Source of the DNA: Octopus sinensis
Lineage: Eukaryota
NCBI RefSeq assembly: GCF_006345805.1
Contig: NC_043010.1
Coordinates: 42,036,001-42,100,000 of the forward strand
Direction of reading: 5' to 3'
DNA: 64,000 nt
Part shown: positions 1 through 64,000 of the stretch, one piece after another
Layout of the letters: the number at the start of each line of letters is the position of its first letter
Position numbering within the stretch: the first letter of the stretch is position 1
The notes under the pieces: generated by a model
The model's input: the letters and a program-made list of their open reading frames with translations, nothing else
Told to the model about the DNA's origin: nothing
Database searches by the model: none
Made by a program: the position numbers and the translations under genes

Positions 1-103
1 ACATACCTCGCAACTGAAGTAGGTAGTTCCATGAACGTCATACCTAAGTGGGTAATAACGTTTTATTGTTACTTTATATAGATGTGTGCGTGTATGTGTG
101 TGT

Positions 104-151
<48 letters not shown>

Positions 152-480
152 GTACATATAAGTTGCTGTTGTAAATATAATATATATGCGGTCTCTTGCA
201 CAATGATTTTGAAAGAAGGTTTCTTACCACTATGTCAGTAGGAATTTTAAAAGTAATTGAAAATATGGGTTTCTTAAAAGGAGTAGCAATTCCGAAAATG
301 AAACAGTGTTTCAGTTGTTACAGTGAGCAGAACGATAATTTATTCACGTTTAGTTCAGTGCTGTGAGTCGATATAGTGATTGCACATTTGTCACTCCTTA
401 CTTTCAGTCTTTCGCTTAAAATCCTGGTCTTTTTACTATTTTCTATCGGCCATTATAGAAAAGAAATATGACAGAAAGTG
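1..480. repeat. Dispersed repeat with internal (TA)n, copy 1 (related to 57150-57650)
   Basis: CTCGCAACTGAAGTAG..GTTCCATGAACGTCATACCTAAGT at 7-49 recurs near 57158; the segment after the (TA)n tract (TTTGAAAG..TTTCTTAAAAG..AGCAATTC.GAAAA..AGTTGTT.CAGT) also recurs in the same order. Confidence 0.6.
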
Positions 481-1689
481 TCGTCTAATATACAGATATG
501 TAAATGAAAGCATTTTTAATCATAAAAAAAACCCCAAATATATTCAAATATATATATTGCTGACTAATATTTGCTGCCAAGTTATTTTGGTAAGCATTGT
601 TTGGAGTAGTCTTCCTTACTTTTTTCAAAAGTAAGATTAGTTGCGTATATATGAACATATTTTAGCGCTTTTACTGTTTTATTATCTAAATATGATTTCA
701 CTTCCCTATCGTTATTCAGATGGTGTTCCATACAGTGATACAGTAGATAAGTACTACATAAGAAAAGCAACATTATTCTATTGTTTAACTCGCATTAGAA
801 TTCACAAAAATATGTTAAAAAGAACTGTAAATTTCATTGAAGATATTTTATTTTGAAATGTTTTACAAAGATATTTTCAATTATATCAAGCAGTTCAAAT
901 AAAAGTATAAGGGAAATGTTTCTGCTTTACATCATAACTAAATAACTAAGAAAACTCTTCGGGTTACACTGCCTATTAAAATTAGCAACCAATATTTCGT
1001 AGTATGATGTCAGACGTTCCACAGAGAAAAGGGATGGAGATAATGAATATTGCGGTTTTTGATACATCAAAGATAGGATGATTACTATTGGAAAGCCTTT
1101 GATCATACGTTTATGTTTGTTTTTTTTTTTGTTTTGTTTTTTTTTTCAAAGAGCTGATTGAATGAGTAACGGCTTCCAATCTTATAGAACCTGGAAATAA
1201 CTGCCAAACGATGAGAGGAGATAAGAACAGAATTATATATTTTCTGTTTGGTAGCTTAGCTTTTTCATCAAAATTATGTTGCCGGAAAACAATATTTCAT
1301 TAAAATCAAAATCATTATGATTTTAATTGTTTTTATTACCTCATGCTGATTCACATTCAAATCCACGTGCTTCAAGCGCAGGCCGTTCGTAAATGAGTTT
1401 GTAGATTCAAAATTTAAAAGTTGTACTTCTGAAATTGTGTGTTGAAGCGAAATCTATTACATCGCTAATGTAACAAGAATTGTTGCATCAGATTGCGTTT
1501 ACATCTTAGAGAATGTTAGACTTTTGAGAAATAGAGGATAACACATGCAACATTTCTACGAATGGTTTACATATATGTTTCTCTTTAAACTTAACAGTTC
1601 AGATGAAATCCTTGGCAAATAAATACAACATTTTGTCAAACCACTAATTAGAGACATAAACACACCATAGTCAACACTACAGGCTTTTA

Positions 1690-2034
1690 GATATATATAA
1701 ACGGCAAAATGTCTGTGTGTGTGTCCTTTATACAAATCCACAACTTTTCAGTTAGAGGGCTCGCACTTTCTATGATCATTCAAAACCGTCCAATGGTGGT
1801 CGTGCACATCTTTATATTTCGCCAGTCACCCCGCAAAGCCATTAAAAAATCAATAGAAGTGACTTTTTTTGTGAATTTTCTATCCAAAACCCAATCAAAA
1901 TGCCCGAAACTTGATACGCCAATTGAATGCCAGCTACCTGTATGTGATTGGTCAGAGATTTAGACAGTACTCGCGTGTATGTGCGCACGCATGCACTAGC
2001 ACTATGACCCGGCGTTGCGGGTCATAGTGCTAGT
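1690..2034 (+). mobile_element. Non-autonomous Helitron-like element with terminal hairpin
   Basis: Begins ATATATATAAACGGCAAAATGTCTGTGTG; ends in hairpin ACTAGCACTATGACCCG-gcgttg-CGGGTCATAGTGCTAGT terminating in CTAG followed by T. Confidence 0.6.
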
Positions 2035-2382
2035 ATATACATATTTACACATACATTTCTACTCACACACAAAATGCATACAAACATGTATTTTAAGTTA
2101 CGTTGTGTTCTTTATAAACATATACAGGCTGCTTCAGAAACCCAAATACCATATATGTATGTTCTCTTTCACTTTTAATCATTTGAACGGTTCCTGTAAT
2201 GAAGGAGCTGGATTCTAACAAAATATACAAAATTCCATTGCTGGAATGTAGATAACAAACAAAATCACATTTGAGACTTGGGAAAAGCTTTGTATATTTT
2301 TACGGCTCTACTTACAGATTGTGTGTGTAAATTGTGAAATAGCTGATTAATTCTCTTCCTGAATACCCTAGCTTATCCAGGT

Positions 2383-3012
2383 TGTATGTATGTATGTATG
2401 TATGTATGTATGTGTGTATGTATGTATGCATGTATGTATGTATGCATGCTTATATGTGTGCATGCATGTATGTATGCATGCTTATATGTGTGCATGCATG
2501 TATGTATGCATGCTTATATGCATGCATGTATGTATGTAAGTCACTGTTCAGTTTTATTTCAAGATTTCTTGCCAATAGAGAAAGAGCCGGTTTCTAACCT
2601 TGATTCAAAACTCTTTCAATGGAATTTCAATATCAATAACAAGGTATTTTTGTTTGTATGTATATATATGTGCAAATTTGTATATTTTGTTTTATGCATG
2701 TGTTCTCATGCATATAGTTGCATATCTAGACATGCTGATAATGGTAAAGTTCTGGAAAGTTTTACAGATCTTTACAGTTCCAGTGATGGACTGGATCTGT
2801 AGTCTTCGAATTAGCTTTCTCCTTTCTGATTTTAAGAAGCCTAATTTCTCAAGATCGCTATTTAGGCAGTGTGCTACATATCCCTATGTATGTATATATG
2901 TATATATGTATATATGTACGTATGTATGTATGTATGTACGTATGTATGTATGTATGTATGTATGTATGTATGTATGTATGTATGTATGTATGTATATATG
3001 TACGTATGTATG
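2383..3012. repeat. (TATG)n/(CATG)n microsatellite blocks (2383-2537 and 2885-3012)
   Basis: Direct reading; source of the MYVC-repeat ORFs. Confidence 0.95.
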
Positions 3013-3728
3013 TATAAAAGTATATATGCATGTTTTTATATATGTGCGTATGTGTTCGTGTGTAAATGAATATATATGCCTATTAATATATGTTTACATG
3101 AATATATTGATATGTGTACCAAGAAAAGTATATAATAGTAGAGTGAAAAACCTCAAAACGGTCTCTGCAAACAGAATAATGTGGCTTAAAATCTCACTAT
3201 TAAAACCTAAAACTCTCTTAAAATCTATACCAGTTCTACTTCTAATTTCTAAAGAGAAATAATACATCGCTATTCAGTTTTTAAGGATACCCTAAAGAAC
3301 TTGACATGCCTTACGGAATATATTTTCAGGTTGAAAGCTAAAACATTCTTTATGATTTGAAATGGTTCACTGTAAAATTTGCACACGTGAGAGTCTAGAA
3401 ATTATTAACGCCGATTCAAATATTTCCTTAAATTCCAAACATAAGATTATTTTGAACTCTAAATATTTATACTTCTTTCGAACTACTTTCTCTTTTTGAA
3501 ATGTGAAAATGAAAAATTGTCTTCTCTTTTATAAGATAAATGGTCATCAGGATCATTAATACAATACTAATATAATCAAAACGTGTTATAATTACAAAGG
3601 TTGTTGACTATCTTTTCAATTGATCAGTTGATTGATTAACTTGAACCATGAATGTACTCTAAATATATATATAAAATGGATGTCAGACTACAATGCACAA
3701 ATACATATATAAATCCCATTGTTTATGC

Positions 3729-3786
<58 letters not shown>

Positions 3787-3947
3787 TCACACACAACATG
3801 GACAAAACTTCTTAAGAAAAAATATATATTCAAATAAGTAAAACATAATATCATGAATAGCGATAGTGAAACCGGTCGATATATTAAAGATTATATTAAA
3901 ACTATCTAAGTGTGCGTATTTTCCTTTTTTAATTTCTTATATATATA

Positions 3948-4470
3948 CTAGCAGTATCGCCCGGCGTTGCTCGGGTTTGTAAGGGAAATAACTATATAAG
4001 CATTTTTAGTGAGTTATAGCAAAAAAATACCAAAAAAATGCTTAAAAATGGAATAAAAAATGATGGTAATTTTGGTGTCTTCAAGCCATGAAGTCGTTGT
4101 TCTAAAAGAACGCTGGTCTCCTTGACAATACTTTACGACGTTGATTTCCTTACACTCCCTTCCCCACAGTTTCACGAGGGAGGGAAGAAGGGGGAGAAGC
4201 AAACAGGTGCAGGTGTGACCATGAACGCCAACTCCGCCGCCATCGACACACGGAAAATTATGCATTAAAATGTAATAAAAAATGATGTTAAATTATTTTT
4301 AAAATCGTAGACTCATCGTAGACGCGCGCTAATACCCAGAAGGGCTCGATATGAATCATGACTATAAGATACCCGAATTTGGTTAAACTGTACCGCAAAA
4401 TGTGGGAGTAGTTAGGAATCTAAATCGAAGGGGACAGACACTCACACAACTACAGTTTTATATATATAGA
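3948..4470 (-). mobile_element. Non-autonomous Helitron, copy 1
   Basis: On - strand starts TCTATATATATAAAACTG and ends CCCGAGCAACGCCGGG hairpin + CTAG; inserted between A and T with no TSD. Confidence 0.8.
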
Positions 4471-4604
4471 TATATAGATATTTACAAGATAAGGGCAGAA
4501 GAAAAATTCTAATGCCAGATACGCCGAAACAAAAAATTTGTCGATAACCATTAAATTTATGCGTCTCGAAATAAACCGATAGAAATCTCTAAAAAATTCG
4601 TTAT

Positions 4605-4663
4605 TACCGTATTGGTTCAATTTCGGGGTTAATTCACAAGATATTTTCCCCTCTTCAGCGGCA
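4605..4663 (-). ncRNA. Type I hammerhead ribozyme motif
   Basis: UGCCG-CUGAAGA-GGGG..CCCC-GAA-AUUG-aac-CAAU-A-CGGUA: complete core and stems I-III. Confidence 0.8.
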
Positions 4664-4835
4664 CATACGCGAGATATAAATGAAATACTTATTCATACCC
4701 ACGGAAGAAGCAAGTACCAAGTCCCGAGCAGACTTAAGTACCCCAAATATATCCAAATAGAAAAATCTTCGGCGCGCCTCGAGATACCCTTCTTCCGTGG
4801 GTATGAATAAGTATTTCATTTATATCTCGCGTATG

Positions 4836-4894
4836 TGCCGCTGAAGAGGGGAAAATTTCTTGTGAATTAACCCCGAAATTGGACTAATACGGTA
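4836..4894 (+). ncRNA. Type I hammerhead ribozyme motif
   Basis: UGCCG-CUGAAGA-GGGG..CCCC-GAA-AUUG-gac-UAAU-A-CGGUA; predicted cut after A4889. Confidence 0.78.
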
Positions 4895-5018
4895 ATAACG
4901 AATTTTTTAGAGATATCTATCAGTTTATTTCGAGACGAATAAATTTAATGGTTATCGACAAATTTTTTGTTTCGGCATATCTGGCATTAGAATTTTTCTT
5001 CTGCCTTTATCTTGTAAA

Positions 5019-5517
5019 TCTACATATATAAAACTGTAGTTGTGTGAGTGTCTGTCCCCTTCGATTTAGATTCCTAACTACTCCCACATTTTGCGGTGCA
5101 GTTTAACCAAATTCGGGTATCTTATAGTCGTGATTCATATCGAGCCCGTCTGAGTATTAGCGCGCGTCTACGATGGGTCTACGATTTAAAAAATAATTTA
5201 ACATCATTTTTTATTCCATTTTAATGCATAATTTTTCGTGTGTCGATGGCGGCGGAGTTGGCGTCCATGGTCACACCTACACCTGTTTGCTTCTCCCTCG
5301 TGAAGCTGTGGGGAAGGGAGTGTAAGGAAATCAACGTCGTAAAGCGTTGTCAAGGAGACCAGCGTTCATTTAGAACAACGACTTCCTGGCTTGAAGACAC
5401 CAAAACAGAAATGGCTAAGAAAGCCCGAATTGGCATCTATAAGGGAAGTAACTCTCTAAAAATGCTTATAAAGTTATTTCCCTTACAAACCCGAGCAACG
5501 CCGGGCGACACTGCTAG
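5019..5517 (+). mobile_element. Non-autonomous Helitron, copy 2
   Basis: A|TC...CCCGAGCAACGCCGGG..CTAG|T termini; same family as 3948-4470. Confidence 0.8.
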
Positions 5518-5618
5518 TTATGTATAAATTTTACCTTTAAAGGCATTTTTTGATATGCTGGCCATTGATAAACTTTTTTTCCCGAAAAAATTTTTATCCT
5601 ATATCAATTATTATTATG

Positions 5619-5702
<84 letters not shown>

Positions 5703-6249
5703 CATACATATATATATATGCTAACACATTATTACGAACTGAATGCAGTGGTGTGAAAAAGTAAATCGCTAAAGGATTTCAAAGTATATAAAAGTTTAAA
5801 AAGTGCAGCGGAAAAATATCAGGGACATTGCGAAAACGTTACTGCTTCCAACACCTACAAGAAAAATACCCTGCAATACAGATTAAATCTAGTCAAGTGC
5901 TCAAGAATTTACTCCGTTATTTACTCGGACCTTATTTTGTGATAGATTTTTTGCGATGCCTTAAATAGGACGACTGTGTAGGATGCATGGATGGAGGATC
6001 ATGTCAAGAAGTAAGATGATATTTAAGAAAAGAAAACGGTCAAAATATTGTATGGCGATTTGCAGAAAGAGAAATGTGAAACTTCTAACGAAAAGCATTT
6101 TCAAGCTGCTTTAACTCTTTGGTATTTCCAACAAAGCATTACCCATTTTAGACTGCACCAAACCACCCAATGTGCTTGAATGTGATTTCTGATAACGTGT
6201 GCCATATACATCTTCAAGAATACAACTCCTTTTCCCAAGCCAATGGATC

Positions 6250-6855
6250 AAGTTGTGATAGTTCGATTCGAAGCATATTATCTGAGAAGTTTCAAATAAC
6301 TTATGAAAACAATTCATAGGGAAGATAAACCCACTGTTAGATTTGTGAAAGAACAGATGTTGTGAATAACGTAGCTGAATTAATGGAATGAAGTGAAGCC
6401 CTCAGCTTTGACTAGTGCTTGGAAAAAATCTATAAACGGTATCCGTTACTTCACAAGCTTTCGAATGGTTGAAAGTGGGGAAATATATCAAATTTGGAAA
6501 GATATTGTGACATTTGCAAATTATGTAGGGTTTGAAGAAATCAATAGTGGGTGATGTAGTTGAGTTGCTAGTATCCAGTAGAATAAGCTTATCTAAGAAG
6601 AAGCTGATACTTTGCAATAAGAGCAAGCTAACAAGACAGGAACTCCACGAACGCCACTTAAATTGACCGCAAAGAATATTTCAGAAGGGTTGACACTTAC
6701 AAAGGGAGATTTGCAAGATTTTCTGATAAAAACTCTAATCATGAATGTAGCAAAAAATTGCAAGAGGAGTTTATGATGAACTCATTCCTACACAGATCTG
6801 TATAGGGATTATGCGATATAAACCTTTAACAACTTTGGATAAATTCTTCACCAGT
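6250..6855 (+). pseudogene. Possible Tigger/pogo transposase C-terminal relic
   Basis: Broken frames with DVVELL and a terminal TTLDKFF motif resembling pogo-family C-termini; heavily decayed. Confidence 0.3.
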
Positions 6856-6863
6856 CAACCAGA

Positions 6864-6912
6864 TGTTGTTGTTGATGATGATGGTGCTGATGGTGATGAT
6901 GACGACGACGAC

Positions 6913-6958
<46 letters not shown>

Positions 6959-7007
6959 GTGATGATGATGGTGATGATGATGATGATGATGATGATGGTG
7001 ATGATGA
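6864..7007. repeat. (GAT)n trinucleotide microsatellite
   Basis: Direct reading. Confidence 0.95.
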
Positions 7008-7368
7008 CCTATTGCTATCTCTCATTGCACCGTCACTCCTCATATAGTAATCGGCATTCCGATAAAGCGATTCTTATTTATTCCGCTAACGTATTTATTT
7101 TCAAATGTTTTGCGGGGGAATTTCTGTATATATAAATCAAAATAAGCAACAGGATATCAAGTAGTGATGCAGCACGACCGTTTCAAGCAGTTCCATTTGA
7201 TTGAACATTGCAATCATTACATCAATTTAAAGGCAGTTCCATCTTCAGCTGCACAAATAAATAGATAGAATTTTAACAAGTAGGACACATTAATATAACT
7301 TTTCTCAACAGTGCAAGAAGGAAGAAATTCATATTAAGCGTTTATTTGTTTGTAAGTGTAGGCACAGA

Positions 7369-7461
7369 TCTCTCTCTCTCTCTCTCTCTCTCCTTCTCTC
7401 TCTTTCTTTCTCTGTCTTTCTCTTTGTCGCTCTCTCTCTCTTTCTATCTCTCTCTCTCGCG

Positions 7462-7520
<59 letters not shown>
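7369..7520. repeat. Compound (TC)n-(TA)n-(GA)n microsatellite
   Basis: Direct reading. Confidence 0.9.
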
Positions 7521-7807
7521 TGCTTTCCTACATTTATTCTAAACTATTCGTCTTAAAGATTGTTTTCGCTGATTACATGCAAGTCAGTCCTACTTGGATT
7601 TTAATTGTGCTCTTAATTATTACGGAATTATGTTTTTATGTTTATACGTCAGTTCTCTACATTGATAAAAATAATTGTACCTAATAATAATACAGCCTAT
7701 ACATAAATACATGCACACCCACACAAACAAACACACAGATACGTGTGTGTACTGTTTTGTATGCAAAAGTATTACTTCTATATCATATTTAGATATGTGC
7801 GCGTGTG

Positions 7808-7839
<32 letters not shown>

Positions 7840-7920
7840 CGCGTGCATGTGTGCGTATATGCAATATTTAGTGTATTAAAATGTTATTTCTGAGTTGTAT
7901 TATGTATACTAGCAAATATA

Positions 7921-8066
7921 TATTTCTTTACTACCCACAAGGGGCTAAATACAGAGGGGACAAACAAGGACAGACAAACGGATTAAGTCGATTACATCGA
8001 CCCCAGTACGTAACTGGTTCTAAATTTATCGACCCCGAAAGGATGAAATGCAAAGTCGACCTCGGC
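7921..8066 (-). mobile_element. SINE family A, 5'-truncated copy with 18-bp TSD
   Basis: TGTATACTAGCAAATATA at 7903-7920 and 8067-8084; matches the 3' half of 8221-8445. Confidence 0.85.
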
Positions 8067-8220
8067 TGTATACTAGCAAATATAAGGCATCTACAATGGA
8101 GGCATAAAATGAAGGAGGGAAGTCAGAACAGCGGTATGTATTGAGAAATGTGTAAATGGATTTGATAGATTACTGGGTGATGTCTTAGAGAAATGACATT
8201 ATTGTTGGTGATACAGTATT

Positions 8221-8445
8221 GAGCTGGCAGAAACGTTAGCACGCCGGGCGAAATGTGTAGCCGTATTTCGTCTGCCGCTACGTTCTGAGTTCAAATTCCG
8301 CCGAGGTCGACTTTGCCTTTCATCCTTTCGGGGTCGATTAAATAAGCACCAGTTACGCACTGGGGTCGATGTAATTGACTTAATCCCTTTGTCTGTCCTT
8401 GTTTGTCCCCTCTATGTTTAGCCCCCTGTGGGCAATAAAGAAATA
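8221..8445 (+). mobile_element. SINE family A (tRNA-derived head, central CCTTTCATCCTTTCGGGGTCGAT domain, tail A)
   Basis: A-box-like TGGCAGAAACG and B-box-like GAGTTCAAATTCC; TSD GATACAGTATT; many related copies in window. Confidence 0.85.
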
Positions 8446-9350
8446 GATACAGTATTCTATTGCAGCCATATGACATGTTTGTAACTAAGTGACCTGTGAT
8501 GACGATTCACTCCCGAACAAAAATAGGCTCCCAGCCTCTATATCATGAATGGTTATGTTGACCACTCCTAACGAAAGCCAGAGCTTTCTTCGACTACTAC
8601 ATAAAAGGTTTTAAGGAAAAATGTTGTTTAGATGTACTTTTATTTTAGTTGTTTACCCTATTTTTACGCTTGTTTATACTCTTATACATTCAAAGTTCAC
8701 AAATTTCCTTATCTAAATTATGCATCATATTCCTTTCGATAATATCAATATCTTTATAGACAATATTTTTTGTTTGGCCGACACTAATTTTCAAATTACT
8801 GGAGGCAGTTGCTCTACTCATTGCGACGTATAACTGGTCGTGTGTAAACATCGGAGTGGGTGAAAATACACCTTCACGATCTAAAGTATAGCCTTGTGCC
8901 TTGTTTGCTGTGAATGGGCGAGCGGTTGCAAAAACTCAAACAAAGACCTACCTCTCACTGTTCTATACGAATAATGCCTGGCTGTTCTGGTACCATGGGT
9001 TATTTTGATTGGCAAAACTGAGATGTAAACAACAGCCGCTTCGATCAGCCGTTTCGAATCCCGCTTGAGAGTGTTACACTTCAATAACCAATAAATAATC
9101 ACACACATTATGTACTGACACACATTTTCCATTTCATCTTCGCTATTAACCGTCCTCGCGACCCATTTCATATCTACGATGGAGCCACAAACTATGCAAT
9201 GAAAATCCAGAGTTACACGTGGTCGGTGAATTTTTAATAAAAATGCGAAGGTGATTTATCAATTCAAAAATCGATATCCACGAAATAGCCATGCTTTCGC
9301 TGTGATAAAATAAAGTATAAACCAACTATTTGGGTCAGTATAATCGACTT

Positions 9351-9661
9351 GTGGAGGCGCAATGGCCCAGTGGTTATGGTAGCGGACTTGCGGTTGTAGG
9401 ATCGCGATTTCGATTCCCAGACCGGGCGTTGTGAGTGTTTATTGAGCGAAAACACCTAAAGCTCCACGAGGCTCCGACAAGGGGTGGTGGCGATCCCTGC
9501 TGTACTCTTTCGCCACAACTTTCTCTCACTCTTTCTTCTGTTGGCTTGCTAGCTTAGCCAGCGGAGTGGCGTCATTTGAAGGCTAAAACAATGCGAAGCG
9601 CATTGTGACCAGCGATGTGTAGCAACATCTGATAGCCCGGTCGGTCACGGTGATCACAGTG
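9351..9661 (+). mobile_element. tRNA-derived SINE family B (resembles octopus OR1/OR2 type), tail variant 1
   Basis: Head GGAGGCGCAATGGCCCAGTGGTTA..TTCGATTCC; 11-bp TSD ATAATCGACTT (9340-9350, 9662-9672). Confidence 0.8.
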
Positions 9662-10334
9662 ATAATCGACTTATCTCTTTCACTTACCTCGATTATATAA
9701 AAAACAGTACATTTGAATGACAGAATCGTTAGAGCGATGGAAAAATTCCTTCCTGCTATTTTCGTACAACTTTTTATGTTCTGTGTTCAAATCATGCTGA
9801 AGTCAGCTTTACTTTTCAGGATTGATAAAATAATGTCCCAGTCAAATATATTGATAACAGCGACTTAGCCCTCACCTGAAATACGCTGACCTTGTGCTTA
9901 AATTAAAATCCATTATATGTTGTTCATCTCTTAGTCTTCGCTTTATATGTATATTTTGATATTTGTTGTGAAAATCGATTATTGATTTTTTTAAAGCTAA
10001 CCAAGAACCTGGTGGGTTGATTAATCATTTATTTCTTGTCCCTTTCTGTACAGAGCTTATAAAAAAATTCTAGAAAGTTTTGTTTCAGAAAACAAATTTA
10101 AAAGAAGGCAGTGCCTTCAATGGCCAACTAGCTTGAGAGAGAGGTTAGAAGTGAGCATGCCTATACTATCTCTTTATGATGGCTTTTCGTGCCGATATTT
10201 ACAGTGAATAAAACAGCAAACTGGCAGAACCGTTAGCACACCGGGAAAAGGCTTAGCGGTATTTCGAACGTCTTTACGTTCTGATTTCAAATTACGACGA
10301 AGTCTATAAAATAAATACGAGTTGAACACGGGAG

Positions 10335-11712
10335 TCGATGTAATCAACTACCTCTCCCGTTGGGTCACCAAGAAACTATGAGTTTCCCAGCAACGGAGTT
10401 TTGTTTCGTGGATTGTTTTTCTTTCCCATGTTATTTCGCATGCTTTCAAAGAATGTGCCATTGAAATCACACGTAAACGGCTCCTTTCCCCAGAAAGGGA
10501 ATGATTTGGCTGCTATTTCTTGCACGCCCTGCTACCATGCAACAGGTATTTCGGGTCCTTTTCGCAAATAGCTGTTACATGATAGCAAGACGTGCTAGAA
10601 ATTGCAGCCAAATTTTTGGATGTGAGATATATAGAATGCACTTGAAAATAACCTATGGAAAAAAAAACTATTTCACACCGAGGTTAAGAACGGATCTTTT
10701 ATGAAATATTTACAGTAGATTTATTTTCATTTTAACATATTTTTTTAATATGCCAAAAAATTTTTGTATTGATATTCACTTGAAAATAATTTTAAAAAAC
10801 ATTAAAAGATTGTCTGTTTGAAGAAAGCTAAACTATAAATACTTACTGTACAAACAGCTTACATTTTTGAAATCTCATTCACTTAAAAATATTTCTAAAT
10901 GATAAAAATATTGTTTAACAAAAGCGAAAATAGAAGCATTTATTGTAAAAAAAAATTCGTATTTATTTTTGTTGTCAAGTCACTGTTTCTAACAGAAAGA
11001 TAAGAGTTTCTTCCCTTTCAGGATTAAGTTTATTTTCGGAATATTTTTCTATTATGCACCGTTTTGGGTATTTATACCCGAAAACCTGAAATCTCTTTAA
11101 AACTACTTGTCCGATTTATGCGAAACTTGTTTTATTCCGTTCGTATTAACAATTCAGGGTCAACTTAATTCATAGTATTTTCCCATTAGGGAAAATAGTA
11201 TTTTCCCAGTTTGGCTAGGTAACATTGCAAGCAAGCAAGCAAGCAAGATTCAAACTAACTTTTAATGTATGATAGATACTAATGAACTCGATGTAATCAA
11301 CTACCTCTCCCGTTGGGTCACCAAGAAACTATGAGTTTCCCAGCAACGGAGTTTTGTTTCGTGGATTGTTTTTCTTTCCCATGTTATTTCGCATGCTTTC
11401 AAAGAATGTGCCATTGAAATCACACGTAAACGGCTCCTTTCCCCAGAAAGGGAATGATTTGGCTGCTATTTCTTGCACGCCCTGCTACCATGCAACAGGT
11501 ATTTCGGGTCCTTTTCGCAAATAGCTGTTACATGATAGAAAGACGTGCTAGAAATTGCAGCCAAATTTTTGGATGTGAGATATATAGAATGCACTTGAAA
11601 ATAACCTATGGAAAAAAAAACTATTTCACACCGAGGTTAAGAACGGATCTTTTATGAAATATTTACAGTAGATTTATTTTCATTTTAACATATTTTTTTA
11701 ATATGCCAAAAA
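10335..11712. repeat. 425-bp direct duplication (10335-10759 and 11288-11712) around a 528-bp insert
   Basis: Copies offset by 953 bp with one substitution noticed; duplicate 67-aa ORFs in the track. Confidence 0.9.
10760..11276 (-). mobile_element. Helitron-like 5' fragment
   Basis: - strand starts TCTATCATACATTAAAAG followed by (CTTG)n, typical of non-autonomous Helitron 5' ends; no CTAG end found. Confidence 0.4.
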
Positions 11713-11929
11713 CATTCCTTCTTAATCTTTTTATTTATGCGCTGTACAATGCCTAGTTCATCGTCTTTGGACGTCTATGATTTATTGCATTCTCTTATCT
11801 CAGTTTCTTTATATAGCATGAGATTAAGTGATCGTAATTAAATTTTACCTTCTTCGTAGTTGCCATGACGCAGAGTTATTGTTATTATAAAGAAAGCTGC
11901 TAGACTCATAATCACACCACGCAAAATGT

Positions 11930-12100
11930 TTAGCAGCAATTGTCTGCTTTACGTTCTGAGTTCAAATTCTGCTGGGGTCGACTTTGCATTTCATCCTTTC
12001 GGGGTCGATAAATCAAGTACCAGTTGAGTACTGTGGTCGATATGATCGACTTTTCCCCCTCCACAAAATCCAGGCCTTGTACCTATAGTAGAAAGGATTA
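11930..12100 (+). mobile_element. SINE family A with tail B
   Basis: TTACGTTCTGAGTTCAAATT..TTCATCCTTTCGGGGTCGAT..CAGGCCTTGTACCTATAGTAGAAAGG then (ATT)n. Confidence 0.75.
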
Positions 12101-12129
12101 TTATTATCATCATCGTTATTATTATTAGC

Positions 12130-13935
12130 AAGTCTGTCTTTGTCGAGTTCAAAATAGTAATTGATAAAGATTCAAAATTATAGAAATTTAAATTGAAAAT
12201 ATGAACAAGAGTAACCAGCATCCAAACGTTGATGGAATGACATCATCAGTCTTTAAGTTTCAGTTTTACAACAGACGAAAAAAAGACAGAAAAAAAAGAA
12301 GAAAGAAAAACAGAAAAGGAAAAGAAGAATAGTAAATGAAATTGCATAAATTTGATGATATTCTCCTGTCATTTTATTAAATCCTGCAGGGCGTGATGCT
12401 TATAACCCGCAAACATATTTCTCCTCATGCATTTTGAGAAGTAAAAGTGAAGCAGATTCAGAATATTTTCTGAGAATATGCACTTTCAAGTCTTTTTCAA
12501 AATTGCAGCCGCTTGAAGAAAAATTTTCGGCAAATTCTTTCTAACTACTGTTGTGCATGTCGTTATATCTGTGGCCATTAAATCTTTTGTTTATTGTTCT
12601 GTTGTACAACCAACATAAATCAAGCTGCGTTTCGTGCATTCTACCGCGTACACCAAATGGGAATCTCTACATGTGCCACGTTCTGTATAAAGCATAACAT
12701 TTCTGTTATAATTCCTGGCGGAATTCACATGACTCATGTTGTTACACAATGAACAGGACTTACCTCTCTTTTGACTTCGTTTTCTTGGAGTCAGAAATAG
12801 AGGTCAATATTCTTATTCCGTCTAAAGGCTATACAATAGGTGGCTGAGGAAATTCTGTTTGAAACGGGTATATTTTTTCCCCACGTGTTGATAACTTTCA
12901 TGAAACACTTTTTAAATGCCAGCGAAATTTCGGTGCCAGTTAATCACTAAATGAATTCTGTCATCTATTTTATTGTGCTTTCAAAATTATGCGTGAAAGT
13001 TTTAGTTACTCTTAGCTATTTCGTTTGCTATTTCCTTTAATCGTTATTCGTGGTAACTGCGTTTGACATAATGATGTACAAAAGCATTTGCATGTTTCCA
13101 GTTATCCCCTATGTCAGTATAAATCCGTTTCAACCGCAAAAATTGGGATTTCGGATTTGACAGAATACTATGATGTGGAGGATCGGAGCAACGGTGGAGA
13201 TAAATGTGTGATGACGTGGGCTTGCAAAATAACTCTGTCACTATTCTGCCTTCAGAAAACTTAACTTTTGTATCCAAAAATTCAACGCTAGTTTTTGAAA
13301 AACTAGACGTAATTCTTATGTTGGACTTAAAGCCATAGACTTTAGCATAACAGACACATAAATGCAAGAAGTCACTTAAACTATCCTGTGACCCTTCCTA
13401 AACAACAAAGACCTCATCAGTGAATCGTAACCAGAGTGTTCGTTGATGATCATGAAGGGATTTTAATGTCTTCAGTAACTGCGTATCAAATTTCGTCATG
13501 AAGACCTTAGCGAAATTAACTGCCACGGGAGTACCCATGGCTAGGTCTGGCGAAATTAACTGCCAAGGGGGTACCATGGCTAGGTCTGGCGGTAAACTTT
13601 TTTGTCCAAACGTCATTGTGTTACTTTGTAACACAAACCTCAATAATCTACAGAGAAAACTTGACAGAGTACTTTGTTTGACAGCTTTTCGATGGCAACC
13701 CTGCATGTTTCTCCCCCTCAATTGTGGTCAGATAACTTTTGTTCTTTTCTCTAGTTTTTAACTTAAAGACTGATGATGTCATTCTATAAACGTGTGAACG
13801 CTGGTTGCTCATGTTCGTACTTTCAATTTAAATTTCTATAATTTTTAATTTTTATCACTTCTTTTTTTGAACTCGACAAAGACAGCCTTGTTGTCGAAAT
13901 AACGTTCAAACAATAAAGTATCTATTGCAATCGCA
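12130..13935 (-). mobile_element. Penelope-like retroelement, 5'-truncated and decayed (RT C-half + GIY-YIG), with inverted pLTR copy
   Basis: AMGTPVAVNFAKVFM, WLRFTDEVF, EFLDT, FCKPT..YLH..S, SQFLRLKRI RT motifs; HLVYAVECTK..LIYVGCT GIY-YIG motif near 12600-12680; 12130-12260 is inverted at 13760-13885. Confidence 0.85.
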
Positions 13936-13950
13936 ATCTATTATTATTAT

Positions 13951-14491
13951 TGAGTGAGAGAGCAGTGCATGCCATCAAAGTGACACTGGGGTAAAATATA
14001 CGAAGCTTAGTATACCCATCATAACTACCCGTCTGATAAGGGTACACTAGGGACATGCATCACAACCACATGTGCGGGACATGGTGATCTCACATCAAGA
14101 TAAACAGCACATGACCTTGTAGGCTGGGTCCAGTTAGAATTTTCTCCTGGTCTGTTAGCCCATCCTGCTCAAAAGGTCTCTGAATAAGGCTGTTAAATGA
14201 AACACCCATGTTTCCAAAGGTGAATTATTCAAACCCCAAAGAATCCCTCTCAACACATGGCTATGATGCTCCCCCTCTACTTCTGCTCGTCATCAGCGAT
14301 GCACATATCGTCAGCCACTAAGGGACATGCTCAACTGGTTAAGGTCAAACAACTGACAAGCAAATCTGTGGTATTGAGCAGAATATTTGCTGTAGCCCAT
14401 CTTTTATACCAAGACAAAACAATGTACATGATAACACTTCCAATCAGTTAAGATCAGAAGCCATGAGAGCCACTGTCTGGTATTGCATCAG
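13951..14491 (-). mobile_element. Probable non-LTR retrotransposon 3' end embedded in (TTA)n
   Basis: GC-richer 540-bp block with (TTA)n on both sides; on - strand ends CTCTCTCACTC(AAT)n; class inferred only. Confidence 0.45.
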
Positions 14492-14497
14492 TTATTA

Positions 14498-14546
<49 letters not shown>

Positions 14547-14704
14547 TTTCGTTCGTCTTGGTGTACTTAGTTCAAATTCCGCCGAGGTTAACTTTGCTCT
14601 TCATCATCGGAAAGTCATAAAATAAATCCCAGTTGATTGCTGGGGTCGATGTTATCGACGTTTCCTTTCCCCCGAAAACGGTGGCCTTGTGGCATAATGT
14701 GAAA

Positions 14705-14716
14705 TTATTGTTATTA

Positions 14717-14777
<61 letters not shown>

Positions 14778-14952
14778 CATCATCATCAATATTATTACTA
14801 TTATTATTATTATTAATTATTATTATTATATTATTATTATTATTATCATCATCAATGTTATTACTATTATTATTATTATTATCATCATCATCATCAATAT
14901 TATTACTATTATTATTATTATTATTATATTATTATTATTATTATTATTATTA
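14705..14952. repeat. (TTA)n/(TCA)n microsatellite
   Basis: Direct reading. Confidence 0.95.
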
Positions 14953-15844
14953 TGCCTGATCGAAAAGTTAGGAGAAATTTTTTAAATTATGTTCTCCCAG
15001 AAAGTCGCCCATTAAGTTAGGCAGCCGGAAGCATTTAAGAGTGTTTTTGTGATAAAAGAAGCATTTGCATTTGCTTTCACTGCACGAATGAGCGCAGTTG
15101 CATGCGCTTTGGCTGAATGCAGTGTTTAAATTTTTTTATTGTTTTTCCATTGCAATGATTCTGCTTTAAGTTAAACACACACAATGGCCAGCAGTAATAT
15201 TTTCTGTACGTAAATTCTGGGTTTTGGTTATGCATTCTTTTCTTCCGTGTCTTTTTTCGTGATTTATTGGATAAATATCATGAGATTATTTTGTTTTAAT
15301 CTCTGCACCTGAACGTCCTTATTTTCAGTTCTTTATATTTGGATAGCTACTAACTAATGACTCAACTAGACTTCTGTGTAGAAATTATAACAGTAAAACA
15401 TTTGTTTTATGGAAACACAATGACGTGTCAATTTATGCTTTTCTGTTTTATTTGCCGGACTTTAAGCAACTAGCGACAAGAATGGCAAAAGTATGGGAAC
15501 TTGAGAGAAGGAACGCATCTGTACTGATTGAAATAAGGCGTCATTAATTACAGATTCTTAGGTATGCAACTAGATTCCTACATTAGTTTTAAATTTGAAA
15601 CCGTATTCTACGGGTTTTTAGAAACTTTGTCGGCAGCTGGTTTTTCATCAGTTTCTGCCTTATTTGATAATCATGGCGACACTAAATTTGTAAGTCCCAT
15701 CTTTCGTAACTTTATGCATGTAATCCAAAATCAGCATTCTTCTTTGTAACTTTGTCCGAATCAGATGGTTTTCATTCGTATAATTTGTCTGAATTAATTT
15801 TATTTTATTTATTTATTACGTTTATATATTTGTTTTGCAAGATT

Positions 15845-16100
15845 TTTGATGTGAAATCGTGTGTTGAAACAAATATTGTTGTATTAAGGAATGGTCATTT
15901 TGCCAGTTTAGCCAATAAAAACACACACACTATATATTTGGTATTACTTTGCTTCAGCGTTATTTATTTTTTACATTAATCTTAATCTTATTTCGGCCAG
16001 AGTTCTTTCGTCACACTCCTGTGACCGCATCAGTGATCCTTTGCTTTCTTCTTTCTTATTTGTGTGTCTCTCCTTATTAACCGTCAGCCATTTTGTATTT
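15845..16100 (-). mobile_element. Probable PLE pLTR fragment with degenerate hammerhead-like motif
   Basis: - strand GATCA-CUGAUGC-GGUCA..UGGCC-GAAAU at about 16040-15985. Confidence 0.35.
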
Positions 16101-16956
16101 ATTTATTTATTTATTTATATATTTATTAATTTATTCGCTAAATTTATCTGGTAATGATTAAGCATGTTGCTCAGTATTTGACAGAATATCAATTAGTAAA
16201 AGCAGAGACATTACTCCACCAAGTGATGCTCATCTATCTCATTGTAATTGTAGTAAATCACTGAGCCTACAGAAGATATGTCAATCGCATGCAGATCATT
16301 GATCGACTTGCTAACAACAGAACCAAAGTCACTCTATCTTGTTAAGAAAAATGAAAGACATATTGGACAATGTGGCCCCTAATCGAGAGGGCCAAGACAA
16401 AGTATTTTGATCATTGGTATGTTCGGTCAAACTTAACTTCGGTAATAAGCAACGAGATCTATCTTATTTTATCGTTATAATATTTCCTTGTTGAAGAGTT
16501 GCTCCTTTAAATGCGTTTCTAAAATCTTTCTGCTCATTTGCATGTGCATAATAGATACTGGAGCATGTCGGATTGAATTGTCAAGTAATACTTAGTTTTT
16601 CCCTTGGTTCCGAACTAAAATAATTTCAAGTTTGACAAAAACGAGATACAGTCAAAATATTTGATCCGATTCCGTAAAATATCTGTTAACTTATTAAATC
16701 TGCTGAGTTAACAAAATAACTGCCCAAAAAATCTTATAAAATTATTTTTGAATGAAATACCTACAGATAGTGGGCCATGCTGAAAAACCACGGTGGAGTT
16801 TAATCAGGTTTTACTAGCCTCGATATAGTCAAAATTTTCATTTTAAAGTATATTTAGATAAGAATGCAAATCTATATATGCACAAATAGGCATGCACATG
16901 ACTGAGTGCCATTTCGAAAGACTACAATATAAGGATATATATTTTGTATTGAAATA

Positions 16957-17195
16957 GGCGGCGAGCTGGCTGAAGCGTTAGCACGCCGGGCGAAATACGT
17001 AGCCGTATTTCGTCTGCCGTTATGTTCTGAGTTCAAATTCCGCCGAGGACGACTTTGCCTTTCATCCTTTGGGGGTCGAAAAATAAAGTTCCATTTCGCA
17101 CTGGGGTCGATCCAATCGATTGACCTCCTCTCCCAAAATTTCGACTTAATCCCTTTGTCTGTCCTTGTTTAGCCCCTTGTGGGCAATAAAGAAAT
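16957..17195 (+). mobile_element. SINE family A, full length
   Basis: GGCGGCGAGCTGGC head to GCCCCTTGTGGGCAATAAAGAAATA tail. Confidence 0.85.
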
Positions 17196-17612
17196 ATATA
17201 TATTTTTTTATTGAATTGTAAACCATATTTCTGTAGTTTTCCGTCTCAATTGTATGTTGTTGTCTTCAACATTCTAAGACTGTTTTATTTCAATATCTTT
17301 CACCTAAGTTATGTTAAATATCACTAACACAATAAGAGGAGCAGTACCATAGAATTTAAATTCTTAGAACTTTGCGTTTCTATGTGTATGTATTTACGCG
17401 TGCGTGCGTGTGTGCTTGTGTGTGTGTACGTGCAAGGTTTATCATTTAATATTGAAAAATCACATCGTATTTTTTGTTTAGATGAGTAAGAATCTATCAT
17501 ATGTACCTTTTTCAACCATTGACATTCGTGAACAGTTGACAGTTGACAGGCAATACATATATGATATTTTACATACATTACATAGAGATATACATATATA
17601 TATATATACATA

Positions 17613-18008
17613 CATGTTTCCGGGCTAAATTTGACAGTTTACATCAAAGGAAAAGAAAATACAACACGATATTCCATCCAAAAACCAAAGTAGTCAAAAA
17701 ACTCAAAAAAATCAACTAGCTTCCTCAGCTTCCTCCACGGCCTCCTGACGGCTCCAAAACATCGTGCTTGAATGTTTAATTCTGTCTCTGGGAAGATCTT
17801 CGAATAGTTCCTTGATCTTGGCCACTAACTCAACCGCATTCCCACGTAATAACTCATGGGATTACAATCGGAGGAAGTAGGAGACCACAAATTGGTGCTG
17901 GCGAAGCCATAGAAATACTTTTTGAATTTTTAAAATACTTTATCTTTGGGTGCGATATTGCGTTTCCTTTCCCTTTTATGCAAACGGTGAAATTTAACCC
18001 GAACACCA
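17613..18008. mobile_element. Tc1/mariner deletion derivative
   Basis: Imperfect TIRs (CGGGCTAAATTTGACAGTTT / AAACGGTGAAATTTAACCCG), TA flanks. Confidence 0.5.
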
Positions 18009-18024
18009 TACACACACACACACA

Positions 18025-18088
<64 letters not shown>

Positions 18089-19654
18089 TCATGAACTTGT
18101 TAATAATTTCTCAAAAGATTTTTTTCTATAAACTGTTTTTAACATCTTATTATTATCAAAGAATGTATACATGTATTGCAACTTGTTGTGCCCAATATTT
18201 TAATGAACTTTTTTATATTTTCCAAAGATTTTTCCTTGTAAACTGTTTTTAACATGTTCTTATTATCATCAAAGAATGTATATATGTATTGTAATATTTT
18301 GTGACAACCTAACACAACAAAGCTTTTACATGTTACTTTTAACAATCTTTTTCTAAAAATGTGAAACCGGTCAAGTAAATAAACATCTTTTAAAATTGCA
18401 TTTTCAAACCTTCTTTCATATATATATATATATAGGTGTTCCCTAATTGATAGCACAGATCAACTGCGATAAAAAAGTAGTCGCAAATTAAGCTAGACCA
18501 TTTATAGATAGCCTGATTTGCAAGTTTGTACTTCTGGCGGCTTGCCATTAATTAAACAATGTTTACGTTAAGCACAGCACACCGTGTTATGCAAACGTAT
18601 AGCGTCTAATCATGTTTATATATATTTAAAATATCTAAAACGTTACATTGACGTATTAATGCAATAATATCTATATTAATGTACGCTAGTGTAACCAAGA
18701 AATTGCTACCAGGATCTGCCGTCTTGATGTTCTTATTCATAATCTAAAACTTTACTCAGGATGGTTTCCAAACATGAACAACAAACATTCATTCATTTCT
18801 CTCCAACACCTTATAACTTGTTGTATCAAAGTGCATACGATTAACAAATGAATAGATGATTATTATAAATCTAAAGTCTATAGAATTTGCTAGAATAAAT
18901 CTTTCCTATGGAAGTAATATACAAGAATTTATTAGCAAAGGAGTATTGATATGTGATGATTTTTGAAGACCTAAAGTTCTTAATCTAGACACATCGGTTA
19001 ATTGTTCAGTTAATCAAACACCAACTTAAAAGATAAACTGGAGCACGTTAATGGCACTTTTTCTTCTTCAGTTTATTTCTTCTTAATGACAAGAACATCA
19101 AAGTAATACTGCATATGTGTATCGATATTGCTTACCAAAGGTCATGTGTTACTTAGTTCTTTAGTTTGTTTTAGACATCAAGGTCACGCTGGACCAATAT
19201 CATCACATATATTTGGCTCTGATCTATATTTTATCCATATTTAAATTAGGTACGGGATTCCGTATGGAGTCACTTTGCTTGTTGGATATAGCAGTCACAT
19301 TTTCATTAAATTACACCCTACCTTCTTAAAACAAAAGGAATATCACATTGAAGAATGCAGTCCTGGATAAATACTATGAGATGTTAGTCAATACTAGAAA
19401 GTTTTAATCATAGTTCTTTTGGATGAGAGATGACCTGTGGTCAAACAACAATAGCAAATCTTTACGTTGGAAAGATACATTTTAATTACCATCGTATTCG
19501 CGAGCATCATCAACACTGTTGCTATTGGCATCTTCGTTGTAGTCATCATCGTCGTAATCGGCCTCCAATTCCCTTTCTCGTCTTCTACCTCCTCCCTCTC
19601 CTCTTGTAAACTACAAAGCACCGCAATATTGGGTTGTTATAATAGAGATTTATA

Positions 19655-19875
19655 AGGCGGCGGGCTGGCAGAACCGTTAGCACGCCGGGCGAAATGCGTA
19701 GCCGTATTTCGTCTGCCGTTACGTTTTGAGTTCAAATTCCGCCGAGGTCGACTTTGCCTTTCATCCTTTCGGGGTCGATTAAATAAGTACCAGTTAAGCA
19801 CTGGGGTCGATGTAATCGACTTAATCAGTTTGTTTGTCCCCTCTGTTTTGCCCCTTGTGGGTAGTAAAGAAATAT
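19655..19875 (+). mobile_element. SINE family A, full length with ~17-bp imperfect TSD
   Basis: Flanks TATAATAGAGATTTATA / TATAATAGGGACTTATA. Confidence 0.85.
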
Positions 19876-19977
19876 ATAATAGGGACTTATACTGATTGGG
19901 GTTGATACACGCTATCGAGAATGGTTATTGTTTGCTTTACCAAATAAAGGTTAGAAAGTATTTTAAACTATAATATA

Positions 19978-20056
19978 CAGGGTGATTCAGAGGTTCCTTC
20001 TGCATTTAAATGATGTATAAAATAAAAATGTTAAAGGGGCTTATTAATCACTCTGT
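19978..20056. mobile_element. Tiny Tc1/mariner-type MITE
   Basis: TA-CAGGGTGATT ... AATCACTCTG-TA. Confidence 0.45.
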
Positions 20057-22809
20057 ACATTTATTTTCTTTAATTAGCGAGATGTGAACTCCCTGGAAGG
20101 GAGTACCTGCATAAGTGTCCTCTTATCTGTGTCTTCCAGTATGTCTTCCTGGTTGTTTCAATATTTTAAGTCATCTGTTCTTCTTCTTGTTTTTATTTAC
20201 TGGCAACACGTGAATCCATAAATTCGTTTTGGCTACTTTGTCAAAAAGATCGTTAAATTGTATATAAAATAAAATTCGAAGGGACTTCAGCGAGTATTTC
20301 ATTTTGAAGTATGTCCCGTTTTGTTAAAATATATTTTCTCTGTAAATACTTGTTTGTTTGCATAGATACCATTTTGTTAACTTTTCGTGCTTAAATTAAT
20401 GTTAGAATTGTCTACAGCTGATTTGACATTCGTAATTGCAAGTAGAACAACGAGAATTCCCACAATCAGCACGCAGTCATTATTCTCTTACACAGTTCTC
20501 GTTTCTGATTGATCACCTTTGGACTTCTCTCTACTTTCTTGGTTATGCATTCATTGCAGTGTAAATATTATGAATAATATTCATTGGTCTTAAATGTATG
20601 CCATAATCTTCCCCAACCCTTTTAAAATGCACTCAATTTTCAGCAGCTTTGTTGCATTTAGTCTTTTATCGACAGTTTTCTTTTAAGATTTAAAAATTTT
20701 ATTTAAAATGTTTCCGCAAATCTACCATTTTTCTTCGTCGTATTCAGATTTATATTTTTCTATAGAAATTCAGTAAAGGAAATTAATACAATGATCATCA
20801 TATCTTTGACACTTTACCTCGTATTCTTCTTTTACCCGACTTTTTATCTACTTACATTCCACCACTCTCAAACATATGTTCAATATATCTTTTAGTTAAT
20901 TATATTTACTTCCTAAACCTAATCAATATCATCTTCCATCTCAGCTTTCACTTTCTTCTTTCATTCATATAACACTTCTACTGCTTTTCAAAACTTCTTT
21001 TCATAACCATAAATGCTTTTTAACAATATCTCAGCATATTTTTCTTTATAATGTTCTAGTTTTTCAAAGCACTATCGATTTATCTATCTGTCAGTTTGTT
21101 TGTCAAGCTATGGGGAAAATATGTGCGGCAATCTTTTTCTCTCTTAAATAGTATATTTCGTATATACATAGCCATATATCAACAACGTCCTAAGGTTTCA
21201 TGATGCCTGTGAATGTAGCTCCTCGTCTGTGGATTTCTCTTTACATTATTTAGGATAATTTCAAGTCACACGTCCGGAAAAAAAAAACAACCGAGAGGCA
21301 CTTGAGAGACGAATTGTAATTTGTCTTTGTATTTGTGTGCCACAGTTGCTTGGGCCTACACATAAAATACATTAATTGCAGCCTATGGAATATATGCAAA
21401 TGTTGAGCAAATCCAACAACAACGAAAACAATCTCAAAATGCGCACTTTACATGAACTTTATTGTAACACAAATGGAGCCAATCGTAGTGGACGGATGCA
21501 AATCAGTAAGACTTAATTGAATTAAACTTTTCAGAAATGTCATATTTGTATCGCCGTAAAATATTCCAGAATTATCACCCCTTGCTTACTGTTGTTAATA
21601 TCGTTTAATTTAACTTGACAACTAACACATTCCTATTAGCTTTAAGCAATTGTTTTATCATAGTCGTCGTCATCATCATCCCCATCATCGTCATCATTAT
21701 TGTTATTATCTCCTCCTCTTCATCATCATCATCATCACCATCATCATCATCATCTTCGTTATTATTATTATTATTATTATTATATTATTATTATTATTAA
21801 ACTGTTAGTTCATGAACACTACAAAACAAAATGCACGTGCCGTTGCCGTGGTACGCCACTGAACTCATTGATTGTATGTTTACTTGATGCACACATATTC
21901 CTCCCCCACCTCAAAAAACAAAACTTAAAAAAACTAAAAAAATCATTTTAAAAATGGAAAAGCAATGAGCCAACAAAGGGACCTCTACACAGGTGCTTCA
22001 CTTGCTAGATGTAGTAACCAAATCATTCTCAAATCACAAAAAAAAAAACAAAAGTAAGGCACACTTAGATAACCGAGTTCTAAAATAACCCTAAGTAGCC
22101 AGGATGGTGACGGCTGATGAGTCATTGACCCTAGGTCTGTTTGTATGAAGTTGACCAGCAGCAGAATTAAACAACATTCGTCAGATCCAACGAAAACAAC
22201 AACAACAAACGAAATAACACATGGAAACAAATGATTGTAATAATATAATAATAATGCCATTTCAGTAGACATATGAATGAACAGTAGTAAACATTACTGA
22301 ATGCTATTGAACTCTAATAAACTCTAGTGAACACTAGATAACAATAACAAACGCTGATGAACACTGTCAAGAAAAACGCATAATTATAGATTTTAATTTT
22401 TTTTTTTGAGAAAGTAACGAGTTGTTTATGATTTTTTTTTTTTTTAAAAAAAAAAAAAGGTAACGAAATCGCAAAGTATTTTATTGAGCCAACGAGAGAT
22501 CCTGTTCTGACCTTACTCGACTTGCTAAAAGTAGCAATCCCCCCAAATCACACACAGTGCTGTTTTATAAAAAGAAACACACACAAAATACACTTACTGG
22601 AAATAGAATTATAAAGAAACATAGCTGACTTGGTTAAACAACAATAACACGAGTTAGTATATTGTTAACTAACACAAGACTTTAATATTGTCAATTTAGC
22701 GATCTATTATGTCACCAAAGCCATTTGGAAAAGTATAGACGGGATTAATTCTTTTATCCCTCGTTTGTACTTATTGTTCATATAATCCATACTACTGCTG
22801 CTGCTGCTG

Positions 22810-22852
<43 letters not shown>

Positions 22853-22902
22853 AATTTGTTCACTATTGAATGCACACACATACACACACACACACACACA
22901 CA

Positions 22903-22938
<36 letters not shown>

Positions 22939-23200
22939 TTATATATAAACATATATAAAATCATTCACTTTATTGACTATATATATATATACATGAATGT
23001 ACACAATTACATAATGTATAGACTATATATAATATAATATGATATCACAAACATGCACATGATATAATGCACTCAGAATAGATATGTAAATAGATGATTT
23101 TTCGATTATATCTAATTATTTCATTCACTTTACTGTTGCGTGAAAATTAAGGACAGATCATAATGATATTTGCTCAGTAACACTTCAGTACCGAGTGAAA

Positions 23201-26200
23201 ATGGCAGACTCACACCCTAAGAAGACCAAAAATATCTCAACAAATCCAACATTTCCAGCCTCTCCATCACATGATGCACCCCCACATATAACTGTCAGTC
23301 CACCACCCCTTGCAACACCACCAGCAAAAGACTCACTACCATCAACATCATCATCATCATTAAAAGCATCATCAACAACGGTGACTACTGAGATTTCTAC
23401 TAGTGCCCGATTGGCAACATCAAGACAGTCTAGTAGTGTAGATTCATCTGCTTGTACAGAAAAATTGACAAGATCGTCGTCACAAAATGTTTCAAGTGTA
23501 AAACAATTACCTTCAGTATCAACTTCTTTGTCTGGAGCTAGTACTTCTTTTCAGACCAGGACTGGCACTGCCCCGAAACCCATAGCCAAACCTACCAGTT
23601 TGAGTCTGTATCGTCCCCTCGAAAATGGTGGGATCGGTTACAGTCTGAACGCCTCAAAACATTTTAAAGAAGGGGATAAAAAAGCGAAAAAAGGTGACAA
23701 AGAAGATTTAAATTCGAAATTTAAGCAAAAGACAAGACGTTGGTACTCAGCTGATCAAGAGCCAGAGTATTTTACAGAAAATGAAACACCGGAACAAACC
23801 CAACATAAGACTGAGTCTGAAAGTCACAAAGGAACTTTTAATAAAAGTAATAGTCTAGAAGAGGGCCAACAGAAGAGAGTTCTTGATAGAAGAGGTGCAT
23901 TCAAGTTTAATAAAAGCAAATTAAAAGGTGGCAGTCAGCAACGATGTAACACTAAAAAAGAAAAGGATAAAATGCAGAAAAGTAATAGTACAGATAATAA
24001 TTATGTTGGCGATGATGATGGTGATGTTGATCGTAATGATGATAAAAAAAAATCTAGTAGTGGCTGTATGCCTGGCTCAGGAAAACGTAAAAAGATCAAT
24101 CGTTATATTGGACATTTGGGGAGTAGCAATGAGGGAAGCGATGAAAGTGAAGGCTTCGAAAGTTCGGGCCGCGAACAGAAAGGAACTTTAAATCGACTGA
24201 GTAATAGTTTCAATCTTGGTTTACTTGGACTAGGGCTCGGCGCAACTCGTTCAAGCCAGAAAGATGAGAAAAAGAAAAAGTCTAGTAAGAAGAAAAAAGA
24301 GGATAATGAAAATAGTTGGTCTTTTAAAAGAAGGAAGCCAAAACGTAGCAAAAGTGAAGGATCGAATAGCAGTGACGGCACAGACACAGACGAGAGTTCG
24401 GCAACTACTTCAGAAAGTGGCTATCATAAAAGAAAAAAAGGTGGTATAGATCAAGCTCTCAGAAATACTGCCATAAGATCGGTAACAGAAATGATAACTG
24501 CAATACAAGCAATAGAGCTCCCGACTGTAACGCCATTTGATAGGAGGGAAGCGGTTCACAGATCCGAGAGCATGACTGAAAGAGAAGAGAGTTGGGATGA
24601 TGCTGGATGTCCTCATTTCGAAGAAATGTCTTCATGCACTCGATGTTATGAGAAGGAACATGACTGTAGAAATATTAATACTAATACAGAGCCAAGAGTT
24701 CCTTCACAGTCATTGTGGTTGTCGTACGATAACCGCAAACAAACTGACAATGAAGAAAGTTTGCGGTACGAAATACAAGAATCGGCAGAAAAACGAATGT
24801 CGCTAAAAGAACAATGGCTAAAGGAAAACAAACTAATAACATCCGAGCTTTTGTTACCCAAAACAATGCACCTAAAAACACCTCCTCCGGTCAGATCAAC
24901 TCAAGACGTCGGACAATTTCATAATAAAGCTATTTCTCAGGATAAATTTATTGCAGACCCAAAATCCTCAAAACCATCCCCTTTGTTAAATCCACAAGTA
25001 TCCTCTCCATCTTATGCGCTTGCGTACATTCATGAAAACTCTAAATCAAACAAGCAGGGGTCCGTACTTCCCCTAAGTCAAGCTTTAACATCAACAATGA
25101 AGGAACAACAGTCAAGTATAAAATACAAATATTCATCAAGCTCAGCTGGGTCTTCGTTGAACCCTCAAAATGTTACATCATCACAATCACTGATATCAAC
25201 CTTTCCGAATGTAATAACGAACCGAGAAAAGGGCATAGTTGAGAAAGAAAACGAAAAACTGGATTTTCACGGCGAAACACTTGAATCACAAAAACGTTTT
25301 CAAATGAAACATCCAAGTGAATTCCAAAACGAAGAAACTCTTGATAAATCATGTGAAAATAAAGAAAAGAAAAATGAAAAGAGCGAAGAGTATTCTGACA
25401 AGCAAAGTTGTAAGTTCTTTCAATCGAACAGTAAACCATCTCGAATACCCATCCTTACTCAAAGATCGTCGTCGGCCGAAGGATTTTATAGAAATAAACG
25501 AGTAGATTTGAAAAAATCAATGAGTATTGGTACAAGTGTTTCTAGAAGTGGAGACAGGTACGCAGATATGTTTGTTTCCCAAATTAAAACTGGTAAAGCA
25601 AGGGAACGACAAGTACCAATAAATTCGCCGGTCTACACTAATGCGACTAGTATGAGTGGCTGCAAACTCAAAACTGATAATGCTTGTACAGGGACGACGT
25701 TGTCAACTAATAAAACGGTTGTTTCTTCACTAGCTATGAATGTGTTGCCTCCTTCAGAAAACAGTATAAAATCCATTACAAGTACGTCTACTATTTCCTC
25801 TGATACTACAATACATACTATTGACAAAACCTATGCAAAAGATCAGGTATCTTCACTTACAGATCCAGCCGTATCATCTACTAATCATAGCAGCGGTGCA
25901 AGTGAAATTATTAACCTGAATAGCAAAGGTTCTGCTAGTGCCATTAATGTCTCTGCTAGTAGCAGAAGTGCCGGTACCGCAGATGGGAAATGCCACTATT
26001 ACGACGGTAGCAACAGCCACTGCCAACAGTCAGTCAATAGGACATATAAGCTAATACACAGATCACAATCTGGCAACGACAGCCTCTGCAAAGCGGCTCT
26101 ACTTCACGCTTCTAACGACAGCGAAAGGAGAAGTGATGTGTCTATTGTTGACAGTAGCACGGTTGACTTGCATGGAGCTATTGATGTCGCTGGCAGTGGA

Positions 26201-28218
26201 AGCTATGCGCAAGCAGAAATTGTTGCAACTGCAACGAAACCAACACGAGGAGCGGAGAGAAGGGAAAACAAAAGGTTAGAAGAGAATAGGAATGTAATTC
26301 AAAAACAATATGTGCAAACTTCAGCGACAACACAATCCTATCAACCACTTGTTACTAATGTTACCACTCAGCAGACTATCGGAGGAGGTTACCAACAGAC
26401 AATTAAAAAAACAGAGCAACATAAATATCAACAAAAACAACTAATTCTGCAACAGAACACGTCATGTTTACGATCATCAGCATCGTCAAACAGGGAGTTG
26501 GCATCTAGTTGTATCAAAGGACAAGATGGTGTTTATTTTGAGCCTGGAACATTTAATAAAACAGATATAGAACAAAGAGATTTTAATAGTATTAACAACA
26601 GAAGAATCAACATCAGTAACAATGGAACTGATTATACAAATGTATACTCCCGGGAGAGGCAGCAAGGGGCAAAATCAATCACATCCACTGATGGTACCGA
26701 TTCATTGGAGCGGTCCTGGAACCTTGATAATGGCCAGAATTTAAGTTCCACTCAAGAAACGAGTGATGTCCGAAATCCGAGGTATAAGTCACCAGAATTA
26801 AAGAAAACTAAGAATAATCTCAGTGAAGATAAATGTCAACACAGTCAACCGGATCAAATTAGCCGAAAGACTGCAGAGCCAAGTAATTACCCATTAGTTT
26901 GTACTGTTTATACTGCCGATGGTCTGGAAACCATTCCGATATATCCGTATTATATTAGTAACAGTACTGACGGCGGAGACTCGAACTATCAGGACAACTA
27001 CTCAAGTAGCTATCATTTTAATGTGGGAGATTCGAAACATACAGCTTCGTCGAAAATAGCTTTTACAAAATTAGTGGACTGTACAGAGGCTTCGTCCCAG
27101 ACCGAAACCACATCTCCAGCAATTAGTCAAGTATCGTCGATTAGTTCAACAGCTGGTACATCATCGAGAGCGGTGACAGTTTTAGCAGCATCTGCATTAG
27201 CAACCACCTCTTTAGCCGCTGCTACATCAGCCAGACGAACTAAAGCGTGTGCTGAAAAGAAGAAAAAACTACAAGAAACTATTCAACCATGTTCCGGTAA
27301 AATCACAACAAACCAAGGCGATGTGCGCTATAGCAACAGAACAGCATACCAGGTTTTCCATCCTGACAACAGCTCCAGTCACTTACCTACTACTGTAGCA
27401 TACGACTCTTGTCAGAACTTTCACAATGATAGCTGCTGGCCTGTAACCCACGTAGCTAAGAGTCAGGGCTTAAGTCACGCAGGGAATGCACCAGCCTTAG
27501 CAACTTACCGAACGAAGGAATCCAGTGAAGCCATACCAAATATTGTTTTGCCGAAAACAGTGTCTAAGGCAGACCACGTTGCTAGAAGTAATCGACGAAT
27601 TAGCTCAGCACCTTTACAACATCAAGAGACACCTTTAATTGCATCAGGTCATCAAAATTATTCTAATGTATATGCATACCCTCCTCCCCCACCCTATCCT
27701 CCCCCTCCTCTTCCGCTACCTTCTTCTCAGCATCCCTGCGCTTGCTCTCATCAATGTTTACAACCGTCGCGGCAATCGTGTTTACGGTTTAACAACAACG
27801 TTGACACAAACACATTAAATGCCCCGTTGTTGTCTAACACTAGCACGACTATAGCAGCAGCTACTAATATTACGTCTACGACTACACTTTCTGCTGGGGA
27901 TCTACTCAAAACAAACTGTCAAATAGAAACCGGAGACGATGGATTTACTTCGATATCTAACCATGGAAGACGAATGAAAATAAGTAATCATAATAATAAT
28001 AATAATAATAATAGTAATAATAATAATAATAATAATCCAAACAGATTTTGCAACGATAACTGGCAAAGCGCCTATAGCGATTCCCAAAAGATGTCATCGT
28101 CCCGAAAGCCCCCACGACGAACTCGAGTAATGGATCCACCTGTAAACTTTCACAATCGACGAGACAGGTCGTTTGGGTTTTTATCATTTCGTCTTGGAGG
28201 AACAGAGAAGAATTTCAG
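23201..28218 (+). CDS. Giant coding exon of an unidentified host gene; ~1670-aa Ser/Thr/Lys/Gln-rich, probably disordered protein region
   Basis: Uninterrupted 5-kb ORF in AT-rich DNA; AAAATGG start context at 23201; ends at CAG|GTAAAT donor (GT 28219-28220), with in-frame TAA at 28220-28222 if unspliced; basic NLS-like runs, PPPPPYPPPP, poly-N; no folded domain recognised. Confidence 0.85.
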
Positions 28219-28765
28219 GTAAATAAGAAGCAGAAATGCCACAGTTAAGGTTTACAATTTCTTATTTGAGCTGTTTTCTTCGTTTTGTGTGCCATGTGTT
28301 TTAATTTCAACTTTATATTTCAGAATTTTACTTCGTGTTTTGAAACTACCACTTTGTACTTCATATTATTTACATGTACACACGCGTGTACATGTACACA
28401 CACATACACACAGAATCTTATGTCAATATAGAATAAACAGTAAATATAATGCATGCAGGAGTGTGTGTGTGTGTATGTGTGTATGTGTGTGTGTGCGTGC
28501 TCGTGGAATGCAAGGAAGAGTGAGAACAAGCGGGTAGGGTAGGCTGACAAATTGAAAGATTGAGTGAGCGAGAGATGGTGAGAGACACTACGAGGGTTAC
28601 GTTTTGGTCAGTAATTGTCATACTTGTTCCGTACAATTACACAAGTTAAAATAAAATTATCAATACAACACATTAAAAATAAAGACAACCACAACCTAAG
28701 TGAAAATATTTATTCTTTTAATGTTATTATAAGTTGGGGTGAACCGCAGACGCCTACCCCCACTC

Positions 28766-28829
<64 letters not shown>

Positions 28830-29532
28830 TGTACTTCATATGTATTTCTGTATAACTTGATACAACTTCACACTCATACACACACGTTTGCGCGCATGCA
28901 CACACAGGCGCGCATGTACACACACACACATGCATAAACAGACAATCACACACGCACACACACACACATACACACACCTACATATATGCGTGCGTGAGCG
29001 CGTGAGCGTTTCTAAATAGTACAGGTATTCTTAGTCATACGGCTAAGGTTCCTGGAAATCGTAAAAAAAGTATTCAACAAATTTAAAGTCAGAGTTACAG
29101 TAACCTTTAAAATATTGAATATGAATTCAACATAATATAATATCAACGTAATATATACAATATGATATAAAATATAATATGATATTAATGATATAATATA
29201 GAACATACATCCCCACAACCCACAAATTCGCACATACACAGAGTAATGTTTGTATCTAAATGAACTGTGCCTCTGCTTCCTGTTTCCTCTTATATTTTAT
29301 CCATCTAAAAAAATCCTCGGCGACACTACGTTGGTGTTGCACATGTGTGACGTTCACGCTTAGTCATCAAACATAGATGAAAACAAAATAAAACATAATA
29401 AGACACAAAAAGAAAATGACTCTCCCCAGACACAATAAAATAAAACACTTAACCTTGTATTTACATCTTTATTGATGTTTGAAAAAAAAGGAGCTATAGG
29501 GCAGACAACTAGAGACATATGTAAACAGGTCG

Positions 29533-29637
29533 ATTAGTTTCAGACGCGTCGCGTGCTGCGACAGACTGGAGGAGAATTTTCTTGTCTGACAGATATAGAC
29601 GGAAGTTTTCTGATTCCATTTCTCACTGCAATGTGGA
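29533..29637 (+). other. Candidate short exon (possibly alternative first exon)
   Basis: CpG-rich patch starting at Inr-like TTAGTT, ending ATGTGGA|GTAAGT (consensus donor at 29638). Confidence 0.3.
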
Positions 29638-30298
29638 GTAAGTATTGTCAAGTTTGCAATGAGTTAAAAGTTCTGATAGCTAATCTGCTAGTTCGCCCTC
29701 CAAATGGGACATCATGAAGGGGTTATTAAGTGATTATTTGACCTGCTAAAAATAGCAGCAGGATTTTTCTGAAATCATACTCTACAGCATTTTTTAAAAA
29801 ATGCAGATGATAATGTTGTTCTTGACACTGCATATATCTGAATAAAATACAGGAGGGCCACGTCAGGAAGGACTTCGATCGTAGCTCTGCTCGATCAATG
29901 CTAACTTAGACTTAAACAATAACCACAGAAAATATAAAGTGAGGGGAATCAAGCCCACAGTGAGTCTCAACGTAGACACTCGCTGTGCTAGAAACAGTAG
30001 TCAAATCTCAAGTCGTACGTTACCGTGTTTAACGATTGCGCACGAAAGGCGAGATGGTCACGGTTGTAAACACTTTTGATAAGTCAGCTGAATTTAAGGC
30101 TGACCTGGGAGTAAGCAACAACAAACATTAAAAGTAACAAAAGTATATTCAAGTTCTAAAGTAATTTAATTAAACAAAAAATAACTAAATAAGAAAAAAT
30201 AGTGAAAAAAAAAACAATAATTGTTTCTTATAATTAATGATACTTACTATTCTTAATATTTGATTAAAATCCCATCAACGTAATTTAAGCATCACTGA

Positions 30299-30398
30299 NN
30301 NNNNNNNNNNNNNNNNNNNNNNNNNNNNNNNNNNNNNNNNNNNNNNNNNNNNNNNNNNNNNNNNNNNNNNNNNNNNNNNNNNNNNNNNNNNNNNNNNN
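30299..30398. other. Assembly gap (100 N)
   Basis: Run of n. Confidence 1.
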
Positions 30399-31450
30399 CC
30401 CTCAAGAATCGCCGGGTATCTGCACCCGGCCATTTAAAAAAAATCTGGGAAAACCAGATTCTTGGCTGATTGGGTCCACAGGATCAACACAGCTTTTGAC
30501 CCAACCAAATCAACCACAGGCAAAATTTTAACATTGAGGAGCTTGGCACCGCTGCCAACCAGATCCCGTCGGATAGTCTTCTCTATCCACTCGGGTTTTA
30601 TCCCGGGTGGAAACCCGCAGACACAAGCTCTTGTCAACTTCTTCCAAGAATACGTGGGAAGAAACAAAATTCTCTTTGCCCTCCAAGGACTGGCTCACAA
30701 ATTTGCGAGCCTCCTTGGGGGTCTCATATAGCTACCACCCTGTTGCATATTTGACCCCCACCCTTGGAGATGAATTTAATAGTTGGTAAATATTGTGCCA
30801 ACTCTTTCTCAATTTCAGTCTTTTGAAAGAGGGCGATGGTGTCGAGTGACTTGGAGTGCGGTCGCAGCACCACCGTCCTCTCATCAAAGTCTTTCATCCA
30901 CTGTTTGGGTTGGACAATCTCCCACTCCAACACAGTGTTATTTATCTTCTTTGTTATGCTTCTTTCTTGAAATGAAAAAGGTCACAAAAACCAAAAGTTC
31001 CGACTTCAAAAAGAAAAATACAGAAAAGAAGGAAGAAGACGAGAAACAGTTAAAAAAAACAGCAAATTCTTCTGGCTGTCCTAGTACTCGTGGCCAACTT
31101 GGTAACCCCCCTGGCAAGAGCACAATACAGTCGCAAAAAATAGCACAATTTTATGAGGGATACGCCCCCAAAACACACTTCTCACCGCTAAGTGAGACTT
31201 TAAACACAACTACAGGCAGACAAATGCGTGGAACTCAGTGGGGATTTCTTGTTCGACAAAAATAAATAAACACGAGCAATAAACCTCCAATGAATCCCCC
31301 ACAAAACAAATGTCTTACCTTGTAGTTGTGCTTCACTTGTTCAACAATTCACGGGGCTAGTGGACAGCGACATGCCTCCAGCAGCGAAGACAAACACATC
31401 CACACAGTTGTGAGCGAAGCAAGCTTCTTGCCACACAGCAATACTTGCGC
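30399..31450 (-). mobile_element. 5' end (UTR + broken ORF1) of a Tx1/L1-like LINE, cut by the gap
   Basis: Consecutive - strand ORFs DERTVVLR.. and FLPTY..CGFPPGIKPEWI resemble LINE ORF1 N-termini; GC-richer than flanks. Confidence 0.5.
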
Positions 31451-31504
31451 CTAATTATACATACATACATACATACATACATACATACATACATACATAC
31501 ATAA

Positions 31505-31785
31505 CCCTATGGTTCTGGATTCGGTCCCACTGCTTGGCACATGGGGTGTCTTCTACTATTGCCACGGGCTGACTAAAGCCTTGTGAGGGGTTTTGAAAGA
31601 TGGAAACTAAAAATAGTCCATCGCACACATATATATATATATATATATATACGCTTGACAACCGGTGCTGGTTTGGTTATGGCCCTCTCGTCAGTTAGCA
31701 GTTCTGCATAAGAGATCGATAGAATGAGAAGTTGTTCGACCAAACCCCAGCATGAAGCAATCCAATGACTAAAAGACATAAAAGA
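31505..31785 (+). mobile_element. SINE family C, degenerate
   Basis: Matches 63108-63531 reverse complement (GTGTCTTCTACTAT..AAAGCCTTGTGAG..GGAAACT). Confidence 0.65.
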
Positions 31786-31842
31786 GAAAATACATACATT
31801 TATGCATGCATACATATCTACATACATGAGAGTATATATATA

Positions 31843-31877
<35 letters not shown>

Positions 31878-32224
31878 GTGTGTGTGTGTATGTGTGTGTA
31901 TGTGTGTGTGTGTATGTGTGTGTGTGTGTGTGTTTGTGTGTTTGTATTCAGCTGCCCGTCGGTTCACACAGTAGAACACTTACACGAGTTATCATGCAAA
32001 TTGGAACCATGTAAAACAGGGGAGGGGGATGGTTTTAGAATGGTGGCTTGACAGAATCTATAGAGCATTGAGAAAAATATGATTGTAAATATTCTGGCTC
32101 TTCCTTAGTTCAAATCACGCACCTTTAATTCGAAATGGATAATAATTAGGTACCAGTCAAATCCTGGGGGTTGACTGGTATCCACTAACACCTTGCTCCA
32201 AATTCTAGGTTTGTATACTTATTG

Positions 32225-32812
32225 ATTTCAAATTTCGGCACAGGGACTATACTTTCTATGGCGGGAGGAAGTCAATTACATCGACAAACTCTTCCCCAGT
32301 GCTCAACTGGTACTTAATTTATCGGCCTCGAAAGGATGAAAAGTAAAGTCGACTTTGGTAGAATATGGACACAGAACATAAAACGGAAGAAATACCTATT
32401 TCTTTACTGCCCACAAGGGGCTAAACACAGAGAGGACAAACAAGGACAGACAAACGGATTAAGTCGATTAAATCGACCCCAGTGCGTGACCGGTACTTAA
32501 TTTATCGATCCCGAAAGGATGAAAGGCAAAGTCGACCTCGGCGGAATTTGAACTCAGAACGTAGCGGCAGACGAAATTCCTATTTCTATACTACCCACAA
32601 GGGGCTAAACACAGAGAGGACAAACAAGGACAGACAAACGGATTAAGTCGATTACATCGACCCCAGTGCGTGACTGGTACTTAATTTATCGATCCTGAAA
32701 GGATGAAAGGCAAAGTCGACCTCGGTGGAATTTGAACTCAGAACTTAACGACAGACGAAATAACGCTAAGCATTTCGCCCGGCATGCTAACGCTTCTGCC
32801 AGCTCGCCGCCT
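32225..32812 (-). mobile_element. Head-to-tail trimer of SINE family A
   Basis: Two near-identical ~183-bp tail-A units followed on - strand by an older tail-B unit. Confidence 0.85.
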
Positions 32813-33840
32813 TGGCTGGTACACATAGTGGTTTCAAATTTAGGCACAAGGCCAAAAATTTTGTGGGATGGGGTAAGTCGATCACATCGACCCCGATAGG
32901 ATGAAAAGCAAAGTCCATCTCGGTGGCATCTGAACTCAGGGCGTAAAGACGCACGAAATGGTGCTAAGCATTTTTAATGATTCTGTCCACATGCAACTTA
33001 TTAGAAACGAATATTAATAAGAAAAATATAAACAAACAGTAAACATTTATTAAAATGTTGATAAATAATCAATATTATTTTCCTATGTGTGGGGTGCATA
33101 TATATGTGTGTGTGTGTGTGATGTGCGTGTGAGAAAGAGAGAAAGGGAGACGGACAGACAGACAAAGAGAGAGAGAGAAGCTTCGAATGTATTCATAATG
33201 ATTTGTGCGTAAGATCCAACTATTGTCTCGGTTCTGGTTTGTTTCTTCCGTTCATTTGTTTTGTTTATATTAAAACTGTTTAGCAGCTTCCGTTGAACTT
33301 TTTAGATTTTGAATTTAATTTAACGACTTAATTCACATTTCCCGAGAAATCGACTTTCTTGATGTTTGAAAATCTATTATTCAGTCTCGGAAAAGTAACA
33401 AAATATACGAAATATAATTAACGTTGGTGCTATTTTAGCACAACACCTACCTGACTAAGCGAACAATTGAAACGAAAGTAAACACAATAGAAAATTTAAA
33501 AAAACGAAAACAAAGACAACGAATTGGATATTTAATTTTATAAACCGGCCAAAATCAAAACTGTGTTAAAATGAAACTGTGCAAAACGATTAACGTGTAA
33601 CACGAGGGACAACTATAAATATGTATGTGTAGTGTGTGTATATGTGCTTGTTTGTGTGTGTTTTCGCATACATACATATGTATACATATATACATACATA
33701 TATTACATATACAAACACACATACATACACACACATACACACACACACACACTTATATATCTACATACATGCACCCAAACACTTTTCATTTCATTTCATC
33801 TAGTTTCAGCTCACGAGCTGTGGCCATGCTGGGGCACACT

Positions 33841-33893
<53 letters not shown>

Positions 33894-34150
33894 TATATAT
33901 ACTTCTTTTTTTAATGACTTCAGCCAGCAGCCAAGACCATGTTGCGGCACTGCCTTTTAACGTTGTTGATTTTCTTTACTGTATTGTTTTTGGTGAAGCA
34001 GGGAGTTGGACAGAGCTGCTCTTCTTTGCACCACCTGCAGTGATATGGGTTCCTTCGGTATCTCAGATAAAAATTTGTCTAAACGTTCCTTGAAAACCTA
34101 CACATCTATATCTCGCAGATACACGCGCGCGAGCACATACATACATGCAT

Positions 34151-34185
<35 letters not shown>

Positions 34186-34527
34186 CACAAGCACACACGC
34201 ATACACACAACAAAATCTCGCATGAAAATCTCACAAATAATCAAAACAAAAGCAAAAGGAAGACATCTCCAATAACAGACACTCAGATTCAAAATCCATT
34301 GATACCATCGCAAATGCAGCGACGAAAAATATTTCTGGAGTAAATGAATAAATAAATAAATACATAAATGCATGGAACTTGAACTGGTGGATGTGTTATA
34401 TTAAGTACTATGATTCTACCCAAATACAACAGAATTCGTTTCAATACACGAGTTCACATAAAGAATCTTGCAAACCAGATACAAAGTCCAATTATGATTT
34501 TCTATTCCCTGGTTCTGATGATCTCAG

Positions 34528-34587
34528 AATCCAACCAGTTACTCGCCCGCGCAGTGCTCGTGAGAGTGACTGATTGTATGGCCAAGG
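34528..34587 (+). other. Candidate 60-nt exon
   Basis: Pyrimidine tract + CTCAG acceptor, AGG|GTATGT donor, GC-rich; phase-1 frame open (SNQLLARAVLVRVTDCMAK); phase-2 frame gives RIQPVTRPRSARESD*. Confidence 0.3.
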
Positions 34588-35961
34588 GTATGTCTGAGAG
34601 AACCATGTGTTTATATATATATATTCCTTTTTATACGTTTAATGTAGGTAAGGGTAAACTTTAATGTAAGTTATTATCACTAGTTTCCTTGGTGAATTTG
34701 AGGAGTGGGTGAAGGTTATATACATACATTTATGCACATGTAAGGGTTTGTGTGCGTAACTGAAGTACAATACAACCAGCCGTCACTCACTGCTGAAAAT
34801 TATGAAGGAATTTTAAAATTAAGAAAAGAATAATGAAAAATGCTGCAGTTCTGTTGGGGTAGAAAAAGTTCAGTCGTGAGTTCAATCTTTGTGAGATATT
34901 GCATTGTGTGAACTGGCATACTTTCAGTATGTGTTTTCATTCGTTAAAAGTCTTTGATCTTGCTCTGGGAAAAACGATTACTCTTTTGAACTTAGAAAAA
35001 TTGTTGGTTTCATTAGTTCATTACAATTTCCTGATGACAAGGTGAAGACATTTCGAACCAGTGATGTATGGGCGTGCGGTTTCGATGACTGGCCAATCAG
35101 TTTTGAAGCTGTAGACAACTCTGAACTTAGGTTTCTAGAGTTATTTAAACGGTGTAGGTGAGTCTCTTCTACTTTTCCGTTGTATACGAATTTGAGGCTA
35201 TTTTCGGTTACACATTTATATATAACCTTTTTGTATCATCATTGTTGCAGATAGAGAACTTTACGCACTAAAGAAAGTACAGGTGTTATTTGAGTGGCAA
35301 TTGCATTTGGAAAGGAAAGTTTGTGCATTCAGAAGTTTTTTTATTAACTGTTGATAAAGAAGCGGCGAAGCTGGCAGTACAGGAGTAGCTAATGTTAACA
35401 CTACTTTTGTTAAAGATTACTCCTGTGATGCGGTTTTATGATTTCTTATCGAAGGATATGACTGAAATCCTCTTATTGACGATACTAAGTAAGCAGTTAG
35501 CAAAATCGGGAAAGCGAGTTAAAGATATTAAATATATTTTTAGGTTTCATGGTTTTCTGTATAGGTTGTATTTCCAGGAATCTATGTTGCAGGTAATATC
35601 TAAGAAATTAACTGGCGATGATTTGGGGGTCAAATTCTTTTAAAATGTCGATTAGGTCGTTTCTAAGTAAAAAAAAAAAAGAGAGAGAGAGAAAAAAAAC
35701 GTTGACTACTTTATTACGGAATTAGATCAATTCATCATTTCTGCAGGGCACAAATTTTAGCTGCTTAAATATTTTCTGAAGCGTATCTGAAAAAGATAAG
35801 CCCATGACATTGTATACGAAATCTTCTTACATCATAGCAAACCACAGAAATGTCAGATAGTTCGATGCTTTTACATTTGGCCTAGAGAAAGCCGTAATAA
35901 TAAAATGCAAGTATTATGTTTATGACGTATGTCATCATATCAAGTTATATTACATTATGTA

Positions 35962-37771
35962 GGCATAGGCATGGCTGTGTGGTAAGAAGCTCGTTGACTG
36001 AGGTCAGTGTTGTTTTTGTTCCGAAAGGAATTTTATCGTTTAATATTGGATTTGTTATTGTATTTTTGAATTATTATTGTGGAACTTTGTGCTGTTGCCC
36101 GATATATCGGGTGATAAAAAGTGTTATTTCTTTTTGTAGCCATTGTGGCAATTTTTAAACAAAATACTGCGAAAAAATTGAATTTGTTAAAGTCGTTTTA
36201 GACTTTAATTTGGTGCACTGGCCCCTGCGAGGGGGGGGGAGTTGAACTGTTGTCGAAAAATCTATAAAGTATTTTGTGCGAAAATTTATTTTAGATTTTC
36301 CTTGTGGAAAACCGATTTTTATGTTATATTTTCTTGTGTAATTAATTTCGGCAGAGCATGTCGGTCGAAATTATACATGAAGGTGACAGAAGTGCTACCA
36401 GAAGTAGACCCAAGAGAGGTGATGGCCGCCCTGTTGTTTAACAGGGCTGACAAGATCCAATTCCTCCAGATTACATGCTCTATCCCCACCCCCACCCGGA
36501 ATTGGCTTATGCGGATGACATCACCATCATCGTGGCGGATGAGGGCCAGCTTCCAGTGGTAGAAGAGGCCATCAAAAGTTACGAGCCAGTAGCAGGAGCA
36601 AAGGTTAACAAGTACAAGTCAGTCAGTTTGCAACTCGGCACCTGGAGGGACAAGCAGATGACGTCCAATAACGTCGTCGGACGTTGGGCGGAAAGTTCTG
36701 TTAAGCTGCTCGGAGTCTGGTTTGGTCCAGACCTCCAGATAGAGAAAACTTGGAGTGAGGTAACCAGCAGGGTGGCTGCTCTAACCCAGACCTGGTATGG
36801 GCGGGCGTTATCCTTGCAAGAGAAGGCGGAGGTGGTGCAGATGTTTAGAGCATCAGTTATCACCTACCGTCTTACCGCGGTGCCTTGCCCCGATTTGTGG
36901 TTGAACAAGTTGGAGAGAATCCTTTTCCGCTTTTCGTGGAAAGGAGGAAAGCCGCCTGTGAAGCGCTCTGTATGCTGCCAGAAACCGCTAAGGGGTGGGT
37001 TAGGGATGCCTTGATTGAAGATGCGAAAATTCGCGTTAAGGATGAGGCACTTACCTGGATGGGGAGTAAGTATGGTCAACGCACGTCCGGTTCTACCTTC
37101 AACGTTTAACGTCCTTAACGGACATTGGAGCATGTATCAAGCAGAGACCTGGGCTGGGGGACTGGGAATTGGAGTGCCGTCAGGCATTTTAGCTACTTTC
37201 TCGAGCGGGCAATGCCGGCAGCAGGAGTACCACAACGAGGACAGCCTTGGCAACGAGGACAGCCTTGGACCGTCACTTCAAAGCCAAACACGAAGGGTGC
37301 AGAGTTCGGGCTAAAGTGCAGGATTAATGTACGGTAGAAAGCCAGCGTAGCAACGATGCCACAATTATGTCTCTGGTGAATGACGGTGGGTGTTCGGTCC
37401 GAGGCAAATTGTTGCTTTTTGCAACAATATTTATGTAAATAATTTTTTAAATTACATCTGTAATCATATCATTCATAGGAACATTAATTTTTAACTAAAA
37501 GCAACTTATTCACCATTTGTGTTTGTCTGTCCTTGTCCGTCCCATCTGTGTACTGCTTTTATGGCAAATTTCGTGAAATAAAGAAGCTTGCTTCTCAATC
37601 ACATGGTTCCAGGTTCAGTCCCACCGCGTGGCACCTTGAGCAAGTGTCTTCTACTGTAGCATCGAGCTAACCAAAGCCTGGTGAGTTGATTCGGTTGAGG
37701 GAAACTGAAAGAAGCCCGTCGTATATATATATATACATACACACATATATATCTATACACACACACACACA

Positions 37772-37811
<40 letters not shown>

Positions 37812-37970
37812 TGTGTTTACGTCCCGGTAACATAGCGGTTCAGCAAAGATATTGATAGAGTAAGTACTAGGTTTAAAAGATAACTCCTGGGGTCGATTTG
37901 TTCGACTAAAACCCTTCAAGGAGGTGCTCCAGCATGGCTGCAGTCAAGTGACTGAAACAAGTAAAAGAGT
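35962..37970 (+). mobile_element. SINE family C split by a LINE insertion (head 35962-35991, remainder 37581-37970)
   Basis: Removing 35992-37588 restores GGCTGTGTGGTAAGAAGCTTGCTT..CACATGGTTC, matching the intact copy at 63531. Confidence 0.85.
35992..37580 (+). mobile_element. Internally deleted Tx1/L1-like LINE with 8-bp TSD
   Basis: RT motifs AYADDITI, GAKVN..KS, KLLGVWFG, GGLGMP in ORF 36475-37014; TSD AAGAAGCT at 35984-35991 and 37581-37588. Confidence 0.85.
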
Positions 37971-38060
37971 ATGTTGTATTGTAGTATTGCATTATGGCGT
38001 GCTATTATACATAATAACTACGCGCGCGCACGCACACATACATAGAATGCGTGTGTGTGT

Positions 38061-39200
<1,140 letters not shown>

Positions 39201-39665
39201 TATATGAATATATGTGGATGGATGAGATTTTAGTTGGCACTTAACCAATGTTTGTTGATAGTTAATGGATTGGATGTGGTACTGAAGAAGGCGCAATAAC
39301 TCCTGAAATATGCATATACACTCATTACCTATATGTATACGTATTCATGTAAATGTAACTTTCAGTGGTAGCTCTAAGTTCTATAGAAAATCTGCAGAAA
39401 TAAAGTGAAAAGTGATTTTATGTCTTTTATTCATTCACAAATATGTTGGTACCACGTCATAGTTAGTGGTAAACTACCTAAGCAGACACATTTTGTTGTA
39501 CATGCAATGGACGTCGGAACACATCAAAAGAATGACTTTAGCTTTCGCGCTAACATAGAAAGAAAATATATATGCAAAGAAAAGCAATTTACAATTCTAT
39601 CTCTCACTAGAGATGGTTCCATTGTGGAATAGGATTTATATCGCAGTATGCCGTAAAATCATTCT

Positions 39666-40128
39666 TGTAGTTGCAATTGCGAGGGAGGTGATTTGGAAGA
39701 CGAGGCTGAAAGGTATAGAGCCAGGCAATTTCATCTCTAGCCCTAGATTGGTGAATTACTTCATCTTCCACCTGAAAAGGAAAATAGGGCTGGAGAGAAA
39801 ATGCCTGACTGAGAAAGTGTTTGAAAATCGATGGAAGAGTGTAGCACGGATGTTGCGTGTGGATGGAACCGCATGAAAGCAAAACAGAACGAAACCCAGG
39901 TATCAGTGGCGAGGCGGGGCTCGTGGGGTCCGAGCTAAATCCTCCCCCACTCCATCCATAATGTCTTTCGGTCTGTCTTAGCATTCGATTTCTCCGATTT
40001 CATTATATGTTTGTAATTATGTGTAAATTTTTAATTTCATCCTTTGTGTAAAATCATTCGTGAATCTGACCCCAAATCAGGTTGTATTGTCCCCTCTTTG
40101 TTCGCCCCTTGTGGGTAATAAAAAAAAG
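39666..40128 (+). mobile_element. 5'-truncated Tx1/L1-like LINE (ORF2 C-terminus + 3' UTR) with 20-bp TSD
   Basis: GTATGCCGTAAAATCATTCT at 39646-39665 and 40129-40148; AREVIWKTR..F..RW C-terminal pattern; A-rich tail. Confidence 0.8.
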
Positions 40129-41097
40129 GTATGCCGTAAAATCATTCTCTCATTTCATAATCACTGAATTCATCCACTTAACAGTAGCAACAAACACGTC
40201 CTGTTCTCTCTGATACTCATTCTCACCACCTCCTCATATTGCCGCTGACTTTTCGAGTTAATCATTGATTGATCCCTGTTGGACGTGAATTGCATCGTTA
40301 TTAATTGTCGCTGATTTGCAGCGGTTTTGCTGGTGGTGCTTTCTCTCCGCTTTGGGGAGAGTTGGCCAGGATAATGCCTAGAAATGCGTTTTATTCGGAC
40401 CTTAGCTGGTTGGAATTGTCCACCTCATTATACCATACGTTCGTGAAATGAAATACGAACATTATACCATACGTTCTATTTATTTATTTTGTTTTTCATT
40501 TGTTCTGTGTCCCCAAATGTATTGTGTTGTCCCCTCTTTGTTGGTCCTATATGGAAAATATAAAATAACTCACTCGCACCACCCTCTTGTTTTGCTACAC
40601 TAGAGATAATATTGTAATTTGAACTATGCTATAAAATGTTTCATTTATTATTCCATTGAAAGAGAATACTTGTCACATGCGTACATATTGATGTGGTTAA
40701 TAAATAAGATTCACTCCTATCAAATTGATTTCTTATCTGCGGGGTACCTACACCTTCACAGCGAGGAAGAGCTTTGTTGTTAAAAGCCAGATGCGTTGAC
40801 CTAAATACCAATTCAGTTGGTATGGAAGACAGCACATGCAGCATACGATTTCCAAGAAGATTTGTCAAGGAGACCCAAACAGCTTAAGATAGCTATATCA
40901 TTTATGGAAGATCCACAGAAGCTCGGGTTTTTTAAATTGTCGTTGCGCATCAATACCGCTGCTCATTTCTGGAATATGAAGAAATTTCAAGATCACCTTA
41001 ATGGTACAGACACCAAGCTTTCCACGAGGACTCAATACTCTCCTAGCATATGTACAAGACCTTAGAGCAGATTCTATCATCAGATACCACACATCTC

Positions 41098-41517
41098 GGA
41101 TCTTTTCGGTTTGAACGGTAGTTTTTTCTAGCGGTGTCATATGAAATTGTCACCCATAATTATGACCCTAGAATCGATCTATTGCATTTCAATCTCTTTT
41201 AGGGTTAGGGTTAGTTAGAGTTAGGGGAAGGGTATCTTTTTTTCTTCCCAAATGTAAACAAACCCAATCTGTTTCTTAAACGAGGGATATATTCATACGA
41301 CACAGAATGTTTTTTTTACCTCAATGGACGTCACTGATTTGTTGAAATTGCAGAAATGCAAGAAATTAAAGACCAAATATCTTACAAACTATAGAATTTT
41401 CTCAATAAAGCCAAGAGAAAAAGATGTTTTATAAACACATTCTACCAGTATACGAAGTTTAAAATTTTTTAGTTACCTAGAAATTGTTAAAAACTGCCGT
41501 TCAAACCGAAAAGATCC
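41098..41517 (+). mobile_element. TTAGGG-containing MITE, copy 1
   Basis: TIR GGATCTTTTCGGTTTGAACGG.AGTTTT; internal TTAGGG repeats; 30-bp flanking direct repeat. Confidence 0.9.
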
Positions 41518-41559
41518 CAGATTTTATCATCAGATACCACACATCTCCACCACTGTCAT

Positions 41560-41850
41560 ACTAAACACCAGGCGATGTCGAAATGTTATATTTTGGAGAA
41601 TTCTACACTCAAATAGAGGACGAAGGTCACTGAACTAAAGTTTTATTCGCAGAGACACCCGGCAATATGAAATTGAGAACCTACAAAAGATAATAAAAGA
41701 GAGATTCCTAGTGTTGTGTGGTGAAAAAACATACCTGTTGAGGTAACTTTCATCATAAAGAAAATTGCAATGGAAAATACTTGGTTTTTAGAACTGAAGA
41801 AGTGAAAAAAAAAAACTCGTACTACTTGGTTGTATAGGAAATAAATGAAA
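41560..41850 (+). pseudogene. Possible decayed LINE APE endonuclease fragment
   Basis: Residual GEF/G..F and W-K-type spacing reminiscent of APE domains; many disruptions. Confidence 0.25.
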
Positions 41851-42867
41851 GCATAGATGACTATTATGATACAACAGTAATTCCAGTTTCGATTCTAGCA
41901 GGAATCTCCTACTTTATTCACTTTCATGTTCTGACAACCACTTCATAAATGTAAACATTCATTTTCCAAGTCAAAGCAGCTTTTGCACAAGCAAACACGC
42001 GTCATTTTGAATACTCCTTTCATTATATACATACTCACATAGCTATGTTTATGAATATATTGACGTATTAGCGGTTGCCAAATAGTTTTTTTTTTTTCTT
42101 TCTGATTATGTTTTGCGTGATTTTTTGAAAGCAATTTTTCACTCCTCCGACAGCACATTTGCCAGGAATAGTTTGACATGTATGTCTTTTTTTTTGCGAG
42201 GGAAATAGTAGCGATTGGAGAGTGAAAAAATGTAGCAATGTTTAATACGAGAGATATAGGTTGTTAGGTAAGTAGCTCAGTACATACTTCGTCGGATAAA
42301 TATCTTTGCTTATATTGATCCATCAGTCGGTCGATAATAGGTGAAACACATATGAATGTATGTATGTGTGTGTGTGTGTGTGTGTGTACATAAGTGTGCA
42401 TGTATGTGTACATATATATATATATGTCTATACATTAGTGTATGTAGCTATGAATATAAGTGTGATAAGGCTGTACATTCATAAGGTTGTAGGTTCGATT
42501 CCTGTTGTGCACGTTACATTTTGCCATTACGAATGCCACTTTATTTGTTCTTTCGCCTGAAATGGATGTTCCGTTGGTAAGGAGGCATCCGGTACTCATT
42601 TTACCTGAGTAATTTAAAAGCTTTTGTGTGTTAGATAGATAAAATGAATTTTTACAATGTAATTGCTTCAGTTTTATCACGCGAGTCCCCATCAAATCAG
42701 ATAATTACAACGCTGATATGTGTGAGCGCGCCCGCGTGTCCTTTCGCCATGCTTTTTATTCCGTTCTAGAATGCGTTTTCCAATTCCCATTAAAATCTTG
42801 CCCACGGGTACAGTTCCTTTTGAAACTCCTCTTGAACTCACTTCCTCGTATGTTGTGTTTCTCTCTC

Positions 42868-43297
42868 GGATCTTTTCGGTTTGAAAGGCATTTTTTTTTC
42901 TAGCGGTGTCATATGAAATTGTAACCCATAATTATGACCCTAATATCGAGCTATTGCATTTCTATCTGTTTTAAGGTTAGGGTTAGTTAGAGCTGGTTAG
43001 GGGTGGGGGAAGGTTATCTTTTTTTCTTAACAAATGTAAATAAGCCCAATCTGTTTCTTAAACGAGGGACATATTCATACGACACAGAATGATTTTTACC
43101 ACAATAGAAGTAATTGATTGGTTGAAATTGCAGAAATTGAAGAAAAAACAACAAATATCTTACAAACTATAGAATTTTTTCAATAAGGCCAAGAGAAAAA
43201 GATGTTTTATGAACACATTCTACCAGTATACGAAGTTTAAAATTTTTTAGTTACTTAGAAATTATGTTAAAAACTGCCGTTCAAACCGAAAAGATCC
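42868..43297 (+). mobile_element. TTAGGG-containing MITE, copy 2
   Basis: Same TIRs and body as 41098-41517. Confidence 0.9.
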
Positions 43298-43494
43298 TCT
43301 CTTTCTCTCTCCTAATATCTTCATTCGAGGGCCAATTTTGAAATTGACTATTTTTATCTTAGTTATACCTATATGCTTATATTCCCCGGTTTATATATGC
43401 AATTACATTTCAGTCGGAAGACTTTCACTGTTTACTGACTTATATTTCAGTTCTATTTGGCTCAGCTGAACAATTATTAAGTTTAATCGAATAC

Positions 43495-43902
43495 GGATCT
43501 TTTCGGTTTGAACGGTGTCATATGAAATTGTCACCCATAATTATGACCCTAGTATCGATCTATTGCATTTCAATCTGTTTTAGGGTTAGGGTTACTTAGG
43601 GTTAGGGTTTGGGGGGAAGGGTATCTTTTTTTTTAACAAATGTAAATAAGCCCAATCTGTTTCTTAAACGAGGGACATATTCATACGACACAGAATGTGT
43701 TTTTTTTACCACAATGGATGTCATTGATTGGTTGAAATTGCAGAAAAAAAAAACAACAAATACCTTACAAACTATAGAATTTTCTCAGTAAAGCCAAGAG
43801 AAAAATATGTTTTATAAACACATTCTACCAGTATACGAAGTTTAAAATTTTTTAGTTACCTAGAATTTATGTTAAAAACTGCCGTTCAAACCGAAAAGAT
43901 CG
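43495..43902 (+). mobile_element. TTAGGG-containing MITE, copy 3
   Basis: Same family; short deletion at a CGG microhomology after the left TIR. Confidence 0.9.
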
Positions 43903-44579
43903 TCTGATCCTTTTATTCTGTTGATAGACCTTAATATTTCTCGTACATACATTTCGTTCAGTTGAGTAACAGTTGAGTTTGTCTGTTCGCAGAGAGGTGA
44001 AATTCTAAGCAAAATTTTCTTAACCAGATTATTTATTACTAACTGAACCGGTGAATATTCCACGGAGGAGGCAACCTCTTCAACATTCTAATTATATTTG
44101 ATATTTAACAAAAATAATTCCCGCTGCTATGAAATAGATCGTACTGAAATAATTATTTGAACACAAAGCAACACGTGAAATGTAACAATACTTTCTGGTG
44201 GTTACATTATTATTGTAAGATAAACACTTGCAGTTCTTGTAGATTTTTATGGAAAATTGTTCGTGATGAAGTTTCACTGTAGCTAGATCAATTTCTGTTT
44301 AAGCATTATCCCGGTCATTTACAGCTGTTTATGATCGGAACGAATCAAATGGAAAGCAGTAATTTAATTGGTTTTATTAAATATGAATACAATAATTTAA
44401 TACTAATAAGGCGGCATGCTGGCTGAATCGTCAGCACGCCGAGCGGTACTTTCTCCGTCTTTACGTTCTGAGTTCAAATTCTGCCAAGGTTAACTTGACC
44501 TACCATCCTTTTTGGAGTCGAAATTGCTGACCTTACGCCAAAATTTGAAACCAATTATTTAAGATATATATATATATAT

Positions 44580-44730
44580 ATTCTCTCCTTTTTTTTCTGT
44601 GTCTCTTTCTGTAGAAGAGCGTAGGCTCGAAACGTAAAAGACTTTTTCTATTCCTGAGCGTTATACTAATACATCTGTTTGTTTTGTACACCACCTGTCT
44701 TCGTCTTTTTTTTTCCGTAAACTCTCCCTA
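44580..44730 (+). mobile_element. Short PLE-type pLTR fragment in (TA)n with minimal hammerhead-like motif (44601-44642)
   Basis: CUUU-CUGUAGA-A-GAGC-guag-GCUC-GAAACGUA-AAAG; TA tracts on both sides. Confidence 0.5.
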
Positions 44731-47576
44731 TATATATATACTCTTTTACTTGTTTTCGTCGGATTTTCTAAAGGCGTGATGAAGAGAATTAGAATGAAGT
44801 TTTACACAAAGTCTACTCTGGGGAGTCCTTACTCCTGGAAGGTCTTTTCTGATTCTGGTGATGGATTGTATTTATTCAACAACAGTAAGCCACCATCTTC
44901 GCATAAATCTTCTTCTACATAGTTTGTAAAGCAAGAAAAGCCGACGACGTTGTACATATGCTTGCATCAGATAGAAAGTATAATGATTAAAAAAACGCTT
45001 TGAAAACATACTCCGTGCGCGTGATAAATCAGTGTCAGAGTTCATAATTACGTACACACGCATACATGTTAGTTATGGATATACGACACCCCTTAAACGC
45101 TATCCTTACACACTGCCTACATTTTATCCTTTTATTTGGTTCAACATTTTAATTTTTTATTCTGTAACAGTTTTTCTTTCTTCACACAGAATTCCCTTAA
45201 ACCTCTTGCGACACCCGGGCCGACTGGTCAGCCCAAGAGAGACCGATGAAACGGTTTTGAAGCGTAATAGCCTATCAGGGATCGGCTTTCAATAAATATA
45301 ATATAAAACTATATAATATATATAGTTTTACATAGTAATAAATTAGTTTTAGGCACTTTATCCTTTGTTTTCTACATGCTCTCATTAATTTCAATCTCAA
45401 CAGGAAAAAAAAACGATGGCCATTTTCGCTACACATACCTAAACACCGTGTATCTCAAATGGTTTAACAGTTCAACCATTACTATATCCTCGTTTATTTA
45501 GCTCTCTTTTTTTTTTCATTTAAAACAATCTCCCTTTAGCTCATGTCACTAATTTTTGGTTTTATTCAGAACCCTAAGCCATCCTTTTGAGTGTTAATTT
45601 AAACCTACAACATACCCCACTGATTTACCATATACCGAAGAAGAGTGATAGGTTGGACCTAGCGACCTTCTTTGTCTCGATTTTCCATTTATTATAAATT
45701 TTCATTTGCTTTACTTTTGTGCTTGCCTTATATACCACTACATAACTATGAAGATTTCTGAAACCGAAGTTAGTTAATAATAATTAATTGTAATATAATT
45801 CACCTTCCCAACTTTCTTCTTTGGGGAATAGTAACTACATGCACAGTGTAGAGTCTTAGTATTCTATTACAATTTGAAATGATAAAAATCTCATAAGAAA
45901 AAGTTAATGATCTAAGAAAGTAAATAAAGTGATGGAAGTAGAATCAATGGCGAAAAAAAAAACTCCTTGTAAAAACATTGCAGTCTAAAAGAAATTTGAA
46001 AAAAATTCTATGAAAACGAAATAATGTGAAGCTATTTGCAATCATTTTTTTTTTTTGAAAAGAAGGAGGGAACATTATAACATTCAGATGATAACTTGTC
46101 TATAAAAGCATATTCTTTGATTATTGGAACGACATGATTTGTAATCAAAGGTACCTAAAAGAGATATCACTCTGCTTTTTTTATTTTCACATCAACCACG
46201 AAGATTGTTCTAACGAGTCAGTTACGTTGTATTTTGTGGTAAAGGAAACAGTATTTGGCAGCTGAAACACCGCTGTATATTCTAGGCGCAAACCATTCTA
46301 CACCAACGACGAAACCTCTGCGCTTACATGGTCGCTTAAAATAGCAGCCAAATTTTTCAAAATCATCCCTAACCGTATTAAACAAAATAAGAACGCACTA
46401 GACAATGACATCCTAGCTATTTACAAAAAAGACGATGAGGGATGGAATACTTTTGATTAAAGATCAACTCAAAAAGAAAAAGATAAATAACAAAAATAAT
46501 ATCAATTTGTAGCAACCATAATATCAATTTTGTGTGACCTGAGGTCGTCGAGGAGGCAAGCCTGCTTCCTCTTCGAACCTAGCCCACGGACATTTAAACA
46601 CGCAATGCATAGCGTAGCCATGTCAAACACGAAAAAGAAGGAAATTCGAGCTTACCTGCTCGTTCATCTTTCGAGAGGAATTATTCTCAGTATTTCTGAG
46701 ACAAGTTCCCTCCCTCCCTCCTTTCTTTCGTACAAAAATGGTTCAACCTAAAATCGTTCACAGACACACTTTAACCTTCGGTCCACAAACATATTGACTT
46801 TTCTCCGTTTTCTACCGCTAATACACTGGGGCTCCTCGCTAGATTCATGACATCGTCACTCTGACACATTCCCCTGCCCACTCGTGAATCTCTTCTTTGC
46901 ATCACCTTTGTTGTATATTCCTTCCACTTTGCTCGATCCTTCTTTCCCGAACATCGACTTTCAAGAATTCCCTTCTTGCTCATATTTTTACCGCAGGTGT
47001 TGACCTACAAATGTTCAAGAGAAGCAATAATGATATTAATCTCATCCGCCACAAAGCACCTGCAAAGCGTATTTTATCAAAGCCAGAAAAGAATATGAAA
47101 CGAGACAGAAGAACACATTAATGAGAACTGGTGAACAATGAACATTAAGTTTTCAGTTTTACTTCGGTTCGTTACATTTTGTTCTAACTTAACAACGTGC
47201 TAATAGGGATTTCTACCATAGCCTCAAAGTTAAACATATTTTGAAGGGAGGCAGTCGAGTAAATCTATCCAAGTACTGAACTGATACTTTATCGACTCCG
47301 TCAAGTTCGAACTGAGAAAGTAAAGGAACGAGCTTATACCGCAAGGCAATCATCTGGTTCGTTGATCGACAGATGCTGTGAACTCACTGCTTTTCAATAT
47401 ATTAAATAATATTCTCTAAGTTTGAGAGAGAAACAGTTTGCGGAGCAGCTACAATCGATTATATCGAATCCAGTTCTCGACAATGGAAGTATGAAAGGAA
47501 AAGCTGACTTCAGTGGTATTCGAACTCGGGCTATAAAAAAGACACAACTGAATATTACAAGTTAATTTATTAATAA

Positions 47577-49321
47577 CGCTGTATAACAATGGGGAAAAAA
47601 AAACGGAAATGCGAATAACCTTTTCTGGGAGTATTTATGTATATAACATCCGTTTCTTTCTGTGACCCTCCAGTTTGTCGTAACTTACCATCTTTCTTAC
47701 ATTAATACACTGATGGTTCCGTAGGAATAGAGTGCAAACGGGATTGGGCCGAAACTGTTGGCTCTAAAATTTATGAACAGACATCGATATAATTTTAATG
47801 GGGTGTTTCTAAGGTACTTGTTAACCTAACCTATGAAAACTATAAAAGTACACTCAATATTTTTATTGCTATATGGGTCCAAATCCGTAGTGTATCTGAC
47901 AAGAAACCACACCTCATTACCCAACCTGAACTCAATGATCTAGTTCGTGATTTAACACTTACTAAGCAACAGTGTGAAGTACTGGCTTCATGCCTGCAAC
48001 ACTGGAACCTGTTGGATAAAGATGCTCGAATTATAGTACTTAGGAAGCGCTCTGCTGATCTATAGCAATTCTTCACTTTGGAAAACAACTCGACTTATTG
48101 TAATGATATCAAAGACTTATTCAATGCCCTTGAACTGACCTATGAACCAAATGAGTGGAGGTTATTCTTAGATGCATCCCTTTACAGCATAAAAGCGAAT
48201 CTTTTGCACATTGGGAACCCATGCCTTCAGTTCAAGTTGCTCACTCAGTCATTTTAAGAGAGGCATATGAGAACCACGCTTTTATTCCAGACCGCATACG
48301 TTACAAGAAGCATGACTGGCTAATTCGTGCGGACTTGAAAGAAGTAGCCCTACTTAATGGGCTACAAACTGAATACACCAAGTTTATATGCTTCCTTTTA
48401 CAAGTGGGACAGTTGGGCCAGACCAGAACATTATGTACGTTCAGAATAGCCACCTCGGGAAACTACGACATCTGGATGCCATAATGTAAGTCATGAGTCA
48501 CTAGTTAAGGAGAAAATCATTTTGTCACGACTGCATATAAAACTAGGCCTAATGAAACAATTTACCAAAGCACTGCAACATAACAAGCCATGTTTCCTGT
48601 ACCTCAAGGAAATCTTCCCTAAAATAAGTGATGCCAAGATTAAAGAGGGCATATTCGTAGGCCCTCAGATTCGTCAACTTATAGCTGATGAGAACTTCGA
48701 AGCGACAATGGATGGAACTAAGCTAGCAGCCTGGCATGCATTCAAAGATTTATGCAAAGGACTTCTGGGAAAGTACCAAGTGGCCCAGCGAGGGAGTATA
48801 GTGGAGAGCCAAATAAAGTGCTACCAAGATCTCGGATGCACTGAAGATACACTTTCTTCATTCCCATCTGTTCCTCTTCTCAGAGAATGCAGATGTGAGT
48901 GATGAACATGGAGAGAGGTTCCATCAAGATATAGCGCCAATGGAAAACAGGTATAAGTGAAAATGGAGCCCAGCTATTCTGGCTGACTTCTCCTGGAACC
49001 TGAAGCGTGACACACTTTAGACGTCTTATAAACGAAGTAAATACTAAAATGTAGGTTAATACATTATACCATGCTAAAAAACATACTGATTCATTATATA
49101 TTTATGAATTAATTACAATTGACATATTTAATTTAACTTTGAGAGCAAAATACATTTATAATATCGTGGAAATCGGTGTAAATTGCCGGTAATTTACAAG
49201 AAAAAATGTGACAGGATAGGAAATTTTTGTTATAAAATTAGAATTTAACACAATCAATTTCATAATAAGATGTACATAGGAACTATGATTTTTTCTTGAC
49301 CCTGAAATTTGTTGTACAGTG
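47577..49321 (+). mobile_element. Chapaev3 (CMC superfamily) DNA transposon with decayed transposase
   Basis: TIR CGCTGTATAACAA / TTGTTGTACAGTG with TAA TSD; motifs ELNDLVRDL, EWRLFLDAS, LHIKLGLMKQF, KIKEGIFVGPQIR, SDEHGERFHQDI across frameshifts. Confidence 0.88.
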
Positions 49322-50170
49322 TAATTCTTCCTCCCTTTCACTCGAACTACAAGAAAATGGCAGTAAAAAGTCTCTGAAGGTTTATATTAGCATCTGTTAG
49401 AATTAGAGAACGCATTAAGTAGCGAGGTTCTAAGTAAATTATGTTTGAAAAGAAAATACAAAGTGATGAGATAATCTCAGCTAAAATCCATTTGATCAAG
49501 GGGTCTGAAACAACAACAATGACAACACCAATCAAAACAAGTGCGGCATTGTTTACAGTGTTAGTCTAATTGAATGAACCAAGTCCAATACATCATTACA
49601 AAGAAACAGGTATAATCGATGTGTTGGTCAGGTCTGAAAGAAAAGTTAATAAAATTATAGTGATTTCTTTTAATATTAAAGATAAAGGCGAATGACACGT
49701 ACATCATGCTGGTTCGATTTTTCTTTCTGTGGCAAATAAGTCTCGAAGTCAATGCTGGTTGTTGCCGAGTTATTCGATGTTGATTAATAAATCTCTGTAA
49801 CACGTCAATATTCTTTTAACTTAAATTATGTCCCATATCTCCACATACTCGTTTTGCCCATTATACTCGATCTGATAAATAGCTATTAGAAATCATTTTT
49901 GAAAATACAAGTCGAAATAGAGAACATAAACAGAGAACTTGGATATTACTGTTGTACAGTAATGTCATTAAAACAGGTTAAAGAATTGGAAAACTTCGAT
50001 TAGCTGAGATACATGCAATTAGTTGACATATACATAGCAGGGCAAGTTTAGTTGTAACCTCTGTAGATTGAAAGAAAAATGATAAACAGCCTTAACTGAT
50101 TTTCAGATTTTATTGGGTTCTCATCAGAGGTATCATCAACTGACCAACCCCAGAGAAGTAAACAGCCAGT

Positions 50171-50524
50171 GATGGAAGCACTCCGTCGGTTACGACGATG
50201 AGGGTTCCGATTGATCCGATCAACGGAACAGCCTACTCGTGAAATTAACGTGTAAGTGGCTGAGCACTCCACAGACACGTGTCCCCTTAACGTAGTTCTC
50301 GGGGATATTCAGCGTGACACAGAGAGTGATAAGGCCGGCCCTTTGAAATACAGGTACAACAGAAACAGAAAGTAAGAGTGAGAGAAAGTTGTGGTGAAAG
50401 AGTACAGCAGGGATCACCACTATCCCTGCCGGAGACTCGTGGAGCTTTAGGTGTTTTCGCTCAATAAACACTCACTACGACCGCGAGTCCGCTGCCCTAA
50501 CCACTGGGCCATTGCGCCTCCACC
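50171..50524 (-). mobile_element. SINE family B, tail variant 2
   Basis: Same head as 9351-9661; 11-bp TSD AAACAGCCAGT (50160-50170, 50525-50535). Confidence 0.8.
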
Positions 50525-51799
50525 AAACAGCCAGTATATTTAGATACTCAACAAATTTAGCAGCTACAGAAAACTGGAACTACTTACATGCACACCGTTA
50601 TTTACTATCTCAGTCCACACAGTGACAAGGCATGAGATGATAAATGTAACCGGTAGATATATAAACAGGGCAAATTTAACTATTTCTCTGTAGACTGAAA
50701 AATATGATGACGAGTTTAAATCGATTTGTGAACGTTATTGTGTTCTCAGCATTTAACGTCTAGAAACACCAGACAAAGAAAATAACTCCAATACGATCAA
50801 TAGTTTGGAAAATAAAGAAACTACAATATGGGAGAAGGTCTAGTTAGCGTTAACAATGAACATATTTCAGTCGCATTAGACATCCTCAGCGAAACATGTT
50901 CAACTCAATTGGTAACAGAGAATAATTTAACTATGTTTGGAAAGATGCTTTCACGTATTACACATTCTGTTTAACATGAATGAAGACTATATTTCGAATT
51001 TCCTGCTCCTGAATTTAATATGGTTGTCAATATAATAGTAACTGGTTGATTCTTCTTATAACTTAGGAAATAATTTGCATAGCTTAGGTTTTAGAGTTAC
51101 TTAAATATCATTGTATAGTCTTATTTCATTACCCAGGTCGAGACTTAAAATTTGTAAGAATTTAATATAATGTGTATTTTTCACAAAACAACCGATGATA
51201 TACAAAACTGAATTTAACTTGTATTATAAATGAGATATACTCAAGTACATCGAGCTTATGTTTCAGCATAACAAAGCTGCTTTTTCGTTATTTTTCACCC
51301 TTTTCACTTTCTGCGTGTTATATTTTATTGCTGGTGTCATTGAAGGCGCTCAAGTTTATTTTGACTTTTCCTCGACGTTGACACGATGCCACATATCTCC
51401 TTTCACTGCCATCAGATCATTCAAACTACGCCTCCTCAGTGATGTGATTATTTTGGTCTTATATTTTCCAGTCCGGTCACGTGACCTATCTCGTTATGCT
51501 ACAATTTATGGATCTTTTTTGTTGCTGACATAGTTTTATATTCTTTTAATTTTGTTCAAGTTGTTTTCAAATATGGTGTGCTGATGTAGTTTTATACACT
51601 AATTATGGAAATGAAGTTCATTTTTGCCATAAATTAATTAATAAAAAGTTACTTGCGTTTCAAGTTTTCAAATTTTGGGTAATTTATACCAATCGAAAGC
51701 CACAAACACATAGATACCTGTTTCCACAGTAACAGCTGTTGTCTGCTGAAAACCTCTACAACCGCTTGTATATTCTTTACCTGTCAATTTTCTTTGACG

Positions 51800-52350
51800 T
51801 TTGGACTACCTCATTTTTGTCATTGAAGAACCGGGAATGAATCAACTGCACAGCAGTGGATTACGACAGCTATGTTCTTGAAATATGTGCGGAGAACCTG
51901 CTCTGCAACCCAGTTCACATAGGCGGTCCTGGGAAAATTATTGAGTTAGACGAAACAGTCTTCTCAAGACCGTGGATGGATGCTTTCTACCTGAACAGTG
52001 AGTTTTCTATGGATTGTGTTGCGAAATCAGGAATGTTTCTCTTTATGCGGTGCAACGTCGAAATCACGAGACACTAGAGAATGTATACGTCAGTCCAGGA
52101 ACCGCAACTTTCCATGATTAGTGGATGTCCTACTTGATGGTTGTAATTTACGACATAGGACAGTGAACCACGTTAAGTTTAACTAGAAAGATAGCACCCA
52201 CATGTAACAATTGAAAAAAGCACATGGGCCTTTGTAAAACGAGGGGATACATGATGTTGTGGGGCCCACCGTTTTATGGCGAGTTTATGTAACGCAGGAG
52301 ATACGAAAATTGTAATTTCTTTAAGAAACTCATCGGGTGTATATTAAAAT
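51800..52350 (+). pseudogene. Merlin (IS1016/IS1595-like) transposase relic
   Basis: IGGPGKIIELDETVF, then RPGT..D.W.SY and TVNH motifs in broken frames. Confidence 0.7.
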
Positions 52351-52994
52351 CCGTTTTTGAATTCTCGCAACAAAAAGAAAGTATTAATTGTTATCGTCGT
52401 AACGTTTTGATTTTATTTTCATTAATAAAAATTCGTCGTTATGTTCTACATGATAGATAGCTATCACGCGGAAAATGCCAACTTCCAACTCCTGTTTTCT
52501 GATTGAGTAAAAATGATCAAAATTTACTGTTCTACACATATTCCCAAAGTTTTTTTGAAACAAGTGAAAAATAAAATGAGATTCTGTGTAAAGAATTACA
52601 TCAATATAACAAATTTGAAAATTTTCACTTAATTTGAAAGCATCAAAACCAGTGACAGCAGCAGAAAAAATCCCAACTTATAGCGTTAAAAAACTGGTAA
52701 CTTTAAAAATCCGTGTCAATTTTCTATTTAAGTCCATTTCACCCAAGCTACAATTGGCCATAAACTCTCTTCTCGCGATACATCTTCCTATGTATGCATA
52801 CACTACCTCAATATATTCTCGTCTCATTCTGGTGATGATAGTCTGTTTGAAGAAAGCAGTTTTCTGCATTTGGTGCGTGTGTGTGTGTGTGTGCGTGTGT
52901 CTGTTTATCTGTGTGTTTGACTGTGTGTGTGTGTGTGTGTGTGTATACTTATAAGCATGTATGTACATCATGTACATAATATCTTATCTTTTTC

Positions 52995-53262
52995 TCGTTT
53001 CAGTCATTAAACTCCGGCCACGCTGGGGCACCGACTTGAAGGGTTTTATTGGTACAAATTACCCCCAGTACTTTTTTAAAGTCTGGTACTGAGGTACTAA
53101 TTGTATCAATCTCTTTGTCCGAACAGCTGAACAAATCGGTTGTAAAACGGATGATGGGGGACAAACATGGTTGACACGAGAATAGGATAAAAAAAAATCC
53201 TGCCCATGATGGCGCGCTATGGGACTGAACCCAAAACCATAGGTTGCAAAGCGAGCTTATGA
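52995..53262 (-). mobile_element. SINE family C, degenerate
   Basis: GTTTCAGTCAT..GGCCACGCTGGGGCACC and GGGACTGAACCC match family C. Confidence 0.6.
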
Positions 53263-53939
53263 ATACACGCACATACACACACACACGTTTTGGTAGCATC
53301 ATAATCTGTGTTCGTTTCATAAGGTAAGTTGGAAATCTTTGGACCTGGCCGGGACCATTCTTTATATGTTAGACAATAGCAAATTGCTACTAAAAGACAA
53401 TCAGACAGACAGCATGAGAAGAATCGACTCTTCTACAAGATTGGTACTGTGTTCATCAACCCTAAAATGTAAGACGGCCTGTTTTATAAGACAGCTTTGC
53501 AGCAAGGTTTAGTAATGCGGAGCGGATTCCTAGGTGTCTTCAACTATTGCCTCGTACCAACTAATGCCTTGTGAAAACTGTGAGAAAACATGGTGTGTAT
53601 ATAAAAACACTAGCATGTGCCGTTTATCTTTGCAGTTGAATAAAATTTGGCTAATAACCTTGATGTATGCTATCTATGCAACCTCATCCACAGTTATTGG
53701 CTACAGAATGACATCATATAGTGGGAACATATTTATTACTGGAAATACATCAGGAATTGCACAGTACCCGTAGAGTTTATATAATAAGATGACTAAGAGA
53801 AAATGGACTGAATGACATTCTTTATTTCAAATCACATTTGTTTCCACACATCGTCACACTCGTAGTACTTACGGTTAGTTCTTATTCGTAAGATGTATTC
53901 AAAATAATCACCTGAAGAAACACATCTTAAACATTTGAT

Positions 53940-54364
53940 CGATCTTTTCGGTTTGAACGACAGTTTTTAACATAATTTCTAGGTAACTAAAAAATTTTAA
54001 ACTTCGTATACTGGTAGAATGTGTTTATAAAACATCTTTTTCTCTTGGCTTTATTGAGAAAATTCTATAGTTTGTAAGATATTTGTTGTTTTTTTTCTTC
54101 AATTTCTGCAATTTCAACCAATCAGTGACGTCTATTGAGTTAAAAAGCATTCTGTGCCGTATGAATATGTCCCTCGTTTAAGAAACAGATTGGGTTTATT
54201 TACATTTGTGAAGAAAAAAGATACCCTTCCCCCACCCCTAACCCTAACTAACCCTAACCCTAAAAGAGATTGAAATGCAATAGATCGATTCTAGGGTCAT
54301 AATTATGGGTGACAATTTTATATGACACCGCTAGAAAAAACTGCCGTTCAAACCGAAAAGATCC
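53940..54364 (-). mobile_element. TTAGGG-containing MITE, copy 4 (inverted)
   Basis: Same TIRs; internal CCCTAA; flanks CATTTGAT / CATTTGGT. Confidence 0.9.
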
Positions 54365-54554
54365 CATTTGGTGGATGATAGTGTTTACACAAATTGCTAA
54401 TTATATTGTCCCACCAATATATTATGGGTGTAAAGATGAGTGGAAACAATTGTAATGGTTTTTAAATAAAGAATGTCGTTTAGTTTCTTTTATTCATTTC
54501 TCCAGATGAGTATGTATATATGTGTGTCTGTATGTATGTACGTATGTATGTATA

Positions 54555-54777
54555 TAGTAATCCCTCGACTATCGCGGGTGTTACTTTCCAAAAACCCGTG
54601 AGATAGGTGAAAATCCGCGAAGTAGAAAAAGTAGTGTACTGTATATTTTGTTTTTAATATTTTATAATTTTTATATCTTTATTTTATTATAAATGTAAAA
54701 CAACACCACGGAGGAATCGACGTAAGCTTAAATAATAAACCGCGATGGGTGAACCGCGATATGGCGAGGGATTACTG
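54555..54777. mobile_element. pogo/Tigger-type MITE
   Basis: TA-TAGTAATCCCTCG ... CGAGGGATTACTG-TA. Confidence 0.75.
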
Positions 54778-55103
54778 TATACAGTGTTCAGTTTAACAAA
54801 TAATAATGTCATGCGCTAAATTTAAGCTAAAAGTGTAACAGAATTTGCATATGCGATCTCTCTTAAAGGTACTTCTTGACATGTGGTTGCGTAATTAGCT
54901 TCCCCTGCTAATATATGTCCTACGCAATAAGGAGAACATTTATTTTGGAGTTTTAAATAAATTATGAAGTTAAATACAAATAATATTTGATGTATCGGCA
55001 AAAACATTATTTAAATGCACTCGAAAACATATTAAAGTCAGAGCCTTTTTCTCTAGAAAAAAGTAATGTGTTATGATGATATGCGTATGGTCTTGCTCTA
55101 TCA

Positions 55104-55330
55104 GTGGAGGCGCATGGCTTACTGGTCAGGGTGGTTGGACTCATAATAGTAAGATTGTGGTTTTGATTGCTGGACCGAGCAACGCGTTGTGTTCTTGTCA
55201 TTTCACGTTGTCATTTTTGACAGTCCACTCAGCTGTCAAAAATGAGAAATCCTGCGACGATCGGCGTCTCGTCCAGGTAGATAATTTAGTAATTTATGCA
55301 CCATGGAAACTGTGAAATCGTACTTATGAG
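55104..55330 (+). mobile_element. Old tRNA-derived SINE with family-B-like head
   Basis: GTGGAGGCGCATGGCTTACTGGTCAGGG head. Confidence 0.5.
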
Positions 55331-55676
55331 TCTGTATGACTGGAGAAGGAACTTTACTATTACTTGTTTTATCAGAAGAAACAAAACCACTTTGGGGGAA
55401 AGCCTTGGTGAACACCATCAGTACGGATGCTATGAGTAAATTTCTGCCTCAGATTTGAGAAGTTATTAAATATATCGCTTTTGCTAACGCATAAGCATTT
55501 CTAGATGAATTTCATACAGTTGTATTCGTTTATGTGTGAATGTGCGTGTGTGAGCGCACGCGTATGAGTACGTATGGATATTTTAAGATATATGCAATGA
55601 ACATTTAAAGACTGATTTATATTAACATGGAGTCATTTTTAAAATTATTTAGAATACAACGTTGATGGCCTGAAGC

Positions 55677-55726
<50 letters not shown>

Positions 55727-57149
55727 CTCTCTTTCTCTCTCTCAAGAAATATCGGATCCTCGCATGTAATCCACCTCCGTCAAGGAGGGCGATTCATGAT
55801 CTGATTACACCTATCAATTTTTTTCACCTTCTCATATGATGAAAACAACTTAAGATTTCAAACCAATTGACTGTATTTTAATTGTCGTTGAATAGATTTA
55901 GGCAAAAGTTAATAGCAGAGTATTCTTGAAAAGTTTATAAAAGAATTTAAATCCATTGTTCTGTAGCTTTCCAGAGTAACAGGAAACTGAATATCATGTG
56001 AATAGTTAGAAAATTAATATTCTTATCGTATTTATTTTAAAAGAGTGCACTAAGAGAATTTCTACTTAGGTAAGAATAAAGAAATGAGTTTCATTTACTT
56101 TCCATCCTCCTTCTTTTACATTTTTCTGTTGTTCTTTTAAGTCTAATTTTTACACGTGCAGAACAGTGCAGAGGAGTTACAGTCATGAATAAAAGGCTGG
56201 GGAAGTCTTTGTTCCTGCCCTTTAAGTTCTGAGTTCAAATCACACGAAGGACATCTTTAGCTGTCCTCCTTCGAGGGTCGATAAAATATAGTACTGGTCA
56301 AGTACTAAAATTTACTTACCCCTCCCCACAAATGTATTTTAGAAAAATTGACATGTATGACAATCAGCTTTAAGTATTGCTTGACACGAAGTATTTAAGG
56401 ATTTCCGAAAATCCTTTGTTTGTTTGATTTCTCCACAGAAGTCACCTTTTTCATTTATTTATTGACTCAGTTGTTTTGTAAATCCAATTAGTCTTTTTCA
56501 TAGTTTCATAACGTAGAAGTAGGATCTTATTTATTCTCTGCTATTCTATTATGCTTTATTAAAAACAAACAAAACAAATTTTTGTAGCCTTCAACATAGC
56601 AACCACAATAATGATAAAGAAATTTAAATATATATTAAACACACTGTAAACTGCAAAAAGAACCACAAGAAAATACAAAAGAAGGCCTCAAATTATAAAT
56701 ATAAAACTTAATAAAAAGATGACAAAAAATGCATTTGCGTTAAATTAACATATTTAACGCTATATCTCCCGAAATCGCTATCAACCTCTTGCAGAAACCT
56801 AGGACTTCAAAGCACCCAGTTTGGAAATGCAGGACCAACGCCTACGACTGATTCCTTTCTAAAATAGGTATATTGTATCTACGATATAAACAGGATTTTC
56901 TAACACATTATCTTTAATTTTATTTTTCATAGTTGTAGTTAAGAAAAAAATATTGCACACATCATGGGTGAAATATTTGTGGATTGTTTAGTGTAGTAGT
57001 TGGTGATCATTGATATAATAGGCAAAGAATAAACAATATCTGAAAACGATATAGGTACAGAAAAGGAAGTGTTAACTGATGACCAGGCAGTATACAAACA
57101 AATTTAATCAATAGACTGATAGCAAATATCTCAATTTCCGTTGTTCGAC

Positions 57150-57232
57150 TACCAAATCTCGCAACTGAAGTAGTGAGTTCCATGAACGTCATACCTAAGT
57201 ATATCGTAACGCTTTATTGTTACTCTCTCTCT

Positions 57233-57270
<38 letters not shown>

Positions 57271-57650
57271 CGTTGATAGGTAGGGTAAAATCCTAGTTGT
57301 GCATATATACATATATATAGATATAATGTATAATATTAGAAGGTATTAATATAAGATATATGCTTTCTCTTGAACAATTTATTTGAAAGTAAGTTTTTCA
57401 TGAGAATATCAGTAATTTTTTTTTTAAGGAATTAGAAAACGTAGTTTCTTAAAAGTCAGCAATTCTGAAAAATAAACCATGTTTTAGTTGTTTCAGTAAA
57501 CAGAGCAATAATGCATATATAGTTTATTTGAGTGCTGTGGATCGGTTTAGAGTGCATACAATTTTAAATCATGCTTTAATTATTTCGCTAACATCAGCAC
57601 TGTTCCTACAATTACTTTCTGTCAGCAATCATTGAACAAATATGATATAT
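57150..57650. repeat. Dispersed repeat with internal (TA)n, copy 2
   Basis: Diverged match to 1-480. Confidence 0.6.
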
Positions 57651-57836
57651 CATTAGATTATTAAAAATTCAAGTTGATACTCCATATTTTCATCGGTTAT
57701 TATTTTCTGTAATTTTCGACGAACATATAATACACACACACACATATATATAATATGAATTAAATATATATTGTATATATATAATATATATCATATATAT
57801 ATTGTTTTAAAGTTAGGTCCCGTTATATTCTATGAA

Positions 57837-58165
57837 ATTCATCACCTAATCAATTTTCTAGACATCCTACTGAGACCCTTGCTGAAATACATCAAAAGTT
57901 TTAATAGAGATAGTATAGATATGCATAATCACCTATCAAAAACAACTAACGAAGAGACATTATTGGTTTCCTTCGATGTCATTAATCTTTACACCAATAT
58001 CCCTCTCCCGCGTGACTAATGAATAGAAGCAATCAAATCCTGGTTGAAAAAGTACCATGAAGAACTCCCAGAACGCGTTAACCAGGATTTTATCATTGAA
58101 ATTTCGAAATTCAAACTTCAGAACAATTATTTCTTATTTGATGACACCTACTATCGGCAAAAATG
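57837..58165 (+). pseudogene. Penelope-like reverse transcriptase fragment
   Basis: FLDILLRPL..RDS.D..LVSFDVINLYTNIP, then in a shifted frame LQNNYFLFDDTYYRQ. Confidence 0.8.
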
Positions 58166-58170
58166 AGTAA

Positions 58171-58214
<44 letters not shown>

Positions 58215-58910
58215 TCGAAAAATACCTTAGGAATGAGAATTCGTCGCATACCTGTGATAAAAATAAGAAGTAGAGATAGATAAATAAAAATAAATAAATT
58301 TATATAAAGGTCATAGATACAAACACCATAAGAAGCGAGCCCATATACACACACAAATATACACACAATAACTTCATAGATAGCTGCAACAATATCAACA
58401 ACACGACTGACAACGACAGGGGCAGCGGTGGTGACAACGATGGCAATGACAACAACTACCACGATGGCAACGCCGTGGACGAACACACAAACACAGAGAG
58501 ATACAGGAACTGTACAAAATTTTTGGGTCCTAGGACAGCGGCAGCACGACGGGTTGTGATGATCGGGCCGACGGGAAGACAATAATGCTTCTAAGAGCAA
58601 TGACAGACACACACAAGCATACACGCATAAACACACATGCACACACACACATACGCGCGCTCGCACGCGCACACACACGCACGGACGCAAACGCATGCAC
58701 ACATAAGGATACACATATTAGAAGAGCAGAATGGAGTAATTGGAGCAAGAGCATACACGAAAACGAAATGTTACTGAAGAGGTCACAGATGTGTAACGAA
58801 AGATTTCCGGACAATGGACATGAGTTAAAATAAGAACAGTAATAATCGAGTAAAGAACAAATATATAGTGCGTGTGTTTATTTGGCAAAAAAAAACCACC
58901 GTCCCGAAAT

Positions 58911-58949
<39 letters not shown>

Positions 58950-58955
<6 letters not shown>

Positions 58956-59200
58956 AAAATGAGAAAATAGAGGGATAATTAAAAAAATATTATTCATTAA
59001 TTAAAAAATTGACAAGCATCCCTTACGGCTGTTTCAGTTCAGATCCTCAGAAAATTAATTAATTAAATTAAAAATTATTTGAAAATCGAATCCCTTCAGA
59101 GGCAGATAAAGATATACAAAACAGGTATTCAATTTCCTCATGTTGAATAAACGGCTGCAAACCGTTTACTGATAAAATTTATGCATAAATAACATAGTGT
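58950..59200 (-). mobile_element. Probable PLE pLTR end with degenerate long-stem-II hammerhead (about 59020-59103)
   Basis: - strand CCU-CUGAAGG..long AU-rich hairpin..GAAAC-agcc-GUA-AGG, running into (TA)n. Confidence 0.4.
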
Positions 59201-60166
59201 ACAAATGGTAGATCTCTTAGAAGGGGAGTAAGATTGTTTATAATGGAGTAGTAAAACAATATTTTCATCTGGAGCGTTGATTATAAGAAAGCTCAAGTAG
59301 ATGTAATTGGTAAAAGTGTGATATTGTGCTATAATATCTATTCTTATTAAACCAATATAAACTTAATATGTAGAGTTTAATTCAAATGTGTGTAGTTGCT
59401 AATATATAATTAAAGTTGAAGCTATTCAGGCAATCTATTACATATTATAAATATCGAAATAATTAAAAGACCAATATGAATATTGACTTGATGTTAGGAT
59501 ACATAAAAATTATAAATGGAAATAAATAAATCAAAATAAATACATCAAAATAGATAGAGTAAAGAGTGAAAACAGACAGAAAGAGAAAAATAAATAAATG
59601 AATAAAGAGTAATAGATTATTACGTATCACCCCTTAAAAATTTATTAGTGAGCTAGACTAATAAAGATAAAGAACTATTGAGCAAACTTTACTTTAAAGA
59701 TTTCAGATATGCAGCGTTTGTATAGTGAAATACCGGGTGTAAATATGTTAAGTTGCTACGGTACGGAGATATGATATTTAACATGAATAAATAAATACAA
59801 AAATAGGAATTAAATGGAATAAAAATATGCTAATAAAAGTGATAATGAGGGCTTAAATATGGGTCAATTCAACAAGTTAGATTAAAATTTACTAATAAAA
59901 ATATATAAATAGTTAAATATAAATCTCAAAAACCGGAAGTAAATATTCATATAGAGGTGAATGGCTAAAGAAAATCTAGGAATAATCTAATTTAGGGACA
60001 TACCAAAGCGAAAACAGGTAAAACTAAATAATTATTTTCTCATATTATTATTATTATTATTATAAATTAATACATATAAACTCCGGTTTATATAGTTACC
60101 TTGCCGTTGAGTATTCAATAGGATTTTGCTATCCCTGAATGAGGTTTGTAGCTTTTAATTGTGGTT

Positions 60167-60199
<33 letters not shown>

Positions 60200-60317
60200 T
60201 AATATTGGGACAGTGTATAATTTCTTTTTAAAAATATCCCTTCATGAAACTAATGTCTACATTATTATTTTTTCTGTGACCTATTTATTTTATTTTCAAT
60301 ATTATTTGCGTTGTCAA

Positions 60318-60525
60318 GGCGGTGAGCTGGCAGAATCGCTTGAATACTAAGACAAATGCTTGCCAGTATTTCGTCTTTTACGTTCTGAGTTTAAATGCCA
60401 CCGAGTTCGATTTTGCCTTTCATCTTTTCGGGGTCGTTAAAATAAGTACCAGTTGAACACTGGGATCGATGTAATCGACTATTTCATTACTCCGAAATTG
60501 CTGGCCTTGTGCCAATATTTGAAAT
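60318..60525 (+). mobile_element. SINE family A with tail B
   Basis: GGCGGTGAGCTGGCAGAATCG head; GGCCTTGTGCCAATATTTGAAA end. Confidence 0.75.
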
Positions 60526-61476
60526 AAATAGTATTCGCGTAATTTTCGAAAGTCGTGCTCAATAAAATTTTAATATTTTGCCCAACTTTAAAAATTCCAC
60601 CAACCCAGTGCCCTTCATTGATAGGATAAAGACAGAGTTCAACTCGACGGGATTTGAACTCAGAACGTTTTAACCTATCTTCTAACCCCTTTGCCGATTC
60701 GCTCAATTCAGTTGATATGTTGTAGAAAATGCGATGATTCCTTCTATGTTATAGGTATTTATCTCTGCATGATATATTAAATATCATGCATAATGTTTAC
60801 AGAAAATCATTAAATAGAAAAAGCGAAACGAAGCAGATGCACAAGAATATCGATATGTACTCTTTATATAGACGACACAAGATGAAAGCAGATTAAAATT
60901 TTATAAAAGACTATTATACCGTATGCACCATAATTTAGAAACGCACGTCAAGTAGAAGTCAGTGTTAATAGAAATTGAAAGGTGTTTAAATTGGAATGTG
61001 TCAGATACTTCATACGAAGAAAGTGACTATCTAAACTGACTGGGAGAACAATTCACCTTTCTGTATCACCCCAGATAATCATGAAATTTCGTACTGCTTG
61101 AACTAAGAGGAGATTTTCTTTTCATTTGCTGCGTACGGAAAGGAGATAATGTACTGAAATGGTTTGTCCAAATTGCTACCAACATGAAATCAATTTACTT
61201 ATTGCCACACAAGCAGACAGTCATCGGTTACAGAACAACAGAAGTTGATAAGTAGCAAGAAAACAAATATTGTATAGATGTTATTACTTTGGCAAATCAT
61301 GTATTTAACATGTCACTGAGAGGGTTATTTGATGAACTGTATGGTAATCGCGCATGTAGATGTCTAATTGCTCTACAGAATGGACAGTTCTACAAAACGA
61401 AATTGATGAATTACCTGAATGCTCGAGAAACGCATTTATAAATGCTACACTTTCATAGTCGATATTTGGTTACGTA

Positions 61477-61996
61477 AAGGCGGCAAGCTAGCAGAAACAT
61501 TTGCACGCCGGGCGAAATGCCTAGCAGTATTTCGTCTGCCGTCACATTCTGAGTTCAAATTCCACCGAGGTCGACTTTGCCTTTCATCCTTTCGGAGTCG
61601 ATATAATCGACTTAATCCGTCTGTCTGTCCTTGTTTGTCCCTTCGGTGTTTAGCCCCTTGTGGGTAGTAAAGAAATGGGTATTTGGTCTGCTGCTACGTT
61701 CTGAGTACAAATTCTGCCGAGGTCGACTTTGCCTTCATCCTTTCGAGGTCGATTAAATAAATACCAGTTACGTACTGGGGTCCTTATAATCGACTTAATC
61801 CGTTTGTCTGTCCTTGTGTTTAGCCCCTTGTGGGTAGTAAAGAAATAGGTATTTCGTCTGCCGCTACGTTCTGAGTTCAAATTCCGTCGAAGTCACTTTT
61901 GCCGTTCATCCTATCGAGGTCGATAAATTAAGTACCAGTTACGTACTGGAGTCGATCTAATCTAAATTTCGGGCCTTTAGCCTAGAGTAGAAAAAT
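61477..61996 (+). mobile_element. Head-to-tail trimer of SINE family A inside one 15-bp TSD
   Basis: ATATTTGGTTACGTA at 61462-61476 and 61997-62011; two tail-A units then a tail-B unit. Confidence 0.85.
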
Positions 61997-62326
61997 ATAT
62001 TTGGTTACGTATATTTCTGGTATTTGTCTTACATTAAAATATTTTAATATTTATTCGCCATTATGTTGACATATTTGATAAGCCGGGAATCTATCTTAAC
62101 CACTTTATCTATCAGTCACTCACACACAGATGTACATACATATATATGTATAATACGCACACATGCATACACACACTCTGTCTCACACACTTTACTGTAA
62201 CCTCGAGATTTCTGTCTATACAATTAATTAATTTCTCTCGCCTTCTTTATATGTCTGCGTGCGTGTGCATGTATAAGGGTGCTTGTGCTTGCATGTGTCC
62301 TTATGTGTGTGTGCTTGTATGTGATA

Positions 62327-62391
<65 letters not shown>

Positions 62392-62397
<6 letters not shown>

Positions 62398-62678
62398 TAC
62401 AAAATTGGACAAGAACGCAAAACATCCGGACAGTTAGGTGATACAAAAATGGGACAACCAAACATCCAGAGAGACGATACAAAGAAAACAAGGACGGGTC
62501 ATTCGAAGTTTTCTTTCCTCGGTCAAGTACCAGATTATCTTCGCAATTTCGGCTGATTATACTTGAGATTGCTCCAATCTGGCCAGCCCCAAGGAAAAAC
62601 TAAGCTAAGAGCATTAGATTCCTTGGAAGAAAGCAGCGAATGTATACAAAAACAAGGACGTAAAAAAACGGACAATGT
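62392..62678 (-). mobile_element. Short element inserted in (TA)n, probably PLE-pLTR-like, carrying a highly structured RNA motif
   Basis: (TA)n on both sides; no real ORF; multiple perfect helices; class inferred by analogy to other TA-embedded elements here. Confidence 0.5.
62481..62626 (-). ncRNA. Candidate strand-permuted hammerhead-like ribozyme
   Basis: Core pieces CCGAGGA, GAAA and AUC each adjoin their correct helix (I UCAAGUA/UACUUGA, II GGCUG/CAGCC, III AUUGC/GCAAU) but in non-canonical order. Confidence 0.45.
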
Positions 62679-62831
62679 TATATATATATAAGAATTTGCA
62701 GAGTCGTTAGAGAGGTTGAAGTATTTGACGTGTGCTCTCAAGTTTAAATCCCTACGATTACAATTCTGCCTTTATTCTTGGGTGTATCAGTCGATATTGC
62801 ATTTCTCTCTCTCTTTATTCTCCTCTCTCTT

Positions 62832-62869
<38 letters not shown>

Positions 62870-63107
62870 AGAAATTAGTGGTTATGGTTAGATTTGGTGA
62901 TGAATGAGATTCGCCATATTTAATTGGTCAATGCACACTGTATTGTTACGACCATAACTAACTTAACGCAGGTGTTATGGTTCATTAATATCATTAATAT
63001 CATTTAATTATAAAGTGGAGAGCCCACAGCATCTAGGTTCGTGACCATATATGCAATATTGTATAATTATATACAAAGGCAAAAAGTGATGCTGTATATT
63101 ATAACCT

Positions 63108-63301
63108 ATTTACTCTTTACTCTTTTACTTGTTTCAGTCATTTGACTGTGGCCATGCTGGAGCATCGCCTTTAGGCCTCATTCTCTGTAAGCCTAGTACT
63201 TATTCTATCGGTCTCTTTTGCCGAACTGCTAAGTTACGGGGACGTAAACACACCAGCATCGGTTGTCAAGCGATGTTGGAGGAACAAACACAGACACACA
63301 A

Positions 63302-63366
<65 letters not shown>

Positions 63367-63531
63367 TACGACGGGCTTCTTTCAGTTTCCGTCTGCCAAA
63401 TCCACCCACAAGGCTTTATTCGGCCCGAGGCTATAGTAGAAGACACTTGTCCAAGATGCCACGCAGTGGGACTGAACCCAGAACCATGTGATTGGTAAGC
63501 AAGCTACTTACCACACAGCCACTCCTACGCC
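63108..63531 (-). mobile_element. SINE family C, full length, with internal (TA)n(TG)n microsatellite
   Basis: Head GGCGTAGGAGTGGCTGTGTGG, B-box-like GGTTCAGTCCC, tail (GAGTAAAA)n. Confidence 0.85.
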
Positions 63532-64000
63532 TATATTTGTGTAAGTTTTGTGCTAATTCCTTCATTCTTGAATACATTATTATGTTTCTAATAACACTTT
63601 AGTACAGAGTAAATCCATAGATTTTGACTACAACCCCACTGCGTTTATAAATTAATTAGATTTATTGGAAACATTCTATAATTGTAACGTCCGTCGCGTT
63701 TATACAATCTTACTGTGGACAGGAAGAGTGGGATCGTCTGGACCCCAGCCTAAAACGTCATTACATTCTTGTAACAATTCATTACCATACTCGTAGCTGA
63801 CCACTGTGAAAGTGTCTTTAAAGCCACTATTATTAAGCATATAGCTGAATCGGCTAGACGGATATGAATATTTGACGTAGTTGCTGTTAGTAAATAAATT
63901 ACTGGTGCGTCAGTGGCGTATATTTTTATTACTAAAATTAACTATTGGATAACTCCATAACTTTTAGCCATCACAGTATTTATAAATTTAGTAAATTTCT

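Follow-up and report, generated by a model that had tools for sequence, protein, structure and literature searches.

A palindrome of Penelope-like element ends framed by two Helitrons in the Octopus sinensis genome

In a stretch of 64,000 nucleotides of the Octopus sinensis genome, the whole of which was analysed (the window), a palindrome occurs in which the end of a Penelope-like element (PLE) is present in two inverted copies, each joined at almost the same point to a Helitron. This raises the question of how two unrelated kinds of mobile element came to be mirrored at a single locus. Self-comparison of the 64-kb window shows that positions 3948-4710 and 4789-5517 are reverse complements, ~96% alike and separated by a 78-bp spacer (4711-4788), as had been reported in the first-pass annotation of this DNA. 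On the right, the unit consists of the spacer, the hammerhead-bearing arm, a first Helitron (A), a 3' continuation, a tail-like end and a (TA)n run, while the left unit comprises the mirror arm, ten extra bp, a second Helitron (B) and an unrelated flank. The palindrome is a pile-up of known mobile elements, representing a single, partly explained transposon nest. Its individual parts are of known kinds, while no description of a Helitron-framed PLE palindrome was found in the titles and abstracts searched, most subscription papers lying outside the reach of this search. The features are as follows.

3948..4470, minus strand: Helitron B, non-autonomous, 523 bp (or 531 bp with the outer TC at 4477-4478 taken as its start)
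4471..4480, plus strand: TATATAGATA, the ten extra bp at the left junction, a candidate target-site duplication and internal primer
4481..4710, minus strand: mirror arm of the PLE-like end, ending at the point that matches the insertion of Helitron A in the other arm
4605..4663, minus strand: minimal type I hammerhead, left copy, from the descriptor (core 4658, predicted cut at 4610)
4711..4788, plus strand: spacer, the unduplicated multi-copy 5' part of the PLE-like element, native on the plus strand
4789..5018, plus strand: direct arm of the PLE-like end
4836..4894, plus strand: minimal type I hammerhead, right copy, from the descriptor (core 4841, predicted cut after 4889)
5019..5517, plus strand: Helitron A, 499 bp, inserted between A and T within the PLE-like element, without duplication
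5518..5614, plus strand: 3' continuation of the PLE-like element
5620..5698, plus strand: (TA)n target run, carrying the second copy of TATATAGATA at 5655-5664

The hammerhead-bearing part of the arms spans 230 bp with eight mismatches (3.5%), while the Helitron parts show 19 mismatches over 452 aligned bp, together with a 14-bp indel near 5297 and the ten extra bp at the left junction (4471-4480). An unrelated module distinguishes the two Helitrons near their 3' ends (46 bp at 5406-5451 on the right, 56 bp at about 4014-4069 on the left); both this difference and the further indel had been observed in the first reading of the sequence and are confirmed here. Three public contig runs (X1, X3 and X5) were compared with positions 4711-5615, yielding 11,398-28,613 aligned pieces per run; the contig depths given below are sums, not copy numbers, and serve to indicate presence and rough order. 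The inversion joint 4711/4789 recurs in contigs of two of the three runs, X3 (four contigs) and X5 (one contig), which argues against an assembly fold-back. The X3 and X5 contigs carry two other organism labels, and the copies of the joint they contain represent either the orthologous locus or other copies. A chimeric or folded-back assembly would fit with the absence of the joint from those listed for X1, with the lack of a listed contig spanning the locus and with the proportion of words (0.66) found in the best run, but is considered highly improbable given that the arms differ by ~4%, by indels and by the module, and that the joint is present in X3 and X5. In the raw-read run X22, nine reads of 12.9 million match 4711-5615, while exact-pattern scans of metagenome, viral and prokaryote genome contigs yielded no match.

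Insertions of PLEs are described in the available portions of three sources (PMC8557442, PMC3846280, PMC11167929) as bearing head-to-head pLTRs, a shorter inverted copy, a one-sided tail of 30-40 bp and duplications of 8-10 bp at TA or AT-rich targets, and in vitro a PLE protein is able to cleave both strands at AT-rich sites and to extend them (PMC11167929). The start of the mirror half is called unresolved in the accessible text of two of these (PMC8557442, PMC11167929). The palindrome resembles endonuclease-positive PLE insertions, as far as those portions describe them (PMC3846280, PMC8557442, PMC11167929), in its head-to-head ends, shorter inverted copy, hammerhead, one-sided extension, TA-rich target and possible 10-bp duplication. 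The inverted, 5'-shortened copy is the arm at 4481-4710, which mirrors 4789-5018, and the target is reflected in both the (TA)n run at 5620-5698 and the TA-rich left junction. Unlike the insertions in these accounts, the mirror arm stops ~62 bp short of the apparent end of most copies, exactly at the nested Helitron, and is joined to a second Helitron, and no ORF is linked to the insertion. No RT or GIY-YIG ORF linked to the element family of the arm was found at the locus, and the arm has no further copy elsewhere in the 64-kb window.

A type I hammerhead descriptor matches twice in the 64 kb, once in each arm, and not at all in 50 Markov-simulated windows. The right copy possesses CUGAAGA, a 4-bp stem II, GAAA and a palindromic stem III with a G-U wobble at 4885, where ~100% of the contig pool has C, while in the left copy a change at 4617 leaves stem III with 3 bp. 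Two weakened stem pairs are restored in the pool consensus, with T at 4835 (72-76%) and C at 4885. The Rfam search returned 93 matches in the window, mostly of microsatellites to miRNA models, and no hammerhead. Minimum free energy folding of the isolated hammerheads gave values no better than those of shuffles (z -0.88 and 0.13), so that the assignment rests on the descriptor. As a motif, judged from the sequence, the type I hammerhead known from the terminal repeats of PLEs is present. The locus also resembles the non-LTR retrozymes (10.64898/2026.07.22.740005, as far as its available text describes them) in that a short non-coding repeat akin to PLE ends carries a type I hammerhead, but the copies at the locus are exclusively inverted and no head-to-tail tandem array occurs.

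Canonical Helitrons, as characterised in the accessible part of PMC4067079, begin with TC, end with CTRR, carry a palindrome of 16-20 nt ~11 bp from the 3' end and insert between A and T. Both copies at the locus have TC...CTAG ends lying between A and T, with a 16-nt hairpin 12 bp from the end (5490-5505 in Helitron A and 3960-3975 in Helitron B), and thus show the canonical termini and terminal palindrome; the insertion of Helitron A between A and T is further evident from its empty site. They resemble the canonical non-autonomous Helitrons of that source in the 5' TC, the 3' CTAG, the 16-nt hairpin and the insertion between A and T without duplication, but differ from those it describes in that two copies of different subtypes frame a retroelement end. 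The earlier proposal of an inverted PLE-type centre with a hammerhead in each arm and two Helitrons is supported. Recent copies of both Penelope and Helitron families have been described from Octopus vulgaris (PMC13282606, in its available portion). The module of Helitron A additionally contains a hairpin with a 14-bp stem ahead of the terminal one (5440-5481, z -3.3), which is lacking in Helitron B (z 0.77).

Helitron A interrupts the PLE-like element between A and T, and the element extends ~100 bp further. In two contigs of each of X1, X3 and X5 a joint from 5018 to 5518 skips exactly the 499 bp of the Helitron (TC..AG), and the sequence past 5517 is itself multi-copy, both of which place the Helitron internally in the element. 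The first-pass annotation had positioned it at the end of the pLTR, and this part of the claim fails for the right arm. Past 5517, ~62 bp of high depth (to ~5580) are followed by ~35 bp of lower-depth, tail-like sequence and then by (TA)n. Position 5573 is covered by 102-107 contigs in each of the three runs and one X5 contig spans 5519-5614, and in X1 the summed depth is 757k at 5548-5578 versus 58k at 5579-5609. This ~13-fold drop after ~5580 may correspond to the one-ended tail of 30-40 bp seen in PLEs, although low complexity could also cause it. The summed contig depth of the spacer resembles that of the arm. An imperfect hairpin (5567-5598) occurs at the 3' end of the element, and the proximity of the depth drop at ~5580 to its loop recalls the initiation by RT within a stem-loop described in the accessible text of PMC11167929. 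A variant of the element, probably multi-copy and apparently lacking the hammerhead region, is represented by a same-strand joint from 4757 to 5536 in X3 and X5 (summed depths of 456 and 50, respectively).

Solo copies of the Helitron are common, since 168-230 contigs per run continue past its end (behind 5518) into unrelated AT-rich flanks. Helitron-free PLE sites and solo Helitron ends are both present in the contig pool, while none of the 24 listed contig pieces (of ~62,600) crosses the composite junction at 5018/5019. Each of the two 3' modules is also found in other copies in the pool, as is the longer variant of the 14-bp indel; the left-type module occurs at loose contig ends, and the module of Helitron A accounts for 418k of a summed depth of ~735k in X1. 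An origin of Helitron A as a direct template-switch copy of Helitron B was considered and rejected, as its module is common in the pool.

The left arm ends at the same point at which Helitron A entered the right arm, and is there joined to Helitron B. That a mirror arm should stop at the base of an insertion in the opposite arm is the central oddity of the locus. It does not carry the 3' continuation, as positions 5518-5618 find no match in 3400-3948 (score of 19 versus a shuffle mean of 22), and the missing left 3' end has not been displaced nearby. Between the mirror arm and Helitron B lie the ten bp TATATAGATA, which recur at 5655-5664 in the right TA run, where ~35 bp of TA separate the tail from this second copy. 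The 14-mer TATATAGATATATA occurs only twice in the 64 kb, at 4463 and 5655, while an equivalent C-interrupted 14-mer occurs ten times. Interruption by TATATAGATA is observed in one of 12 TA runs of at least 30 bp, and by the shorter motif in either orientation in two of 18 runs of at least 20 bp. Judged by its sequence, the pair looks like a target-site duplication derived from the 5' end of Helitron B itself, which would put this Helitron at the site first; A and T flanks are seen at its insertion site, and it was likely resident before the retroelement landed. Compared with the element at the junction, TATATAGATA matches at eight of ten positions, among the two best of 396 positions, and it matches the element without Helitron A equally well (8/10). 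The flank at 3785-3947, between a (TA)n run and Helitron B, contains GAAACCGGTC and terminates with a run of TA. Although it does not match the hammerhead descriptor, it may, by its resemblance, be the decayed end of another PLE family.

At 4835, 4862 and 4927 (5-24% of the pool) and at 4962, both pLTR arms carry the minority allele, and their sequences fit derivation from one template or from one minor subfamily. None of the eight near-fixed changes in the right arm is common to the left arm, and the mirror is therefore about as old as the insertion, having formed within about the first 31% of the history of the right arm. Helitrons A and B share alleles at 5057-5113 but differ at the pool-polymorphic positions 5148, 5153 and 5188 (assuming that new mutations fall uniformly and ignoring hot spots, P 0.002-0.03). 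Given these three differences, and a module whose two forms both occur elsewhere, they look like separate copies. Over 452 bp, Helitron A carries four to five private changes where ~7.9 would be expected (P about 0.2; Fisher P 0.20-0.45), and looks no older than the pLTR arms.

The leading reading, which is put forward tentatively, is that a PLE-like end landed beside the resident Helitron B, the end of which primed the mirror arm internally, and that the template probably carried Helitron A. An endonuclease would have nicked the TA run at the 5' end of Helitron B, and one nick would have primed synthesis at the 3' end of the element, copying through to 4711. The other target end, namely the 5' end of Helitron B, would have paired within the template at the junction and been extended to 4789, giving rise to a twin-priming-like internal duplication with TATATAGATA left on both sides. 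The least secure step is that Helitron A was already present in the template, in which case ~500 bp of homology between the two Helitrons may have set the priming point, and the coincidence of the junctions would be explained. The right-hand TA run would then have expanded by ~35 bp at a later stage, a requirement that counts against the target-site duplication. The empty site, the depth beyond 5517, the mirror arm without a 3' part, the alleles shared by the arms, the early origin of the mirror, the differences between the two Helitrons and the restriction of TATATAGATATATA to 4463 and 5655 all favour twin priming beside Helitron B. The register, as read from the sequence, is less favourable, the junction being 2 nt off with Helitron A in the template and 1 nt off without it. 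Helitron A need not have been in the template, since the 10-mer matches the A-free element equally, and its presence there is opposed by the lack of a second composite among the listed contig pieces and by an apparent age no greater than that of the arms. Twin priming of L1 yields internal duplications (10.1101/2024.08.27.596794, in its available portion) and would be similar in that the second target end pairs within the template to produce an inverted, duplicated part. Unlike L1 as described there, the locus has no poly(A), and the partners in the proposed pairing are two copies of an unrelated DNA transposon. The priming sites described in the accessible text of PMC11167929 are, in contrast to the step proposed here, not homologous to the cut DNA.

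Symmetrisation after insertion would dispense with a composite donor. The element would have landed beside Helitron B with a normal mirror arm or none, and Helitron A would have inserted later; template switching or loop deletion between the inverted Helitrons would then have either removed the 62 bp left unpaired or generated the mirror arm. Such a course is rather unlikely, although it is consistent with Helitron A being no older than the arms and with the Helitrons being separate copies. As none of the eight near-fixed changes is shared, the copied arm must be early, while the ten extra bp persist where exact correction would erase them, no microhomology occurs at 4711/4789 ('both' = 0) and the head-to-head form is in any case the ordinary product of PLE insertion. 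A further proposal, in part that of the first-pass annotation, is that the element was duplicated whole with its Helitron A at integration and that the outer left was later replaced by another Helitron through conversion or deletion. The same junction on both sides, the similar divergence along the arms (3.5-4.6%), the alleles shared at 5057-5113 and the alignment of the left outer flank with the first bases after Helitron A are in keeping with a duplicated composite, and in this respect the earlier suggestion is tenable. The later remodelling it requires is an extra rare event, the two Helitrons differ, with pool-polymorphic differences beginning already at 5148-5188, the left arm lacks the 3' end of the element and TATATAGATA in the right TA run is left unexplained, all of which render it doubtful.

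The first-pass annotation had alternatively ascribed the locus to two independent Helitron insertions at equivalent pLTR ends through a strong target preference. The 3' flanks of the Helitron are indeed AT-rich (168-230 contigs per run), the left flank agrees with the flank consensus at 8 of 11 positions and Helitron A may be the younger. The right site is, however, internal and unremarkable, agreeing at only 6 of 11 positions, and by a crude site score based on a flank consensus with 0.45 agreement, 27 of the 95 A-T sites in the Helitron-free unit, and 3453 in the window, score as well. A strong sequence preference was therefore rejected, and the missing 62 bp would require a separate cause, so that independent insertion at equivalent sites is improbable. 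A variant, in which Helitron A would have entered at the first unpaired A-T exposed at the foot of an extruded 230-bp hairpin, is just as doubtful.

As a single locus, the palindrome preserves a legible record of the way in which the mirror half of a PLE insertion is initiated. Genome-wide recurrence of the pattern would show that PLE priming can be determined by homology with an unrelated transposon nearby, and would provide long dsRNA from a source open to testing; a unique occurrence would amount to ordinary transposon nesting. In a transcript across the locus, 676-687 cross-arm pairs are predicted, in helices of up to 80-124 bp, lending support to the earlier expectation of a strong potential for long dsRNA if the locus is transcribed. 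A search of public runs listed no RNA run as containing the locus, the six runs presumed to be RNA sharing 0.27-0.30 of its words. Repeats, including Helitrons, are known major A-to-I targets, and young repeats in inverted orientation are edited in animals generally (10.1101/2020.01.19.911685, in its available portion), so that this potential is by itself unsurprising. It is conceivable, though very doubtful, that PLE-type RNAs with Helitron cargo home to resident Helitrons by base pairing and prime on them, and that the kilobase palindromes which the two transposon classes would thereby keep producing supply substrates for the RNA editing, or the silencing by small RNAs, of both families.

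Several other repeats occur in the window. An older PLE-like copy with the same insertion form is located at 12130-13890, with inverted ends of ~190 bp carrying a CTGATGA core, of which one enters an ATT-type repeat while the other continues beyond that length. A similarity between this copy and the palindrome arm was not found. Its broken RT-like frames (13044-13727, minus strand) have no Pfam match, while their atlas look-alikes (0.97) bear PF26215 in 15-28% of their members. At ~1690-2033 (plus strand) lies a small Helitron-like element that belongs to a different family and has a long hairpin, a CTAG end followed by T and a worn 5' end. The inverted pair 7917-8071 and 8295-8449 (155 bp, 90% complementary, 223 bp apart) overlaps SINE-like repeats. 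A direct repeat of ~425 bp (10335-10759 and 11288-11712), with a single mismatch (10586) and copies 953 bp apart, arose by very recent duplication or is a duplicate introduced during assembly. A low-complexity open frame of 1692 codons without a Pfam match, located at 23144-28222 (plus strand), is probably one large exon.

What the first reader, a model, noticed from the sequence alone, without database searches (positions are those of the whole stretch)
62481..62626. Hammerhead ribozyme core assembled in a scrambled, non-type-I/II/III strand order
Seen (- strand, 5'->3'): hairpin CCAAGGAA/UUCCUUGG, then GGCUG-G-CCAGAUU-GGA-GCAAU-C-UCAAGUA-UAAU-CAGCC-GAA-AUUGC-GAAGAU-AAUCUGG-UACUUGA-CCGAGGA, then hairpin AAGAAAAC/GUUUUCUU. 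The hammerhead core pieces sit next to the right helices: stem II 3' strand-GAA-A-stem III; stem III 3' strand-AUC-stem I; stem I-CCGAGGA (CUGANGA with U4C). The order is not a simple circular permutation. A 4-nt linker joins stem I directly to stem II, an extra 7-bp helix (CCAGAUU/AAUCUGG) links stem III to stems I/II, and the chain is open between A9 and G10.1. Known: PLE pLTRs carry hammerheads, some acting as dimers, and an extra residue at A9/G10.1 is tolerated. Inference: this is a pseudoknotted or dimeric hammerhead architecture that standard descriptors would miss, cutting between 62567 and 62566. UUCCUUGG could alternatively pair with CCGAGGAA, giving an off state.
Basis: partly seen in the sequence, partly recalled or inferred. 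Interest (0 to 1): 0.85.

Follow-up and report, generated by a model that had tools for sequence, protein, structure and literature searches.

The report
Split, scrambled hammerhead in jumping genes
This stretch is a truncated copy of a short repeated element whose tail holds every piece of a hammerhead self-cutting RNA in scrambled order, with the core opened at a joint assumed to be fixed; the same layout recurs in several element families of this genome and in published Naiad jumping genes of other animals, so it is likely the ribozyme those elements were reported to lack.

Summary
Real, and larger than reported. The window holds a 5'-truncated copy of a ~0.8-kb non-coding repeat that sits in (TA)n and forms partial tandems like a Penelope-like element. 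Its 3' part has all hammerhead pieces in the order II5'-B-S-G-B-I5'-CUGANGA: the S-G-C ring order of the published non-circular hammerheads (Eckert 2023), but opened between A9 and G10.1, a link that paper assumed could not be broken. The family core is CUGAGGA; the window's U4C is a minority variant (6 of 100 listed copies). A GAAA...CUGANGA pattern has 30,642 genome hits against 2,019 for its control. Read by eye, 17 of 54 published Naiad consensus sequences, described as lacking canonical hammerheads, carry the ring order: 10 split like this one, 6 type CSG, 1 SGC-like. No Rfam family or paper found describes this. Cleavage is untested, and RNA reads and copy ends showed no signal at the predicted site. 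Verdict: new variant of a known kind, likely the missing Naiad ribozyme.

The parts
62394..62680 (-). 5'-truncated copy (3' ~290 nt) of a ~0.8-kb non-coding dispersed repeat, family A
   Evidence: 40 of 40 scored matches 97-100% identical, 2393 candidates; full-length copies start about 600-650 nt upstream of the cut site
62681..62690 (.). (TA)5 left of the truncated 5' end
62327..62393 (.). (TA)n microsatellite at the element's 3' end, the inferred insertion target
62627..62632 (-). P0 5' strand (closing helix, new here)
   Evidence: pairs with 62515-62510; 3 of 6 pairs with changes on both sides in A1, 3 of 5 in A2; weakest helix in A1 (79.6% paired)
62589..62626 (-). hairpin H1, ending directly before G10.1
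62584..62588 (-). stem II 5' strand; G10.1 = 62588, not linked to A9
62576..62582 (-). helix B 5' strand (stem I-II bridging helix, 'I' of Eckert et al.)
   Evidence: 3 of 7 pairs with changes on both sides
62560..62572 (-). block S: stem III 3' strand (62572-68), C17 (62567), predicted cut 62567/62566, stem I 3' strand (62566-60)
   Evidence: U16.1 in 50 of 51, N17 never G in 51; site predicted by analogy, not tested
62543..62555 (-). block G: stem II 3' strand (62555-51), G12-A13-A14 (62550-48), stem III 5' strand (62547-43), reached from stem I by a 4-nt linker (62559-56)
62530..62536 (-). helix B 3' strand
62516..62529 (-). block C without its stem II strand: stem I 5' strand (62529-23) and C3-A9 core (62522-16), here CCGAGGA, family CUGAGGA
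62510..62515 (-). P0 3' strand, directly after A9 (also the 5' arm of the family-A-only alternative hairpin 62515-62482)

Best explanation
This is a hammerhead fold in non-circular (S-G-C) strand order, opened between A9 and G10.1, at the 3' end of a likely non-autonomous Naiad-type Penelope-like retroelement, and it is predicted to cut its own RNA in cis after C17 (62567/62566). Shown: the strand order, compensatory changes in stems I, II, III, B, H1 and P0, spread over several unrelated element families, and the same motif downstream of RT-like coding remnants in one family. Inferred: helix B and the short I-to-II linker clamp stems I and II as the loop-loop contact does in ordinary hammerheads; P0 (starting right after A9) and H1 (ending right before G10.1) hold the two free ends together, replacing the covalent A9-G10.1 link. 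Inferred role: cutting once per unit in tandem read-through transcripts gives unit-length RNA (possibly circularised) that a Naiad RT/GIY-YIG protein copies into (TA)n sites, going past the unit junction and so giving partial tandems. The window copy itself is a truncated insertion with U4C and would be slower than the family form.
For: Order and non-randomness. Covariation: A1 (24 sequences, 38 pairs) 56 cells changed on both sides vs 23.4 shuffled, score 0.220 vs 0.143, 0/500; A2 (27 sequences, 24 pairs, helix B not scored) 96 vs 37.1, 0.430 vs 0.233, 0/500; slid controls at most 0.105 and 0.163. Positions not imposed by my search obey hammerhead rules: U16.1 50 of 51, N17 G in 0 of 51, G10.1 43 of 51. 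Stem II partner is the upstream strand (4-5 of 5 Watson-Crick pairs in 45 of 51), never the strand after A9 (0 of 51). 30,642 vs 2,019 pattern hits; 10 of the first 30 hits score as intact split-SGC. Naiad link: a 17-mer from the published Naiad_Ovul/Obim 3' end has 444 exact hits vs 0 control, the same layout, and lies downstream of RT-like remnants in 3 of 17 loci. By eye 17 of 54 published Naiad consensi carry the ring order. Types SGC and CSG cleave in vitro and need all four helices (PMC10085705). Six family-B loci share one short unit junction.
Against: No cleavage assay. RNA reads from three runs (1069, 1052, 807 reads laid, mostly 85-95% alike, both directions equal) gave no pile-up of ends at the predicted site. 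Copy 5' ends scatter from -25 to +28 with none at the site. Every genomic copy keeps the whole ribozyme at its 3' end, so some templates span the site. No RT-coding partner of family A itself was found; Pfam did not recognise the RT remnants. Core invariance in the alignments is circular (selected by pattern), the sequences are related and hand-picked, so the shuffle counts are not probabilities. P0 is weak in family A (-2.1 kcal/mol) and a competing hairpin folds better in a nested model (-25.5 vs -21.3). An evenly spread 200-kb sample gave 0 split hits where about 2 were expected. I found no published test of a hammerhead without the A9-G10.1 link.
Confidence: 0.75

Rival explanations
1. The fold is real and selected but no longer cuts (or cuts negligibly): it serves as the 3' structure that the element's RT recognises, and the core letters persist as a structural motif.
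For: No end signal in RNA reads or copy 5' ends; all copies keep the motif whole; the A9-G10.1 link is missing; PLE minimal hammerheads cleave poorly in vitro (PMC4209133 passages); four bivalve Naiads seen have no CUGANGA in the 3' ends shown.
Against: U16.1, non-G N17 and G10.1-C11.1, which matter for catalysis, are kept across families whose helices share no letters; nematode Naiads carry uninterrupted type CSG, a form shown to cleave; fragmented unstranded RNA-seq from many decayed copies is a weak test.
Confidence: 0.17
2. The active form is a dimer or is assembled between tandem copies, as for minimal PLE hammerheads.
For: Partial tandems are common; metazoan PLE minimal hammerheads are proposed to act as dimers.
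Against: Stem III is 5 bp or longer, all partners are within 75 nt, and a neighbouring copy cannot restore A9-G10.1 because the strand after A9 never pairs as stem II (0 of 51); tandem units are ~0.8 kb apart.
Confidence: 0.05
3. Chance complementarity in an AT-rich repeat.
For: Unremarkable folding z-score; no Rfam hit.
Against: and the recurrence with different letters in other phyla.
Confidence: 0.01

Closest known systems
Type-SGC (HRIMA-1) and type-CSG non-circularly permuted hammerheads (Eckert et al. 2023, PMC10085705)
   Same: Ring order S-G-C; short linker from stem I 3' strand to stem II 3' strand (3 nt there, 4 nt here); a helix joining the far ends of the other stem I and II strands; canonical core.
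   Different: There block C (stem I strand-CUGANGA-stem II strand) is continuous and was assumed uninterruptible; here the chain is open at A9/G10.1, both outer links are present, and P0+H1 close the gap. Those RNAs came from metatranscriptomes/metagenomes, none from genomes of known organisms except one GCS candidate; these are in animal retroelements.
Naiad Penelope-like elements (Craig et al. 2021, PMC8557442)
   Same: (TA)n targets, 5' truncation, partial tandems, inverted 5' copies; same ribozyme layout at the 3' end of Naiad_Obim/Ovul and others.
   Different: Described as lacking canonical hammerheads (some flagged 'HHR_core' or 'HHR_half_core'); the window's family is non-coding, ~0.8 kb, and its coding partner was not found.
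Type I minimal hammerheads of PLE pLTRs and metazoan non-LTR retrozymes (PMC4209133; PMC7229834; bioRxiv 10.64898/2026.07.22.740005)
   Same: Hammerhead in a non-autonomous, tandem-forming, PLE-dependent repeat.
   Different: Those are ordinary C-G-S order with weak stem III and proposed dimer action; this is pseudoknotted, with full stem III.
Hammerheads with an extra residue after A9 (title of De la Pena and Flores 2001 seen in a reference list; CUGANGA+1 cores in File S2 rows) and the discontinuous Clec2 hammerhead (listing only; details recalled)
   Same: Show tolerance at the A9/G10.1 joint, or long-range assembly.
   Different: One inserted residue keeps the backbone continuous; the Clec2 insertion is recalled to lie in a stem loop, not in the core.

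Membership tests
Hammerhead ribozyme | C3-U4-G5-A6-N7-G8-A9 directly 3' of a stem I strand | tested here: met
   Family form CUGAGGA (30 of 32; 94 of 100); the window copy has U4C
Hammerhead ribozyme | G12-A13-A14 between stem II (G10.1-C11.1) and stem III (A15.1-U16.1), N17 not G | tested here: met
Hammerhead ribozyme | Stems I, II, III supported by covariation | tested here: met
   (related, hand-picked sequences; R-scape not available)
Hammerhead ribozyme | Site-specific self-cleavage after N17 | not testable with these tools
   Indirect looks showed no signal
Types I, II, III (circular permutations) | Cyclic order C-G-S | tested here: not met
   Order is S-G-C; no Rfam hammerhead hit
Type SGC / CSG | Cyclic order S-G-C with short I-II linker and bridging helix | tested here: met
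Type SGC / CSG | Stem II 5' strand directly follows CUGANGA (intact block C) | tested here: not met
   0 of 51 have 4 or more of 5 pairs from the strand after A9; 45 of 51 from the upstream strand
Naiad PLE (non-autonomous derivative) | 5' truncation, partial tandems, inverted 5' copies, (TA)n targets | tested here: met
Naiad PLE (non-autonomous derivative) | Sequence shared with an element encoding N-terminal GIY-YIG plus RT | tested here: inconclusive
   Shown only for family D, by RT-like remnants and a 3' end matching published Naiad_Ovul/Obim; no coding partner for family A; GIY-YIG position not examined

The most novel reading that the evidence does not exclude
Naiad retroelements across animal phyla run on a ring-permuted hammerhead that has been opened at three different places (CSG in nematodes, SGC in at least one arthropod, and inside the catalytic core at A9/G10.1 in ctenophore, cnidarian, crustacean and octopus elements). 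The core-split form is the first natural hammerhead that cleaves in cis with no covalent link between CUGANGA and stem II, held by a P0/H1 junction, and occurs in roughly 10^4 copies in this genome; the three openings record interconversion through circular or tandem RNA templates.
Probability: 0.65. Interest if true: 0.88.

Novelty: new variant of a known kind. Interest (0 to 1): 0.8.

Why it matters
It answers a stated puzzle (Naiads, among the most abundant invertebrate retroelements, 'lack canonical hammerheads') with a directly testable 110-nt RNA. It moves non-circular RNA permutations from rare environmental contigs into animal genomes at high copy number, breaks the assumption that the CUGANGA block cannot be interrupted, suggests how permutations interconvert, and means descriptor-based ribozyme censuses of animal genomes miss a large class. 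A core that assembles from two free ends is also a new handle for ribozyme switch design.

Tried and rejected
Rfam: no hammerhead match at E<=5 in 58000-64000 and no match at gathering score in 7 loci of six families. Sequencing-run search: no RNA holder listed; laying three raw RNA runs and one contig set gave coverage but no ends at the site. 5'-end mapping of copies: no peak at the site; the list holds duplicates from two references and overlapping loci, so no rate was computed. Autonomous partner of family A: searched through 5' extension, long open frames in L123-L192 and 17 RT-bearing loci (12 of 20 wanted distant RT hits were fetched); none found. Pfam on four RT remnants gave nothing above threshold. 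200-kb even sample: 0 split hits. Dimer, conserved off-state and hairpin H2 rejected as above. HDV-like, twister, pistol and hatchet layouts were considered from recall and do not fit the helix order. Earlier scan notes: three look-ups, nothing. Several Naiad passages with a CUGACGA/CUGAAGA core (file parts 16-19) could not be resolved by eye and are not counted.

Full report
Observation. In hammerhead numbering the chain runs: hairpin H1, stem II 5' strand (G10.1 = 62588), helix B 5' strand, stem III 3' strand, C17 (62567), stem I 3' strand, 4-nt linker, stem II 3' strand, GAA, stem III 5' strand, 6-nt loop, helix B 3' strand, stem I 5' strand, C3-A9. A descriptor for this order found this site alone in the window (28 pairs) and only two weak hits (15 and 18 pairs) in 30 shuffles. 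Rfam has no matching family.

The element. The site is a repeat: 40 of 40 scored matches are 97-100% identical, from 2393 candidates in a 2.72-Gb genome. The window copy covers about 62680-62394 between two (TA)n runs. Longer copies begin 600-650 nt upstream of the predicted cut and carry a CT-rich body without a recognisable coding frame; 5'-truncated, partially tandem and inverted copies occur. These are the structural marks of Penelope-like elements, and (TA)n is the usual Naiad target (PMC8557442, passages; metadata sheet). The family core is CUGAGGA: T at 62521 in 30 of 32 copies and 94 of the first 100 listed of 236 matches, the other 6 being C. U4C lowers activity considerably in vitro but allowed viroid infectivity (PMC3088659, passage), so the window copy is best seen as a decayed insertion.

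Other families and covariation. A loose pattern for GAAA followed 21-27 nt later by CUGANGA gave 30,642 hits against 2,019 for the reversed control; of the first 30 hits 10 scored as intact split-order motifs, and most of the rest looked by eye like truncated or decayed members. Clustering of 195 motifs from 843 kb of loci gave several families with different helix letters. Alignment A1 (window, 19 of 94 motifs of cluster 0, 2 of 5 of cluster 5, two singletons; chosen for full length and diversity) gave 88.0% of cells paired, 16 of 38 pairs changed on both sides, covariation score 0.220 against 0.143 shuffled (0/500) and at most 0.105 when slid. A2 (27 motifs: 8 of 11, 9 of 10, 7 of 8, 1 of 2 from four clusters, two singletons; those left out were truncated or deleted in the 5' part) gave 87.7%, 16 of 24 pairs, 0.430 against 0.233 (0/500); helix B was not scored there because of gaps. 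These sequences are related and hand-picked and the core was imposed by the search, so the counts are not probabilities. Positions not imposed follow hammerhead rules: U16.1 in 50 of 51, G at N17 in 0 of 51, G10.1 in 43 of 51. The stem II partner is the upstream strand (4-5 of 5 Watson-Crick pairs in 45 of 51); the strand after A9 reaches at most 3. In family A it is weak (-2.1 kcal/mol) and a competing hairpin scores better in a nested model, so P0 rests on comparison, not on energy.

Relation to known permutations. Eckert et al. [quoted passage not shown] The motif here has their ring order, linker and bridging helix, but both outer links are present and the chain is open inside block C. It is a further opening of the same ring, outside their six-type scheme.

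Link to Naiads. Craig et al. 2021 report that Naiads lack canonical hammerheads and flag some as HHR_core or HHR_half_core. I searched their File S5 for four exact core spellings and read the passages by eye (no computation; line breaks can hide motifs; 13 later CUGAAGA, 10 CUGAGGA and 3 CUGAUGA places were not shown). Of 54 Naiad consensi, 10 show the split order with unrelated helix letters (Naiad_Bfor with only 2 bp of stem I, Amil, Aacu, Anas, Obim, Ovul, and four whose names were not displayed, in file parts 9, 12, 12 and 19), several with a clear P0 and H1; 6 in the nematode range show uninterrupted type CSG (Naiad-1, -2, -3_Nbra named); 1 in part 17 is SGC-like. Four bivalve 3' ends shown lack the core. 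In this genome a 17-mer of the Naiad_Ovul/Obim motif has 444 exact hits and 0 control hits, which also marks the animal as an octopus (inference); this family D has the split layout and lies downstream of RT-like remnants in 3 of 17 loci examined, one being the query's own. The remnants were recognised by eye, not by Pfam. Family A's coding partner was not found, so its assignment to Naiads rests on architecture and the shared ribozyme layout.

Mechanism. Most likely the RNA folds in cis into the standard active site; helix B and the linker clamp stems I and II, and P0 with H1 holds A9 next to G10.1 (inferred). Cutting once per unit in tandem transcripts would give unit-length RNA; six family-B loci share one short unit junction, as expected if templates span the junction (tandem or circular RNA; inferred, by analogy to retrozymes, PMC7229834 passages and abstract start). 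Against: three RNA runs labelled organism F, mostly 85-95% alike and unstranded in effect, showed no ends at the site (L006 1564/1565), and copy 5' ends scatter from -25 to +28 with none at the site. Both are weak tests, but they give no support. An even 200-kb sample held no intact split motif where about 2 were expected.

Novelty. Ten literature searches and term look-ups in two 2026 preprints and PMC11300833 (preprint supplements are closed) found no paper joining Naiads to non-circular hammerheads or describing a hammerhead open at A9/G10.1; the library lacks most subscription papers. Verdict: new variant of a known kind; fold about 0.93 likely real and selected, cleavage in cis about 0.75; interest 0.8.

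Noticed in passing
window 23144-28222 (+): A 1692-codon open frame with no Pfam family; probably one large exon or a repeat-rich gene.
   Followed up: partly
L054 620-660 and 1515-1555 (+): Both family A and B start with a short conserved leader holding a perfect GTAAGT splice-donor motif before a long CT-rich tract, recalling the 5'-UTR intron described for Penelope and Chlamys.
   Followed up: no
L045 2781-2960 (-), L128 1468-1646 (-): In families C and E the AGGGG strand after A9, which forms P0, could weakly pair as stem II with G-U pairs, a possible intermediate between SGC and the split form.
   Followed up: partly
L008 and L022, around 1650-1890: Head-to-head inverted copies of the element joined at a short inverted junction, typical of PLE insertions.
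   Followed up: partly
PMC8557442 File S5, parts 20-21: 3' UTRs of four bivalve Naiads share a different conserved GC-rich motif with possible pseudoknot pairing and no CUGANGA; may be another ribozyme or RT-binding fold.
   Followed up: no
L189 4392-4571 (+), L029 3038-3150 (-), L227 near 2070 (+): A further repeat with a GAAA...CCCCAAGACAC-CUGANGA motif that did not parse as the split form; possibly an ordinary PLE hammerhead family.
   Followed up: no
window 63106-63548: Another abundant SINE-like repeat shared with many loci.
   Followed up: no
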